From a bacterium (lineage in GTDB: Bacteria; Zhuqueibacterota; Zhuqueibacteria; Residuimicrobiales; Krinioviventaceae), in contig CAXXMD010000003.1 of NCBI GenBank assembly GCA_963675755.2, positions 3,392,001 through 3,456,000 of the forward strand: 64,000 bases of DNA. Reading direction: 5' to 3'. Below are positions 1-64,000 of the stretch, piece by piece. Positions within the stretch are counted from its first letter, which is position 1. Each line of letters starts with the position of its first letter. Both the position numbers and the translations under genes were made by a program. The notes below the pieces were generated by a model that was not told the DNA's origin, made no database searches, and worked only from the letters and a program-made list of their open reading frames with translations.

Positions 1-1
1 C

Positions 2-187
2 AACGATGATGGTTTTAATTTAGCGGCAAGTCTGAAAAAGGAATTCCCAAATGTCAGGATTATTCTGATCTCTGATTATAAAGATGAGAAATTCAAAACC
101 AAAGCAAAACAGGTTGGTGCTGATGGTATTGTATCCAAGGAAAATTTATTAGAGCTGCAGGAACTGGTTTTTTTTCGACAAGTATAG
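2..187 (+). CDS. 3' part of a response-regulator receiver domain protein (5' end outside window)
   Basis: Manual translation NDDGFNLAASLKKEFPNVRIILISDYKDEKFKTKAKQVGADGIVSKENLL...* matches the REC pattern DG..L...LK...P...II.IS...A...GADG...K; stop TAG 185-187. Confidence 0.75.
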   Translation, partial: NDDGFNLAASLKKEFPNVRIILISDYKDEKFKTKAKQVGADGIVSKENLLELQELVFFRQV

Positions 188-232
188 AATTCAATTTATT
201 AATCATTAAATGAATTTAGGATGGGTTGAATT

Positions 233-3200
233 ATGAGAACATTGTTAATCACTTTACTGTTATCTTTTATGTTAGTTACAATGGTATTTGCAGATGGTAC
301 CCAACCGCCGGGTTTAGGTAATTTGGATGATCCTTACCTGGTCTCTACACTGGACCATTTGATTTGGATCAGCACCAATTCCGGTTCATGGAGAGACCAT
401 TTTAAACAAACCGCCAATATAGATGCTGGCAACACGGCGGCGCTGAACCCAAATGGCATCGGCGTACCATTGGGATTTTATCCTATAGGGAACAGTACAA
501 CTCCATTTAGCGGCACCTATGATGGACAGGGTTTCCGGATCAGTAATTTGTATATCAACCGTACAGAGACTAACAACATTGGTTTATTCGGTTATGTGGA
601 TGGGATTTTGGCTTCTGTGCAAAATCTGGTGGTAAAAGATGCCTATGTTGCCGGAGTTGAAAATGTAGGCGCGTTGGCGGGATATGCTGCAGGCTCGACT
701 GAAATTACAAATTGCAGCTCGAGTGGTGATGTTCACGGAGATTACAATTGCGGAGGGCTTGTGGGAACAGTTGGGGCTTCAGCAACTGTAACAAACTGTG
801 CTTCAGCTGCTGATATTACCGGTTCATATAACAAGATGGGCGGATTGGTAGGCTCTAACGATGGAGTGATCAACACCAGTTATGCCAAAGGTGATGTTTC
901 CGGTAATTCCAGACTTGGTGGATTAGCCGGTTATTCAGGCGGTACTATTAATAATTGTTATGCGGTTGAAGGATCGGTTTCCGGCTTGACATATATTGGT
1001 GGGTTACTGGGACGAAATATAGGCGGTACGGTCAATTATTGTTTTGCAGCTTGTAGTGTTTCAGGTAACTCTGATCTTGGTGGATTGGCGGGTGATAACG
1101 ATGCAACCATAAATAAATGTTATTATGATTCCCAGGTTTCCGGTCAATCTGATGCAGGCAAAGGGGCTCCCCAAAAAACTATCATGATGAAAACATATTC
1201 TACTTTTTATTATGGCAGTGGCTGGGATTTTGAGTATGAGACAAGAAACGGAACCGCAAGTATATGGGATATGGATTTTTCCGGCGGCACTAACAGCGGA
1301 TATCCTTATTTAGCTTGGCAGGATGGTTCATCCATATCTCTGCCAAACGGCCCGGCGCAACCGGAAGGCAGCGGAACAAGCAGCGCTCCCTACCAGATAG
1401 AGACGCTTGAGGACTTGATATGGATCGCTCGTAATCCTAATAAATGGTCTTCTAATGTGTATTATATTCAAACCGCGAATATTGATGCCTCTGGTGCAAT
1501 CTCATGGAACGGTGTGGGTGGATTCCCCTCTATTGGCAAGTCTTCTACCGATTTTGAGGGTAGTTATAATGGTCAGTATTTTACCATTAGTGATGTGTAT
1601 ATGAGATATCCTGACTGGGACGATGTTGGTGTCTTTGGTAAAACCAATTGTGCAAATATAAGGAGATTGGGAGTTGTAAATGCAAATATTACCGGTAATG
1701 ATAATGTGGGTGCGGTTATCGGTAATGGTTCAGGAGATCATGCCCTTTATCTTGGCACCATTTCCAACTGTTATTCTACCGGTGTAGTAAAAGGTGGCAA
1801 TAATGTAGGTGGAGTAGTAGGTGTAACAAACTTGTATTTTGAGACTAGCAACTGTTATTCATACGCTGATGTTTCGGGTGATGGTTATATTGGTGGACTG
1901 ATAGGGGCTAACAGGGGACCTGTATTTACCAGCTTTGCCAGGGGGGATGTTGATGGCTCTTATTTGGTTGGAGGTTTGGTTGGTTATACAAGCGATGATA
2001 TAAGGAACAGTTATGCTACGAGTCCAGTTTCGGGGGGGAATAGTGTTGGTGGATTGATAGGAAGATTTGGTGGCGGTACTATTTCACGTTGTTATGCTGC
2101 AGGTAGTGTGTCAGGAACTACGGATGTTGGTGGATTTATTGGGGACAAGATCGGCACAAATATGTATTCCTGCTTTTATGATAGTGATGTTACTGGAATG
2201 ACTGATGATACAAAAGGAAATCCCAGAACCACAGCTGAAATGAAAGATTTTATAACATTTTATAATTCCGGCTGGGATTATGTTTCGGAAACAACGAACG
2301 GCAGCAATGATTATTGGGACCAGGACTGTTCTGCAAGTATTAATAATGGTTATCCCTACCTGAGCTTTCAGGATGGTTCAAGTGTGAACCTGACACTATT
2401 GCCTGAGGCACCAGCTAGTGGAGATGGATCCAGTGGTGATCCCTATCAGATTGCAACTCTATCGAACCTGTATTGGCTAAGTTTGAATTCATCAGAGTGG
2501 GGTAAATATTTTATACAGACTGTTGATGTTAATGCCTCGGGCACGTCTACAATTGATTGCGGAGCAGGATTTCCACCTATAGGTAACGCTACAACGATGT
2601 TTAGCGGTTCATACAATGGGCAGGAACATACTATTGATGGTTTAACAATAAACCGGAATGGTGAAAGTTATGTGGGGCTGTTTGGTTATACGGACAATGC
2701 AACAATTCAAAATCTGGGGGTAACGTCCTGCAATATCCAAGGGAGTACCTATGTTGGCGGTATTGCCGGACGAAATAACAATTCTTCGCAAATTTCCCGC
2801 TGTTATACTTCCGGCAGCATTGAGGGTTCGCAGGAAACAGGTGGTATTGTAGGGCGAAACAATACCGATGCAATTATCATTGATTGTTATTCCATGGCAT
2901 CTGTGAAAGGTGCGTTGACCTCTGGCGGTGTTGCGGGAACAAACTACTCGGGTTCGGAAATCATAAGGTGTTATGCCCGCGGTAGTGTTACGGGAACTAC
3001 GGATGCCGGTGGTCTGGTGGGAATCAATAACGCAACGGTAATAAACTGTTTTTATGATCTGCAAACCACCGGTAAAATTGACAGTGACCGGGGAACACCT
3101 TACCCAACGGTTGTCATGCATATGCTCGATACTTTTTTTCAGGCAGGTTGGGACCTTGAAGTAGAGACGACCAATGGCAGCGCTAATATCTGGGACATGG

Positions 3201-4732
3201 ACCACACCGGTACTACCGGTGGAGGCTATCCCTATCTGAGTTGGCAGGATGGTTCAAGTGTATCGATCCCGTCAAAACCGGCATCAGGTGATGGTTCGGC
3301 AGGGGATCCTTACCGGATCACGTCTCTATCCGATCTGACCTGGCTCAGCCTGTTTTCTGAACAATGGTCAACGTCCTGTATCCAGACTAGTGATATTGAC
3401 GTATCAACAGCCAGCAGTTGGTTTGACGGACTTGGGTTTTCTCCCATTGGCAATGCAACGACCCAGTTTACCGGTTCTTATGATGGCCAGGGCAATCTAA
3501 TCAGCAATCTAACAATCAATAGGGTGGTTTTTAATTATGTGGGATTGTTTGGCTATATTGATGGCGCTACGATTAAGAATCTGGGGCTAAAAAATAGTGA
3601 TATTAAAGGGGGGCAGTATGTAGGGGGGATTGCCGGAAGAAATAGTAACAGTGCATTAATAGAATGTTGTTATACAGCCGGCAGTATTGAGGGAACGTCA
3701 GATACAGGAGGCATTGCAGGGCGGAATAATACCAACGCTATTATTCGTAATTGTTATTCAAAAGCAGATATCACCGGCGCAAACGCCTCTGGTGGACTTT
3801 TAGGTTCTAATAATTCTGATTCTGAAGTGGTTTACTGTTATTCAATAGGTGCCATCTCTGCGGGGATTGGTACAGGCGGGCTCATTGGTGTAAATAATGC
3901 TTCGGTATCTCATAGTTTTTATAATTTGGAAACCACGGGGCAATCGGATACCGGCAAAGGCATAGGCATATCTACCGTGTTAATGCAAAGACTGGAGACA
4001 TTTACCACCGTTGGCTGGGACTTTGAAATTGAATCTGGTAATGGTACGAATGATTATTGGGACATGGACTGTTCCTGCTCTATCAATAACGGTTTCCCTT
4101 TTCTCAGTTGGCTGAACGATGGTGATACAGCATTACCGGTTGAACTTGCCGCGTTTACCGCAAGAAATGAGAACAAACATATATTACTTGATTGGACCAC
4201 TGCAACCGAATCAGCGAATTTGGGCTTTATACTCGAACGTCGCGATGAAAACAGCAACTGGCAGGAAATTGCTTCTTACAAGATGAGCGAATCATTGCGT
4301 GGTCAGGGCACATCTGCAACAGAAACGGAATATTCTTTTACTGACAATGCTATTACTCCCGGCAATACCTATACCTACCGTTTGTGGGATGTAAACACGA
4401 ACGGCGAGGTAAATGAGCTTGCTACAGTAACAGTAGATGTGGTTTATATACCAACCACTACCCAATTATTACCAGCGTATCCCAATCCGTTCAATCCGGC
4501 AACCACCATCCGGTATGAGCTGGCAAAAAATGGATATGTTAACATTGCAGTGTATGATGTACTGGGTAAACAGGTAATTGGGCTGTTTGATGGAGAACAA
4601 TCCGTTGGCAGTTATGAGCTACGCTGGAATGGTTTGGATGAAAGAGGCACCCAGGTGTCGAGCGGTATCTTTTTTGTGCGAATGCAGAGTGTACAGCAAA
4701 GCAGTATACAGAAAATTACATTGATGAAATAA
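233..4732 (+). CDS. Large secreted GLUG-motif repeat protein (4 modules) with LPVEL Ig module and T9SS-like C-terminal sorting domain
   Basis: Signal peptide; repeated G.G...DPY.I..L..L.W / F.G.YDGQG..I..L.I / VGGL.G motifs; C-terminus LPVELAAF...YPNPFNP...KITLMK. Confidence 0.85.
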   Translation: MRTLLITLLLSFMLVTMVFADGTQPPGLGNLDDPYLVSTLDHLIWISTNSGSWRDHFKQTANIDAGNTAALNPNGIGVPLGFYPIGNSTTPFSGTYDGQGFRISNLYINRTETNNIGLFGYVDGILASVQNLVVKDAYVAGVENVGALAGYAAGSTEITNCSSSGDVHGDYNCGGLVGTVGASATVTNCASAADITGSYNKMGGLVGSNDGVINTSYAKGDVSGNSRLGGLAGYSGGTINNCYAVEGSVSGLTYIGGLLGRNIGGTVNYCFAACSVSGNSDLGGLAGDNDATINKCYYDSQVSGQSDAGKGAPQKTIMMKTYSTFYYGSGWDFEYETRNGTASIWDMDFSGGTNSGYPYLAWQDGSSISLPNGPAQPEGSGTSSAPYQIETLEDLIWIARNPNKWSSNVYYIQTANIDASGAISWNGVGGFPSIGKSSTDFEGSYNGQYFTISDVYMRYPDWDDVGVFGKTNCANIRRLGVVNANITGNDNVGAVIGNGSGDHALYLGTISNCYSTGVVKGGNNVGGVVGVTNLYFETSNCYSYADVSGDGYIGGLIGANRGPVFTSFARGDVDGSYLVGGLVGYTSDDIRNSYATSPVSGGNSVGGLIGRFGGGTISRCYAAGSVSGTTDVGGFIGDKIGTNMYSCFYDSDVTGMTDDTKGNPRTTAEMKDFITFYNSGWDYVSETTNGSNDYWDQDCSASINNGYPYLSFQDGSSVNLTLLPEAPASGDGSSGDPYQIATLSNLYWLSLNSSEWGKYFIQTVDVNASGTSTIDCGAGFPPIGNATTMFSGSYNGQEHTIDGLTINRNGESYVGLFGYTDNATIQNLGVTSCNIQGSTYVGGIAGRNNNSSQISRCYTSGSIEGSQETGGIVGRNNTDAIIIDCYSMASVKGALTSGGVAGTNYSGSEIIRCYARGSVTGTTDAGGLVGINNATVINCFYDLQTTGKIDSDRGTPYPTVVMHMLDTFFQAGWDLEVETTNGSANIWDMDHTGTTGGGYPYLSWQDGSSVSIPSKPASGDGSAGDPYRITSLSDLTWLSLFSEQWSTSCIQTSDIDVSTASSWFDGLGFSPIGNATTQFTGSYDGQGNLISNLTINRVVFNYVGLFGYIDGATIKNLGLKNSDIKGGQYVGGIAGRNSNSALIECCYTAGSIEGTSDTGGIAGRNNTNAIIRNCYSKADITGANASGGLLGSNNSDSEVVYCYSIGAISAGIGTGGLIGVNNASVSHSFYNLETTGQSDTGKGIGISTVLMQRLETFTTVGWDFEIESGNGTNDYWDMDCSCSINNGFPFLSWLNDGDTALPVELAAFTARNENKHILLDWTTATESANLGFILERRDENSNWQEIASYKMSESLRGQGTSATETEYSFTDNAITPGNTYTYRLWDVNTNGEVNELATVTVDVVYIPTTTQLLPAYPNPFNPATTIRYELAKNGYVNIAVYDVLGKQVIGLFDGEQSVGSYELRWNGLDERGTQVSSGIFFVRMQSVQQSSIQKITLMK

Positions 4733-4768
4733 AGAGGTGTTGTTAATTAGTCAGTATTGTGAGGAGAA

Positions 4769-7700
4769 ATGAGAAAATTATATTCTGTTCTGTTGATAGT
4801 CGTTTTTCTTACAACAGGCCTTTATGCCGACGGCACTCAGCCGCCGGGTTCAGGTACTTCCGATGAACCCTACGAGGTCTCAACCCTGGACCATTTGTTA
4901 TGGATCAGTACCAATTCGACATCATGGGGCAAGCATTTCGAGCAAACCGCCGATATAGACGCCTCAGCGACAGCCACCTGGAACAGTGACGGAGAAGGCG
5001 GTTATGAAGGGTTCTCCCCCATTGGGAACGTTTGGACCGTATCGGACGAATTTACAGGCACTTACGATGGCCAGGGATACACAATTGAGGATTTGTACAT
5101 TAACCGGACCAGTGCAAATGTTGGATTGTTTGGGTGGATACAAGGTGGATCTGTCGAAAACTTAATCCTGAGAAACGTAAATATTACCGGAGATTCGCAT
5201 GTTGGCGGACTTGCTGGATTAAATTCCCAAGGAGTAATTACAAATTGCTCCTCCTCAGGGTCGGTTTCAGGTTACACCTATGTAGGTGGTCTGGTCGGAC
5301 TCGTGCAGTATTCCGCCGAGGTTCACGAATGCCGGTCTTTATGTAGCGTTTCCGGTACCGACTTGGTTGGCTGCCTGGCGGGAAACGCTAGTTTCTCTGC
5401 GGTTATTAACAATAGTTACGCCCGGGGCAGTGTTGGCGGCACCTCCTATGTTGGCGGACTGCTTGGACGGAATTCGGATGGCTGCCTGGTTAACAATTGT
5501 TACGCCGCAGCCAGCGTTTCCGGTGACAGCCAAGTTGGCGGACTGGTTGGCGAAAATGATGGAACAATAAGCAATAGTTTTTACGATCAGGAAACAACCG
5601 GGCAAAGCGATACCGGCAAGGGCAAACCTAAAACCACTGAGCAAATGAAATTACTTTCAACCTTTACCAATGCCGGTTGGGACTTTGAGAATGAGACAAA
5701 TAACGGAACTGATAATATCTGGGATATTGATTATATCAATTCCACAAATTCCGGCTACCCCTATCTGAGCTGGCAGGACGGCGAAGCGGTCTCCCAGCCT
5801 TCAGGACCTGACGGAAGCGGCACATCTGACGATCCATACCAGATCAGTACACTGACAGACCTCTGCTGGCTGAGTCAGAACCAGTCAAGCTGGGACAAAC
5901 ATTTTATCCAGGTTAATTATATAGACGCTTCCGGTACAAGTTCCTGGTGTGGAGGTTTTGGGTTCTCCCCCATTGGGAACGTTTGGACCGTATCGGACGA
6001 ATTTACAGGCACTTACGATGGCCAGGGATACACAATTGAGGATTTGTACATTAACCGGACCAGTGCAAATGTTGGATTGTTTGGGTGGATACAAGGTGGA
6101 TCTGTCGAAAACTTAATCCTGAGAAACGTAAATATTACCGGAGATTCGCATGTTGGCGGACTTGCTGGATTAAATTCCCAAGGAGTAATTACAAATTGCT
6201 CCTCCTCAGGGTCGGTTTCAGGTTACACCTATGTAGGTGGGCTGATCGGACTTATGTCGAGGGGCCAGATTAACGAATGCCGGTCTTTATGCAGCGTTTC
6301 CGGTTCCTCTTGTATTGGCGGACTGGTGGGATCAACTGCCGACGATGCGGTTATTAAAAACAGTTATGTCCGGGGAATTGTCAATGGCAGTGTCCAGGAA
6401 ATTGGAGGACTGGTCGGACGGGCTACTTCCGGCCTGTTTAACAATTGTTACGCCACAGGCAGCGTTTCCGGTGATAGCGACGTTGGCGGCCTGGTTGGAT
6501 CAAACACCTCTGCAACCGTCAGTAACAGTTTTTACGATCAGGAAACCACCGGGCAAGATGATACCGGTAAGGGCATACCCAAAACCACAACAGAAATGAA
6601 AGATTATACAACATTTATCAACGCCGGGTGGGACTATGTGTCGGAAACTGTCAATGGTTCAGATGATGATTGGGACCAGGACTGTTCTGAAAGTATTAAC
6701 AACGGTTATCCCTACCTGAACTGGCAGGACGGCACCTCGGTTTCCCTTACTATTTTGTCAATTGTACCTTCTGTCGGGGATGGTTCCGCCAGTGATCCGT
6801 ACCAAATTGCCAATATAAATAATCTGTACTGGCTTTCTCAAAACAGCGATCAATGGGGACAAAATTATATTCAGGTGGCCAATATTGATGCGTCTGATAC
6901 CGGCAGTTTGGACGGCGGTTCAGGTTACTCTTGTATTGGCTCATTAGCAACTAACTTTAGCGGTACGTATGACGGTCAGGGTTATGTCATTGATGACCTG
7001 CAAATAAACCGGTCGTCCGAAGATTATATCGGGCTTTTTGGTTTTACAAACGGGGCCGAGATCAGTAGTGTCGGCCTGACCGGTGCGGATATCACCGGCG
7101 GCCAGTATGTGGGCGGAATAGCCGGAGTAATCTCTTCAGGCCGAATTGTCCAGTGTTATACCAAAGGCAGCATCTCCGGCACATCTGATGTGGGCGGTGT
7201 GACCGGCAGCAATAATAATTGTTTGATACGCAATTGTTTTTCCGCAGCCGGTATTTCCGGCACCTCCAATATTGGCGGTTTAACAGGAAATAATACCAAC
7301 TCGGCAACCATAGATAAATGTTACGCCCGGGGGAGTGTGTCCGGTACATCCGATGTTGGTGGTTTGGTGGGGACCAATTCAGCCACCGTAACCAGCAGCT
7401 TTTTTGACGGTGAAACCACCGGACAAAGTGACAATAGCGGCAAGGGAGTCCCCAAGACCACACAGGCCATGCAGACATTCAGCACGTTTTTCAATGCCGG
7501 GTGGGACTTGGAAGTAGAGATTAACAATGGCAGTAATAACAATTGGGACATGGACTATACCGGCAGCTTTGGCGGCTGTTATCCCTATCTCAGTTGGCAG
7601 GACGGTTCAGAAGTATCTATTCCGTCCAAACCGGCAGCGGGTACCGGTTCCAGCAGCAATCCGTACCAGATCTCATCCCTGAGTGACCTGGCCTGGCTCA

Positions 7701-10120
7701 ATCTTTTCGCAAACAAATGGGCCGAACACTATATTCAAACCGCCAATATCGATGCGTCAACAACCAGCACCTGGTTCAAAGGCGCCGGATTCTCTCCCAT
7801 TGGTAACAGTATCACAGAGTTTACCGGCTCTTATAACGGCCAGTACTATACCATCTCCGGATTGACCATCAATCGGCCATCAACCAGTGATGTCGGATTA
7901 TTTGGCTACGCCAGCGGCGCAAGCCTGGAAAATATTGCATTACTCAATACCGATATTACCGGTAACAATGCCGTAGGTTGTTTAGTTGGTAACCATAGGG
8001 CCAGTTCCACAGTAAGCAAGTGTTACTCTACCGGATCTGTCAGTGGTAACGATAATATTGGGGGTATTGTGGGAATGAGCTATAATGCTGCCCTTACGCA
8101 GTGCTATTCCATGGCCGGCGTTAGCGGGACCTCGAATGTGGGTGGTCTTGTGGGCTATAATTATATTTCCGCTACAGTACAAAATAGTTATGCGCGAGGC
8201 AATATATCAGGTACCTCCAAAGTTGGCGGATTGGCAGGTAGGAATGCAGGTGGAACAGTCAGTCGATGTTATGCCACCGGTGAGGTTTCGGGTTCATCTG
8301 AGACCGGCGGCTTGGTGGGAGAAAACGTTTCCACGGTTAGTGAGAGTTTTTATGATCGGTCGACCACCGGGCAAAGTGATACCGGTAAGGGAGAACCCAC
8401 ATATACTATATTTATGAAAATCCACCAGATTTTTACCAATGCCAATTGGGACTTTGCAACAGAGACTGCCAACGGCAGCGACGATGTGTGGGACATGGAT
8501 TATAACCAGAACATCAATGATGGCTATCCCTATCTAAGCTGGCAGGACGGCAGCAATGTGTCACTCAACTGGGTAGCTACCCAGCCTTCAAATGGTGACG
8601 GATCGAGCGGCGATCCCTATCAGATTGCCAATTTGGAAAATCTTGCCTGGTTGTCACTGTATACCACTCCCTGGGATAAATATTATATACAAACCGCAAA
8701 TATTGATGCCTCGGCAACCAGTACCTGGAATGGAGGTCTTGGATTTTCACCCATCGGTAACAGTTCTGCCTGGTTTGTCGGCAATTACGATGGTCAATCT
8801 TATACTATCACCGGCCTGACCATCGACAGGTCAGGTACCAATAATGTAGGTATGTTTGGTTATACAAATTATGCCGTTATAAAAAATCTTGGGGTGTTAT
8901 CTGTTGATATTACCGGCAACAATAATGTTGGCAGTTTGATTGGTAATTTAAATAGCTCCAGTACTGTAAAAAAATGTTACTCAAACGGCAGCGTAACCGG
9001 CAATACCAATGTGGGTGGTTTGGCAGGGGCCAACAACAATGGGCTGCTTGGTCAGTGTTATGCCAATACCAGTGTTTCGGGCTCTACCGATATAGGTGGA
9101 TTAGTGGGATGCAATAACTATTCCTCTGAAGTGAACAACTGCTATGCCAAAGGAAGTGTTTCAGGCACATCAAACATAGGCGGTCTGGCAGGTTCAAATA
9201 TCTCAAGTGCAACGCTGAATAAAAGTTATGCCAGAGGCAGTGTTTCCGGTTCATCTGCTACCGGTGGGTTGGTAGGTTCTAATTCGGCCAGTGTGACCTA
9301 TTGTTTTTACGATTCGGAAACCACAAACCAAAACGATACCGGCAAAGGCACACCTAAATCCACATCAGCAATGAAAACCCTTTCCACGTTTACGGATTCT
9401 GATTGGGATTTTGAAGCAGAAACGGCTAATGGCAACAATGATTACTGGGACCTGGATTGCAGTTGTTCCATAAACAATGGTTATCCCTTTCTATCATGGC
9501 TGAATGGAGAGGATGTGGCGCTGCCTGTAGAATTGTACAGTTTTACAGCTGCTTGTGATAATGGAATAGTGATTTTGGATTGGAAAACAGAAAGCGAACG
9601 CGATAACCTGGGTTTTATTCTCGAACGGCACGATGAGAGCAGCGATTGGTTGGAAATTGATTCTTACAAATTATGCGAGTCTCTCAGGGGCCAGGGAACA
9701 ACTGTGTCAGAGACAGGATATTCATACATCGATAATGCGGTGAATCCCGGAAATACCTATACCTACCGTTTATCGGATGTAAATGTCAGTGGTGCGGTAA
9801 ATGTACTTGCTTCAGTATCGGTCAAAGTAGAGTCTATTCCAACAACAACGCAATTGTACCCGGCGTATCCCAATCCGTTCAACCCGGCAACTACCATCCA
9901 GTATGAACTTGCAAAAGACGGATACGTAAGCATTGTGGTTTTTGATGTACTGGGCAAACAGGTACAAAAATTGTTCGCTGGCAGGCAATCTGCAGGAAGT
10001 TACCAATTACAGTGGAACGGTCAGGATGACTGCGGAAGTCAGGTATCGAGCGGGATTTATCTCATTCGTTTCCAGACAGGAAATCTTGTACGGACACAAA
10101 AGATCATGTTTGTTAAATAA
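4769..10120 (+). CDS. Paralogous large secreted GLUG-motif repeat protein (5 modules) with LPVEL module and T9SS-like CTD
   Basis: RBS GAGGAG; signal peptide; same module architecture as 233..4732 plus one module; LPVELYSF...YPNPFNP...KIMFVK. Confidence 0.85.
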   Translation: MRKLYSVLLIVVFLTTGLYADGTQPPGSGTSDEPYEVSTLDHLLWISTNSTSWGKHFEQTADIDASATATWNSDGEGGYEGFSPIGNVWTVSDEFTGTYDGQGYTIEDLYINRTSANVGLFGWIQGGSVENLILRNVNITGDSHVGGLAGLNSQGVITNCSSSGSVSGYTYVGGLVGLVQYSAEVHECRSLCSVSGTDLVGCLAGNASFSAVINNSYARGSVGGTSYVGGLLGRNSDGCLVNNCYAAASVSGDSQVGGLVGENDGTISNSFYDQETTGQSDTGKGKPKTTEQMKLLSTFTNAGWDFENETNNGTDNIWDIDYINSTNSGYPYLSWQDGEAVSQPSGPDGSGTSDDPYQISTLTDLCWLSQNQSSWDKHFIQVNYIDASGTSSWCGGFGFSPIGNVWTVSDEFTGTYDGQGYTIEDLYINRTSANVGLFGWIQGGSVENLILRNVNITGDSHVGGLAGLNSQGVITNCSSSGSVSGYTYVGGLIGLMSRGQINECRSLCSVSGSSCIGGLVGSTADDAVIKNSYVRGIVNGSVQEIGGLVGRATSGLFNNCYATGSVSGDSDVGGLVGSNTSATVSNSFYDQETTGQDDTGKGIPKTTTEMKDYTTFINAGWDYVSETVNGSDDDWDQDCSESINNGYPYLNWQDGTSVSLTILSIVPSVGDGSASDPYQIANINNLYWLSQNSDQWGQNYIQVANIDASDTGSLDGGSGYSCIGSLATNFSGTYDGQGYVIDDLQINRSSEDYIGLFGFTNGAEISSVGLTGADITGGQYVGGIAGVISSGRIVQCYTKGSISGTSDVGGVTGSNNNCLIRNCFSAAGISGTSNIGGLTGNNTNSATIDKCYARGSVSGTSDVGGLVGTNSATVTSSFFDGETTGQSDNSGKGVPKTTQAMQTFSTFFNAGWDLEVEINNGSNNNWDMDYTGSFGGCYPYLSWQDGSEVSIPSKPAAGTGSSSNPYQISSLSDLAWLNLFANKWAEHYIQTANIDASTTSTWFKGAGFSPIGNSITEFTGSYNGQYYTISGLTINRPSTSDVGLFGYASGASLENIALLNTDITGNNAVGCLVGNHRASSTVSKCYSTGSVSGNDNIGGIVGMSYNAALTQCYSMAGVSGTSNVGGLVGYNYISATVQNSYARGNISGTSKVGGLAGRNAGGTVSRCYATGEVSGSSETGGLVGENVSTVSESFYDRSTTGQSDTGKGEPTYTIFMKIHQIFTNANWDFATETANGSDDVWDMDYNQNINDGYPYLSWQDGSNVSLNWVATQPSNGDGSSGDPYQIANLENLAWLSLYTTPWDKYYIQTANIDASATSTWNGGLGFSPIGNSSAWFVGNYDGQSYTITGLTIDRSGTNNVGMFGYTNYAVIKNLGVLSVDITGNNNVGSLIGNLNSSSTVKKCYSNGSVTGNTNVGGLAGANNNGLLGQCYANTSVSGSTDIGGLVGCNNYSSEVNNCYAKGSVSGTSNIGGLAGSNISSATLNKSYARGSVSGSSATGGLVGSNSASVTYCFYDSETTNQNDTGKGTPKSTSAMKTLSTFTDSDWDFEAETANGNNDYWDLDCSCSINNGYPFLSWLNGEDVALPVELYSFTAACDNGIVILDWKTESERDNLGFILERHDESSDWLEIDSYKLCESLRGQGTTVSETGYSYIDNAVNPGNTYTYRLSDVNVSGAVNVLASVSVKVESIPTTTQLYPAYPNPFNPATTIQYELAKDGYVSIVVFDVLGKQVQKLFAGRQSAGSYQLQWNGQDDCGSQVSSGIYLIRFQTGNLVRTQKIMFVK
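5009..6240 (+). repeat. 281-bp identical intragenic direct repeat (5009-5289 and 5960-6240, offset 951)
   Basis: Both copies run gggttctcccccattgggaacg...ggttacacctatgtaggtgg; alternative-frame ORFs at 5134 and 6085 begin with the same peptide. Confidence 0.93.
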
Positions 10121-10153
10121 TTATATGTTTTGGCAGAGGTAAGGGGTAATGCG

Positions 10154-10189
10154 TGCCAGAGATACATGTTGTATCTCTGGCATTTTTTT
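10154..10189. terminator. Intrinsic terminator between convergent genes
   Basis: tgccagagataca-tgt-tgtatctctggca followed by a T tract. Confidence 0.85.
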
Positions 10190-12695
10190 ATTTCACAAAC
10201 AGAGCTTTTTTGGTTATTATATGACTTTTTGTTTCCAATTTGTAAAAATAAATGCCGCTTGAAAGATCCTCCGCATTCAGAATATAGGTATAAGCTCCCG
10301 CATTTTTTTGTTCGTTCACCAGTTCACGAACTTTTTCCCCCAATACATTATACAAGGTCAATTTTACATTTGATTTGTAGGGTACAGCATAGTTTATTGT
10401 TGTTGTCGGGTTAAACGGATTGGGATAGTTTTGATCTAAACAAAACTGAGTGGGGATTGCTGTATCGTTCTCTCTTGAATCAATGCGAGTATAAACAGGA
10501 GGCTCTTCCGGTAGCCAGTCATAGCTGAATCTGGGATTTGAGCTTTTGGCGAATATATTTTCAAGGGTATATTCTATTGCTTCTTCATCGGATAGCTGTC
10601 TGGAGATGGGAGTCCTGTATGTTGTATCTGAACCTGCTCCATAGCAATTATATTCTGCATATAATGCTGGCTGTACATTCCATGCTGACCATCCAACCAG
10701 TGAAAGCGCTGCCGGTTCAAGTGTATTGATAAATACGGTGCGCGGTGCTCCCTGCCAGGGGCGACCCAGCACAAACGTGTAAATCTCTTTACCATCAAAC
10801 CCAATGTCATCATTGCTGATGATACAATCTTTGAATACATAACCAAATTTGGAATCTGCTTCAGTGGCTGCTGCTGTCAGTGCCCCGCCATTTCGGTTGA
10901 TGTGAATTTCGCAGCTATCAAACAACACAATATTGCGTCCGAAAATAAAATCAACCGATCCTTCAATGTAACAGTTTTTCATATAGGTCCTGCCGGTTCC
11001 GCGGCCACCCCATGTATAATAGGTATCCTGATAGCCAAGCAGTTTGCAGTTGTAATAACTTTGCCGGTCTCCGTTTACACGTAGAGCAACCGCCTGTTGA
11101 TCATTAAAACTGCCATCATTGACCACAGTATTTTGAAATGTGATATTGACTGCTGTAAAGTCATCCGCGTCAATAGCTGTGCTGTACGAATTGGAGGTGC
11201 CACCAGCTTTGCCAGCGTAATCATCATAGGCCAGTATGGTGCTGTCTACATTCTCGCCTCTTAGCGTTACATTGAGTTTGTCCCTGTCAAGTAACAGCTT
11301 TTCGTAATACACTCCGTTTTTGATATAAATATAATAATTGCCGGTATAATTGTCTGGTATGGAATCAAAAGCCTGCTGAACACTGGCATAATCTCCATTA
11401 CCCGATTGGTCTACAACTTTGTATACATCCGGTTGGGGAGCCAGGGTTGTGAACTCTCGAACCGATCCATAACCGGTCCCGGCGCTGTTTGTCGCATACG
11501 CACAGACGTAATAAGTAGTGGTTTCCTGCAAGGGGTAGATCAGGCTGTTAAAGGCTGACATGCCGTCACCCTCGATGTTATAACTGTCATCCAGAGTGGG
11601 GGAGCCGGTAGTATTCCACACCAATCCTTTGGCGGTAATTTCAGCACCGCCCCAGTCAATAACACTGCCGCCGCATTCCGCGGACTCAACCCGAACATTG
11701 GAAACACCGGCAGTAAATACCCAGGGAACAGTCAATGAATCCAGGGTTGTGAATGTAATTTCTTCTCCAAAAGCAGTACCGGCTGCGTTTATGGCGTATG
11801 CTCTTGCAAAATAATCCGTACCGGGAGTTAATTCTGTTAAAAGACTTGTAAATGAGCCTGAGCCGGTCCCATCTGATGTGTGATTGTCATCCAAAGTAGG
11901 AGAGCCGGTGGTATTCCATACAACACCACGCTGGGTGATTTGCGCGCCACCATCAGATTCTATATCTCCTCCGCAGGTGCAATATGTAGTGGAAATAAAT
12001 GTAGCATCTTCCGTAGAAAGACTGGCCAAATCGTATTCAATATCTCCTTCAACGGTACCACTGATCTTTACATCTTTTAGCAATAGGTATTTGCCGGTAA
12101 GGCCACTGGTTTGATTGTGGATCCAGGGATAAATTCGTAGATAAAACGCTTCATTGCCAGGGATTTGTACATTTAAATTCAATGATACTGTATGCAGCGA
12201 ATCGGCGCGTAATACATATCCGCTGCTTTCAAGCACAATAGATGCAGGGATTTCATCAAAAGTTGTAAAATTGGGATCCTGTGAGTGAAAAATACGGGCT
12301 TTGAGGTAATTGGTATAGTCTGCTCCAATTTTTAAAGAAATGTTTTGTATTGTTAAATCTGTACCGCTTTTGGCAGCTATAGAAAATTGAGTATAAACCG
12401 ATTCAATGATATTGGTTTGATTCTCCGGCCATTGTGTGGCTCCACCCGAGGGACGGTTGTCGCTGCGTTGGCTGTTTTCGGCACCGGTGTAACCATTAAC
12501 TCGCATACCGACGAATTGCTGGTCCATTGCATCTATGGGGCCTGAGGTCAAAACGGTTTGTCCGCTACCCTCAGTAGCAGGATCACTTAATTCCCATAAT
12601 GCATATGCAGAGGTGGTTTCATTTACCAATAGTCCAAAACTGTTACTGGTAATAAAAAGAATACAAAACAACAAAAGAAATGTTTTCCGATTCAT
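10188..12695 (-). CDS. Secreted pectin methylesterase (CE8) with two FN3-like domains and T9SS-like CTD
   Basis: PME motifs GVYYEK, QAVAL, QDTY, DFIFG, LGRPW; two GG....GG..IT..G.VWNTTGSPT...YA.N.AGT..G repeats; QNYPNPFNP CTD. Confidence 0.9.
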   Translation of the reverse strand: MNRKTFLLLFCILFITSNSFGLLVNETTSAYALWELSDPATEGSGQTVLTSGPIDAMDQQFVGMRVNGYTGAENSQRSDNRPSGGATQWPENQTNIIESVYTQFSIAAKSGTDLTIQNISLKIGADYTNYLKARIFHSQDPNFTTFDEIPASIVLESSGYVLRADSLHTVSLNLNVQIPGNEAFYLRIYPWIHNQTSGLTGKYLLLKDVKISGTVEGDIEYDLASLSTEDATFISTTYCTCGGDIESDGGAQITQRGVVWNTTGSPTLDDNHTSDGTGSGSFTSLLTELTPGTDYFARAYAINAAGTAFGEEITFTTLDSLTVPWVFTAGVSNVRVESAECGGSVIDWGGAEITAKGLVWNTTGSPTLDDSYNIEGDGMSAFNSLIYPLQETTTYYVCAYATNSAGTGYGSVREFTTLAPQPDVYKVVDQSGNGDYASVQQAFDSIPDNYTGNYYIYIKNGVYYEKLLLDRDKLNVTLRGENVDSTILAYDDYAGKAGGTSNSYSTAIDADDFTAVNITFQNTVVNDGSFNDQQAVALRVNGDRQSYYNCKLLGYQDTYYTWGGRGTGRTYMKNCYIEGSVDFIFGRNIVLFDSCEIHINRNGGALTAAATEADSKFGYVFKDCIISNDDIGFDGKEIYTFVLGRPWQGAPRTVFINTLEPAALSLVGWSAWNVQPALYAEYNCYGAGSDTTYRTPISRQLSDEEAIEYTLENIFAKSSNPRFSYDWLPEEPPVYTRIDSRENDTAIPTQFCLDQNYPNPFNPTTTINYAVPYKSNVKLTLYNVLGEKVRELVNEQKNAGAYTYILNAEDLSSGIYFYKLETKSHIITKKALFVK

Positions 12696-12880
12696 GAGAT
12701 TACCCTCAAGTTGAAATACGTCCCCAATACTGATTTGTGATATATTGATTATAATGAATTTTCATTCAATGAGCAAGGGTATATCCTGTTTTTTTATGCG
12801 AGTGAATGAAAAAACTGTTGTCAAGGGCTACAATTTATAAAAACCATAGGTTGATTCCATTTTTGATTAATTCCTCTCTG

Positions 12881-12923
12881 AAATGCGACATATGTACTGG
12901 TTTTTGCGACATGTGTACTTGGT
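12881..12923 (+). promoter_or_regulatory. Putative AraC-type operator, copy 1 (TGCGACA direct repeats 21 bp apart) upstream of 13130
   Basis: aaaTGCGACAtatgtactggttttTGCGACAtgtgtacttggt; related copies at 24881-24923 and 34584-34626. Confidence 0.7.
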
Positions 12924-13129
12924 TTCAGTAGTTTTTTATTATTAAATTTTCGTGTAAATGTTGGGATTGTTATTGATTTCTTAAAATTGATAGCAAAAAT
13001 GTGGATTTGGAATGTATTTGGTTTATGCATTTCCTCACTGTTAATAGATATATTTTAAAAATCAAAAAATAAATATTATAATTCCGTTTCACGCTTAAAC
13101 TTTGAATAGATAAAATATGGAAATCAAAA

Positions 13130-13996
13130 GTGGTTACCAGATACAAATTCATCTTTTTAATTTTTTTTTGCATGATGTTGGTTGCTGTTGTGATCGGTAG
13201 TTGTAACAAAATAACTCCACCCCAATGGTGGACAGCTTCAGGTAAACAAGTGATATGCACAAAATGGTTTACTGATGTTGCAGACACCTCACAAATACTG
13301 GAAACCGTTAACGGGATTTGGGTATTACCAAAACAACCTTTAGAGGATGACGACATAAAAACCGAATCCTCAACAACATCATTTTTCGCATCCAATGGGA
13401 AAATATCCATTTTGGGGCATGTGGACCAAATTGCATGTCATCAATCAGGCAATGTTCAGCAAGAGTATTATCGCTTTGAAAATGGCGATGTATTGCTGAC
13501 CGGTGTGAAAACCGCGGATTCCTCCCGGTTATTTATAATCTATGATCCGCCAATCATGTTGGTACCGGATAATTTGTTCGATATGGATACCAAAATTGTG
13601 TGTCAAGCCCGGTCACGCTATCATAATGAACTGACAGGATTACAAAGTCAGGGGCCTCTTGTACATATAGAGATAGAACGTCTGCAAAAAGGCAAGGTAT
13701 TGTATCAAAATAAATCATTAGATGCAGTTGTATGTAAAGTGACCCTGTCTCAGGATCAGGAAATAAACTATCAGGATACAAAATTTACATTACCAAAAAC
13801 CAGAGTGATTTCAAATCATTTATTAATAGCTCGAGGAGTTGGGACGCTTTTAGAATGGGGTATACGGTATACGCATGATAACGAAAATACAAAAAGAAAG
13901 AAAAGAGATAACAGCAAGCTTGATAAAAAACTATTAATTGTTTTGCATAAACATACCAGTCATAAAAAAGAGGGAGAAAATAATGAAATTCAATAA
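13130..13996 (+). CDS. Hypothetical protein, probable lipoprotein
   Basis: 288-aa ORF; hydrophobic N-terminus ending in lipobox-like VIGSC; start uncertain (GTG 13130 or a later ATG). Confidence 0.6.
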   Translation: MVTRYKFIFLIFFCMMLVAVVIGSCNKITPPQWWTASGKQVICTKWFTDVADTSQILETVNGIWVLPKQPLEDDDIKTESSTTSFFASNGKISILGHVDQIACHQSGNVQQEYYRFENGDVLLTGVKTADSSRLFIIYDPPIMLVPDNLFDMDTKIVCQARSRYHNELTGLQSQGPLVHIEIERLQKGKVLYQNKSLDAVVCKVTLSQDQEINYQDTKFTLPKTRVISNHLLIARGVGTLLEWGIRYTHDNENTKRKKRDNSKLDKKLLIVLHKHTSHKKEGENNEIQ

Positions 13997-14243
13997 TCTT
14001 ATCCTTGTAATTTTGACTGTATTGGGGCATTCACTTAAAGACGGACCGGTTGAAATATCTGTTTATAATTTGTTGGGCAGTAAAGTAAAGACCTTGATTG
14101 ATATGAAAATGGCTGCTGGCAGCTATCAAACAATCTGGCAGGGTAAGGATGATTCCGGTCAGCAGGCAGCTTCGGGAATGTATCTGGTGGTTATGAAAAC
14201 CGGACAGAAAAGACAAACTCAAAAGGTGTTGTTGATAAAGTAA
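13983..14243 (+). pseudogene. Cargo-less relic: signal-peptide start fused directly to the distal part of a T9SS-like CTD
   Basis: RBS GGGAG then ATG 13983; MKFNNLILVILTVLGHS followed by LKDGPVEISVYNLLG...SGMYLVVM...QKVLLIK; no YPNPFNP and no passenger domain. Confidence 0.65.
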
Positions 14244-14262
14244 GATAAATTAGATAAAATAT

Positions 14263-14303
14263 AAAGTACTCTTGGATTAATATATCCGGGAGTACTTTTT
14301 TTT
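14263..14303 (+). terminator. Intrinsic terminator
   Basis: aaagtactcttgga-ttaatata-tccgggagtacttt followed by a T tract. Confidence 0.75.
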
Positions 14304-14392
14304 ATAAAAAGTTAATTACCTTTTGCATTTCAAAAAAAATATTAATAGGTTCAAAATATAAAAAATAAAATTCTTAAAAATCTAATTATGCA

Positions 14393-17287
14393 ATGAGAAA
14401 TGTGCACAAATATGGGTTTTTTATATTATTATTAATTTTATTGTTTGCAATCTCTTGCAGCAATCAAGGGGGATTTGCGAGTCAATCTGTTGAGGATTTG
14501 GTCAATCTGGACAAAGGCTGGCAATATCGAGTTGGTGATTCTCCAATAAATGAAAAAGGATCTCTCGTTTGGCTGGATGAAGACTGGGATGCTCCCGGTT
14601 GGAATAGGGTAAATGATATAAATGATTTTTTTATCAAAAACACAAGCAAAAGCCTGTGGCTGAGGATCCAATTGCCGGAATGGGAAAAAAATAATTCTGG
14701 TATTTATATTAATGGGATTTCTCAAGAGGTACAGGTTTATCTCGATCGGGAATTAATATATCAGTATGGTAATTTTATTTCCCTTGGTGATGATCATTTT
14801 TACGGTTGGAGACAACACCCCATCCAGCTTACACCCAATATTTCAAATAAAGTTTTAACCTTGCGTATTTGGTCCAATGGGCAATATACTGGAATTGTTG
14901 AACCTGTAATTTTGGCATCCATGTTTGATATCATGGAATCACTGTTTTTTCAGAATATTGATGAACTTTTGTTTGCCGGATTATTTATTATTCTTGGTGT
15001 GGCAATTTTAATTATTTTTATTTTTTTTCAACATACCCGTCTGTTTCTGGGTATTGCCATTTTCCTTTTATCTATGGGGTGCTTTACCGGTAGTAATTCT
15101 CTATATTTGCAATATATGGTTAACGCGCCACATCAATTTTTCATGCTTGATCTTTTTTCTCTTCTAGCTGCACCCATTGGAATTTTGTTGATCATTGAAC
15201 CCCTTGTATTACATAAATATGGAAAAATTATCAAACAGTTTAGACGATTTGCAATGCTGTATTGGATTTCTATATTTTTTGTGGTACAGCTTTTTCCTAA
15301 AATTAATCTTGATATTATTTACAACTTTTTTTTCTCTATGGTTGCATTTTTTGTTTTTACCAGTACTTTTTTTATATACAAAAGTTTGAGAAAAGGGGGT
15401 ATGCAAGTTAAAATACTATTTGTTGGTGTGCTTTTAACCCTGCTGGCTTTTTCAATTGAAACCATATTATATTATACCTCACAAAGAGTACTTTTAACTT
15501 CATATAATATGAGTTTTATTCCTGTGGGAGTATTGTGTTTTGTAGGCTGCCTGACATGGATTGTTGTACAGCAATATGTAGTAACCTATAAACAAAAAGA
15601 AGCAGCTTTCAAGAGTGTAATGGAATCTACACTTCAAAGAGAACGTATGAAAGATGAGATTAAACTGAAAAATCTTGAAACGGAAAAATGGCAGGAACTA
15701 AATAAAATGAAATCACAATTTTTTGCCAATATTTCTCATGAATTCCGTACTCCACTTACATTGGTGCTTGGAACAGCGAAGCAGCTTTTAAAAGAAGCAA
15801 ATGATCCCAAGGTTCAAGAAAAATATCATATTCAGATACGTAACGGCAATCGTTTATTACGTCTGGTCAACCAATTGTTAGATCTTTCAAAAATCGAATC
15901 TGGTAAGACCAGGGTTAATGCACAAAAACGTGATATTATTCCAATGATTAAAGGTGTCTGTCAGTGTTTTGAACATCAACTCAAACTTGAAGACATTAAA
16001 CTTACATGTAACAGCGGTGCAGAATCTATTTTATTATATTATGATCCTGCCATGATGGAAAAAATATTGGTAAATGTTATTTCTAATGCAATAAAATTTA
16101 CCAAACCGGGTGGACTCGTAACAATAGATATCATTGAAAAAGAAGTGCTGGAGATTCAGGTCAAAGATACTGGTTCCGGGATTTCTCAGGAATACTTGCC
16201 CCATATTTTTGACAGGTTCTATCAGGCAGGAAATAATTATGAACGTGATCCGTATGGCAGTGGAATTGGACTTGCGCTGACTCGTGAGCTCGTTTTGCTG
16301 CATCATGGGGAGATCAAGGCTGATAGTATAGTTGGGGTAGGGACAACCATTATCATTCAATTACTTTGGGGAAGGGACCATTTTAAAGATGAGGAAATTG
16401 TAAAATCTGACAAAGAAAAATTCATTCAAGATACTTTGATAAAGACTGAAATAGAGTATCTTTTACCAGATAAAATAATAAATATAGGTTCACAAAATAA
16501 TGTACCAGATGCTGGAAATGAGGTTGAAAACAATTTACCCATACTGCTTGTTGTTGAAGATAATATAGATATGTGCAATTATATTCACAACATATTACAG
16601 AATGAATTTAAAATTATCAAGGCATTGGATGGGAAAGCTGGATTTGATCTGGCAGCTGAATATGTACCGGATCTGATTATTAGTGATGTAATGATGCCCG
16701 AAATGGATGGTTTTGTTTTATGTGATCATTTAAAAACGGATGTACGTACCAGTCATATTCCTGTTATTTTGTTAACTGCACGATCTACCCGAGAAAGCAA
16801 GCTTGAGGGGTTACAGGTGGGCGCAGACGATTACCTTGTAAAACCTTTTGATGAGTCTGAACTTTTAACACGCAGCCTAAATCTTGTTGAGCAGAGACGA
16901 AAATTGCGCGAACGTTTTTCAAAAGATTTAAATACTCCATTCAATGTGTTGTCGACCAATCCATCAGATGAAAAGTTTTTGCAACGAGCGGAAGAAATTA
17001 TTCAAGCCAATTTAGATAATACCAATTTAACAGTAGAGTGGTATTGTCATGAGGTCGGTTTGTCCCGTTCACAATTACATCGCAAACTGCAAGCGCTTAC
17101 CGGCAAGTCAACAAGTAACTTTATACGATCCATTCGATTAAAACATGCTGTTGAGATGCTGGTTCGAAAATCAGATACCATTTCAGAAATTGCATATGCC
17201 ACAGGATTCAGTAGTGTAGATTACTTTCGGTATTGTTTTAAAGAACAATTTGGACTTACTCCTACCGATTACCTCTCTCAAAATTAA
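14393..17287 (+). CDS. Hybrid two-component sensor kinase/response regulator (extracellular sensor, ~7 TM, HisKA, HATPase, REC, AraC HTH)
   Basis: FANISHEFRTPL, NAIKFT, DTGSGI, GSGIGL, DLIISDVMMPEMDG, DDYLVKPF, C-terminal AraC LSRSQLHRK...ISEIAYATGF. Confidence 0.93.
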   Translation: MRNVHKYGFFILLLILLFAISCSNQGGFASQSVEDLVNLDKGWQYRVGDSPINEKGSLVWLDEDWDAPGWNRVNDINDFFIKNTSKSLWLRIQLPEWEKNNSGIYINGISQEVQVYLDRELIYQYGNFISLGDDHFYGWRQHPIQLTPNISNKVLTLRIWSNGQYTGIVEPVILASMFDIMESLFFQNIDELLFAGLFIILGVAILIIFIFFQHTRLFLGIAIFLLSMGCFTGSNSLYLQYMVNAPHQFFMLDLFSLLAAPIGILLIIEPLVLHKYGKIIKQFRRFAMLYWISIFFVVQLFPKINLDIIYNFFFSMVAFFVFTSTFFIYKSLRKGGMQVKILFVGVLLTLLAFSIETILYYTSQRVLLTSYNMSFIPVGVLCFVGCLTWIVVQQYVVTYKQKEAAFKSVMESTLQRERMKDEIKLKNLETEKWQELNKMKSQFFANISHEFRTPLTLVLGTAKQLLKEANDPKVQEKYHIQIRNGNRLLRLVNQLLDLSKIESGKTRVNAQKRDIIPMIKGVCQCFEHQLKLEDIKLTCNSGAESILLYYDPAMMEKILVNVISNAIKFTKPGGLVTIDIIEKEVLEIQVKDTGSGISQEYLPHIFDRFYQAGNNYERDPYGSGIGLALTRELVLLHHGEIKADSIVGVGTTIIIQLLWGRDHFKDEEIVKSDKEKFIQDTLIKTEIEYLLPDKIINIGSQNNVPDAGNEVENNLPILLVVEDNIDMCNYIHNILQNEFKIIKALDGKAGFDLAAEYVPDLIISDVMMPEMDGFVLCDHLKTDVRTSHIPVILLTARSTRESKLEGLQVGADDYLVKPFDESELLTRSLNLVEQRRKLRERFSKDLNTPFNVLSTNPSDEKFLQRAEEIIQANLDNTNLTVEWYCHEVGLSRSQLHRKLQALTGKSTSNFIRSIRLKHAVEMLVRKSDTISEIAYATGFSSVDYFRYCFKEQFGLTPTDYLSQN

Positions 17288-17434
17288 TTTCATATTTTTA
17301 CAAAATGTAATATATGTGTTTTACTGTACGAGTCCGCTAAGAGTTCGGATACACATGAACATGGTTGCAAATTTGAAAGAATAAATAGAGTTTTTATGAA
17401 ATGATGATTTGTTTTAAAAAGAGATGGTGAAATT

Positions 17435-17469
17435 AAAAAAGGCAGCCGGTCTTAAGGGCTGCCTTTTTT
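17435..17469. terminator. Bidirectional intrinsic terminator
   Basis: aaaaaaggcagcc-ggtcttaag-ggctgcctttttt between convergent genes. Confidence 0.85.
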
Positions 17470-17474
17470 ATAAA

Positions 17475-18749
17475 TTATTTCAAAAATAGAATTTTTTGGG
17501 TATTGTGGTAACCATTTGCCTGCATTCTTATTAAATAAGTACCGCTGGGTGCGGTAATACCGGCATCAGTTAATCCATCCCATTGTATGTTGTATTGGTT
17601 AGCAACTTGTTGTTGGTTTACCAGTGTTTTAATTTGTCGTCCCATTATATCAAATACAGCAATGTTAACAAAACTGTCTTGAGCAAGGTTATAGTTCAAT
17701 GTAGTTGACGGATTGAACGGATTTGGGTATGCTGCAAAAAGCTGAGTGGTTGTTGGCACAGCAGATATATCAACAGATGTTGTACCCAGGATATTTACAT
17801 CGCCATTTATGCTTACATCAGAAAGACGATATGTGTAGTTGTTTTCAATGTCTGCATTGGCATCTGTAAAACAGTATTGTGTTGATGATGATTTGGTTCC
17901 TTGTCCCTTTAAAGAATTATCTGAAATGTATGATGCAATCTGAACCCAATCAGATGATTTTGTTTTGCGATCAATAATGAATCCCATATTGTCAGATTCG
18001 CTAGCGGTAGTCCATTCCAGTTGAACAGAGTTGTTTGCAGATTTTGCAGAGAAGGACATTAATTCCACAGGAAGAGAAAGATCGTTAGCCACTGTCCAGG
18101 TTGCTCCGGTAATTGTTCCGGTATGTCCATTGCCGGTATTATCCGTCAGTGTGGTACCGCTACCATTACTCATTTTATAATAAGCAACAAGGCCTGATTC
18201 GGAACCGGTAAGCTCTATGTTTTTGTTGTTATTAATCTCTGTTACTGAACGAGCATCGTTCCAGATTCTGACTTCATCAATTAGACCGTCAAAAAATCTG
18301 TTGCTAAAATCAACACCAATGCATACCGGATCCGAGTTTGATGATGCATGCAAATATGAAGATGAAGATGTTTTGAGACTGCCATCTATATAAATATAAC
18401 ATACGCCACCATTTATAACACCGGCAACATGGTGCCACGTATTAGCGCTTAGTAAGTTAGTTGGTGTTTGTAATTCGTCAAAACTAATGTTCTGATTGTC
18501 TCCTAAACGTAGTACAAAACCATCTGCTGCACCGGTTTGATATTTAGAGACAATGCCATTTCCTGTTGTAAAACTGTGACAATAGATCCAGGCTTCAATG
18601 GTATAGTCGCCGGTTAAATCGAGGTTGTCATGGTCAGGTATTGCAACAAAATTACTGGAGCCGTTAAATTCGAGGGCATAATTTTGAGCATTTGATGTGC
18701 TCCATAAAAGTAGAACCAGAATAGATAAAACAGTACCAATTTTCCTCAT
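17475..18749 (-). CDS. Secreted LamG/concanavalin-A-like jelly-roll protein with LPVEL module and T9SS-like CTD
   Basis: ALEFNG, YTIEAWI, WHHVAGV, YIDG, FDGLIDEVRIWNDAR, LVAYY; LPVELMSF...YPNPFNP. Confidence 0.88.
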   Translation of the reverse strand: MRKIGTVLSILVLLLWSTSNAQNYALEFNGSSNFVAIPDHDNLDLTGDYTIEAWIYCHSFTTGNGIVSKYQTGAADGFVLRLGDNQNISFDELQTPTNLLSANTWHHVAGVINGGVCYIYIDGSLKTSSSSYLHASSNSDPVCIGVDFSNRFFDGLIDEVRIWNDARSVTEINNNKNIELTGSESGLVAYYKMSNGSGTTLTDNTGNGHTGTITGATWTVANDLSLPVELMSFSAKSANNSVQLEWTTASESDNMGFIIDRKTKSSDWVQIASYISDNSLKGQGTKSSSTQYCFTDANADIENNYTYRLSDVSINGDVNILGTTSVDISAVPTTTQLFAAYPNPFNPSTTLNYNLAQDSFVNIAVFDIMGRQIKTLVNQQQVANQYNIQWDGLTDAGITAPSGTYLIRMQANGYHNTQKILFLK

Positions 18750-19057
18750 TCGTTACTCCTTCCTTAGTCTTTGTCAGATTGCGCTTATTCTTTTGAACTC
18801 AAGTTTTATCAAGTATATTATTCTGTAAATGTGTTGAATTTTTAATCCATGCCCGACCAAAAAACTGACATAACAATACAAACTTTACATGACAATTGAA
18901 AAATCAATTATCTGTGGGCAGCTCATTTTTGATTAAAATGTTTTAAAATGTGTAAATTGTTTTAATATTTTTATAAATGTTATTTTTTAATTAAATGTTT
19001 CAATTTTTATGCCAATCAATAAATAATGTTATTTTTGAGTATTTCTGTTTTAATATA

Positions 19058-19535
19058 TTATTTCAGGAATATGATTTTTGTGTTTGCATTACCGATTCTG
19101 CTTGCAAACGTAATATATAGTTTCCACTTTGTGCGGATATTCCATTATCATTTGTGTCATCCCATTGGATAGAATATTCGCCCGCAGTCTGCAATAGAAT
19201 CATGAGGATAACACCATACGGGCAGCAAGAGCGGAGCCAAGCTGTATATCTGATCCGAATACGGCATCTGCAGATGCCCACAGTTTTAGATTTAATAGAC
19301 CGATTCTGGAACCGTTGAGCTGGATTGATAAACCAGTTGCTGATGCCCCGGTAACATCAGCAGACAGCTGCAAACGGCCCAGAACCTGATCTGAACTCCC
19401 CGGCGTAACTGTTGGTGTATAGCTACTGCCGTCAGTAAAAGTAATAAAATCATTGGATGTGGTAAAATTTCCCTCATCTAAAAGTCTGGATCCTGTCTTG
19501 TTGAATTGCTCATGAAATTTGAATTTGATTCTCAT
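19058..19535 (-). pseudogene. Degraded secreted CTD-protein gene (internal deletion and frameshifts)
   Basis: Passenger-like fragment 19200-19535 without signal peptide; CTD tail AGEYSIQWD...SGNYILRLQ in another frame; adding one A to caaaaatc restores QKIIFLK*, stop at 19058-19060. Confidence 0.7.
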
Positions 19536-19848
19536 TTTCTATTCAGGTTTATCTATTCATGACTTGTACCCAAAATTCCCCAGCAAGTATCTAAAGAACG
19601 ATACTTGCTGGGAATTGTATAGCACGGTAGGGCTCAAGTTGGTTTGTCCGTATGAGAGACAGCACAAATAATGTAATGTTAGGCATTTTAGTTTATACTG
19701 TTTTATAGTGTTACCTATTGATATAATAAATTATATTAATTTGTTTAAAGTTAAAAAATTTCTATATTTACAACATAATAGTATTTGTTAAAATTGGTAA
19801 AACTTTACATTTATGATAAAGATTAAACGGTATTGATAAAAACATGGA

Positions 19849-21591
19849 GTGAATGACTTGGGAAAATTCAGTTTATTAATACAGTTTGTTTTTATGCTTT
19901 GTTTTGTTCTCCTGGGATCCCCAGCTGCCCTATCAAACACGTTTGATTTTGAAGCTCAGATTCGTGGTTTAGACACATTGAATGTTGAACAATTCCGTTT
20001 GGAAATTGATACGTTATATTTTGAACTGGAACGCATCAATGACTATAAAATTAAAAAGGAATATGCCGATCGTCTTTTTGCTATCACCAGGGAGAGAGAC
20101 GAGTTGGCACACATTCGTTCTTTGGTTTATCCGGTAATCTATCCGGATTCTATCAAAGTGCTTTATATGAAAGAAGCATTTGAAATTGCAAAAAGATTAA
20201 ACTCTGTCAAAGAATTGGCTTGGCTGGAAGAGAGACGGTGCCGTCATTATATGCAAAAAGCACAGTATGATTCGGCAATGACAAGTTTATTAATATTAAG
20301 GGATGAATACTGTCCCAATCCTGGCAGCGATGAGTACCTGAATATTGAGAATTTATTGGGTGATATTTACTATAGAACCGGTATGTATGAACAAGCACTG
20401 ACTGCTTACCAAAATATTTATAAAGAGTTTGAGAAACAGGACATATGGGATTATTGGCGCCCCTATGTCATCATGAATAATATTGGTTTAATAGGAATTG
20501 AACTAGAAAACTTTAAACTTGCTGAAACCTGGTTTAACAAGTCATTACAAAAAGCCAGACAATATTTGATGGTTCCTGAAAAAAATAACATCATTGCCTA
20601 TATTTTGGTGAAATTAATGCAAGTTAATATCGAAAATGAACGCTTCGACGACGCCAGAAATTATTTACAGCAAATATTATCTATGCCACAAGATCAAATT
20701 TATACTGATGTTCACCAGGAACTTTTATTTGTGAAAAGTACACTTTTGTTAAATGAGGGGGATGCAGATGGAGCATTGGAACAGGTACAAGCTTTATTAG
20801 ATTATGGTAAAAAAAGACAAGCTGCTGTACGGTTTAAAATTGAAGTTGATTTGTTGCTATCTCAAATATACAAAGCGCAGGGTAAACGCCAATTGGCTTT
20901 ACAGCATTTGGAAAAATATACAGTTGTAAATGATTCTCTAATGAAACATAATCACTCAATTCGTTCGTTACTTTTGCTGGCAGAAAAAGATCATAAACTT
21001 ACAAGAGAAAAGTTAAAAGCTGCCAAACGTCAGGAATTATGGTTGTATTCATTCATATCTATTATATTAGTAGCCTTGGTGATTGTTGTTCTGTTATATA
21101 GACGGCTTTACCTTTCAAAGTTGCAAATGGTTGATAATGCAATGGAAAAACAATTAAAAGGAGACAGACCATCTGTAACTGCTAGATTAAACGAGTTACC
21201 AAAAGACAATGAACAGCAAGAGGGCACATTTCAACTACTTTCTCAGCTGGATGAATTGATTACCGAGAAAAAAATATATCTTGATCCTGATTTGAATATT
21301 CAAAAAACAGCAGACTATTTGTCTACTAACCGAACCTATTTATCTACAGCTATAAATAATACCTACAATATGAACTTTCCTACCTATATTAACCGCTTGC
21401 GCATACAGGAATCGATACAACTGATTGCTGAAGGTTTTACAAAAAATCAGACACTGGAAGCATTGGCCTCACAATCCGGTTTCGCCAATCGGGTTGTGTT
21501 TGTAACCGCGTTTAAAAAGTATACCGGTGTTACTCCGTCCTTTTTTATCAAAAATTTTGAGCATTATCGTGCAAAACTGGGTGTTAAATAA
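19849..21591 (+). CDS. Membrane-anchored AraC-family regulator with extracytoplasmic TPR sensor
   Basis: N-terminal hydrophobic segment, TPR-like helices, one TM (LWLYSFISIILVALVIVVLLY), AraC YLDPDL..LSTNRTYLS..IN..F..YIN.LRI...SGF...F..AFKK.TG.TPS.F. Confidence 0.88.
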   Translation: MNDLGKFSLLIQFVFMLCFVLLGSPAALSNTFDFEAQIRGLDTLNVEQFRLEIDTLYFELERINDYKIKKEYADRLFAITRERDELAHIRSLVYPVIYPDSIKVLYMKEAFEIAKRLNSVKELAWLEERRCRHYMQKAQYDSAMTSLLILRDEYCPNPGSDEYLNIENLLGDIYYRTGMYEQALTAYQNIYKEFEKQDIWDYWRPYVIMNNIGLIGIELENFKLAETWFNKSLQKARQYLMVPEKNNIIAYILVKLMQVNIENERFDDARNYLQQILSMPQDQIYTDVHQELLFVKSTLLLNEGDADGALEQVQALLDYGKKRQAAVRFKIEVDLLLSQIYKAQGKRQLALQHLEKYTVVNDSLMKHNHSIRSLLLLAEKDHKLTREKLKAAKRQELWLYSFISIILVALVIVVLLYRRLYLSKLQMVDNAMEKQLKGDRPSVTARLNELPKDNEQQEGTFQLLSQLDELITEKKIYLDPDLNIQKTADYLSTNRTYLSTAINNTYNMNFPTYINRLRIQESIQLIAEGFTKNQTLEALASQSGFANRVVFVTAFKKYTGVTPSFFIKNFEHYRAKLGVK

Positions 21592-21631
21592 CACGATATT
21601 TATTAAGAAAAATTATTTTAGAAAAATGTAT

Positions 21632-21658
21632 AGCCCTTTCGGTCTTTTCCGAAAGAGA
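21632..21658. terminator. Hairpin terminator of the groEL-type family (degenerate copy)
   Basis: agccctttcgg-tcttt-tccgaaagaga; resembles 39016, 41881, 43146, 44585. Confidence 0.6.
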
Positions 21659-21681
21659 TATACAAATTTTGTTATAAAATG

Positions 21682-23022
21682 TTATTTGATAAACAATACT
21701 TTTTGTAAATGAGTTGTGTTCCCTGCATTCATCCGAATCAGGTAGGTACCGCTTGGGGCAAGCTGACCGCTATCTGTAGAGCCATTCCACTGGACCGAAT
21801 ATTCACCCGCAGGTTGTTTTTGGTTAATCAGCTGTTTGACCTGACGACCCAAAACATCATAAACTAACATGGTAATGTGGTTCTCTTTTGCCAAATTATA
21901 CTTGAGCGTTGTTGATGGATTAAACGGATTCGGATAGGCTGAAAATAATTGTGTGAAAACTGGCACCGTTTCGTTAACAGATGTTGTACCAATACTGTTT
22001 ATTGTTCCGGTTGTGCTGACTTTAGATAGGCGATAGATGTAATTCACTCCTGCTGATACATTCTTATCTGTAAAAATATATTTAAATGGGGAGGAGGTAG
22101 TGCCTTGTCCTGTTAATTCCGTATGGGTTTTGTATGAGGCAATCTGCATCCAATTGGTTTCTTCAGTTTTACGTTCGATAATAAAACCGATATTGTCACT
22201 TTCGCTGGCAGTGATCCATTTGATATCAATCCCCTTTGAGGTAGATACTGCAGTGAAGGATTGTAATGATACCGGTAAGCTTCCGTCAAGCCCTGTACCT
22301 TTTATCGAAAAGCTAAAAGTGCTTTCATCTTGATCATCGTTGGATATTGTGATTGTTGCCGTGCGTGTTCCCTGAACAGTCGGATCAAAGGTCACCTGAA
22401 ACGTTGATGAACTGCCTATGCTGATTTCAGAATTGGGATCAAGAGTGACAGAAAAATCGCCAGCGTGGGAACCGCCAATCTCAACCAGCGGAGTACCAGT
22501 CAATGCCAATGCCCAAACTCCGCTATTTGATATTGTAAATGTATGATTAATTGTTTGACCGGTTACAAAGGCATCACCAAAGTCTGTCAAGTCAGTTAGT
22601 TCGGGAGTAGAGTCATTATTCCCAATATCCAGTCCATTACCGGATACGGATATTTCAGGCCAAAGTACAGTAACCAGAGGAGTGCCGGTTGCTTCACCCC
22701 ACAAAACCCACCCCGAAGCTGGCGGTTCAGAAGGAGTAACCTCCGGAGGTCTGTATTCTACATAATATAAAATATCATCATCATCATTATAGTTGGTATC
22801 AATATTCCAGTATTCAACGCCGCCGTACCAGTCACAATAGACATAATTTCCGTCAGCGTCCATCCAGTATTTATAACCATCACTATCTATACCTTGAACA
22901 GTATAGGTACCATTTACATTTGCTGGAATTGTAATTCCGGTAACTTCCAAGCCCTGGCTGTAAACCTGTGAAACAATGAATAATGCAAATACCAGAAAAA
23001 ATGTTTGTTTTATTCTTTTCAT
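21682..23022 (-). CDS. Secreted Ig-like (choice-of-anchor D/ASH-type) protein with LPVSL module and T9SS-like CTD
   Basis: PEISVSGNG..I...D.TP...D.TDFG...HTFTISNSG...F.V.FDP...GTRTATITISNDD.DE..F.F.I.GTG; YPNPFNP CTD. Confidence 0.82.
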   Translation of the reverse strand: MKRIKQTFFLVFALFIVSQVYSQGLEVTGITIPANVNGTYTVQGIDSDGYKYWMDADGNYVYCDWYGGVEYWNIDTNYNDDDDILYYVEYRPPEVTPSEPPASGWVLWGEATGTPLVTVLWPEISVSGNGLDIGNNDSTPELTDLTDFGDAFVTGQTINHTFTISNSGVWALALTGTPLVEIGGSHAGDFSVTLDPNSEISIGSSSTFQVTFDPTVQGTRTATITISNDDQDESTFSFSIKGTGLDGSLPVSLQSFTAVSTSKGIDIKWITASESDNIGFIIERKTEETNWMQIASYKTHTELTGQGTTSSPFKYIFTDKNVSAGVNYIYRLSKVSTTGTINSIGTTSVNETVPVFTQLFSAYPNPFNPSTTLKYNLAKENHITMLVYDVLGRQVKQLINQKQPAGEYSVQWNGSTDSGQLAPSGTYLIRMNAGNTTHLQKVLFIK

Positions 23023-23049
23023 TTTTTTCTCTTTTTAAACACGTTAATG

Positions 23050-23625
23050 TTAATTTTTTTGTTTTGTGTTATGCGGGTCCTGACCTTTTACACAAATATA
23101 ATATTTTAGCACCAATACTGGTTGAATATTTGAATGGGGTTGATTAACACCGGAAGAGATGATAACACCAGGTGCCATTGTTGTTGAAGAAATGGAAGGA
23201 GAGGAATAGTATTTTAGATCATCATACTTTTCATCCAGTTCTTTTGTTTTTGCAGGATAATTGTTTTCAATTTCCAAGTTGTCTGCATCTTTGGTAGAGC
23301 AAAATACCGAATGATTATGGGAAGGTATTTGAGATTTGGTTAAAATCACTTCACTGGCCCCCCCTGTTTCTCCCAAAGTACGTCCTGTTAGATTCACTCG
23401 TTTACCCACTCCAACCACTACTCTGTCTTTCAGGTTCGGAATTGCAAAATTGTTGACCCCATCTCCTCCGAAATGATTTCCAATTATTGCAAATAATTCA
23501 GGATATTCTGTAATCATTAACAGGCGACCATCGCAATATTTCCAATTTGTGGTAATAAATTCTCCGTGTGGATTGTAGGGGAATGCTTCTATGGTACCCA
23601 TAAAACTGGTTTCACTGGCCATCAT
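23050..23625 (-). CDS. Phage tail-collar domain (microcystin-dependent protein-like) protein 3
   Basis: FMGTI..F...W.YCDG.LL.I.EY..LFAIIG..FGGDG..NFAIPNL..R...G, GG...V.L...Q.PSHNH, H.N.QP.L.L.Y.ICV.G; start reassigned to ATG 23625/23622 after RBS AAGGAG. Confidence 0.88.
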   Translation of the reverse strand: MMASETSFMGTIEAFPYNPHGEFITTNWKYCDGRLLMITEYPELFAIIGNHFGGDGVNNFAIPNLKDRVVVGVGKRVNLTGRTLGETGGASEVILTKSQIPSHNHSVFCSTKDADNLEIENNYPAKTKELDEKYDDLKYYSSPSISSTTMAPGVIISSGVNQPHSNIQPVLVLKYYICVKGQDPHNTKQKN

Positions 23626-24181
23626 GTTCTCCTTTGTTTTCAGATTCATGCCTTGGGGGAAAGATACCATTTATACATATAATGTAATTTAAGCAGAAAA
23701 ATGGCATCATATTCTCATGAGCCTCGCCATCGCCTGTCATACCAATCATATTCTTTTTCATTAATACATCTTTATCTTTTCTATAAAAATGATATTTGTC
23801 AGAACTGCTGTTTTGAGCCGGATAATTATTTTCAGGATCATTAACCAAGCCTGTTCTACCTGGTGTTGTAGTACATTGAACATGGTGATTATGTAATGGC
23901 ATTTGATCTTTTTCCAATATTATTTTTTCATAACCACCATGATTCCCAAGATTGAAATTTGACGATTCACCTTGTCCGGTACCAACCGGTATACATCCAC
24001 GCAAATCCGGCAATGCTATTGTAGTTTGGCCATCTCCCCCAAAATTGTTGCCAATTAGGGCTGCAAGTGCCTTGTGATCACTCACAGACAAAATTGATCC
24101 ATCACAAAATGCCCAATCTGTGGGTGGTTTTGGACCAGCAAAAAGTGCTATCTCTCCTAAAAAGCTGTTTAAACCTGCCAT
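23612..24181 (-). CDS. Phage tail-collar domain protein 2
   Basis: FLGEIALFAG..PP.DWAFCDG..L...ALAALIG..FGGDG.TT.ALPDLRG, MPLHNHH, HENMMPF..LNYIICING.FP. Confidence 0.9.
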   Translation of the reverse strand: MAGLNSFLGEIALFAGPKPPTDWAFCDGSILSVSDHKALAALIGNNFGGDGQTTIALPDLRGCIPVGTGQGESSNFNLGNHGGYEKIILEKDQMPLHNHHVQCTTTPGRTGLVNDPENNYPAQNSSSDKYHFYRKDKDVLMKKNMIGMTGDGEAHENMMPFFCLNYIICINGIFPPRHESENKGEHDGQ

Positions 24182-24196
24182 CTTTTCCTCCTGTGT

Positions 24197-24724
24197 TTAT
24201 TCTAATGGCTCTTGTTCATGTGGATATATACCTTCAACACAAATGATATAATGTAATGCTAAAAAAGGCTGCATATTCGAGTGTCCGTTGATTCCACCTT
24301 CCTGGCTTATTATCTCATCTCCCATTGTTTTGTTATCATGTTCTGCGCAATAACATAAAATGTTTTCAAGGTTTGGTTTTGCGAAAATGTTGTTTTGAGG
24401 TTCGGAAGATTTTGTTGTATCACTAACATCACAAAATACAGAGTGGCTATGTGACGGAGTATGATATTTTTGTAGATAAGATTTTTCTTTTCCAAGATTC
24501 ATTGCAAAATGAAAATTGCCTTCTCCCATAACCGTTCTACCACTAAGATTAGGTAAGCAAAAAGTCATATGCCCGTCCCCTCCGAAATTAATCCCAATGA
24601 TATTATACAACCTGGCATATTTTGCGATCTCTAGGATATCACCATTACAAAACATCCAGTTTTTAGGAGGATAGCTCCCGGAATAAAGTTTTATGGTTCC
24701 AATAAAATCATCATTTTCCTGCAT
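24197..24724 (-). CDS. Phage tail-collar domain protein 1
   Basis: FIGTIKLY.G..PP.NWMFCNG..L.I..Y..L..IIG..FGGDG..TF.LPNL.GR, PSHSH, H.NMQPFL.L.YIICV.GIYP. Confidence 0.9.
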   Translation of the reverse strand: MQENDDFIGTIKLYSGSYPPKNWMFCNGDILEIAKYARLYNIIGINFGGDGHMTFCLPNLSGRTVMGEGNFHFAMNLGKEKSYLQKYHTPSHSHSVFCDVSDTTKSSEPQNNIFAKPNLENILCYCAEHDNKTMGDEIISQEGGINGHSNMQPFLALHYIICVEGIYPHEQEPLE

Positions 24725-24880
24725 TGAAAATCTCCTGTTAGATTTTTTAAGCGAAATTCCAGACCAGTCCCCTTGAATTTAACCAGAGTAAAAAACAAAA
24801 ATTTTAGAGGTAATGGACCAATCTAATCTTTCATGAATACAACTGAATCGATAATAAGATATGGATTAAATAAATACCCT

Positions 24881-24923
24881 AACAAGCAGATATGTTGCAA
24901 AATGCAGAGATTATGTTGCATTT
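24881..24923 (-). promoter_or_regulatory. Putative AraC-type operator, copy 2, upstream of the tail-collar operon
   Basis: Minus strand aaaTGCAACAtaatctctgcatttTGCAACAtatctgcttgtt; 21-bp period. Confidence 0.65.
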
Positions 24924-25036
24924 GAGATGTGAAAATGAAGTTTTTTGAGGAAAAGTAATTTAAAATTGATTGTTATAATGAATCAGATATGGTTTTGTTA
25001 AATTTTGTTATTTCTGATTTTTTTAATAGCGAGGAT

Positions 25037-25076
25037 AAAAAGGCGCCTCCCCACATTGAATCATTGCGGGGAGGCG
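25037..25076 (-). terminator. Intrinsic terminator after 25082 gene
   Basis: cgcctcccc...ggggaggcg stem; A tract on + strand is the U tract on - strand. Confidence 0.7.
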
Positions 25077-25081
25077 GAAAG

Positions 25082-26743
25082 TTATTTTAAAAGTTGTATT
25101 TTTTGACTTTGATTGTAGCCTGCTGTTTGCATACGTACCAGATAAGTACCACTAGGTGCTGGTGTCCCTGCATTGGTTAAGCTGTCCCATCTGATAGAGT
25201 GTTCACCGGCGATTTGCTGTTGATTGACAAGTGATTTTATCTCACGTCCCAGAACGTCATAAACTGTCAGCGTAACATGGCTGTCTTTAGCCAGACTATA
25301 GTTAAGGGTAGTGGATGGATTGAAGGGATTGGGATACGCTGCAAGCAGTTGTGTGGTTTGGGGAGTTGTTGATGCTACAACGGATGTATTGCCAATCACA
25401 TTCACGGTACCGGTTGTACTGACTTCGGAAAGACGATAAGTGTAATCCACTCCCATTGATATATTATTATCTGTAAAATTATATTGCGACGGGTAAGAGG
25501 TAGTGCCTTGTCCTGTCAATTCAGCATGTGTTTGATATGAAGCGATCTGTTGCCAACTGGTGTCGTCAGATTTACGATCAATAATGAAGCCGATATTGTC
25601 TGTTTCGCTGGCGGTGTTCCATTCCAGTTCTATAGTATTGCTTGCACTTTTAGCAGTAAAAGAAACAAGATTAACTGGTAAGGTAAGGTCTGAAGAACTT
25701 ACCCATTGAGATGATTCACTGGGATCAAGTATCCCAAACCATGTCATGTTTGCAATATCGTCAATTACGGGTGTTGTGAGATTGTCGGGTGCTGATCCTC
25801 CAAAGCCAAAAGTTAGTGTGATTATATTTCCTGTATTCGAAACAATAATATTGTTTTCATTAACACCTGCACCGGAAACCGTTTTTATCGTTTTGCCGTC
25901 CCAGGCACCAGTAACAAATGCTCTGTCGGCATCTTCAAGAATTTTGTTAGCGAGGTCGACATTGCCTCCATGGATATCAGTGAGACCAGAATAAAAAGTG
26001 CCTGTTGCAAGTCCTTTTGAATCAGAAATAGTTGTGCCGCTCCCGGCATCAAAATTCCAATAGCTCTTGCAATTTGTATTGTTAATTGTTGTTTTACTGG
26101 ACATTTGATTTTGAATATCAGTTAGACTCAAGGCTGAATCCCATACTCTTGCTTCATCCAGATAGCCTACGAAAAATCCATATCCCCATGGCAGTCTTCC
26201 CATGTTCAACCTGCAATCTGTGTTTGCCCGAATATTTCCGCTTTGATTGGCTTCGTTTTCCAAAGATCCATTTACATATATCCTGACTTTAGAGCCATCA
26301 TAAGTTCCCGTCAAAAAGTACCATGTTCCTGTACTGGGTTTTGTACTAGATGTTACGCTTACTTTGGTTCCGGATTCATTTTCAACTGTAAATTCGAATT
26401 TATTTGATACTTTGGTGTTCCGTAGCCAGAATTGACCATGTTCGGTAGTAATGTTTAATGTATTGTGAGTTGCATATGAAATATATGAAGAGTATTGCCC
26501 TTCTCGTTCATCATGGTTTGATACAGACCATGAACTTGGATCGGTAGTCCATTTAATCCAAACAGCTACTGTGAGTTGATCTGTAAATCCATAATTAGGA
26601 GCCCCACAATAAATGAAATCGCCATGTGAATTAAAGTTCGCATTCTGAAAATTTATTGCTGTCCCCGCCTGGCTGTATAAATTACCAGGCACTAAAAAAA
26701 ATACGCTTGTAATCAATGTTAATAATATTAATGTTTTTTTCAT
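25082..26743 (-). CDS. Secreted LamG jelly-roll protein with LPVNL module and T9SS-like CTD
   Basis: LTVAVWI, WYFLTGTYDG...IYVNG, F.GYLDEARVW, YWNFD.GSG; start reassigned to ATG 26743 (MKKTLI). Confidence 0.87.
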   Translation of the reverse strand: MKKTLILLTLITSVFFLVPGNLYSQAGTAINFQNANFNSHGDFIYCGAPNYGFTDQLTVAVWIKWTTDPSSWSVSNHDEREGQYSSYISYATHNTLNITTEHGQFWLRNTKVSNKFEFTVENESGTKVSVTSSTKPSTGTWYFLTGTYDGSKVRIYVNGSLENEANQSGNIRANTDCRLNMGRLPWGYGFFVGYLDEARVWDSALSLTDIQNQMSSKTTINNTNCKSYWNFDAGSGTTISDSKGLATGTFYSGLTDIHGGNVDLANKILEDADRAFVTGAWDGKTIKTVSGAGVNENNIIVSNTGNIITLTFGFGGSAPDNLTTPVIDDIANMTWFGILDPSESSQWVSSSDLTLPVNLVSFTAKSASNTIELEWNTASETDNIGFIIDRKSDDTSWQQIASYQTHAELTGQGTTSYPSQYNFTDNNISMGVDYTYRLSEVSTTGTVNVIGNTSVVASTTPQTTQLLAAYPNPFNPSTTLNYSLAKDSHVTLTVYDVLGREIKSLVNQQQIAGEHSIRWDSLTNAGTPAPSGTYLVRMQTAGYNQSQKIQLLK

Positions 26744-26950
26744 CTTGCAACTTCCCTTCAAGAAAAGAATTGAAAAAAATGCCAGGTATTAATTAAGTAA
26801 AGTACTTTAGCATTCTTTATTATTTTCTTTCTATTGCCGAACTCTTTATTTTTTGTATCCTATTAAGAGTAGGCTGGCTATTTATATCAGTATCGGCAAA
26901 ATCCAGGGAATTTAAAGTGAAAATGAAGATAAAATTATTAATATAAGCAA

Positions 26951-26985
26951 TTCAAGGCAACCTTCTTGTAGAGGGTTGCCTTGGA
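26951..26985 (-). terminator. Hairpin after 26988 gene
   Basis: caaggcaacc...ggttgccttg stem. Confidence 0.65.
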
Positions 26986-26987
26986 GT

Positions 26988-28796
26988 TTATTTTATATAT
27001 AAAACTTTGTGAATTTGGCTAAAATCTGTTGTCTGCATCCGCACCAGATAAGTACCGCTAGTTGCGGTTGTACCTGAATCAGTAGAACCATCCCATTGTA
27101 TAGAGTGGTCACCGGCAACTTGCTGTTGATTGAGTAATGTTTTGATCTGTCTTCCCAAAACATCATAAACTGTTAGCGTAACATGACCGTCTTTGGCCAG
27201 GTTATAATTCAGTGTTGTTGAGGGATTAAACGGATTCGGATACGCCGCAAACAGTTGTGTGGTTGAAGGTATTGTTGCTGTAACCGTTGTTGTACCAATT
27301 TCTGTTTTTGCTCCGGAAGTACATACTTCATAGAGACGATAAGTGTAATCCACTCCTGCGATAGTATTGTTATCCATAAAGCAGTACTGAGACGGGGAGG
27401 AGGTACTACCTTGTCCCGTCAGTTCCGAATGAGTTTGGTAGGAGGCAAGCTGCTGCCAGTCAGTGCTGCCGGACTTGCGATATATGACAAAACCAAGGTT
27501 GTCATTTTCGCTGGCAGTGGTCCATTCAAGATTGATGGAATTACCTTTGTTTGATGCTGTAAAGGATACCAGTTCTACGGGTAAAGCGTCGTCACCAACT
27601 TTGTACTCATATGCACCCATATCGATTGTGCCTGCTGCCCCAGTAGTTTTGTCCAGTTTGCGGTCAAATCCGTTACCGCGGATGTCATAGCTTTCGCTGC
27701 AATAGCTGTCGTAGCCGGTATCGGTACAGGGAGAAATACCGCTAATGCTGTAGGGATGAGTTGCATTATTAGAGGGTCCGACAAATTGCGGATTGGTTGT
27801 TATGCAATTGTTTGTGGCTGTTAGCGTGCCGCCATTGTTGTAAACATCACCCGCATCATTTCCATAGCAGCTAAAATTAAAAATGGGTGCTCCTGTGTCA
27901 ATATAGATTTCATTGCCATTGGTAGTACTTGAATTACCCCAAATGATACAGTTATATAATTCGGGATCAGAATTATTCGAGTATATTCCTCCTCCATTAT
28001 CAGCGGAATTACCTGTTATGGTTACATTGGTCATTTGCATGGCTGATGATAATAAGCAAATACTGCCGCCGTCACCATCACATGTGTTATCACTAATCAA
28101 ACCATTGACGAGAATAGGGGCGCCGGATGTATTATACATTGCACCACCGGACACTGTCGCATGATTGCCTGTGAATGAGCAGTTGGTCATGCTTAAACCT
28201 GATCTTGTGTTAAACATGGCACCACCGTATTTCGCTTCATTGTTTTTAAATGTAACATTTACAAGCGTTGGTGTGCAGGTATTATTATGCATCCCACCAC
28301 CATACGTATGCTCTACCACTGTTTCATAATATGCCATACCATCACTAATAGTAACACCATCAAGTACAGCTGTGTTATCCAGGCCGATACTGTTATGATA
28401 GAATACATGGTAACAATGATCACCGCCCAGGTCACCGCTTAGGATGGTTTCATTGTCCTGTCCCGGAGCATAATTGGTGCGTTCGCTCACAGCAGATTCT
28501 GTTCCTGCGAATCCACCATAGACAGTTACTCCATTGATCAATCTGAAATGGTTATAGGTAGATCTACCCCCACCAACAAGGCCATAGTCAGAAGAGGGAA
28601 CATAGGTACCTTTGGCGATCCAGATTTCATCGGGAGATGTCGCAACGTCCAGGGCTGATTGAAGAGAAGTGTAGGCGTGGGTCCAACTGGTTCCATCATT
28701 GTTGCCGCCTGCATTGATATCAACATAGATGGTGGCGCTCCATAGAGGTAGAACAATAGCAAGTGAAACAAGAACCATGAGCATAGTCTTTTTCAT
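26988..28796 (-). CDS. Secreted right-handed beta-helix (pectin-lyase-like/POMP-repeat, choice-of-anchor Q-like) protein with LPVEL module and CTD
   Basis: IYVD.NA.G.NDGTSW..AY..LQ.AL, repeated F..N.A..GGAM, SPC.D.G...D.RG..R...IDMGAYE; ATG 28796 after RBS AAGGA. Confidence 0.85.
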   Translation of the reverse strand: MKKTMLMVLVSLAIVLPLWSATIYVDINAGGNNDGTSWTHAYTSLQSALDVATSPDEIWIAKGTYVPSSDYGLVGGGRSTYNHFRLINGVTVYGGFAGTESAVSERTNYAPGQDNETILSGDLGGDHCYHVFYHNSIGLDNTAVLDGVTISDGMAYYETVVEHTYGGGMHNNTCTPTLVNVTFKNNEAKYGGAMFNTRSGLSMTNCSFTGNHATVSGGAMYNTSGAPILVNGLISDNTCDGDGGSICLLSSAMQMTNVTITGNSADNGGGIYSNNSDPELYNCIIWGNSSTTNGNEIYIDTGAPIFNFSCYGNDAGDVYNNGGTLTATNNCITTNPQFVGPSNNATHPYSISGISPCTDTGYDSYCSESYDIRGNGFDRKLDKTTGAAGTIDMGAYEYKVGDDALPVELVSFTASNKGNSINLEWTTASENDNLGFVIYRKSGSTDWQQLASYQTHSELTGQGSTSSPSQYCFMDNNTIAGVDYTYRLYEVCTSGAKTEIGTTTVTATIPSTTQLFAAYPNPFNPSTTLNYNLAKDGHVTLTVYDVLGRQIKTLLNQQQVAGDHSIQWDGSTDSGTTATSGTYLVRMQTTDFSQIHKVLYIK

Positions 28797-29037
28797 GATC
28801 AATTCCTTGTCGTTTTGATTCGCAAACTGTTTTTTTTATGGAGATTTGAAGAAAAGTAATAATGAATATAATAAATTGATTTTACAAAATCAAATCTTAA
28901 TCATTTATCCATTGGTAGAATGGTTTCATTTCAGGTTATTAATAGATTATTCAGGGCAAGTAGCCCTTGCTTTCAAATTCGAAAGTTTGTAATTTCAAGA
29001 TTAAAGATTTAAATTTTTTTATAAAGGAGGTTTGTAA

Positions 29038-31083
29038 ATGCAACATTCTCTTTTTCGTTTCTTTCTTTTGGGTACTCTATTTTTTTCATTATCTCTTGTT
29101 GCTGGCCCGTCACAACAGAAACCTTTTACGGTACATGAGCTGCTTGCTATGGACCGTGTTGGGGCACCTCAAGTCTCACCCAATGGACAGCTCATCGCTT
29201 TTTCCATACGCAAAACCAATCTTGAAAAAAACAAAGGAGAATATGATCTCTATCTTGTGGATATAAACGGGAATTCTTGCAAAAGGCTTACAACCCATCC
29301 CTCAATAGATACCAGTCCCTGCTGGTCTACGGATGGGAAATGGATTTATTTTCTCTCCACTCGGTCTGAATCCATGCAGGTATGGCGGATTCGTCCGGAT
29401 GGAGGTGAAGCTGAAGCAGTAACGCATCTTGATCTGGATATCAACGACTTTACAGTCGTTCCTTCTGGCAAAGGGCTTCTCCTTTCAATTGATGTATTTC
29501 CCGGCAAATCTATTCAAGAGACAAATGAGGCCCTGCAAGCGCGTGAAAACAATAATGCCACTGGCAAACTTTATGATCAGGCACTTTTCCGTCATTGGGA
29601 TGTATGGGCTGATGGACGTTTTGCCCATTTGTTCATTCTGGATTTTGAAACAATGATACCCGTGGATCTGATGAGTGGTATGCAAGCCAACGCGCCCACT
29701 AAACCCTGGGGTGGGATGGAAGAGGTTGCATTTACCCCGGATGGCTCTAGTGTTGTTTTTACTGCCAAGGATGTAGGCGCCCGGTCCGCCTGGTCCACAA
29801 ATTACGATTTATTCAAAGTGTCGCTCGATGGTACCCAGACTTCGGAATGTCTGACTGGAACAAATAAAGCCTGGGATACCCAGCCGACATTCTCCCCGCA
29901 CGGAAAAACCCTGGCGTATCTCGCAATGGCCAGGCCGGGATTTGAGGCAGATCAATATCATATATTGCTGCGGGATTGGCAGACAGGGGCAGTCAGAGAA
30001 CTGGCAAGCGCCTGGGACCGTTCTCCATCAGCTATTTTTTGGAGTCCGGATGGTAAGATTCTATTTGCGGTTGCTGAAAATCTGGGACAGCGTGCCCTCT
30101 TTGCTATTGATGTAAAATCAGATAAAGTGACCCCGGTGATTGAACAGGGAACCGTGCGATCTCCGGTATTTGCGGGCGAACGCATTGTGTTCGGACTGGA
30201 TCATTTGAAATCACCTGTAGAGCTTTATTCTATCCGTCCTGATGGCAAGGACCAACAACGGATTACCCATGTCAATGACGAACTGGTAAAGCAGATTGCC
30301 TGGGGTGAGCCCGAGCAGTTTACTTTTAAAGGCTGGAATGACGAAACGGTTTATGGCTATGTAGTAAAACCTGCCAATTTTGATCCTGCAAAAAAATATC
30401 CCGTGGCATTTTTAATCCACGGCGGGCCGCAAGGTTCTTTTGGCAATGATTTTCACTATCGTTGGAATCCCCAAGCCTATGCGGGTGCAGGATACGCAGC
30501 GGTAATGATCGATTTTCATGGGTCTACCGGATACGGACAGGCTTTTACCGATGCCATCCGTGAAAACTGGGGCAGCCGACCTTTTGAGGATTTGCAAAAA
30601 GGACTTGCGGCAGCCCTGGAGAAATATTCGTGGTTAGATGGGGAGAGGGTAGGCGCTCTTGGTGCATCCTACGGCGGATATATGATCAACTGGATTGCGG
30701 GCAACTGGCCTGACCGGTTCAAGTGTTTAGTCAATCATGATGGTAATTTTGATATTCGTATGGCGTATTTTGATACAGAAGAACTCTGGTTTCCCGAGTG
30801 GGAGCATGGAGGTACACCCTGGGACAAACCTGAAGGTTATGAGGAGCATAATCCTGTAAATTATGTTGATAAATGGAAAACACCCATGCTCGTTGTGCAC
30901 AGTGATCTGGATTATCGTGTACCGGTTACCCAGGGCATTGGAGCATTCAACGCTTTACAGCGCAAAGGGATTCCAAGTCAGTTCCTCTGTTTCCCGGATG
31001 AAAACCATTGGATACTCAAACCTCACAATTCTATATTGTGGCACGAAACGGTTATTGGTTGGCTGGACAAGTGGTTAAAATAG
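29038..31083 (+). CDS. S9 family serine peptidase (dipeptidyl-peptidase 5/acylaminoacyl-peptidase-like) with N-terminal beta-propeller
   Basis: Signal peptide; WSPDG/PD40-like repeats; IHGGPQ, GSTGYG, GASYGG nucleophile, DYRVP, FPDENHW. Confidence 0.93.
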   Translation: MQHSLFRFFLLGTLFFSLSLVAGPSQQKPFTVHELLAMDRVGAPQVSPNGQLIAFSIRKTNLEKNKGEYDLYLVDINGNSCKRLTTHPSIDTSPCWSTDGKWIYFLSTRSESMQVWRIRPDGGEAEAVTHLDLDINDFTVVPSGKGLLLSIDVFPGKSIQETNEALQARENNNATGKLYDQALFRHWDVWADGRFAHLFILDFETMIPVDLMSGMQANAPTKPWGGMEEVAFTPDGSSVVFTAKDVGARSAWSTNYDLFKVSLDGTQTSECLTGTNKAWDTQPTFSPHGKTLAYLAMARPGFEADQYHILLRDWQTGAVRELASAWDRSPSAIFWSPDGKILFAVAENLGQRALFAIDVKSDKVTPVIEQGTVRSPVFAGERIVFGLDHLKSPVELYSIRPDGKDQQRITHVNDELVKQIAWGEPEQFTFKGWNDETVYGYVVKPANFDPAKKYPVAFLIHGGPQGSFGNDFHYRWNPQAYAGAGYAAVMIDFHGSTGYGQAFTDAIRENWGSRPFEDLQKGLAAALEKYSWLDGERVGALGASYGGYMINWIAGNWPDRFKCLVNHDGNFDIRMAYFDTEELWFPEWEHGGTPWDKPEGYEEHNPVNYVDKWKTPMLVVHSDLDYRVPVTQGIGAFNALQRKGIPSQFLCFPDENHWILKPHNSILWHETVIGWLDKWLK

Positions 31084-31202
31084 TAGGTCTATAATTGCTG
31101 CACCTCCGGGAGACAACTCCGGTTTGTTAAAAAGTTACGAAACCATATTGCGGGGGGTAGTACTTGACCATATTAGATGGGGAAATTCGGACGGATAGAA
31201 AA

Positions 31203-31237
31203 AGTTACCAGACACCCTTGAGGTGCCTGGTAACTTG
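31203..31237. repeat. REP-like palindrome (family B), possibly also a terminator between convergent genes
   Basis: aagttaccagacacc-cttga-ggtgcctggtaactt; core resembles ggcacctccgaggtgcc at 55374 and 55672. Confidence 0.55.
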
Positions 31238-31254
31238 AATGCTGTGTATTGATC

Positions 31255-33348
31255 TTATGGCACCTGAGAACTGATACCGCTATTGGGTTTGACCACCAGA
31301 TAATCAGTTGCGTTAACACTGCCATTCATGTTACAGTCCGAGGGATCATAACTTGTAGATCCGCTTTGACCTTTGATAGAGAGATAATCGGTTGCGTTTA
31401 TAATGCCGCTGTTATTTGCATCACCGCAGAACATGCCGTAAATTCCGATTTCTAACTGTGCAGCGCTGCCACCGTAATATTTGTCATAGGGTGTTGATTC
31501 ATCTATAGTGAAATCATAGGTTGTCAGAGTACCGCTTAAACTCTGCGCTGTGGCGCTCATGATTGCCAGATGGTTACGGTGACGAATGACGATGTAATAG
31601 TCGCTCGGGGCCAGACCTGTGAGGGTGAGACTGGTTTCGGTACCATCGTCCTCAGCCAGATAGCCGTCGCTGCGCAGGAGATACGAGCGGCTGTAAACGG
31701 CTTCACCATCTACAGTTGAGCGTAATTCCAGACAGACCCAGTCGGTAATGCCTTCGGGGATGCTGCCCGCATTACGATTGTCAGAATAGCAAGAGGTTGC
31801 GGGAATAATGCCTGCCAGATTTGTACACATATTATGGACGTCGTTGTCATAGGGGCCTTGCAGATATACTTTGACAGCAAGTTGGGGATCACCTTCGTCA
31901 GTGGTAAACGATTTTACACCACCATAAAATGTACCGTAACAATTGGAACAAAAGGTGCGATAATAATATGTGTTGTTGGGAGAAAGCCCGGTCACCGTTC
32001 CAGAAAATACGCCAAGACCGCTGCCCATAGTAGTTTGGTCATCTATCAGTGTCGGTGGATTGGTAGTGCCATAGCAGACGCCTCGTCGCTGTGGGGGGAC
32101 TCCATTGTGTTCATAGACATTTCCGCCAAGCTCGGCTGTGGTGGCGGTAATGCTTTCCGCGTCGTATGATGATATGCAGAATGCATTAATAGCATATGTA
32201 CTGCCTTTTTTTATACCCACAATACCGTCGTTACTTCCAATCAACAGATCAACGTTCCCATCTCCGTTCAAGTCGGTTTGGGACAGAACAGATTTGTCGC
32301 CTACATCAATGTCATTCCAATCTGTGGTTTCACTGTTAAAGGTATATGAACCTACACCTGACTGTTGATAAAGTTGGACCTTGCCGTCTTGATTGCCTAT
32401 GAAAAATTCAAGTCTGCCATCGGAATCATAATAGCAAAACATGGGTGACGGCAGCCCGCCAATGTCAATGGAATTAAAGTTGTCGCTAATCAGGGTAAAG
32501 GATGTTGAAGTTCCATTGACCTGTTCATAATGGTATATAGCGCCGCCCAGGTTGCCCACCAGCAGATCAAGTCGGCCATCCAGATCGAGATCGGTAAAAG
32601 TAGGTTTAGAGTAACCGCCCACATCAATACCGCTCAAGGCGCCGACAAGGGTAAACGACGCGGAGCGGTCGCTGTCTTGTTCAAAATGACGCAGGGTACC
32701 GTCGTCGCGGCCAATGATCAGGTCCAGCAGACCGTCATCATCCAGATCAACTATTGTGGGGAAATTACAGGTGCCTACATCGATACTGTTAAAGTATGAT
32801 GTGACGAGATTTAACGAAAACGAGTTGACAGCCGTTTGTTCATAGCGCGTCAATCTGCCGTCTTTGTTGCCCACCAGCATATCCATCAGGCCGTCGCCGT
32901 CAATGTCGGTCATGGTTGGGGCGGCGTTTTCACCCACATTGATGTTTGTCATATCTGATGTTTTAAAACTCCATTTATAACCATAGCTGCCCGTGCCGGC
33001 GCGGTTGGTGGCGCTCACCCGCCAATAATAGGTTGTGCCGGTGGCGGGCAGATCTGCAGTCCAGCATGTATCTGTAATTCCGGTGTATTCTCCCACAATA
33101 GAATTAAACTCCCAATCGGAGGCAATCTGAACATTAAAGGAAAAAGTATGGTCCATATCTTGCCAATACAACCGGGCCCGGCAGGAGAGTAGTACATCAT
33201 TTGGGTATTCAGGACTCGCCAGGTCCGGTGCACTTGGTGGTATAGATGTCAGGGGAAATGTTCCGGATATGGTCCTTTCCGATTGTGCGAGTCCCGTGTT
33301 GGCATAAGGTAAAACACATACTACCAAAAGAAAAAATATTTTTTTCAT
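31255..33348 (-). CDS. Secreted FN3 + FG-GAP/VCBS-repeat protein with C-terminal dockerin-like double Ca-binding repeat
   Basis: TYYWRVSA.N FN3; five D.D.DG..D...G..DG repeats; VKVYLQGPY...RHRNHL domain; GDANNSGIINATDY...DCNMNGSVNATDY; start reassigned to ATG 33348 (RBS GAGGT). Confidence 0.8.
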   Translation of the reverse strand: MKKIFFLLVVCVLPYANTGLAQSERTISGTFPLTSIPPSAPDLASPEYPNDVLLSCRARLYWQDMDHTFSFNVQIASDWEFNSIVGEYTGITDTCWTADLPATGTTYYWRVSATNRAGTGSYGYKWSFKTSDMTNINVGENAAPTMTDIDGDGLMDMLVGNKDGRLTRYEQTAVNSFSLNLVTSYFNSIDVGTCNFPTIVDLDDDGLLDLIIGRDDGTLRHFEQDSDRSASFTLVGALSGIDVGGYSKPTFTDLDLDGRLDLLVGNLGGAIYHYEQVNGTSTSFTLISDNFNSIDIGGLPSPMFCYYDSDGRLEFFIGNQDGKVQLYQQSGVGSYTFNSETTDWNDIDVGDKSVLSQTDLNGDGNVDLLIGSNDGIVGIKKGSTYAINAFCISSYDAESITATTAELGGNVYEHNGVPPQRRGVCYGTTNPPTLIDDQTTMGSGLGVFSGTVTGLSPNNTYYYRTFCSNCYGTFYGGVKSFTTDEGDPQLAVKVYLQGPYDNDVHNMCTNLAGIIPATSCYSDNRNAGSIPEGITDWVCLELRSTVDGEAVYSRSYLLRSDGYLAEDDGTETSLTLTGLAPSDYYIVIRHRNHLAIMSATAQSLSGTLTTYDFTIDESTPYDKYYGGSAAQLEIGIYGMFCGDANNSGIINATDYLSIKGQSGSTSYDPSDCNMNGSVNATDYLVVKPNSGISSQVP

Positions 33349-33400
33349 GTGTACCTCAATTAATTTATTATTTAATAAAAATTTGATTTTATAACATTGG

Positions 33401-34366
33401 TTAATCTTTGACCAAACGGATATAACCTCCCAATATTGATTCATTATAATATCTACTTATACCATCGTCTATACTAATCATTCGATTAAAACAATAACTC
33501 GAATTTGTCATCTCCGGGTGATAACTAGATATAAAAATAATTTGTCCATTCAGGCTTTGATAATTACCATTAGTGTACCTAAAGCCACCTGGTATAGCAG
33601 AAAACCCTGTTAAATTATTGCCATTACCCGGGCTCCAGCCTGTTATTGACTTTAATTTTGTGCCTTGGTCAGTACCACGAAGTCCAAATCCGTCTGCTTG
33701 AGTTTGTGTCATGCCCAAAAATATTTCCAGCTCTTTCCACTCATCATCTGTTGGTAGATGCCAACCATCGGGTGCAATCATACCGTTGTTTGCAGCGTGT
33801 CCATTATAAATATATCCATAAGTATCTGCATTTGATTCGTCATTATTATAAACACAACGCGCGGCTGTTTTAAAATCATAGCAATGTATCCATTCATAGT
33901 TATCAGTTATTACCTTTATTTCTGATCCATTGTTATATTTTGTCTCTTTTAAATTCTCAGCCATCCACCACTGGTTTCCAATTTTGACGGTTTTGTACAC
34001 CGTGCCGTCATTACCGGTCATGGTGCTGAAAAAAGAAGATAGCACACACACTTTGAACTGGCTGCCGCTGGTATTGGGGTTGTCAGCGTAAAAATCCCAT
34101 ACGATGTGATAGTCGGTTCCTGCGGTTATGTACTCACCAACATCGCCGGTGAGGCTGGTGCATTTCAAGTCCCAGGTTGCTCCGTTGTCGTCAGAGCCTT
34201 CGATTCCCAATATTTTTATATCATAACCTTCAGGATTGTTTAAATCGTACCAGATATCTACCATGAAATTGCCGTCTGTGCGTTGTGCCACACGTATGTT
34301 GGAAACCTGGGCGAACAGGCAGCAGGTCAGTGAAATCAATAATAAAGTTGTGAATAGTAATCTCAT
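33401..34366 (-). CDS. Secreted FISUMP (Fibrobacter succinogenes major paralogous domain) protein
   Basis: DG.VYKTVKIGNQWWMAENL, YG.IYN, P.GWHLPT.DEW..L, GF.A.PGG.R, terminal IRLVKD; ATG 34366 after RBS GAGGAG. Confidence 0.88.
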   Translation of the reverse strand: MRLLFTTLLLISLTCCLFAQVSNIRVAQRTDGNFMVDIWYDLNNPEGYDIKILGIEGSDDNGATWDLKCTSLTGDVGEYITAGTDYHIVWDFYADNPNTSGSQFKVCVLSSFFSTMTGNDGTVYKTVKIGNQWWMAENLKETKYNNGSEIKVITDNYEWIHCYDFKTAARCVYNNDESNADTYGYIYNGHAANNGMIAPDGWHLPTDDEWKELEIFLGMTQTQADGFGLRGTDQGTKLKSITGWSPGNGNNLTGFSAIPGGFRYTNGNYQSLNGQIIFISSYHPEMTNSSYCFNRMISIDDGISRYYNESILGGYIRLVKD

Positions 34367-34583
34367 TGTTCTCCTCATTCGTTATTTTAAAAACCAATGA
34401 TTAATTCTAAATACCCGGGCATTGCTATTCCATACCTTTTGAAAGAAATGCTTGTTACAGTCTCTGCCGCTACATATTGTTATTCCCTCAAAAAGGACAG
34501 GCATTGCTTTAGTATTCAGAACCTATTAAAATGATAATATTTGAAAAGTATTAGATTAAAGATAAGTTATTCTGCAATACAGT

Positions 34584-34626
34584 ACCAAGCACACATGTCG
34601 CAAAAAGCAGAACATTTGTCGCATTT
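34584..34626 (-). promoter_or_regulatory. Putative AraC-type operator, copy 3, upstream of FISUMP/FG-GAP operon
   Basis: Minus strand aaaTGCGACAaatgttctgcttttTGCGACAtgtgtgcttggt; nearly identical to 12881-12923. Confidence 0.7.
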
Positions 34627-34642
34627 GGTGTTTTAAAACGTG

Positions 34643-37453
34643 TTATTTGGAAGTGTATTGCGAAGGAGATTTGCCAAACCGTTTTTTAAAGCAGCGTCTG
34701 AAATAGTCGGGGCTGCCGAATCCGGTTTGATAGGCAATTTCTGATATGGTTGCGGTTTTACTTTCCAGTATTTCAATAGCATGTTTTAGCCGGATTGATC
34801 GGATAAAATCAACTACGGTTTGATTGGTGAGAGCGTGTATCTTGCGGTGCAATTGTGAGCGAGACAAGGCCATCTTGCTGCTTAACCAGTCTACACTCAG
34901 ATCGGGATTGGTCAGGTGCATTTCAATCATATCTACTGCACGTTTTAAAAAAATCTCATCAGCGGGCATGACCGCAATATCTTCAATGGGGATTGTGATT
35001 TGTTTGTTGAAACGCTGGCGCAGTTTACGTCGCTGTTCGATTAGATTTTTGATCCGTACTTTGAGTTCGTCCGGTTCAAATGGTTTGGTAAGATAGTCGT
35101 CAGCACCCAAGGTTAGGCCTTCAATTTTACTGGCGCTGTCAGACCGGGCGGTAAGCAGCACAACTGGTATATGGCTGGTGCGTTCGTCTGTTTTCAGCTT
35201 TTCACAGAATTGGTATCCGTCCATATTGGGCATCATCACGTCGCTGATTACCAGGTCCGGTATACAATTGATTGCCTGTTCCAGACCATCTTTACCATCG
35301 GTGGCTTCTAAAATTTCATATTCATCTTCAATGATCTCGTGAATATAAGCGCGCAGATCTGAATGGTCTTCGGTAATGAGAATGATGGGGGCATCTTTTT
35401 TCTTTGAATGCCGAACAGGTACAGGTTTGACATCCTCATCAGAAATGTCTACAGTTGGTAATTTTAAAGTTTTTGAGTCCGGAGAGGGGACAGATGCAAA
35501 ATCTTGGTTTGAGAAATGGTCTTTTCCCAAAGGCAGGTGTACCGTAAAAGTACTACCCTTGTCAATCTCGCTTGATACTGTGATTTTACCATGATGCAGG
35601 TGTACCAGCTCGCGGGCCAGCGCCAGCCCAATGCCGCTGCCTTGCTGGTTTTGCGGGTATCCGTTTTCAACCTGGTAGAACCTATCGAAAATATGTTCAA
35701 GATGTTCATTGGGAATTCCAGGCCCGGTGTCTGATATGCTGATTTCCAGAGAATCGTTTTGGGAAACAGATACTTTAATCTCTCCACCTGAGGTTGTGAA
35801 TTTGACCGCATTTGATAATAAATTGTTCAGTACTTTGTCCATTTTATCCCTGTCAATCCAGATATAGGCTGCATTCAAACCGGTTTCATATATCAAACTG
35901 ATTTGATGGTGAACAACATGAGATTCGAATGTTTGGCATACCCCTTTAATAAGTGGCCATATATCTGTTTTTTCAACTTTTAATTCCATACGTCCTGATT
36001 CGATGCGGGACAGGTCAAGCAACTCGTTTACCAGATTTAAGAGCCGGTGTCCGTTTTTAATTTGTAATCGGGACCTTTTTCGTATACTTTTATCTTGCGA
36101 TTCATCCAGAATTTGCTGCGCTGTACCCAGAATTAAGGTGAGGGGGGTGCGGAATTCATGGGAAATGTTGGCAAAAAATCGGGATTTCATTCGGTCAATT
36201 TCTTTAAACTTTTCAGATTCAATGACTTTTTTCTGTGCTATCTCTTTTTGTCTATTGTTTTCAATATATCGATCAATGATAATAAAGGTCAAAAAGACGA
36301 CAAAGCCGAGAGTACCGAAATGAAGCAAGCTGACATTTGATGATATATGTATCACAAAATGCAGCAAAAGTTCAAGACCACCAAATAAATAAAAAATAAT
36401 CAACCCTATAAAAAGCAACTTAATCTCGCGCTTACCTTTGGGTGAACTCTTGATCACCAGAATAAAACTGGTTGTGGTGCTTGTTGAAGTCAATACGAAA
36501 AATAACTGATAAAACAGATCCGTAAAACGGTTCTTGAAAATTATCATTGACAAAATTGATAGTATAAAAAATAGCAGGTGGCCCTGCCAAAAACGCCTGA
36601 CGAAAGGTTTGAACTTTTTAGTGATAATCTGTTCCGTGAGATACAGTCCGCCAATGGGGGAGACCATTAATGAGTAAAAATCCAGTAGAAAAAAAAGCCG
36701 CGGTGAATAGATCATTGTTTGGAGAAAGTAAGAATTGCTTCCTGCAAATACACCAATTGAAATTAAAAAAGTAGCAATTCCAATCAATAGATTGTTTCTC
36801 TGCACAAGTAAATAAATAAATAATAGTACAAAACCAAGAATAATAAAAAGCGGGGCAAAGATGATTTCATCTATATCTTTGATAAATAGTTTTTTTAATA
36901 TAATGTCTGCCGGGGCAACCCAGATGGGTTGATTAAGACCTATAGTAGATTTATCAGACCAGATTCGAAAATAAAGAATGCCATTGGAATAATCATCGGG
37001 AAGACGTACCAGCATCATGTGCCAGCCAACAAACAGATCTTTGTTTCTTGTGAAATCACCAAATTGATAGATTTGCTGATCATTCAGGTAAATTTGTACG
37101 ATTTGGCGTACACTGGGAAAGAACAACGCAGGATTTGACACTTTTGTATCCGGAAGCTGTACACGTAACCATAAACTGCTATATCCTGTATTGGGGATGT
37201 CGTCAAATTTTTCTACGGATGTCCAGACTTTGGAATCAATACTATCATCCAGCCAGATCAAATGTCCATTTGCATCTTTAGGAGAATCCCCTGTACGATA
37301 CTGCCAACCGTTCTCAATATTGAATATCTCGGTTGACGCATTGGTATCATAGTTTATGATATTCTTTTCTTTGCTGAAACAAAGCGTTGAATATAATAAT
37401 AGTAGAGCAAACAAAATATATGTATAGACCAACGGTCGATTAGTCAGAATCAC
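34643..37453 (-). CDS. Hybrid two-component sensor kinase/AraC response regulator, paralog of 14393..17287
   Basis: GWQYRTGDSP..G.LIWLD sensor start, ~7 TM, FANISHEFRTPL, NAVKFT, DVMMPNMDG, LSRSQLHRK, ISEIAYQTGF. Confidence 0.93.
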   Translation of the reverse strand: MILTNRPLVYTYILFALLLLYSTLCFSKEKNIINYDTNASTEIFNIENGWQYRTGDSPKDANGHLIWLDDSIDSKVWTSVEKFDDIPNTGYSSLWLRVQLPDTKVSNPALFFPSVRQIVQIYLNDQQIYQFGDFTRNKDLFVGWHMMLVRLPDDYSNGILYFRIWSDKSTIGLNQPIWVAPADIILKKLFIKDIDEIIFAPLFIILGFVLLFIYLLVQRNNLLIGIATFLISIGVFAGSNSYFLQTMIYSPRLFFLLDFYSLMVSPIGGLYLTEQIITKKFKPFVRRFWQGHLLFFILSILSMIIFKNRFTDLFYQLFFVLTSTSTTTSFILVIKSSPKGKREIKLLFIGLIIFYLFGGLELLLHFVIHISSNVSLLHFGTLGFVVFLTFIIIDRYIENNRQKEIAQKKVIESEKFKEIDRMKSRFFANISHEFRTPLTLILGTAQQILDESQDKSIRKRSRLQIKNGHRLLNLVNELLDLSRIESGRMELKVEKTDIWPLIKGVCQTFESHVVHHQISLIYETGLNAAYIWIDRDKMDKVLNNLLSNAVKFTTSGGEIKVSVSQNDSLEISISDTGPGIPNEHLEHIFDRFYQVENGYPQNQQGSGIGLALARELVHLHHGKITVSSEIDKGSTFTVHLPLGKDHFSNQDFASVPSPDSKTLKLPTVDISDEDVKPVPVRHSKKKDAPIILITEDHSDLRAYIHEIIEDEYEILEATDGKDGLEQAINCIPDLVISDVMMPNMDGYQFCEKLKTDERTSHIPVVLLTARSDSASKIEGLTLGADDYLTKPFEPDELKVRIKNLIEQRRKLRQRFNKQITIPIEDIAVMPADEIFLKRAVDMIEMHLTNPDLSVDWLSSKMALSRSQLHRKIHALTNQTVVDFIRSIRLKHAIEILESKTATISEIAYQTGFGSPDYFRRCFKKRFGKSPSQYTSK

Positions 37454-37641
37454 TTTGTTCCTCAGACGATTACAAATGGAAGGATATTTTGTTTATATAA
37501 AATATAATAATTATTATAAAAAACATTATTTTTTTTAAGAATTGTTTGTAAAAAAACGCTGACAAGTGCCTTTGCTTTGCCAGCGTTAAAATATTATAAA
37601 TGACAGGCTACAAATACCTGTCTGTGAATATTGGATTCGAA

Positions 37642-38868
37642 TTATTTTATAAACAATACCTTTTGTACCTGAGAGGTATTTCCAGTCTGCATGCGTACCA
37701 GATAGGTACCACTTGGAGCGGCTATACCGGCATCTGTCGTGCCGTCCCATTGGATTGAATATTGTCCGGCGGATTGGTGTTGATTACTCAGTAATTTGAT
37801 CTGTCGACCCAAAACATCATAAACCGTTAATGTTACATGGCTGTCTTTAGCCAGATTATAGTTCAACATTGTTGAAGGATTGAACGGATTGGGGTACGCC
37901 GCGAGCAGCTGTGTGGTTGAGGGGATAGCTGCTACAACAGATGTTGTACCGATCTCTGATTTTTCTCCATTGATATTCACTTCTGACAGACGGTAATCGT
38001 AATCTGCTCCTGCAGATATAGTGTTGTCTATAAAAGCGTATTGAGATGGGGAAGAGGTGGTGCCTTTTCCTGCCAATTCCGAATGGGTCTGGTAGGATGC
38101 AAGCTGCTGCCATGTGCCATCGTTCGCTTTACGATCGATGATGAAGCCAAGATTGTCTTTTTCGCTGGCAGTAGTCCAATTTAGGTCAACGGAATTACCA
38201 TTACTTGAAGCGGTAAAAGCATCAAGTTTAACCGGCAATGAGGATTCTGTGCCTGAAACTCGGATATAATCAATTGCCAATTCCTCTGATCCTCCGTTGT
38301 ACATCCAGATTCGGATCTGAAGGCTGGAACCTGATCCGGGAATACTATATGTGAATTCCTGCATGGCTGGATTAATGTCAGAACCATCAACAGTTCCATC
38401 GGCATTGGCATCTTCAGTGTAATAGTTCCCATTGCCAAGGAACTGGGCCAAAGTTGTAAAGCCGCCACTATCAAATTGATATTGAATTTTGAGAAATTCT
38501 TCACCCTCTTTGTCATAACCACTTCCACATCCAGCTAATAGTAATTTGATTTGAAAAGATTCATAGCCGCTTACATTAATTGCATCACAAGTAACATAAT
38601 GTTTTGTTGTGCCGGTATCATAATCCAGATCTTCACCTGTAAAAAAGTATGAACCCTGACAGCCTGTAAAAGCTTCAGATGCATAAATTACAGGGGTTGT
38701 ACCATTGGTACGTATCCAATAGTCGGGATCGCTTGTGTTTGCATTTGTTTCTGTAGGAGAAACCGTGTAACCAGCCCCATTGGTTTCAAAATCTACGGTT
38801 TGCAGAATTGTTTGAGACAAAAGAAAATAGGGTGTGATAAAAAGTAGTATTATTAACAATTTATTCAT
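37642..38868 (-). CDS. Secreted beta-sandwich-head protein with LPVKL module and T9SS-like CTD
   Basis: Signal peptide; ~190-aa head ending LAIDYIRV; LPVKLDAF...YPNPFNP...QKVLFIK. Confidence 0.82.
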   Translation of the reverse strand: MNKLLIILLFITPYFLLSQTILQTVDFETNGAGYTVSPTETNANTSDPDYWIRTNGTTPVIYASEAFTGCQGSYFFTGEDLDYDTGTTKHYVTCDAINVSGYESFQIKLLLAGCGSGYDKEGEEFLKIQYQFDSGGFTTLAQFLGNGNYYTEDANADGTVDGSDINPAMQEFTYSIPGSGSSLQIRIWMYNGGSEELAIDYIRVSGTESSLPVKLDAFTASSNGNSVDLNWTTASEKDNLGFIIDRKANDGTWQQLASYQTHSELAGKGTTSSPSQYAFIDNTISAGADYDYRLSEVNINGEKSEIGTTSVVAAIPSTTQLLAAYPNPFNPSTMLNYNLAKDSHVTLTVYDVLGRQIKLLSNQHQSAGQYSIQWDGTTDAGIAAPSGTYLVRMQTGNTSQVQKVLFIK

Positions 38869-39015
38869 TTGTTACCCTCCTTTATTGAATAATCGTCAAT
38901 ATATAAATATTTGAATCACATTGATTCTATTTCAAAATAGCAATTTTTATTCCATATTCGTATTTTTTTCTAATATTTTGTTTTTTTGAAAAATATTTTA
39001 AATTTTATTCTCAAT

Positions 39016-39048
39016 AAAAAAGCCCTTTCGGAATATATCCAAAAGGGC
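39016..39048 (-). terminator. groEL-type terminator, now separated from its gene (40058) by the IS
   Basis: aaaaaagccctttcgga-atata-tccaaaagggc. Confidence 0.7.
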
Positions 39049-39078
39049 CAGGCTTTGTACAAATACCAGTAAATTATT

Positions 39079-40055
39079 TGTGATTTATCTTAGAGTTGTT
39101 TACAGTTTTCTATTGAATTGAATCCGTTCCTTTTAAAAGAGATAGGATTCAATTCAATAGAAGTGATTTAAAATGTTGTTTGCAATTTCGGGATTTCCTA
39201 TTTTTTATTAATAATACAGGAGATCCTATGGTTATTCACAAGCGAACTCGATTAACACCAATTCAAAGAGAAGAGATCTGTAAAGCCTATTTTGATGAAA
39301 GAAAAAGAGTATGTAACTTAGCAAGAGAATATCATGTAAGTCGACCTACAATTTATAAAATCATTCATCGTGGCAGACAAAAAGATTTCTCAGTTCACAA
39401 AAGTATAAACAAACGGTATCGTTGTTTAAAATATGGTATTAAACGACTGGCTAAAATTGAGAAAAAACTTGAAGAAAAACTGAAACGCCAGGCAAAACGA
39501 TACAATAAGGACTATCCAGGGCAAATGATACACGGTGACACCAAAAAACTGCCATTAATCAAAGGAGAATCACCTTTTGAGCGTACTGAATACCTTTTTG
39601 TTGCTATTGATGATTTTTCCAGAGAGCTATTTGCCGCTATTTTACCTGATAAAACTCAACATTCCGCTAAAAAGTTTCTGGAACAAGTCATAGAGGAGTG
39701 TCCTTATACCATTGAACAATACTATACGGACAACGGTCGAGAGTATCGTGGCGATCCGAATATCCATGAATTCATGAAATTGTGCAAAGAACAATGTATA
39801 GAACAAAAATTTACCAAAGTCAAAAGACCTCAAACAAATGGAAAAGCTGAAAGAGTCATTCGGACTTTGATTGAACTATGGCATAATAAAACTGTTTTTA
39901 ATTCTTCAGCTCATCGTAAAACAGAACTGAAAAGATTTATTCATTATTATAACGGAGTAAAACCTCATAAAGGCATTGAGGGTCTTACTCCTGAAGAAAA
40001 ACTAATTCAATATTTTTATCCCGATACTTTGTAAACAACGCTTGCAATTCTAACA
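39079..40055 (+). mobile_element. IS481-family insertion sequence, 977 bp, TGT...ACA ends, 7-bp target duplication AATTATT
   Basis: Left end tgtgatttatcttagagttgtttaca (39079) vs reverse-complemented right end tgttagaattgcaagcgttgtttaca; aattatt at 39072-39078 and 40056-40062; encloses the transposase. Confidence 0.9.
39228..40034 (+). CDS. IS481-family DDE transposase (HTH + rve integrase core)
   Basis: MVIHKRTRLTP, PGQMIHGDTK, FVAIDDFSR, TDNGREY, PQTNGKAER, YN..KPH; ATG 39228 after RBS AGGAG. Confidence 0.92.
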   Translation: MVIHKRTRLTPIQREEICKAYFDERKRVCNLAREYHVSRPTIYKIIHRGRQKDFSVHKSINKRYRCLKYGIKRLAKIEKKLEEKLKRQAKRYNKDYPGQMIHGDTKKLPLIKGESPFERTEYLFVAIDDFSRELFAAILPDKTQHSAKKFLEQVIEECPYTIEQYYTDNGREYRGDPNIHEFMKLCKEQCIEQKFTKVKRPQTNGKAERVIRTLIELWHNKTVFNSSAHRKTELKRFIHYYNGVKPHKGIEGLTPEEKLIQYFYPDTL

Positions 40056-40057
40056 AA

Positions 40058-41545
40058 TTATTTCATAAACAATACCTTTTGTACCTGAGAGGTATTTCCA
40101 GTCTGCATGCGTACCAGATAGGTACCGCTTGGAGTGGATGTTCCAGCCTCTGTCGAGCCGTCCCATTGGATTGAATATTGTCCGGCGGACTGTTGCTGAT
40201 TGACCAGTGATTTTATTTCTCGTCCGAGTATATCATATACTGCCATAGTCACATGGCTGTCTTTTGCCAGACTATAGTTCAATGTTGTGGATGGATTAAA
40301 GGGATTGGGATACGCGGCGAACAATTGAGTTGTTGATGGTGTGGCTGCTACAACGGATGTAGTGCCAATCTCTGATTTTTCTCCATTAATATTTACTTCT
40401 GACAGACGGTAATCGTAATCTGCTCCTGCAGATATAGTGTTGTCTATAAAATCGTATTGAGATGGGGCAGAGGTAGTGCCTTTTCCCGCTAGTCTGTTGT
40501 CGGATTGGTATGAAGCGACCTGTTTCCAGTCAGTGTTTTCGGATTTACGCTCGATGATGAAACCGAGGTTATCCCTTTCGCTGGCGGTGGTCCAGGTTAG
40601 CTCAACAGTATTACTTTTACCTGTAGCGGAAAAGGAGGTCAGTTCCACGGGCAGGGAGGCATCTGTAGTTACATTGTCGGGATTGTCTGTGCCAGCATCG
40701 GCCAGATAAAGCTCGGAACCGGCACCTTCATTATACTCGCAAACATGAACACGATAGATTGTGCTTTCACTTAGACCACTTACCGAAACGCTGGTACCCG
40801 TTCCGTTGTACACACAATACCAGCCGGATGAACCGATTTGGTTACCAACCCCAAAGGTAACGCTTGCGGAATAGTTGGTATTGTCTACCGGGCTTGCGGT
40901 GCCTGAGGATGCAGCAGCCATAAAGACCGCGCGACTCGCTCCGTCACCATTGGTCCAGCTAATGGTCGTACCGGATGTTGAGGTGCCAGAGAATGATACT
41001 GCTGATGCCTGGGTGGTGGGAGCGGTACTGGAAGCTGCATCCTCATAAGTTAATTCATCAAAGTAAGCTGCCACATCAAGGGGATCACCAATTGCTGTGA
41101 ACAATACATAATCTGCTGCCGGAAAATTCAATGTTTTAATTTCTGCCGTACTTAATGTTACTATTGCATAATCTATTTCTGATCCATCATTATAGGCGCC
41201 AACTCTGTAGGAAGTGCTGCCAAATCCATCAGTGTCATCAAGATAGATTGAAATCAGGTTGAATTTATTGTCATTTGATCTTTTTATTTTAAAAGTGTTT
41301 ACAACGCCATTATCAAAATCTGGAAAAAGAGAGGGGGTGTTGTTGTATCCGTAATCTGTTTCATAGCCGACCCCAAGACCAGTGGATGTTTCAAAGTTAA
41401 ATCCTGAAATATCCATAGTTGAAGACAATCTTGTGTTTCGTGCATACCCAAGGGCATCAAAATTTACGGTTACTTGAACTGCATACAGTACAGAACTCAT
41501 AATAAAGCTTAAAATCAAACATTGTAATTTAATACCATTTTTCAT
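40058..41545 (-). CDS. Secreted beta-sandwich + FN3-like protein with LPVEL module and T9SS-like CTD
   Basis: Head ending AYFDELTY; FN3-like APTTQAS...ISWTNGDG..R.VF...VYNGTGTSV.V.GL...T.Y.V.V.EYN; CTD. Confidence 0.82.
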   Translation of the reverse strand: MKNGIKLQCLILSFIMSSVLYAVQVTVNFDALGYARNTRLSSTMDISGFNFETSTGLGVGYETDYGYNNTPSLFPDFDNGVVNTFKIKRSNDNKFNLISIYLDDTDGFGSTSYRVGAYNDGSEIDYAIVTLSTAEIKTLNFPAADYVLFTAIGDPLDVAAYFDELTYEDAASSTAPTTQASAVSFSGTSTSGTTISWTNGDGASRAVFMAAASSGTASPVDNTNYSASVTFGVGNQIGSSGWYCVYNGTGTSVSVSGLSESTIYRVHVCEYNEGAGSELYLADAGTDNPDNVTTDASLPVELTSFSATGKSNTVELTWTTASERDNLGFIIERKSENTDWKQVASYQSDNRLAGKGTTSAPSQYDFIDNTISAGADYDYRLSEVNINGEKSEIGTTSVVAATPSTTQLFAAYPNPFNPSTTLNYSLAKDSHVTMAVYDILGREIKSLVNQQQSAGQYSIQWDGSTEAGTSTPSGTYLVRMQTGNTSQVQKVLFMK

Positions 41546-41880
41546 AGTCGCTCCAATTTTAGTTAATAGTAGTTATTAAAAAATAGTTAACTATATTAGT
41601 TTGACTACTTTTAATAGTATTTTTTTTATGATATTTTCAGTTGTCTGTTTTTTTTTACCATGTTTATGACTTTTTTAGCAAATAAACCGATATTTGCAAA
41701 TCCGCCAAGCTGAAAAAAGTGCGTACCAATAATATGATGTTGTCGTATATTATTCGTTTTATGCTTTTTTAAAAGATATTAAAAAGGTATTGAAAATTTA
41801 AGGTATGAAAGGGTATTGAATTAATTTACAAAAGTCAATTCTTTTTTAACGTAAAAAGTAATTGTAGAGAGAGATTTACC

Positions 41881-41914
41881 AAAAAGCCCTCCCGGAAGTC
41901 TCCGAAAGGGCTTT
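41881..41914 (-). terminator. groEL-type terminator after 41941 gene
   Basis: aaaaagccctcccgga-agtc-tccgaaagggcttt. Confidence 0.75.
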
Positions 41915-41940
41915 ACATAAATCGCTATTAAATATAAAAA

Positions 41941-43038
41941 TTATTTCATAAACAAAACTTTTTGCATTTGTGTTGTATTACCTGCTTTCATACGCACCAG
42001 GTAGGCACCGCTTGGCGCAGCTATTCCGGCATCTGTCGAGCCGTCCCATTGGATTGAATATTGTCCGGCGGACTGATGCTGATTGATCAATGATTTAACA
42101 TTCCGTCCGAGTATGTCATATACGGCTAACGAAACATGGTTATCATTTGCCAGATGGTATTTAATATTGGTTGACGGATTAAATGGATTGGGATACGCCG
42201 CAAACAACTGTGTTGTTGTGGGTACAGTTGCTTTCACGGATGTATTGCCGATCTCTGATTTTTCTCCATTAATATTTACTTCTGACAGACGGTAATCGTA
42301 ATCTGCTCCTACAGATATAGTGTTGTCTATAAAAGTATATTGAGATGGGGAAGAGGTAGTACCTTTTCCAGTTAATTCCGGATGGGTCTGGTATGATGCA
42401 ATCTGCTGCCATGCGTTATCGTGTGCTTTACGATCGATGATAAAACCGAGATTGTCTTTTTCGCTGGCTGTGGACCAGATCAAGTTCATAGTATTACCAT
42501 TTCCTGCTGCAGAAAAGGAGGTCAGTTCCACGGGTAATGAAGCATCACCTAAAATTAAATCGTCAAATGCAAAGCCACTTAATTCTTCGCTTTTTGTAAC
42601 TGTAAATGATGTTACATTTGTCCAATTAAGCGTGACTGTTTGCCCCGTTGCTTTAGAAATTGTATCAATTACCGGTGAATTAGAACCCCCTGTTGGTGTA
42701 AATGTCCAGGTACCATCATAATCTCCGCTTGCGTTAACGGCATATATTGTAAGGATATTTACAGATTCAGAAAAAGTAAAAGTAATTGTCTGAATATTTG
42801 TTACGGATGCCATAACAACATTTCCGGAAGCACCGCCATAACCACCAGATGCAAGAATTTGTATATATCGGCCGCCACCGGCATCCGCAGTAGTTACAGT
42901 AACTGTAATGTCACTAACAGTTTCCTGAACAATTGTTGCCTGATATTCACCAATTTCTGTTGCAGTTTCCCAGGTAAATGTTTGTGCAAAAAGTATGAAA
43001 GGTAGTAAGAGAAAAAGTGCCAATAACAATTTTTTCAT
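41941..43038 (-). CDS. Secreted beta-sandwich-head protein with LPVEL module and T9SS-like CTD
   Basis: Signal peptide; ~145-aa head ending FAFDDLIL; LPVELTSF...YPNPFNP...QKVLFMK. Confidence 0.82.
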   Translation of the reverse strand: MKKLLLALFLLLPFILFAQTFTWETATEIGEYQATIVQETVSDITVTVTTADAGGGRYIQILASGGYGGASGNVVMASVTNIQTITFTFSESVNILTIYAVNASGDYDGTWTFTPTGGSNSPVIDTISKATGQTVTLNWTNVTSFTVTKSEELSGFAFDDLILGDASLPVELTSFSAAGNGNTMNLIWSTASEKDNLGFIIDRKAHDNAWQQIASYQTHPELTGKGTTSSPSQYTFIDNTISVGADYDYRLSEVNINGEKSEIGNTSVKATVPTTTQLFAAYPNPFNPSTNIKYHLANDNHVSLAVYDILGRNVKSLINQHQSAGQYSIQWDGSTDAGIAAPSGAYLVRMKAGNTTQMQKVLFMK

Positions 43039-43074
43039 TGTTTAACTCCAATTGTAAGGGGTAGAGATTTAGGA

Positions 43075-43186
43075 AAAGATTTTAAACAGACTGGTGATAT
43101 TATTATATCGGCAGGAATTATCAATACTTTAATTAAAAATGATATAAAAAAAGCCCTCTCGGAAAATTTCCAAAAAGGCTTTGTAT
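43075..43186 (-). repeat. ~112-bp direct repeat copy A (terminator + sigma28-like promoter block)
   Basis: 43075-43171 identical to 44514-44610 (97 bp); two mismatches in the following 15 bp. Confidence 0.92.
43105..43131 (-). promoter_or_regulatory. Putative sigma28 (FliA/SigD)-type promoter for 41941 gene
   Basis: Minus strand TAAA-gtattgataattcct(15)-GCCGATAT vs consensus TAAA-N15-GCCGATAA. Confidence 0.6.
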
Positions 43187-43202
43187 ATATGCAGTAAAAA
43201 AA

Positions 43203-44381
43203 TTATTTGATAAACATTACTTTTTGCATTTGTGTTGTGTTACCTGCCTGCATGCGTAACAGGTATGTACCGCTTGGTGCTGTTACACCGGCATCTGTTG
43301 AGCCGTCCCATTGGATTGAATATTGTCCGGCGGACTGATGCTGATTGACCAGTGATTTGATATTCCGTCCGAGTAAATCATAAACTGCCATAGTAACATG
43401 GCTGTCATTTGCCAGATTGTATTTTATGTTGGTTGACGGATTAAAAGGATTGGGATACGCTGCGAATAGTTGCGTTGTTTGCGGGATTGCTGATACGGAA
43501 ACAGTTGTAGAACCGATCTCGATTACATCACCGTTTGTGCTCACTTCCGAGAGGCGATAGGTATAATCCATTCCCGTGGATATTTTATTATCTGTAAAAG
43601 TGTATTGAGACGGGGAGGAGATAGTGCCTTGTCCCGCTAGTCTGTTGTCGGATTGGTATGAAGCGATCTGTTTCCAGTTAGTGCTTTCGGATTTACGCTC
43701 GATGATAAAACCGAGGTTGTCGATTTCGCTGGTGGTTGACCATTCAAGTTTAACTGCATTACTATTGTTGAATGCTGAAAAAGAAACGAGTTCAACAGGT
43801 AAGCTGGCATCAGCTTCAAATTGAAAATCATCTATCATTAGATAAACTATATCATTTGTTCCATACGGATCAATAATAAATTCAAGTTCATCCAAAGTGT
43901 ACAAAGAGTAACTGCTTAAATCAATAAAAGTATAATAATTGTTTGTAGAAGTCATGTTGATTTGGTTATAATACACTGTATGTGTAAATTGTGTTTCTCC
44001 ATCGAGTTTGCCTCTGATTAATATATTGTTATATTGTTCAACCAACTCTGAAGCGTTTAGAGTAATGAGATACAATTGATGGACTTTAAAATTATTGGTA
44101 GGATTGGTAAATGAACCTACTGTTCCTCCTCCAGTAACTGAATTTGCAAAATTGGATATGAAATAATCATCATCAAATCCCCAACCGGCTCTATAATCAA
44201 CTTCAAGCTGGCCGGTTATGTAAAAATTCAGTCCACCCTCTGAAAAAGATTTGTCCCCGTCAGAATTATCTGTAAATTTTTCAATAGTCTGTGAATAAAG
44301 ATTGGGTCCTATTAAAAGAACGAATGGAATAATGTGGAGTAAAAGTGCCCTCTTTATTGAATTGTTTAAATAATGTACCAT
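43203..44381 (-). CDS. Secreted beta-sandwich-head protein with LPVEL module and T9SS-like CTD
   Basis: ATG 44381 after RBS GGAGGG; head ending LMIDDFQF; LPVELVSF...YPNPFNP...QKVMFIK. Confidence 0.82.
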   Translation of the reverse strand: MVHYLNNSIKRALLLHIIPFVLLIGPNLYSQTIEKFTDNSDGDKSFSEGGLNFYITGQLEVDYRAGWGFDDDYFISNFANSVTGGGTVGSFTNPTNNFKVHQLYLITLNASELVEQYNNILIRGKLDGETQFTHTVYYNQINMTSTNNYYTFIDLSSYSLYTLDELEFIIDPYGTNDIVYLMIDDFQFEADASLPVELVSFSAFNNSNAVKLEWSTTSEIDNLGFIIERKSESTNWKQIASYQSDNRLAGQGTISSPSQYTFTDNKISTGMDYTYRLSEVSTNGDVIEIGSTTVSVSAIPQTTQLFAAYPNPFNPSTNIKYNLANDSHVTMAVYDLLGRNIKSLVNQHQSAGQYSIQWDGSTDAGVTAPSGTYLLRMQAGNTTQMQKVMFIK

Positions 44382-44513
44382 TTTCCCTCCTTTGCTTTTT
44401 CCAACGATAGCAGTTTCCAAGGTAAGAATTTGTGTGAAACGCATTACAGGTAATAAAAAAACAGTATCCATTTTCTTATTGTTTTCCCAATTGTATGGGA
44501 TTCTAATTCAGGT

Positions 44514-44625
44514 AAAGATTTTAAACAGACTGGTGATATTATTATATCGGCAGGAATTATCAATACTTTAATTAAAAATGATATAAAAAAAGCCCTCTCG
44601 GAAAATTTCCGAAAGGGCTTTGTAT
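44514..44625 (-). repeat. ~112-bp direct repeat copy B, containing the groEL terminator (44585-44621) and a sigma28-like promoter (44544-44570)
   Basis: aaaaaaagccctctcggaaaatttccgaaagggctt lies ~30 bp after the groEL stop; block matches 43075-43186. Confidence 0.92.
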
Positions 44626-44651
44626 TTTGAAAGGAAAGTAAGGTCTGTAAA

Positions 44652-46283
44652 TTAGTACATTCCACCCATACCACCCATGTCGCCAGGAGGCATTGGCATG
44701 GCTGATTTTTCTTCGGGTTTGTCTACAATTGTTGCTTCAGTCATGAGTAACAGAGATGCAACACTTGCGGCATTTTCCAAAGCAATACGGGTAACTTTGG
44801 TTGGGTCAATTACGCCGGCTTCATACAGATCTTCATAAGTTTCTGAAGCAGCGTTGAAACCAAAACCATCTTTGCCTTCTTTAACTTTTTGAATAACGAT
44901 AGAACCTTCAAGTCCTGCATTTTCAGAGATCTGACGCAGAGGTTCCTCAAGAACGCGTTTCAGGATGTTGATACCGATTTCTTCATCACCATCAACTTTA
45001 ACTTTATCCAGTGCAGGAAGTGCGCGAATGATTGCAACACCACCACCAGGGATGATACCTTCTTCAACAGCTGCGCGGGTTGCGTGCAGAGCATCTTCAA
45101 CGCGGGCTTTCTTTTCTTTCATTTCAACTTCAGTTGCAGCACCTACGTTCAATACAGCAACACCACCGGCCAATTTTGCCAGACGTTCCTGTAATTTTTC
45201 TTTATCATAGTCAGAAGAAGTGGTTTCGATCTGTTTTTTGATCTGTGCAATTCTACCTTTAATATCTTCGGTTTTGCCAGCGCCTTCAACGATAGTTGTG
45301 TTGTCTTTATCGATGGTAACGCGTTTAGCAGCACCCAGATCGGTTACAGTTGCGTTTTCCAGTTTGAAACCGGTTTCTTCAGAAACAACGCGTCCACCAG
45401 TCAGAATAGAAATATCTTCCAACATGGCTTTACGACGATCACCAAAACCAGGAGCTTTGATAGCTGCAACGCGCAGGGTACCACGCAATTTATTAACAAC
45501 CAGAGTTGCCAATGCTTCGCCTTCAATATCTTCGGCGATGATCAATAAAGGTTTGCCCATTTGAGCAACTTTTTCAAGAATTGGCAGCAAGTCTTTCATT
45601 GCGCTGATTTTTTTATCATGTATAAGGATCAATGCTTCATCCAAAACAGCTTCCATGGTTTCCTGGTCGGTTGCAAAATAGGGAGAGAGGTAACCACGAT
45701 CAAACTGCATACCTTCAACAACTTCAAGATATGTATCGGTTGTTTTGGCTTCTTCAACAGTAATAACACCGTCTTTACCAACTTTTTCCATTGCGTCTGC
45801 AATCAAGTCACCGATTTCTTTGTCGTTGTTTGCGGAAATAGAACCAACCTGTGCAATTTCTTTTTTGCCAGGAAGGGGTTTGCTCATGCTTTGTAATTCA
45901 TCGATAACGGCTTTAACGCCTTTTTCGATACCGCGTTTAATAGAAGTAGGGTTAGCGCCAGCGGTCACGTTTTTCAGACCTTCGCGACAAATTCCCTGAG
46001 CCAGAACAGTTGCAGTAGTGGTTCCATCACCGGCAATATCGCTGGTTTTGGAAGCAACTTCTTTAACCATCTGTGCGCCCATGTTTTCCAATGGATCTTC
46101 AAGTTCAATTTCTTTTGCAACGGTAACACCGTCTTTGGTTACTGTAGGAGCACCGAATTTTTTGTCGATAACAACATTACGACCTTTGGGTCCCAGGGTA
46201 ACTTTAACGGCATTTGCCAATTGATCAACGCCGCGTTTCAGGGCGTTTCTTGCCTCTACATCAAAGGTTACAATCTTTGGCAT
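44652..46283 (-). CDS. groEL: Chaperonin GroEL
   Basis: [42 protein letters not shown]-terminal GGMGGM. Confidence 0.99.
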
Positions 46284-46340
46284 GTTTAACTATCCTCCAT
46301 ACTTGTATGGTTAATTTAATGATTCAAAGTAATTTAAATA

Positions 46341-46625
46341 TTATATAACTGCCAGAATATCGCTTTCGCGCATAATCAGGTAATCTGTTCCATCGATAGT
46401 CACTTCTGTACCGGAATATTTACCGTACAATACTGTGTCGCCAACTTTGACTTCGAGGTCAACTTTGGAACCACTGTCAGCAACTTTACCAGGACCTACA
46501 GCAACGATTTTTCCCTGCATGGGTTTTTCTTTTGCTGTATCCGGAATGATAATGGTGCCCTGTGTTTGTTCTTCGGCTTCAGTAGGTTGTACGACAACGC
46601 GATCTGCCAATGGTTTGATGTTCAT
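46341..46625 (-). CDS. groES: Co-chaperonin GroES
   Basis: [49 protein letters not shown]. Confidence 0.99.
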
Positions 46626-46679
46626 AGATTATCCTCCTGTTTCAATATATAAGGTTTAAATGATATGTTTCACTTTTTG

Positions 46680-46706
46680 TTAGCACTCTCTTTTAAAGAG
46701 TGCTAA
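46680..46706. promoter_or_regulatory. CIRCE element (HrcA operator)
   Basis: Perfect TTAGCACTC-N9-GAGTGCTAA upstream of groES. Confidence 0.97.
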
Positions 46707-46715
46707 CAGCGTGCA

Positions 46716-46744
46716 AAGATAGAATATTCCCTCTAAAAAAGCAA
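46716..46744 (-). promoter_or_regulatory. Sigma70-type promoter of groESL
   Basis: TTGCTT-17 nt-TATCTT just upstream of CIRCE. Confidence 0.65.
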
Positions 46745-46838
46745 GAAAAAATTTGTAAATTGAATGATTTTTTTATATAAATAAGCCGTAAAACTGGTAT
46801 AAATCCTGTTGCTTTTTACAATTTTTTACTTTTTTTTC

Positions 46839-46867
46839 TTGACATTTTTACATCATATGGATATATT
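46839..46867 (+). promoter_or_regulatory. Sigma70-type promoter of the KH-domain gene
   Basis: TTGACA-17 nt-TATATT. Confidence 0.7.
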
Positions 46868-47002
46868 CAGTCAGGGAGGCCTTACATAGTTGTTTAGTCT
46901 AACTTTAGGGAGGGTTGTGTTTCCACAAAGTGCCAAATCGTATGAATATCATCACGTTCGAATGGAAAATGACATTAATCCTATCAGAAGGGGATTTTGG
47001 TT

Positions 47003-47233
47003 ATGAAGGAATTTGTTGAACACATTGTTAAACACCTCGTCGATAATCCCGACGCTGTTAAAGTTACTGAAGTTTTTGGTGAAACAACTGTCGTCTATGA
47101 ACTTCGCGTTGATCAACCCGATATGGGTAAAGTAATAGGTAAAAACGGCAGAACCGCTCACGCAATTCGAGTAATTTTAAGCGCAGTAGCTAGAAAGGCT
47201 GGAAAACACGCCACCCTTGAAATATTAGAATAA
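47003..47233 (+). CDS. khpA: KH-domain RNA-binding protein KhpA (YlqC/UPF0109)
   Basis: MKEFVE.IVK.LVDNPD.V.V...YELRV...[19 protein letters not shown]. Confidence 0.88.
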
Positions 47234-47320
47234 ATAGCAAAGATTACAATGTCTTTGTAGTACTATAGACTCAGGAAAATGGTTTTTAAAAAGACCATCG
47301 GCATCCGCATGATGGTTTTT

Positions 47321-47788
47321 TTATTTATGATATTTTTCTCCTCTTAGAATGGTATGCGCTCTGTAGATTTGTTCAAGCAGCATGACAGCTGCCAGTTCAT
47401 GTGGAAACGTCATTTTTGAAAATGATACTTTTTGTTCCGCTTTGCTGACAATCTCAGGCGCAAGCCCATGGGGACCCCCAATAATAATGGTTACAGATTG
47501 CCTTCCATTATTTTGCTGGTTTTGAATCCAGTTTGCAAATTCTGTTGAAGAGAATTGTTTACCCCCTTTATCCATGACAATGGTGTACTCTGTTGGAGAC
47601 AGTTTTTTCTCCAGTTTAATCTTTTCCCGCTCAAGTATTTCTGATTCTGACAGTTTAGCTATTTTTTCCGGCTTTATAAAATCCATTTCAATGGCAGTAT
47701 AGTGCTTGATTCGTTTGAGGTACATGTCAATTGCTGCTTTGAATTGCGGATTTTCGGGTTTACCGACTGTTAATAATCTGATCTTCAT
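47321..47788 (-). CDS. rlmH: 23S rRNA (pseudouridine1915-N3)-methyltransferase RlmH
   Basis: MKIRLLTVGK, Y.KRI, G.QFSS.EFA, IIGGPHG, S.MTFPHEL..V.LLEQIYRA.TI..G..YHK. Confidence 0.95.
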   Translation of the reverse strand: MKIRLLTVGKPENPQFKAAIDMYLKRIKHYTAIEMDFIKPEKIAKLSESEILEREKIKLEKKLSPTEYTIVMDKGGKQFSSTEFANWIQNQQNNGRQSVTIIIGGPHGLAPEIVSKAEQKVSFSKMTFPHELAAVMLLEQIYRAHTILRGEKYHK

Positions 47789-47794
47789 TTGACT

Positions 47795-48985
47795 CTATAA
47801 AAAGGATTTGATGGATTCTGCTACAAGCTCAACTCCGTGCGCTATTTTGTCTTCCGGAGTATTACAAAATGAAATTCGCATACAATTGTTACGTTCACCC
47901 AATGGATCAAAGGTGTTGCCAACCACAAATACAGCGCCTTTATCAATGGTCTTTTTCAATATTTCCATTGCGTTCAATTGTTCCGGCAAAGTAACCCAAA
48001 TATAGAATCCACCTTTAGGGTGTGTCCAGGTTACTCCCTCGGGCATAACAGCGTCCAAAGCGTCAAGCATCAGCTCCGATCTCTTTTTGTAGGCTCTTCG
48101 TAAGCGCTCCAAATAGTCCGGTAATCGGTTTTGTACCAGAAATTCATGTGCCAAAACCTGACTCAGAGTAGATGTACATGCATCTAGTGATTGTTTCGCC
48201 AGATCACATTTTTCAATGATCTCATTCGGGGCCAACAGCCAGCCAATCCGAAGTCCCGGACCGATGTATTTTGAAAACGATGACGTATAACAAATGGGCA
48301 CGGTCTCGGGGCCTGTTGCTTTGATGGGTACGGTTAATTCCTTATCCTTTTCATCGAAATAGAGTTCACCATAAGCATCATCTTCTATCACTATAATATC
48401 ATGCCCTTTCAGCGTTTGCATGAGCTCTTGTCTGCGTTGTTTGCTGTAAAGTATACCCGCGGGATTATGAAAATAGGGGGTTATATAAACAAACTTGGGC
48501 AACGGTTTGGACGAGTTTAAAATATTTTCAAGTTCCTGTATGTTAGCACCGTCATCATCCAGGGAGATGGTTTCAAAATCCGCCTGAAATGATTTAAATG
48601 CCGAGATGGCACCAATAAACGCGGGATATTCCGTAATCACCCGGTCACCGGGATCAATAAAGATTTTTGAAAGTATGCTAATAGCCTGCATGGAACCGGT
48701 GGTCACAATCAATCCATTATCTTCTACCGGCAGCCCTTTTTCTTTCAGAAACGCTTTTAATGATTCCAGAAAGGGCGGATAGCCACCAGTGGGCCCATAC
48801 TGCAGCGCCTGTTTTTTGACTGCGGGAGAAAGCGAGTTGTAAATCTCGTCAATTTCCTGTACGGGTAACAGATCATTATTGGGCATACCCCCGGAAAAAG
48901 AAATGATATCCGGTTTGGATGCAAGGCTCATCAACTCGCGTATTGCGGATGAGCGCATACTGGATGCACTGGTGGAAAATCGCAT
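47795..48985 (-). CDS. PLP-dependent class I/II aminotransferase (LysN/aromatic aminotransferase-like)
   Basis: SAIREL, IISFSGGMP, LQYGPT.G, NPAG, IEDDAYGEL, SFSK..GPGLRIGW, P.GGFYIW, RISF. Confidence 0.9.
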   Translation of the reverse strand: MRFSTSASSMRSSAIRELMSLASKPDIISFSGGMPNNDLLPVQEIDEIYNSLSPAVKKQALQYGPTGGYPPFLESLKAFLKEKGLPVEDNGLIVTTGSMQAISILSKIFIDPGDRVITEYPAFIGAISAFKSFQADFETISLDDDGANIQELENILNSSKPLPKFVYITPYFHNPAGILYSKQRRQELMQTLKGHDIIVIEDDAYGELYFDEKDKELTVPIKATGPETVPICYTSSFSKYIGPGLRIGWLLAPNEIIEKCDLAKQSLDACTSTLSQVLAHEFLVQNRLPDYLERLRRAYKKRSELMLDALDAVMPEGVTWTHPKGGFYIWVTLPEQLNAMEILKKTIDKGAVFVVGNTFDPLGERNNCMRISFCNTPEDKIAHGVELVAESIKSFL

Positions 48986-49000
48986 TATAGGTGCCTTTCG

Positions 49001-49426
49001 TTATATTTCATAGATCTCACTGGCTTTGATCAGTTCTACTTTGTGTTCCTGCAATACGTCGATTGCCGCTTGCAGGGCTTCGGTACGGATGATAACCGAT
49101 GCTTTTTCTCCAAATTCGAACGCGTACATGTACTCAATGCCAATCTTTGCGTTTGATAGAATCTCGAGTGCTCTTGCCAGTCCGCCCGGAGTGTGAGGTA
49201 CAGTTAAACAGATCACATCTGTTGAATTGACGGTAAAGTTTCTCGCTTTTAAGGATTCTACAGCTTTATCCGGATTGGTTACAATCAAACGAAGGATACC
49301 GTATTCAGCCGTATCTGCAATGCTTAGCGCGGAAATGTTTATATTGGCTTCTTCAAGTGCTTTGGTCACTTCGGTCAACCGACCTGATTTATTTTCAAGA
49401 AATATTGACAACTGTTTAATGATCAT
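49001..49426 (-). CDS. Tandem ACT-domain protein
   Basis: KQLSIFLENKSGRL..V...L....INI.ALSIADT.EYGILRLIV; PGGLA..L..L....I.IEYMYAF. Confidence 0.9.
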   Translation of the reverse strand: MIIKQLSIFLENKSGRLTEVTKALEEANINISALSIADTAEYGILRLIVTNPDKAVESLKARNFTVNSTDVICLTVPHTPGGLARALEILSNAKIGIEYMYAFEFGEKASVIIRTEALQAAIDVLQEHKVELIKASEIYEI

Positions 49427-49441
49427 GTGAGATCCTCCTGG

Positions 49442-50740
49442 TTACATGCTTCGTTTGTCGATGACACGTTTGGCCTTGCCTTCACTGCGCTCGATTGTTT
49501 TGTGCTCTACCAGTTTGACTTTGACACTGAGTCCCAGTGTGCTGTCAATGTTGTGTTTGATTTTTGCAGACAGTTCTTCCAGTTTGCGGATTTCGTCAGA
49601 GAAAAATTCATTTTCAACTTCAACCCAGACTTCCAGATTGTCAAGATTGTTGACACGGTCCACAATCAACTGGTAATGCGGTTTGGTCTCGCTCATTTCA
49701 AGCAGAACGCTTTCGATCTGAGACGGGAACACGTTCACACCGCGAATGATGAGCATATCGTCCGAGCGACCCAGACATTTTGCCATGCGCACCATGGTAC
49801 GTCCGCATTCACAGGTTTCGTAATTGAGCACGGTCAGATCGCGGGTTCGGTAACGCAGCAGGGGGAGTCCCTCTTTGGTGAGCGTTGTAAAAACCAGCTC
49901 GCCGATCTCGCCCGGGGGAAGGACCTCGAGCGTTTTGGGATCAATGATCTCGGGATAAAAATGATCTTCGAACACGTGCAAACCGGTCTTGTGCACACAT
50001 TCTGTGGAAACTCCGGGTCCAATAACCTCACTGAGTCCGTAAATATCAATCGCCAGTATGCCCAGTTTATCTTCAATTTCTTTGCGGATGTTCTCGGTCC
50101 AGGGTTCCGCGCCAAAGATACCTACACGCAGGGGCAGATCTTGTGGAGACAGGCCTGCTTCTTCCAGGGCTTCGGCCAGATAAAGCGCGTACGAGGGCGT
50201 GCATGCGAGCACGGTACTGCCAAAATCTTTCATCAACTGGATCTGGCGCTTGGTGTTGCCGCCGGAAATGGGAATGACCGTAGCACCGACTTTTTCCGTA
50301 CCATAATGAATGCCAAGTCCACCGGTGAACAATCCATAACCGTAGGCGATCTGGACAACATCGTCTTTGCCTGCACCGGCACAGTTGAGGGTGCGCGCAA
50401 CCACTTCGGACCACAGGTTAATATCGCGGCGGGTGTATCCCACCACCGTGGGTTTGCCGGTGGTACCGCTTGAAGCGTGCACACGCACAATATCGCTCAT
50501 GGGGGTGGCAAACAGGTCGAACGGGTAATTATCGCGCAGGTCCTGTTTGGTAGTAAAGGGCAGTTTTTTCAGGTCGTCGATGCTTTTTACATCTCCGGGG
50601 TCCATGCCCAGTTCCTGGAATTTTTTGCGATAAAAGGGTACGTTGTAATAGAGACGTTCAACCATATTGACCAGCCGTTCACTTTGCACACGGGTGAGCT
50701 CCTGGCGGTCCATACATTCAAAATGTTCATTCCAGATCAT
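49442..50740 (-). CDS. paaK: Phenylacetate-CoA ligase family protein
   Basis: [75 protein letters not shown]. Confidence 0.9.
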
Positions 50741-50854
50741 TCTTTTCTCCGGTCATTGGTGTGTATATTGAGGAAACGCGTTGTATTCCGGTAGTTTGAT
50801 TTGCAGTTATAAAATAATTGAATCTATTGGATTATGCAAGGAACTTTTTTTCTA

Positions 50855-50924
50855 CGTGAGATGAAAGACGGAAGACGGGAGACGGGAGACGTGAGACGTG
50901 AGACGTGAGACGTGAGACGTGAAA
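50855..50924. repeat. Heptanucleotide tandem repeat, ~10 units of CG(T/G)GAGA
   Basis: cgtgaga tgaaaga cggaaga cgggaga cgggaga cgtgaga cgtgaga cgtgaga cgtgaga cgtgaaa. Confidence 0.9.
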
Positions 50925-50946
50925 AACTTGTCCTGATTGGGGAGAG

Positions 50947-51029
50947 ATTTGCCTGGGCATTTGTCCTGATTCTTCAAGAATTGCATGGGACAAATGTTTC
51001 ATTTGAATATTCTGCGATGCAGGGAACTG
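50947..51029. repeat. REP-doublet-like hairpin element (family A), truncated copy 1
   Basis: ggcatttgtcctgattcttcaagaattgcatgggacaaatg...gaatattctgcgatgcagg. Confidence 0.8.
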
Positions 51030-51308
51030 ATAACGATTGGTTAACCAAACCTGTAAATAATCAAGTTGGTTTCTGAATAGTAGTTTAAAAAATTACAAAT
51101 TTTATACTTTTTGATAAAAATTATATTCGTTTTTTTAACGATTTTTTTTAAATTTGTGATACGATAAATGGGGCAGCTTTTCATTTTTCATCAAAAATAT
51201 TGTCTATCAATTTATTCAAGTATCTGTATCAACAACATAACGTCTTTTTAATAGTACTAAAAATTTGAGTGTATTGCTTTGAATGCATTCAAAAATCAGG
51301 AGTTTTGG

Positions 51309-51938
51309 ATGAAAAAAATCTTTTTTGTAATCTTGTTTTTTTCAGTTATAGTCAATTCCAGTTTTGCGGAATACAATTTTGGTGTTGTTGCGGGGACAAA
51401 TATAGAAAAGATGACTTTTGAAAAGAGAACTATTTACAAGTATCACTATCCACACGGATATACGATTGGAGTATTTGGTGAATTTTGTCTTTCATCTAAT
51501 TTGTTAATACGATTTGAATTAGCAAAAAGTCATTCCATAAACAAATTCGTATATTATACAATTTTTGAAGATATGGAGCTATATGAATATGACAAACATT
51601 ATATTTCAATACCAATTTTGTTAAATTTTTATCCGAATGATGTTTTTTATATTCAAGGAGGTATTCAAATTCATTACAATAATAAAGTCAACTATCATTA
51701 TCGTAATATACTTTTAAGAAAACATCTCAATAATAAAACAAATATAACCTCTGACGTTTCAAAGTATGATACTTTTTTTTGTTTGGGAGTTGGTAAAAAT
51801 TTTAGTTTCATCAATAAAGAAATTGGAATTGTTTTCAGACTCTTAAAAGGAATGAATAATATGGAAGGTCAATGGTTTTTATATGATAAAGCAAATAGTT
51901 TACAGTTACAATTAATAATGAATCTACAATTGTTGTAG
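51309..51938 (+). CDS. Outer-membrane beta-barrel (porin/PorT-like) protein, AT-rich
   Basis: RBS CAGGAG; signal peptide; FGVVAG.N, G..IG.F.E, YISIPILL.FY, alternating aromatic strands. Confidence 0.6.
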   Translation: MKKIFFVILFFSVIVNSSFAEYNFGVVAGTNIEKMTFEKRTIYKYHYPHGYTIGVFGEFCLSSNLLIRFELAKSHSINKFVYYTIFEDMELYEYDKHYISIPILLNFYPNDVFYIQGGIQIHYNNKVNYHYRNILLRKHLNNKTNITSDVSKYDTFFCLGVGKNFSFINKEIGIVFRLLKGMNNMEGQWFLYDKANSLQLQLIMNLQLL

Positions 51939-51985
51939 TAAAACTTGTTAAAAAGGAGAAGCAATTAAATGAAAATAAAAATATA

Positions 51986-52122
51986 TGATCGCCCGGTAAT
52001 CCGCCAGCTGGCGGATGCCGGGCGGAATATTTACAAGGACATTTGTCCTGATTCTTCAAGAATTGCACGGGACAAACGTCCCGGTTGAATATTCCGCGAT
52101 GCAGGAATCTGCATCGCGATCA
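51986..52122. repeat. REP-doublet-like hairpin element (family A), full copy 2
   Basis: tgatcgcccggtaatccgccagctggcggatgccgggcggaatatt...ggacatttgtcc...ggacaaacgtcc...aatattccgcgatgcaggaatctgcatcgcgatca. Confidence 0.9.
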
Positions 52123-52223
52123 ATGACCCACCAGGAAGAAAGTGAGGTTTTTAAGCAGATCAAAAATACTGTGACATCTGCTATAGTTAAAGAGAAATTA
52201 TTATTATATACAGGATGGTAGTA

Positions 52224-52943
52224 ATGAGAAAAGTATTTTTTTTAGTGATAATTATTCCACTGTCATTGTTCTCTTATGTAAATGATGGCCCGCCAAAAAA
52301 TGGTTATTTTGGTGGTTCAAGAGTTGCAAATTATTGTCATTTTAATATTCCTTTTTACATGAGTTATTTGGGGGACAATAATAATGCTTTTTCATTATTA
52401 TGGCCCGGACTTGCCAGTCCGATTGGTCAAATTCAATATACTAAAAGATATAATGAAAATTCTAAATTGGGCATAGGGCTAGGGCTCCCTTTTATTTCAA
52501 TATATGCTGATAGAGACTTCAATATCAGTAAAAATAAAAAAATTAATACCAGCTTTTTGGTTGGGATACCATTCTTCTCACTATCATCAAAAGTGTTCTA
52601 CCCCTTTGATGATGTTGGGAGATATAAGCAAGGAGTTTCATTTAATTATATCTATTATTCTGGATATTATAGCTGGTCTATGGTTGGAAATATGGATATT
52701 TATCCTGGATCACAAGTATTATCTTTAAATTATGAAGGTTTGATTACTCCAAAGAACAATGGCAAAGTTAATTTGTTCTTTTCTATTGGAGCTAATTATT
52801 TATTTTTGAGCTATGCGATTCGTCAAGCTGATAATGAAAATTATGGATTTAAGAATTTCGTGAATTTATATGATTATGCATTATCTGATGTTTCCTGGGA
52901 TAAAAAGATATGTTGGAGCCTGTCATTTGGGTTTAATTTTTAA
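52224..52943 (+). CDS. Hypothetical exported protein, possibly outer-membrane beta-barrel, AT-rich
   Basis: Signal-like N-terminus (ATG 52224 or 52215), beta-strand pattern, terminal SLSFGFNF. Confidence 0.55.
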   Translation: MRKVFFLVIIIPLSLFSYVNDGPPKNGYFGGSRVANYCHFNIPFYMSYLGDNNNAFSLLWPGLASPIGQIQYTKRYNENSKLGIGLGLPFISIYADRDFNISKNKKINTSFLVGIPFFSLSSKVFYPFDDVGRYKQGVSFNYIYYSGYYSWSMVGNMDIYPGSQVLSLNYEGLITPKNNGKVNLFFSIGANYLFLSYAIRQADNENYGFKNFVNLYDYALSDVSWDKKICWSLSFGFNF

Positions 52944-52951
52944 TAGAAACC

Positions 52952-53059
52952 TGATCGCTCAGATTATTTGATAGGATATTTGTCCTGATTCTTTAAGAAT
53001 TGTACGGGACAAATGTCCCACTTGAATATTCCGCGATACAGGAAACTGCATCGCGATCA
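52952..53059. repeat. REP-doublet-like hairpin element (family A), copy 3 (left hairpin deleted)
   Basis: tgatcgc...ggatatttgtcctgattctttaagaattgtacgggacaaatgtcc..gaatattccgcgatacaggaaactgcatcgcgatca. Confidence 0.85.
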
Positions 53060-53075
53060 GTCGATTAATAAAATT

Positions 53076-54983
53076 TTATTTCAAATATAGCATCTTTATT
53101 ATATCCACAAAATCACCTGTTTTGAACTTGCAGAAATAGATCCCGTTTGAATATTTTGATCCGTCCCATTTTACTGCATACTGTCCTGGTGATTGCCATG
53201 TGGAAGTAAGCATCTCGATCAATTGTCCGTTTGTGTTATATATCCCAAGCTCAACATAACTTGTATTGACAATATTATAGCGGATTGTGGTTGAGGGATT
53301 AAAGGGATTAGGGTAATTCTGTTCAAGACTGAATTTTTCAGGTACAATTGGAACCGACTGTTCAATATCAGTAACCAGATGTGAAATGAATTCTAACGTA
53401 TCGCTCCAATAAGTTTTGTCATCTGTATAAATATCTAGGGTGAATTTAATCGGATCATCCGTCGTACCTGTAAGAACCGATATACCATCCACGTTAAAAC
53501 AGATATTCTCCTGACATAAGACGGTTTTACCCGGGGGTATGTTGTAGAAATGGATTTTATCGTGATTTAAATTCACAACCCTTTCATCCATTGTCCCCAA
53601 TTTGGCGGTAACGTTTGGAATATTTGTTGTAGAGCCATAATTGTGTAGATACATCATAAAGGTAAGCATTTTTTCATCTGCATTGTATTCCAACTCGTGA
53701 TAAATCTCTCCTTCATTGGGTAATAATACCGGTCCACAGCTGGTAAACTGGGTGTTAAATGGACAATCGACTTTATAATTCATATCCAAATCAATAGTGC
53801 GTAATTTTATATCAAAGAAATCTTCTCCAATGTCGGTCAAATTAATTGTATTTCCCCAATTATTATCATTAGCTCCACTATCATCATGTAATCCGTCATT
53901 ATACAATTCTAATGAGTCCTTCAAGTCGGAATGCGTTCCCTCTATATACGCTTTTACGGATACTGCATGTTTCTCGGGGTTGGTCAGTTCAGCATAAATA
54001 TGAAAATCTCCACCTTTTTGTGTACAGTATCCCGGTTCTATTATTATATTTTTCCCAAACGCTAGGTCTATTAAAGGATTTTGATATTTTTTAAAGAAAT
54101 TGACAATTAAACTCCCGGTCTCAATGTCCATATTCCTGGGTTGCGCCCAACCGGGATCCAGTGCTGAGCCCGGCCAGCCGTGTCCGCCATTATTAACTTT
54201 ATATAAAATAAAACATCCATTCCCGTTGCAATTTGATATGGTTATTTTATCCACGGTGCTGGAATCTTCCGGTACCAGATCAGGCAGGGCGACTGTATCT
54301 GCGGGTAAAGCGCATTCATTTTTATCAATCCAGAAATCCATGGTTCTTTGCACAGACCATGAATAACTGAAATCCTCATCATAGGGTATTATATTATCTG
54401 CAGTACCATGAAAATGAAGTATGGGGAAAGGATGTGAATATCGATAGTGTTTTTCCTGAATATCATTTGGAGTACCGGCTACAGATGCTATGGCTGCAAT
54501 CCGGTGTCCCATTTCAGATGCAACGCGGTAAGTCATTTCACCACCCATAGACAATCCTGCACAATAGACCCGACCCAAATCAATATTATATTTAGAATCT
54601 ATTGTATCAATTAATGCGGAAAGATATCCCAGATCATTTGCCGTGGTATCTGATTTTATCCATGAATGATCAACTATGCCTGAATTCCAACCGGGATTAC
54701 CATCTTTGCTGCTACCTGTTGGATAAACAACTATTAATCCTGCTGTATCTGCATAAGCGTGTAAGCGTGTATATTTAGCCTGATACTGAGGTGTGTCCTG
54801 ATACCCGTGTAAATAAAGAATAAGCGGCATATTGGCCTGATAATTATGAGGAAGATATACCAGATAGGTTCTGGAGACTCCTTCGAAATCAAATTTTCCA
54901 ACATAATCTTGTGAAAATGTAATAGTGTTTATTAGGAATAATAAAAAGATGAGAATAACAAAATTACATTTCCTATTTTTCAT
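53076..54983 (-). CDS. Secreted PHB-depolymerase/LpqC-like esterase with choice-of-anchor-X-like domain and T9SS-like CTD
   Basis: R.Y.VY.P...PLI.YLHG, GLSMGG, FHGTAD, GGHGWPG; LYNDG.HDD..AND..WG; QNYPNPFNP; probable ATG 54983. Confidence 0.83.
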   Translation of the reverse strand: MKNRKCNFVILIFLLFLINTITFSQDYVGKFDFEGVSRTYLVYLPHNYQANMPLILYLHGYQDTPQYQAKYTRLHAYADTAGLIVVYPTGSSKDGNPGWNSGIVDHSWIKSDTTANDLGYLSALIDTIDSKYNIDLGRVYCAGLSMGGEMTYRVASEMGHRIAAIASVAGTPNDIQEKHYRYSHPFPILHFHGTADNIIPYDEDFSYSWSVQRTMDFWIDKNECALPADTVALPDLVPEDSSTVDKITISNCNGNGCFILYKVNNGGHGWPGSALDPGWAQPRNMDIETGSLIVNFFKKYQNPLIDLAFGKNIIIEPGYCTQKGGDFHIYAELTNPEKHAVSVKAYIEGTHSDLKDSLELYNDGLHDDSGANDNNWGNTINLTDIGEDFFDIKLRTIDLDMNYKVDCPFNTQFTSCGPVLLPNEGEIYHELEYNADEKMLTFMMYLHNYGSTTNIPNVTAKLGTMDERVVNLNHDKIHFYNIPPGKTVLCQENICFNVDGISVLTGTTDDPIKFTLDIYTDDKTYWSDTLEFISHLVTDIEQSVPIVPEKFSLEQNYPNPFNPSTTIRYNIVNTSYVELGIYNTNGQLIEMLTSTWQSPGQYAVKWDGSKYSNGIYFCKFKTGDFVDIIKMLYLK

Positions 54984-55204
54984 GTTGACACTCTCAATCA
55001 AATGATTTATTTAATAATAAATATTTGCAAGTTGATCAATTTCAGTCTGTGATTGGAAGAGTCGAATTCCGGGGGTATTCAACAATAATGTGGCTGTACG
55101 GAAAGCTGATTTTCAGTTACTATTTGTTTAATTACAACATATATTTATTGATTAATATTCAAGAGTATATATGTAGGTTTTTAGAAAAACGGACTCTGAC
55201 TGTA

Positions 55205-55959
55205 CGGAATATTTACCTGGACATTTGTCCTGAAACTCGGATAATTATACGGGACAAATGTCCCGTTTGAATATTCTGCGATGCAGGGATCTGCATCGCG
55301 ATCTGTTTTTTCTTAATTCTCCGAATCCACGTCAAAAATCCAGATTTTTAAAAGCTCCAGGTAGGCTGAAAATAATTGCCCGGCACCTCCGAGGTGCCGG
55401 GCAATTGGTTATACTTTTAAAATAAAGATGATCACGAGGCATATCTATGTTGTGCTGAATATATGATCGCCCGGTAATCCGCCAGCTGGCGGATGCCGGG
55501 CGGAATATTTACCAGGATATTTGTCCTGATACTCGGAAAATTGCCTGGGACAAATGTCCCGCTTTAATTTTCCGCGATGCAGGAATCTGCATCGCGATCA
55601 GTTTTTTCTTAATTCTCCGAATTAATGTCAAAAATCCAGTTTTTTAAAAGCTCCAGGTAGGCTGAAAATATTTGCCCGGCACCTCCGAGGTGCCGGGCAA
55701 TTGGTTGTACTTTTTAAATAAATATGATCACACGGCATGTTTATGTTGTGCTGAATATATGATCACCCGGTAATCCGCCAGCTGGCGGATGCCGGGCGGA
55801 ATATTTACCAGGACATTTGTCCTGATACTTCAAGAATTCTACGGGACAAATGTCCCGTTTGAATATTCCGCGATGCAGGGATCTGCATCGCGATCGGGTT
55901 TTTCTTAATTCTCCGAATTAATGTCAAAAATCCAGTTTTTTACAAGTTCCAGGTAGGCT
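55205..55959. repeat. 296-bp tandem repeat (about 2.55 copies) containing family-A elements, family-B palindromes and the 3' end of the 55905 gene
   Basis: cggaatattt at 55205, 55501, 55797; ttaattctccgaat..gtcaaaaatccag..ccaggtaggct at 55313, 55609, 55905. Confidence 0.92.
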
Positions 55960-56738
55960 TCGTATCCCATTATATCCGGGATGTCGGTGTGGTTAGCATC
56001 CTGGACCAGGATCATGGATTTGGGTTCGGGGGCGTTTGCGTATACCACCTTCCCATTGTCGCGATAGCGTACAAAATCGTCTTGAGCACCATGGATCAGC
56101 AGAAACCGGGTATTTATGTTTTGGATCTGCTTTGCATTGTCAAACGAACCGGTTGTGAGCCACTGCGAGGGGATATCCAACACCGTGCTGCCCTGTGTTA
56201 ACGAGTTTGCGGATGCAAATGGAGACTCGGCAATCAAACAGCGTGGATCTACTTTTTGTCCCGCAAGATAGATCGAGGCCACATTTCCCAGCGAATACCC
56301 GTAAATACAGAGCGAATCGGCGGGCACGTTCTGTTGGTTCATGACATAGTTGAGCGCAGCATCACTGTCCTGATAGAGTCCGGTTTCGGAAGATTTTCCC
56401 TCGGACTTGCCGTATCCACGATAATCATAGATAAATATATTCACACCCAGCTCGTACAACAGCATGACACGGTCCCAGTATTCATCAATATTGTGCTTGT
56501 TGCCATGACAATAAAGAATGGTTATACCGGGCCGTTCGCCATTGGATTCCACCCAATAACCGTAAATTTTATTACCGCCGCTGTTGAGAGTCACTTCCTG
56601 CAGATGGTCCTGCGGAATGGAATTGCCGGGCAGGGTGTATTCGTCCAATGATTCGGTGTTGAATAAAAATCCATCCAGTTCACAAGCGGTAAACATTGTA
56701 GAAAAGAGCAGTATGAAAAGCAGGTATAGATTTTTCAT
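55905..56738 (-). CDS. Alpha/beta-hydrolase lipoprotein (BEM46/ABHD-like)
   Basis: Lipobox FTAC; ILYCHGN, YDYRGYGKSEG, GYSLG, ESPF, IHG..D..V, A.H. Confidence 0.88.
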   Translation of the reverse strand: MKNLYLLFILLFSTMFTACELDGFLFNTESLDEYTLPGNSIPQDHLQEVTLNSGGNKIYGYWVESNGERPGITILYCHGNKHNIDEYWDRVMLLYELGVNIFIYDYRGYGKSEGKSSETGLYQDSDAALNYVMNQQNVPADSLCIYGYSLGNVASIYLAGQKVDPRCLIAESPFASANSLTQGSTVLDIPSQWLTTGSFDNAKQIQNINTRFLLIHGAQDDFVRYRDNGKVVYANAPEPKSMILVQDANHTDIPDIMGYEAYLELVKNWIFDINSEN

Positions 56739-57400
56739 TTAAAACTCCTTTCCAGCGCAAACAGAGTGGTAATAGCGCCATAACCGGAGATGGGCAGATA
56801 ATCCACTGCCAGGTTCTCGCTGGCAATGTTGGAGCCGTTCCATTTAATCTCGGTAATGAGGCGGGTATTTCTGCCGAGTTTCCACTCGTAACCGACAAAG
56901 GGTGAAAAGATCAGGGACTCTGCATCGTCATCATAATCGGGATCAGAGATGGGTGCGGCCATATCCAGACCGCCAAAGAACTGTCCTTTTCCGGTCTGCC
57001 AGGCGGATGAAAAAGATACAACCGGGTAAACTCGATATTTCTCTTCAATATCGGATTTCAAGCTGGCAAAGCACATTAAAAACGGGTGAATACCAATGGT
57101 GGGTTTTAAACCATTTTGTTCTATGGGGTACCAGGAAAATCCGGCATCGAGTCCTGCCATTTTGTAAGCCAGTGGCAGCATATGCAGATTTGTAAACAGG
57201 TTGATGGATTCTGATGCGCCATATTCAAGCCCTCCGGTGAGATATGGAACCGGGATTTGCGTGCCCAGTGCCTTAATAATAGGGCCGCCAAAGCTTACAT
57301 TGGCATCCACATTGCCTTTACCCAGGGGCTGCAAATGTGTATGTGCCGCACAGGAAAAGAGTAGTAAACTGCTTAATAACAAGAGTATTGTTTTCTTCAT
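56735..57400 (-). CDS. Hypothetical lipoprotein, translationally coupled to the hydrolase
   Basis: Lipobox LFSC; 4-bp ATGA overlap with the downstream gene. Confidence 0.7.
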   Translation of the reverse strand: MKKTILLLLSSLLLFSCAAHTHLQPLGKGNVDANVSFGGPIIKALGTQIPVPYLTGGLEYGASESINLFTNLHMLPLAYKMAGLDAGFSWYPIEQNGLKPTIGIHPFLMCFASLKSDIEEKYRVYPVVSFSSAWQTGKGQFFGGLDMAAPISDPDYDDDAESLIFSPFVGYEWKLGRNTRLITEIKWNGSNIASENLAVDYLPISGYGAITTLFALERSFK

Positions 57401-57516
57401 TCATACCTCAGATTAGGGGATTTTGGGGAGCTATTTCTACTAGAATTTGTTTTTACTGTGTCAAAAATCAGACCAGAATGAACCGGGGGATCCGGAAGCG
57501 TGTGCGAGAATTATAT

Positions 57517-57561
57517 ATAGTTAATATTCAGGCATTTTCAATTTACCTGAATATTAACTAT
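57517..57561. terminator. 16-bp-stem hairpin downstream of the DUF5107 gene
   Basis: atagttaatattcagg-N13-cctgaatattaactat. Confidence 0.6.
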
Positions 57562-57573
57562 TTGTCAAATGTT

Positions 57574-60500
57574 TTATTGTATCAATTGAAGCATCAGGTT
57601 AGCATCAATATTCAGCGGGTCTGTTTCCAGAGCTTTTTTGAATAATGAAATTGCCTGGTCTTTATCGCCCAGTCCCAAATGTCCCAGACCTTGCATATAG
57701 TATGACGAAACGTGCAGTTTTTTCCTCTGCAATTCTTTGTTGAGCTGGAAAATTCTGCCTGAATGTTCCTCATCTACAGTCACGGTAATGTGTCTGCTGT
57801 CTTTACCTTTATTAATGCGTTGCAGGCCATCCTCAATCAGTTTTTCAAAACGTTTTTCTGCTCCTGATTTATCACCCAGTTCAATTTGTGCCAGTGCTTT
57901 GTAATACTCTATTTCCGGGAAATCGCCGGCGCCCCAGCCCTTGTTGAATGTATAGTTGACCATCTTTTCATACCAGGATTTTGCGGCTTTTTTATCATTC
58001 GCCAATGCTGCATTTTGTCCCAGATAATAATAAGCTATACCAATTTTGCTGTTTCGTTCGGCTTCAAGATTTTTTGGGAATTCCATTGCCTGCATGAAAA
58101 AGGATTCTGCTTTTTTATAGTCTTTATTGTTCATGTATTGAATACCGGTTTGCAGGTTGGCATCGAACCATAGCACATGCGGATTAAATGTAGCGCCTTC
58201 TTTGATATGATAGTTTAGTTTGTTCAACAAACCAAGTGCTTTATCATAATTACCATAGTAATTGGCCAGTTTAATTTCCATTATTTGAATGTCTACAATG
58301 TCTTTACCCAGTGTTCCGTACTCCTCAAGAAATTGAGCAAGCTGTTCCGGTGACATGCTGGAATAAGACATGTAGAGATCTGCTTCGTTAAAATAGCGGG
58401 GCTCTGTGGGGTCTAGTGAAATCGCTTTAATTATGTTTGCTAACGCATTGGGCATATCCTGCAGATGATTTGCCTGAATGTATGCAATATTCCGGTAAAT
58501 TATGGATTCGCTGCTTTTGATTTCGGCTGCCATTTTCCAATATTTTATGGCATTTTCATGCTGATAGTCAGCCAATGCATTACCAAGCAGATAACATGCA
58601 GACGCATCCTGAGCATTTTGAGATACGGCATATTTCAATACCTTGATAGATTCACTGCCATAGGGAAAACAAAGATCCAGCGAAAGATTGCCGGCCTTGT
58701 TCAAGGCGTCTTTGGCCTTGTTGGGTTTTCCTGCTAAATCATAATACATAGCCAGATGATAATAGATCATGGGGTATGCATTCAACTCAACCAAAGGTGA
58801 GGATGCTGCAAGTTCAAGCACATTAGAAGCATCGGTATAGAGTCCCATTTCACTATAGCGTGTAGCAGTTTCAATATAGTTATAGGGTTCTGTGCGGAAA
58901 TGTTTAGTAATATCCATATAGTGCGATAGATTTGGATCGATATTGAGATGGGTCTCCAGCATCCGCAATTCGTTCATGGCAATCAGGCAAAGCGGATCAA
59001 CCGTAAGGGCATTTTGAATCGTTTCAAGGGCTTTGGGGTAATTACCCAGTTTTCGCAATATAATGGCTTTACTGACAAGTGCTTCAACATTCTGGGTGTT
59101 GGCTTTGCATGCCCGGTCCGCAGCATCGTAGGCTTTGTGCCAGTCATTTTGAAGCGCTTCGAGGTGCGATACAAGCGTATATCCCGCAGAAGTCCATTCA
59201 TAATCCCAGGTGGATCTGTACAGCATGTCTAATGCTTTATCAATCTGATCCTGCTGCATATAACAGATACCCAAATAGAAAAGTGAGGTGGCATCCTGGG
59301 CTTTTTTATGGTTACCGGTTACGATATTCACTGCTTTTTCAAGATGTTTTTGAGCTCTTCTATAATCTCCTCTTTTGAGATAGACGGTTCCGATTTGGGT
59401 GTTGGCCAGTACATTGTTCGGATCTCTTGCCAGTGCAGCTTTATAGTATGCCATATAATCATAATTGGTATTGCCAAACTGCTCCAGTTTTAATCCCGCA
59501 AAAAAGAGGTCCTGGCTGTTTGTATAAGAATCGGGAGTTGAGGGATCCTCATATGTTTCCGGAAAAGGTTCGTTCAGGGGCGGTTGTTTTTGCCATGACA
59601 GCATTTGAGCGCCTTGTGAAGAAGAGAGCGTTATCTGGAGGTCCTCATACGCTGTATCTTTATTAACCTTGATTTCGCTCTGAAAAGGTTTAACAGGTGA
59701 TATATCTAATTTTTTTGAAAATAACACCTGATCTTTGGCTTTGAGAATAATTTGGGTATTGTTTTGTACCGATGTTGCATTGATCTCTATTAACGCTTTT
59801 TGGTTCTCTAGTTCCAGGTTTACGGCAAAGTCTTTGTTGACCTCTTTCATGTTGCTGAGGTTTTTAATGCCATACATATACATGGTGCCATATTTGGTTT
59901 CGAAAGGAGCAACAAAGTTGTAATCGGGTTGATTGTCTGAATAGAATCCCATCATCAATTCTGCATAAGGGCCGTCGGCATCTGTTAGCTTTTCATCCCA
60001 GACTTTTTGGACTTCATTTTTGCCCCAGTTCCAGAGTTTTTTACCCTTGAATATACGATGGTCTCCCACAAAGGCTACACCAGCTTTTTTGCCGTGATCA
60101 ATACCACCCATAAAATCCTGATGAGACTTGGTAACAAAAAAGGATGTAGGCTGCTTGACAGCATTCCACCATGACAAATCTTCTCCGTGGGTATAATCGT
60201 ATGATTGATAGACCTGGTTCAGTATGGGCCACCGGGTAAATTCTGTTACATAGTGAAAATTCATCATCTCAACATCGGGTGGAAAGATGAATTGATAATC
60301 GTCATTTACATGTACTGCATTGTTTGCAAAAAACAAGGCAGGGTATTGAAATGGAGTAACATTCAGGGTTTTGAACTCCATTTTTACATAGGACTTGCCG
60401 GGTTCCAGCGTCATGCCGACCAGCCACCGGGTTTGGCTTCTTTTTTCATATTCTCCAACCCAAACTGTTTTACTGCCATCCGTATGTTCTGTTATGGTAT

Positions 60501-60945
60501 AATCCACCGGCAATAGACTGGTGGCCCTGTGGTGATGCGGTGTGTTCCACTCGGTTCCTCCGGATGTCCAGGCGCCAAGTGTTCCTATTAACGCGGGTTT
60601 AACAACGTGATTATTGTAAATCATGTCATAGTTGTTGGTTTTGTCAAGAGCGTAATACAGTCTGCCGCCCATTTCCGGGGTTACACATATTTTTATGTAT
60701 TCATTTTCCAAAACAACTGCTTTATAATCTATATCCGATTTGATCTCGGTCTGTACATTATAGAACGGATAGGGATAAATATGTCTTTCTGCAAGCTGAA
60801 CCTCTTCATTGCGAAAAAATAGCGGGATTTTATCCGGATCGGGGACTTTGTAGGTAGGTAATGTGAATGTTTCTTCCGAAACTGTTACCTGTGAAAAGCA
60901 GATTGAGCTAAATACTAGCAGCAAAGCATAAAGATGCAATTTCAT
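57574..60945 (-). CDS. DUF5107-domain and TPR-repeat protein
   Basis: LPTY, YPYP, LENEYI...V.PE.GGR....DK.N, Y.N.VVKPALIG..GAW.SGG.EWN.P.HH, GKKLWNWG, GPYAELM.G..SDNQPD; TPR C-terminal half. Confidence 0.85.
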   Translation of the reverse strand: MKLHLYALLLVFSSICFSQVTVSEETFTLPTYKVPDPDKIPLFFRNEEVQLAERHIYPYPFYNVQTEIKSDIDYKAVVLENEYIKICVTPEMGGRLYYALDKTNNYDMIYNNHVVKPALIGTLGAWTSGGTEWNTPHHHRATSLLPVDYTITEHTDGSKTVWVGEYEKRSQTRWLVGMTLEPGKSYVKMEFKTLNVTPFQYPALFFANNAVHVNDDYQFIFPPDVEMMNFHYVTEFTRWPILNQVYQSYDYTHGEDLSWWNAVKQPTSFFVTKSHQDFMGGIDHGKKAGVAFVGDHRIFKGKKLWNWGKNEVQKVWDEKLTDADGPYAELMMGFYSDNQPDYNFVAPFETKYGTMYMYGIKNLSNMKEVNKDFAVNLELENQKALIEINATSVQNNTQIILKAKDQVLFSKKLDISPVKPFQSEIKVNKDTAYEDLQITLSSSQGAQMLSWQKQPPLNEPFPETYEDPSTPDSYTNSQDLFFAGLKLEQFGNTNYDYMAYYKAALARDPNNVLANTQIGTVYLKRGDYRRAQKHLEKAVNIVTGNHKKAQDATSLFYLGICYMQQDQIDKALDMLYRSTWDYEWTSAGYTLVSHLEALQNDWHKAYDAADRACKANTQNVEALVSKAIILRKLGNYPKALETIQNALTVDPLCLIAMNELRMLETHLNIDPNLSHYMDITKHFRTEPYNYIETATRYSEMGLYTDASNVLELAASSPLVELNAYPMIYYHLAMYYDLAGKPNKAKDALNKAGNLSLDLCFPYGSESIKVLKYAVSQNAQDASACYLLGNALADYQHENAIKYWKMAAEIKSSESIIYRNIAYIQANHLQDMPNALANIIKAISLDPTEPRYFNEADLYMSYSSMSPEQLAQFLEEYGTLGKDIVDIQIMEIKLANYYGNYDKALGLLNKLNYHIKEGATFNPHVLWFDANLQTGIQYMNNKDYKKAESFFMQAMEFPKNLEAERNSKIGIAYYYLGQNAALANDKKAAKSWYEKMVNYTFNKGWGAGDFPEIEYYKALAQIELGDKSGAEKRFEKLIEDGLQRINKGKDSRHITVTVDEEHSGRIFQLNKELQRKKLHVSSYYMQGLGHLGLGDKDQAISLFKKALETDPLNIDANLMLQLIQ

Positions 60946-61021
60946 ACATACCTCTGGCAGGTTGAATTTTTCTTTAATATTTATGATAAAAATAAAAATA
61001 TTTTTATTAAATCAAAGTGAT

Positions 61022-61962
61022 TTAAGATTGGTGGGTGTTGCTCCAGTCTAATCCGCCTTTGTGGTTGATATTGTGTGCAATGTCAGAAGCAATTTTGAAA
61101 TATTCTTGCATTTCTTTTGAATTGTGGGTTGTTTTGTAAAAATCATAAAGCGCTTGCGCACTGTTCATCATAGCAAATGGAGCATTTATATCAACTGCAA
61201 TATCATAGGCGGTAAGCAAATATTCCAATGCAGTTTCTGTATTACCCCTAGCTGATTCCAGCTGCCCCATGGTAATGTATGAAAATGGCAAGAACGGTTT
61301 TAATCCGATTTGCTGTCGAATTTCCAAAGAGCGTTTATGGAGAGGGTAGGCAGAGTCTGCATCTCCATTGCGTTGATGCGCTTTGCCCAAGTGCCGGATT
61401 GCAAAAGAAAGCTCATAATGATATTGAAAATCTTCTGCAATACTGCCTGCTCTGGTGAAATGTTCTACAGCCCTTTCAAACTGTTTTTCCTGTTCATCTG
61501 TCTGTCCCAGATGAATCAAGACCTTACATATCCCTATACTGTGCTTATATTGTTCATATATTTGTAGTGCGGTTTCGAAATGCTTTCGGATTTCGTCCAG
61601 GCTGCCGGCATGCTGGTGCTCAATTCGGTGCAGCATGGCATTACCAATCTCGTCATTGGAATCTGCAATTTCCAGGTCTGCATCAATCTGTTTTGCCAGT
61701 TCCAATGCTTTATTAAAAGAAAATAGAGCCTCATCATAACTGCTATTGTGCATAAAGGCAATCATTTCCTGAATACGTCCCAGCTGTACCCACAACGATA
61801 CCCGGTTCTGGCCCATTTGGCATATTCCGGAATGCTGCTGAGGGCGGTTTCTACCAGGATTTCTGCTTCTTTTAGCTGACCTGTATTATACTGGCGGCAG
61901 GATAGTTCATAGACGGACTGGTAATAGGTATAGAAATTATCGTTCTCATTAAAGCTGGTCAT
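61022..61962 (-). pseudogene. TPR-repeat protein split by a frameshift near 61805-61820 (pseudogene or sequence error)
   Basis: ATG 61962 with RBS AAAGGA opens MTSFN...AEILVETAL; the TPR sequence continues in another frame (61816-61022). Confidence 0.6.
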
Positions 61963-62141
61963 TATTAATCCTTTCAAGTGTATGGGATACCTATTACAAC
62001 CAATATAAAATAACAATTCATCCATAAATCAATTCAGCTATACATTAAAATCCTTGACTTTGTAAATCGTGTTGCTGAAATTACAGGGTATTCAAACCTG
62101 AATACATTCAAGATTTTGCAGTACAAATTCCGGAGTTTGAA

Positions 62142-63659
62142 ATGAAGAAAACTTTAATGTTTTTGCTGGTTCTTTTTTTTCATGTAAACAGCTTTACGCA
62201 AACAAAAAATGAACTCCCCTATACAGCAGATTTGGGCAATGGAATGTATCAAAATCCCATATTGGCGGGCGATTATGCTGATCCTTCAATTTTAAGAGAT
62301 GGTGATGACTTTTACTTGACCCATTCATCGTTCTATTACTGTCCCGGATTGATGGTGTGGCATTCAAAAGATTTGGTGAACTGGCAGCCCATTGGGCATG
62401 CGTTGCGCCAATATCTGGGATCGGTATGGGCACCGGAATTGATCAAGCACAAGGATAAATACTATATCTATTTCCCCATTCAAGGTACCAATTATGTGGT
62501 TACTGCAGATTCCCCGGCTGGTCCCTGGAGTGATCCGGTTGAGATTAAGGTCGAAAAAATCGATCCCGGGCATGTTGTAGGCCCGGATGGCACCCGCTAT
62601 CTCTATTTTTCAGGCGGTTATTATGTAGAGCTGTCTGATGACGGTTTGTCTGCTGTCAGCGAGATGAAGCAGGTTTATGAGGGATGGCCTATTCCTCAGG
62701 AGTGGCTGATACAGTGCATGTGCCTGGAATCTCCCAAGATTATTTATCATGATGGATATTATCATCTTATTGTTGCCCAGGGAGGGACCGCGGGGCCGCC
62801 AACCGCACATATGGTGGTAACTGCCCGTTCCAAATCTCCCACAGGCCCGTGGGAAAACTCGCCTTATAATCCTATTGTGCACACCTGGAGCAGTAGTGAA
62901 AAATGGTGGGCAAAAGGACATGGTTCTATGGTGCAGGACCTGGATGACAAGTGGTGGATTGTTTACCATGGTTATGAAAATGGATATTATACGCTGGGGC
63001 GACAAATACTGATGGAACCCATTGAATGGACTGCGGATGGATGGCCGCGGGTACCTGCAACGATCCGGACTGATTTGCCTATTCAAAAGCCCGCGGGTTT
63101 GGAATCTCATCCGACTTTAACATTGTCCGATGATTTTTCCAATCAATCCCTGGGGTATCAATGGACTTTTTTTAAAGCCTGGGAACCGGACCGGTTTCGT
63201 ATCAAAAATGGCTCACTGTTTCTGGATGCGCGCGGAAACAGTCCCAAAGACAGTTCTCCCATGCTGTGTATGCCGGCGCATCATTCTTATGAAGCGCAGG
63301 TAGAGTTTGAGATTACCGGTGAGGCATCTGCAGGTTTGTTATTATTCTATAGTGAAAAAGCATACGCGGGAATTGCTACTGATGGACAAAAGATCAGTCA
63401 ATATCGTCGTGCTGTTAAGGGTAACGCCGGACAATGGCCCTATGGAAAGCATGGATTCCTCAAGCTGGTGAATAACACGCATACGGTTGCATTTTATTAC
63501 AGTCAGGACGGTAAAGTATGGAAAAAGCTGGACCGTTCTATTCAAACTGACAGCTATCATCATAATGCTTTTGGTGACTTTTTGGCGTTACGGATTGGGC
63601 TGGTATCCATGGGGAGTGGAACAGTACGTTTTGATAATTTTAAATATTACGGTTATTAA
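62142..63659 (+). CDS. Glycoside hydrolase family 43 (beta-xylosidase/arabinofuranosidase) with C-terminal beta-sandwich
   Basis: Signal peptide; NPILAGDYADPSI, SKDLVNW, WAPEL, IDPG, ESPKI, GPWE..PYNP, GHGS, TLGRQ. Confidence 0.93.
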   Translation: MKKTLMFLLVLFFHVNSFTQTKNELPYTADLGNGMYQNPILAGDYADPSILRDGDDFYLTHSSFYYCPGLMVWHSKDLVNWQPIGHALRQYLGSVWAPELIKHKDKYYIYFPIQGTNYVVTADSPAGPWSDPVEIKVEKIDPGHVVGPDGTRYLYFSGGYYVELSDDGLSAVSEMKQVYEGWPIPQEWLIQCMCLESPKIIYHDGYYHLIVAQGGTAGPPTAHMVVTARSKSPTGPWENSPYNPIVHTWSSSEKWWAKGHGSMVQDLDDKWWIVYHGYENGYYTLGRQILMEPIEWTADGWPRVPATIRTDLPIQKPAGLESHPTLTLSDDFSNQSLGYQWTFFKAWEPDRFRIKNGSLFLDARGNSPKDSSPMLCMPAHHSYEAQVEFEITGEASAGLLLFYSEKAYAGIATDGQKISQYRRAVKGNAGQWPYGKHGFLKLVNNTHTVAFYYSQDGKVWKKLDRSIQTDSYHHNAFGDFLALRIGLVSMGSGTVRFDNFKYYGY

Positions 63660-63689
63660 TCTTTTTTCAATACTAGAGGATTGTTGGTA

Positions 63690-64000
63690 ATGAAACATGT
63701 CATCATAGGCATTCACGGATTGGGAAACAAACCACCAAAGCCGGTTTTGAAAAAATGGTGGAAATTGTCCATGCGAGAGGGCTTGATCAAAGCGGGAAGA
63801 GAACGGCTGTTCATTCCCTTTGAACTGGTTTATTGGGCGGATTTGCTGCATGAAAAACCGCTTGAAATAAAAATGACAACCCACCAAAATCCATTGTTAG
63901 ACAGGGAGCCATACCTGCCGGGAACCATGCTGGCAGCGGAACCGCAGGCCAAACCCTCCTGGCTGCTGGGATTTATAGAGAACCAACTGGACAAGATTTT
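63690..64000 (+). CDS. 5' part of a putative alpha/beta-hydrolase-like protein (runs off window)
   Basis: RBS GAGGA; MKHVIIGIHGLGNKPPK...FELVYWADLL..., open to the window end. Confidence 0.55.
   Translation, partial: MKHVIIGIHGLGNKPPKPVLKKWWKLSMREGLIKAGRERLFIPFELVYWADLLHEKPLEIKMTTHQNPLLDREPYLPGTMLAAEPQAKPSWLLGFIENQLDKI

Follow-up and report, generated by a model that had tools for sequence, protein, structure and literature searches.

Our analysis suggests that three consecutive genes for phage tail-collar proteins (here A, B and C), located on the minus strand of the 64,000-nt stretch of DNA that was analysed (the window), encode a domesticated bacterial knob of 1:1:1 composition that works with secreted surface proteins; the probability of this explanation as a whole is put at about 50%. 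Each of the three proteins would be a diverged copy of the receptor-binding module at the C-terminus of a phage tail fibre (the collar and head of T4 gp12, or the tip of gp37), and of that module alone. Expression from one tightly coupled operon would yield equal amounts of the three subunits, which could then assemble into a single pseudo-threefold knob, with the three HxH pairs predicted to line the knob axis and to hold a metal ion as they do in phage fibres. Such a knob would be no part of a phage, a tailocin or an injection system. By analogy with fused relatives it may instead serve as a lectin- or adhesin-like binding head together with secreted Ig-rich surface proteins, and its co-transcribed partner here would be the T9SS cargo encoded by the fourth gene, D.

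Gene A (24197..24724, minus strand) encodes 175 aa with the HxH motif SHSH and matches the Pfam Collar profile PF07484 with an E-value of 1.2e-20 (73.6 bits). Gene B (23612..24181, minus strand) encodes 189 aa with LHNHH (2.2e-22, 79.2 bits) and gene C (23050..23625 or 23622, minus strand) about 190 aa with SHNH (3.4e-17, 62.6 bits). All three bit scores exceed the gathering score of 24 bits, with E-values spanning 1e-17 to 2e-22, and C also shows a weak match to Gp10_C. The mutual identity of the three proteins is 37%. The whole module of about 170 aa is present in each of them, with F-x-G-E-I near the start, the HxH motif and the PHxNxQP...NYxI...G.FP end, and each begins 6–8 residues ahead of the conserved F-x-G-x-I motif. 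A hydrophobic N-terminus was found in none of the three proteins, nor an N-terminal shaft or attachment region that could join a baseplate or tail, and there is no in-frame upstream extension except junk overlapping B.

The genes are separated by 15 nt (A-B), -11 or -14 nt (B-C) and 27 nt (C-D), and Shine-Dalgarno-like sequences precede A (AGGAGA) and B (AGGAGGA). The start of C is an ATGATG at 23625/23622 within the stop region of B, giving an overlap of 11–14 nt, and the resulting MASETSF start is the same in the congener and in the library representative P0092. The mechanical ORF of C runs from 23670, its extra part being an upstream extension that overlaps B. The open reading frames, the profile matches and the alignment thus bear out the original prediction of three leaderless tail-collar paralogs of about 175–190 aa with these motifs, and ORF coordinates and domain matches agree with the predicted tight spacing or overlap, followed after 27 nt by an Ig-domain cargo with a CTD.

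This cargo gene, D (21682..23022, minus strand), encodes 446 aa with matches to NF012200, TIGR04183, PF18962 and PF13860. Its product consists of a signal peptide (MKRIKQTFFLVFALFIVSQVYSQ, read by eye), an Asp/aromatic-rich N-terminal region, a choice-of-anchor D Ig-like domain (NF012200, E 1.5e-22), a pre-CTD region and a type A CTD. With a Sec signal at the N-terminus (by eye) and a C-terminal sorting domain above cut-off (TIGR04183, E 3e-10, 39.9 bits with a cut-off of 23; PF18962, 30.2 bits with a cut-off of 27), D is a T9SS type A cargo. The Asp/aromatic-rich region, about 100 aa long, is lineage-specific and was found at full length only in P0151, P0152 and P0155. About 650 nt of the C-terminal region are repeated in four genes of the window, and the pre-CTD region is common to D and three neighbouring cargo genes. 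All four genes of the operon are kept in one congeneric genome under purifying selection, with dN/dS values of 0.13 for A (85% identical to its ortholog), 0.12 for B (94% identical), 0.17 for C and 0.22 for D.

Bacterial collar members are labelled 'tail fiber protein' by annotation pipelines, and under this label bacterial collar genes look like prophage debris. A, B and C might be left over from a prophage or tailocin, or might be fibres for an injection system or a phage whose genes lie at another site of the genome (6.48 Mb, 98% complete). Collar matches are confined to A, B and C genome-wide. The sheath profiles PF04984 and PF17482 (sheath_1C), gp25 (PF04965), Baseplate_J (PF04865) and VipB (PF05943) gave no match in the whole 6.48-Mb genome. 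The tube profile PF06841 gave two adjacent matches of the gp19 type (contig C3:3080021-3081016), which lie outside the window at a distance of about 333 kb from the triplet and are surrounded by transporter, TPR and unknown genes, and the single genome-wide match to the HK97 capsid profile PF05065 lies on another contig (C2). The predicted lack of capsid, sheath, tube and baseplate genes by the triplet is hence borne out, and the proposed search for eCIS or tailocin loci elsewhere yielded, with genome-wide profiles, the orphan tube pair alone. Besides the family name and the PGAP label, this tube pair and the HK97-type match are what speaks for a prophage or tailocin remnant or for fibres of a particle encoded elsewhere. 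We regard this reading as extremely improbable in view of the missing contractile components, the surroundings of the tube pair, the lack of any shaft or attachment region ahead of the collar, the conservation of the operon with its T9SS cargo under purifying selection in the congener, and the occurrence of triplets in non-phage contexts of several phyla. Domestication is thus well supported by a genome without contractile machinery, by purifying selection on the four genes and by the spread of triplets across phyla.

Fibres of eCIS and tailocins (Afp13/Pvc13-type, R-tailocin) are likewise phage-derived fibre proteins turned to bacterial use, and a publication about R tailocins mentions PF07484 (PMC4684702). 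Those fibres, however, need the very sheath, tube and baseplate of which sheath, gp25, Baseplate_J and VipB have no match here. Among the closest known systems are the receptor-binding domain of the T4 short tail fibre gp12 (1OCY, 5IV5) and the needle tip of gp37 (2XGF), which A, B and C resemble at the level of sequence by the Collar match and the HxH motif. The T4 proteins are long homotrimeric chains with shaft and baseplate attachment that are encoded among tail genes, whereas A, B and C comprise the tip module alone, split over three genes and outside any tail gene cluster. In T4 gp12 and gp37 the HxH motif binds metal. Both histidines of this motif are invariant in all 70 aligned bacterial modules (23 loci and the window), the motif aligns with SHQH in 8kec, a cyanophage fibre of solved structure, and the alignment of the 70 modules shows N150, P153 and G165 as either invariant or conserved to at least 90%. 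The full-length matches of A, B and C (150–170 residues) are phage tail proteins (PHROGs; 783 phage records).

The assembly of A, B and C into one heterotrimer is probable, and fused relatives are part of the case for it. Among the 150 best-scoring representatives, which were ranked by summed score so that multi-module chains are over-represented compared to single-module ones, three modules per chain were found in 108, two in 30, four in two, five in one and six in four, and of those with 440–700 aa, 84 out of 85 carry exactly three. One such three-module chain, P0011, was modelled with a mean pLDDT of 86.1 and a pTM of 0.84 (20 sequences), and B alone with 73.6 and 0.54 (70 sequences; 55–70 in the C-terminal half); these are AF2 single-chain models, in which true between-chain contacts can show up as within-chain ones. 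The modules of P0011, a fused relative and not a window protein, compare with T4 gp12 residues 336-527 at Z 5.8–6.1, with the gp37 tip at Z 6.1 and with 8kec at Z 6.2, all of which are middling values; the C-terminal half of the B model is too uncertain for such a comparison.

T4 gp12 and gp37 are themselves homotrimers, and A, B and C might accordingly form three separate homotrimeric knobs of different specificity, as in phages with several receptor-binding proteins, with no heterotrimers at all. An identity of 37% leaves room for diverged specificity, and single collar genes (L016, L024, L031, G014) as well as arrays of four or five (L025, L034, L032) exist, so that homotrimers must also be possible. 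For the present operon we nevertheless consider this unlikely. Independent homotrimers give no reason for the number three, and the fusions therefore count against them; the predicted fold of the fused chain, the overlap and coupling of the genes, and the joint persistence of three position clades in both Bacillota and Proteobacteria point in the same direction. A direct precedent is the virophage DSLV2, in which three consecutive collar (PF07484) proteins of about 19 kDa each, with a match to the gp37 tip, co-purify 1:1:1, the homotrimers being judged less stable in silico, and form fibres of about 16 nm that bind to Synechococcus cells (PMC12724248, J Virol 2025). The predicted heterotrimer is thus well supported comparatively, by the three-module fusions, the confident fused-chain model, the invariant HxH and this virophage example, which is the one case for which our searches of the open literature found the idea of a collar heterotrimer in print. 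Like those of DSLV2, A, B and C are three consecutive collar genes with products of similar size; unlike them, for which capsid anchoring is proposed in the same account, they are chromosomal, have no capsid or virion, belong to one operon with a T9SS cargo and are assigned to a heterotrimer by comparison.

The arrangement is not peculiar to one genome. Exactly three adjacent collar ORFs were found in 18 of 25 loci from genome contigs, which span at least six phyla; the others hold six (one locus), five (one), four (two) or one (three). The suggested survey of triplet neighbourhoods thus places such triplets outside phage contexts across phyla, and a collar triplet beside a secreted protein is a widespread arrangement. 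Full-length matches on plasmids and chromids mostly fall in three places per record. In the window's phylum, 18 of 113 genomes contain collar genes, a patchy and transfer-like distribution, and tandem arrays in these genomes amount to five triplets and one pair. In the collar-gene tree the position labels need 23 changes as compared to 39.1 when shuffled, with none of 200 shuffles as low; gene order therefore tracks phylogeny, with position clades common to Bacillota and Proteobacteria. The window's A, B and C fall outside the position clades of other phyla; they cluster weakly among themselves and with a triplet from Rhodothermaceae. As a whole the profile search returned 62,904 clusters (50% identity representatives) at E ≤1e-3 and 28,173 at ≤1e-10, phage included.

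An extracellular binding role of the knob, for which we see about even chances, is suggested by the company that collar modules keep. Each of the nine long fused forms that were looked at contains Cadherin, Big_9, SdrD_B, LamG, DUF11, FG-GAP, PEP-CTERM, RTX or Planctomycete-extracellular domains, and among fused forms many N-termini look Sec-like and three Tat-like (by eye). Ten of the 25 loci adjoin a large same-strand protein with SLH, cadherin, Big, FG-GAP, beta-helix, S8+CUB, DUF4347-fn3 or T9SS domains; triplets on replicons of Ruegeria, Deinococcus and Spirosoma likewise lie beside large secreted or surface proteins, and within the phylum of the window the same-strand cluster at every one of the five triplet loci holds a T9SS cargo or a signal-peptide protein of 1405–1552 aa. 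In a second batch of ten neighbours, most of them encoded on the other strand or separated by one more gene, the functions are unrelated. It is context that supports the link of collar triplets to secreted scaffolds, and a direct physical contact between the knob and D is doubtful. The original prediction had the trimer displayed on, or exported with, the scaffold. Giant secreted or surface neighbours and fusions to adhesin and sorting domains favour this in part; co-export through Sec, however, is impossible, since D crosses the inner membrane unfolded by this route and A, B and C have no signal.

The collar genes are in fact leaderless in 22 of the 25 loci, as are 52 of the best 150 representatives, and this raises the alternative that A, B and C act inside the cell as a metal- or ligand-binding trimer, perhaps together with GNAT-type tailoring enzymes, their adjacency to D reflecting co-regulation only. 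A cytoplasmic GNAT adjoins the triplet in 9 of the 25 loci, which fits a cytoplasmic step or role, GNAT-like genes are also found in other triplet operons of the phylum, and genes for a formyltransferase, sulfotransferase, APS kinase, hydroxylase or aminotransferase lie near some loci. A, B and C moreover belong to the same bacterial family as COG4675/MdpB ('microcystin-dependent protein'), RhiB of Rhizobium rhiABC(D) and MrpB of Microcystis, which are small stand-alone Collar proteins, and the rhi genes are under quorum sensing control, an operon of the rhiABC(D) type being characterised by an RhiB-like collar gene with rhiI and rhiR (LuxI/LuxR) as well as rhiA and rhiC beside it. The abundant soluble proteins RhiA/RhiB and MrpA/MrpB offer parallels to an intracellular trimer: RhiB is described as carrying a Collar domain and COG4675 (PMC13133039, PMC6969944), and MrpA as giving a prominent spot when cell proteomes were compared (PMC3328848). 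In PMC13133039, rhiA and rhiC are without a Pfam domain, so that rhiABC is no obvious collar triplet. MrpA and MrpB are discussed alongside the secreted surface protein MrpC, now identified as a pilin (PMC3328848, PMC12397347).

We nonetheless consider a purely cytoplasmic function rather improbable. Export signals of the Sec or Tat kind occur in fused relatives, as do PEP-CTERM, RTX and adhesin domains; in the split triplet L033 every subunit has a signal peptide; the homologous modules of phages and of the virophage DSLV2 attach to cell surfaces (PMC12724248); and nothing would account for the giant secreted proteins that recur as neighbours. We put forward a more general scheme tentatively: many phyla may carry a domesticated metal-centred, pseudo-threefold 'fibre-tip knob', descended from phage receptor-binding tips and made from three co-translated genes or one three-module chain, that would head giant secreted T9SS, SLH, PEP-CTERM or RTX adhesins outside any phage or injection machine; the split leaderless form would be pre-assembled with metal in the cytoplasm, in many loci beside a GNAT, and would then arrive at the surface. 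If true, this scheme would establish a bacterial surface lectin system of a new class and give COG4675/MdpB/RhiB a function.

The homology to receptor-binding tips, together with nothing else but the patchy, transfer-like spread in the phylum, could also suggest a defence decoy, in which a tip made by the host would occupy or hide the receptor for phage on its own cell surface or would sense phage parts. This is very improbable, as A, B, C, D and a neighbouring GNAT gave no PADLOC match, the window has no defence-island context, A, B and C are leaderless, and collar modules are fused to adhesin-type domains rather than to effectors such as nucleases or NTPases.

The collar-module family is very large, as the cluster counts above show. 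The proposed trimer built of three distinct modules, the repeated fusion of exactly three modules and the export and adhesin domains on the fusions together suggest a binding head for surface proteins, and they provide a concrete structural model and a hypothesis open to test. The finding also holds a warning for prophage-finding tools, in which collar triplets should not count as phage genes.

In the 357-nt spacer upstream of A, the best-conserved block in the pairwise alignment of window and congener is 24876..24930 (minus strand). This near-invariant block contains a pair of TGCAACATA direct repeats at a spacing of 21 nt and is a candidate for the promoter or a regulatory site of the operon; the remainder of the spacer is far less conserved. 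The 16-nt motif ATTACTTTTCCTCAAA at 24944..24959 (minus strand), with a second copy at 28845-28860 in front of the cargo gene starting at 28802, is probably what the original prediction had called a shared operator. This part is weakly confirmed: the motif does occur twice in the window, but the pattern was built from those two copies, at least two matches to it were also obtained in 5 of 100 shuffles, its conservation in the congener is only partial, and the best-conserved block lies elsewhere (24930-24876), so that the meaning of the two-copy motif is uncertain. A hairpin followed by a T-run (25037..25075, minus strand; by eye) after the upstream cargo gene divides that gene from the A-D transcription unit; it was missed by the pattern scan because its loop exceeds the allowed length. 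A second hairpin, CTCTTTCGG / CCGAAAGGG (21634..21657, minus strand), 25 nt past the stop of D and likewise seen by eye and not listed by the scan, is likely to mark the end of the operon. The neighbours of the operon in the window are T9SS cargo genes and regulators, the latter being a TPR protein of the AraC type and a hybrid kinase that carries an AraC HTH.

The operon consists of four genes on the minus strand, three of which, A (24724..24197, 175 aa), B (24181..23612, 189 aa) and C (23625 or 23622..23050, about 190 aa), encode collar proteins, whereas D (23022..21682, 446 aa) encodes a T9SS cargo protein. A and B are separated by 15 nt, C starts 11-14 nt ahead of the stop codon of B, and 27 nt lie between C and D. 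A, B and C match Pfam Collar (PF07484), the receptor-binding tip module of phage tail fibres, far over the cut-off, with a pairwise identity among them of 37%; none of them has a hydrophobic N-terminus and each carries an HxH motif (SHSH in A, LHNHH in B and SHNH in C). Open reading frames, Pfam matches and motifs are in agreement with the original observation of three tightly packed, leaderless collar paralogs followed by D. A hairpin with a T-run (25075-25037) ends the gene upstream of A and a further hairpin (21657-21634) is found 3' of D; both were read by eye and were not listed by the pattern scan.

In the congener G001 the four genes are kept in the same order and adjoin the same convergent AraC-type regulator, with amino-acid identities of 85% for A, 94% for B, 91% for C and 83% for D and dN/dS values of 0.13, 0.12, 0.17 and 0.22, respectively. 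The genes are maintained and not in decay. Within the 357-nt spacer upstream of A, a block at 24930-24876 is nearly invariant between the window and G001 and contains two TGCAACATA repeats, 21 nt apart. A separate 16-nt motif is probably what had been described as a shared operator; it is present in only two copies in the window and is partly conserved in G001. Two AraC-HTH regulators beside the cargo island, a hybrid sensor kinase/receiver/AraC protein of 964 aa (14393-17287) and a membrane TPR-AraC protein of 580 aa which is convergent with D (19849-21591), are candidates for binding the TGCAACATA repeats.

D starts with a signal-like segment, contains a choice-of-anchor D domain and carries a T9SS sorting domain of type A, and its C-terminal region of ~650 nt is common to three further cargo genes in the window. 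The collar operon lies inside an island of such paralogous T9SS cargo genes (17475-28802; 424, 446, 559 and 604 aa), whose heads are LamG, choice-of-anchor D or beta-helix domains and whose common C-terminal region shows 60–78% nucleotide identity. Short overlapping reading frames on the minus strand at 19063-19535, with a CTD-like tail at the end (…YSIQWDDTNDNGISAQSGNYILRLQ…), resemble what is left of a further cargo gene; G001 has an intact ORF of 656 aa at the corresponding place (L036 2380-4350).

The absence of phage genes around the operon, as originally described, was followed up in the whole genome. In its 6.48 Mb (98% complete), A, B and C are the only Collar matches, and sheath (two models), gp25, Baseplate_J and VipB gave no match at all. 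The search for a contractile injection system (CIS) elsewhere yielded only a pair of tail-tube genes and one capsid match. The two adjacent gp19-type tube genes (PF06841, E 3e-37 and 5e-29; G000:C3:3080021-3081016, L044 3-1106, minus strand) are located outside the window, ~333 kb from the triplet, and are accompanied by neither sheath or baseplate genes nor any further tail gene. Upstream are a 136-aa and a 258-aa protein without Pfam match and then transporters (a sulfate/citrate-type symporter and MFS), downstream is a TPR protein; because of these neighbours the pair was rejected as a CIS locus and is regarded as an orphan. The single HK97-type capsid match (E 1.5e-12; G000:C2:2024734-2025513, L048) is on a different contig and may belong to a prophage or an encapsulin-like gene.

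Gene fusion provides the strongest evidence for A, B and C being parts of a single three-part unit. When 1.84 billion representatives were searched with a profile, 62,904 relatives were obtained at E values up to 1e-3, and among the best 150 of these, three modules per chain were found in 108, two in 30, four in 2, five in 1 and six in 4; for chains of 440–700 aa among the same best 150 the number was three in 84 of 85. As the ranking by summed score overweights multi-module chains relative to single ones, it would favour chains with at least four modules even more, yet these are rare. Every module in the fused chains that were read retains its own HxH motif, and the motif is invariant in all 70 split modules (70/70).

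AlphaFold2 modelled the fused three-module relative P0011 (507 aa, 20 sequences) with a mean pLDDT of 86.1 and a pTM of 0.84 and B alone (70 sequences) with a mean pLDDT of 73.6, falling to 55–70 in the C-terminal half, and a pTM of 0.54, a difference to be anticipated if folding of the head requires three chains, with the reservation that a single-chain model may turn between-chain contacts into within-chain ones. Foldseek gave no matches to the fused model at E values up to 0.001. In a second structural search (VIA), the individual modules of this model matched T4 gp12 336-527 with Z 5.8–6.1, the needle tip of gp37 with Z 6.1 and a fibre of a cyanophage with Z 6.2; in a sequence alignment the HxH motif falls on SHQH of this cyanophage fibre. 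A prediction for A, B and C only would probably, by the likeness to gp12, assemble any three collar paralogs, so that hetero- and homotrimers are indistinguishable by this means. Taken together, we put the probability that A, B and C assemble as one heterotrimer at about three in four, and the original proposal of a domesticated, heterotrimeric tail-fibre tip is well supported in these two points.

Some collar modules (L033 4689-7096; P0022, P0053, P0077 and others) are circularly permuted, with a signal peptide followed by what is usually the C-terminal segment (…GGGQPHxNxQPxLxLNYxI…). Such a permutation fits an intertwined trimer in which the chain ends meet at the collar. Four of nine long triple fusions examined (P0046, P0054, P0067 and P0076) show a partial match to the Peptidase_M10 zinc site (profile positions about 94–145 of 159), located close to the collar modules or behind them.

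A likeness to the proposed assembly is found in the virophage DSLV2, which, like the window, has three consecutive collar genes. According to a 2025 report, their products co-purify 1:1:1, form fibres of ~16 nm and bind Synechococcus cells (PMC12724248). In the open literature searched, this virophage study is the only one that joins 'tail collar' and 'heterotrimer', and neither triple fusions nor bacterial triplets as a split pseudo-trimer are described there. We know of no function for RhiB, MrpA or MrpB, which are connected with the bacterial family. This family corresponds to COG4675 ('microcystin-dependent protein', MdpB), and RhiB of the Rhizobium rhi operon is reported to have the domain (PMC13133039, PMC6969944). 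MrpA and MrpB of Microcystis are described as resembling RhiA and RhiB (PMC3328848), and MrpC, which was examined with them, as a secreted glycosylated pilin (PMC12397347).

The survey of triplet neighbourhoods that had been suggested was carried out as a pattern scan with one genome per species and gave 25 loci from Bacillota, Bacteroidota, Rhodothermota, Pseudomonadota, Verrucomicrobiota, Chloroflexota and Actinomycetes. An HMM derived from the three collar proteins of the window counts exactly three adjacent collar ORFs in 18 of the 25 loci, six in one, four in two, five in one and one in three. In that phylum, 18 of 113 genomes have a Collar match, and tandem arrays comprise five triplets (G000, the genome of the window, G001, G102, G103 and G105) and one pair. 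Plasmid and chromid records mostly have full-length matches at three places per record, labelled 'tail fiber protein' by PGAP. Mapped on a 70-module tree, the position of the genes is much more clustered than with shuffled labels (23 changes compared with 39.1; 0 of 200 shuffles as low), and the position clades are common to Bacillota and Proteobacteria; A, B and C of the window group weakly with one another and with a Rhodothermaceae triplet. The tree was built without L031, L033, L035, L032_p1 and L032_p4 (partial or permuted matches) and without L036, which duplicates L011; L032:4285-5436 was additionally left out of alignments A4-A6. Triplets are the rule, not an accident, and the operon adds one case to a family which is very widespread and poorly understood; what makes it interesting is this family-level picture and the clear experiments to which it leads.

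Regarding the location of the proteins, the fused relatives favour the outside of the cell. All nine long fusions examined have surface or export features (Cadherin, Big_9, SdrD_B, LamG, DUF11/CARDB, FG-GAP, a PEP-CTERM anchor, RTX repeats or a Planctomycete extracellular motif), and inspection by eye of the fused chains among the best 150 of the 62,904 relatives revealed many Sec-like signal peptides and three RRxFLK-type Tat motifs, 52 of the 150 being leaderless. The split loci agree with this. The adjoining gene on the same strand encodes a large protein with surface-type domains (SLH, cadherin-like, Big, FG-GAP, beta-helix, S8+CUB, DUF4347-fn3 or T9SS) in 10 of the 25, and in the split triplet L033 each of the three subunits, all circularly permuted, has a signal peptide. 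The triplet of a Ruegeria megaplasmid adjoins a giant choice-of-anchor D protein, with the same domain as in D, and triplets on Deinococcus and Spirosoma replicons lie beside a beta-helix protein of 900 aa and a giant protein with a cellulose-binding domain, respectively. At all five triplet loci of the window's phylum, the same-strand cluster includes either a T9SS cargo or a signal-peptide protein of 1405–1552 aa; neighbours were classified here by BLASTP with D and by HMMs made from sequences of the window.

On the other side, A, B and C lack a leader, like the collar genes in 22 of the 25 loci, and a cytoplasmic acetyltransferase (GNAT) adjoins the triplet in 9 of the 25, features that would suit a purely cytoplasmic role of the three proteins, which we consider rather unlikely. 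Display on, or export with, the secreted scaffold, as originally proposed, finds support in genomic context only. D passes through Sec and T9SS, a path on which co-export of the leaderless A, B and C is not expected. Chances for an extracellular binding role of the knob appear evenly balanced, and direct contact with D is doubtful; a complex prediction of A, B and C with residues 24-245 of D as the scored partner (score 0.00, mark 0.32) speaks neither for nor against binding.

The nine GNAT-adjoined loci (L012, L013, L014, L015, L017, L019, L020, L023 and L026; alignment A2) are from distant phyla, and the GNAT proteins belong to one acetyltransferase family of 155–180 aa. GNAT-like genes followed by one to three copies of a ~100-aa protein are also found 3' of the other triplets of the window's phylum, where the GNAT family is represented at L049 7123-7608, L050 7054-7545 and, in a locus with a collar pair, L052 8458-8958; both are absent from the window's operon. 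A defence role was searched for in PADLOC and set aside, as A, B, C, D and a neighbouring GNAT had no match there. In G078, a genome of the same phylum, a collar pair precedes a protein of 199 aa whose signal is twin-arginine-like (L052 6609-8371); this protein was rejected as a third collar subunit (hhalign probability of 0.15% against the 70-module profile). The 405-aa Ruegeria and 388-aa Deinococcus proteins downstream of triplets are mutually unrelated and without Pfam match, and ten further neighbours, most of them encoded on the other strand or at a distance of one more gene (among them peptidases, PhoX, a kinase, an amine oxidase and an O-antigen ligase), have functions without bearing on the question.

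Other loci have a formyltransferase, sulfotransferase, APS kinase, hydroxylase or aminotransferases near the triplet. In a Gammaproteobacteria MAG and Acidovorax sp. Leaf78 (L027, L029 2435-4909), the triplet is directly preceded by genes for an APS kinase, an Asp/Asn beta-hydroxylase and a 389-aa relative of a Verrucomicrobia sulfotransferase, and a 1450-aa DUF4347-fn3 protein is encoded downstream of it, which hints that sulfation or hydroxylation might be tied to the system.
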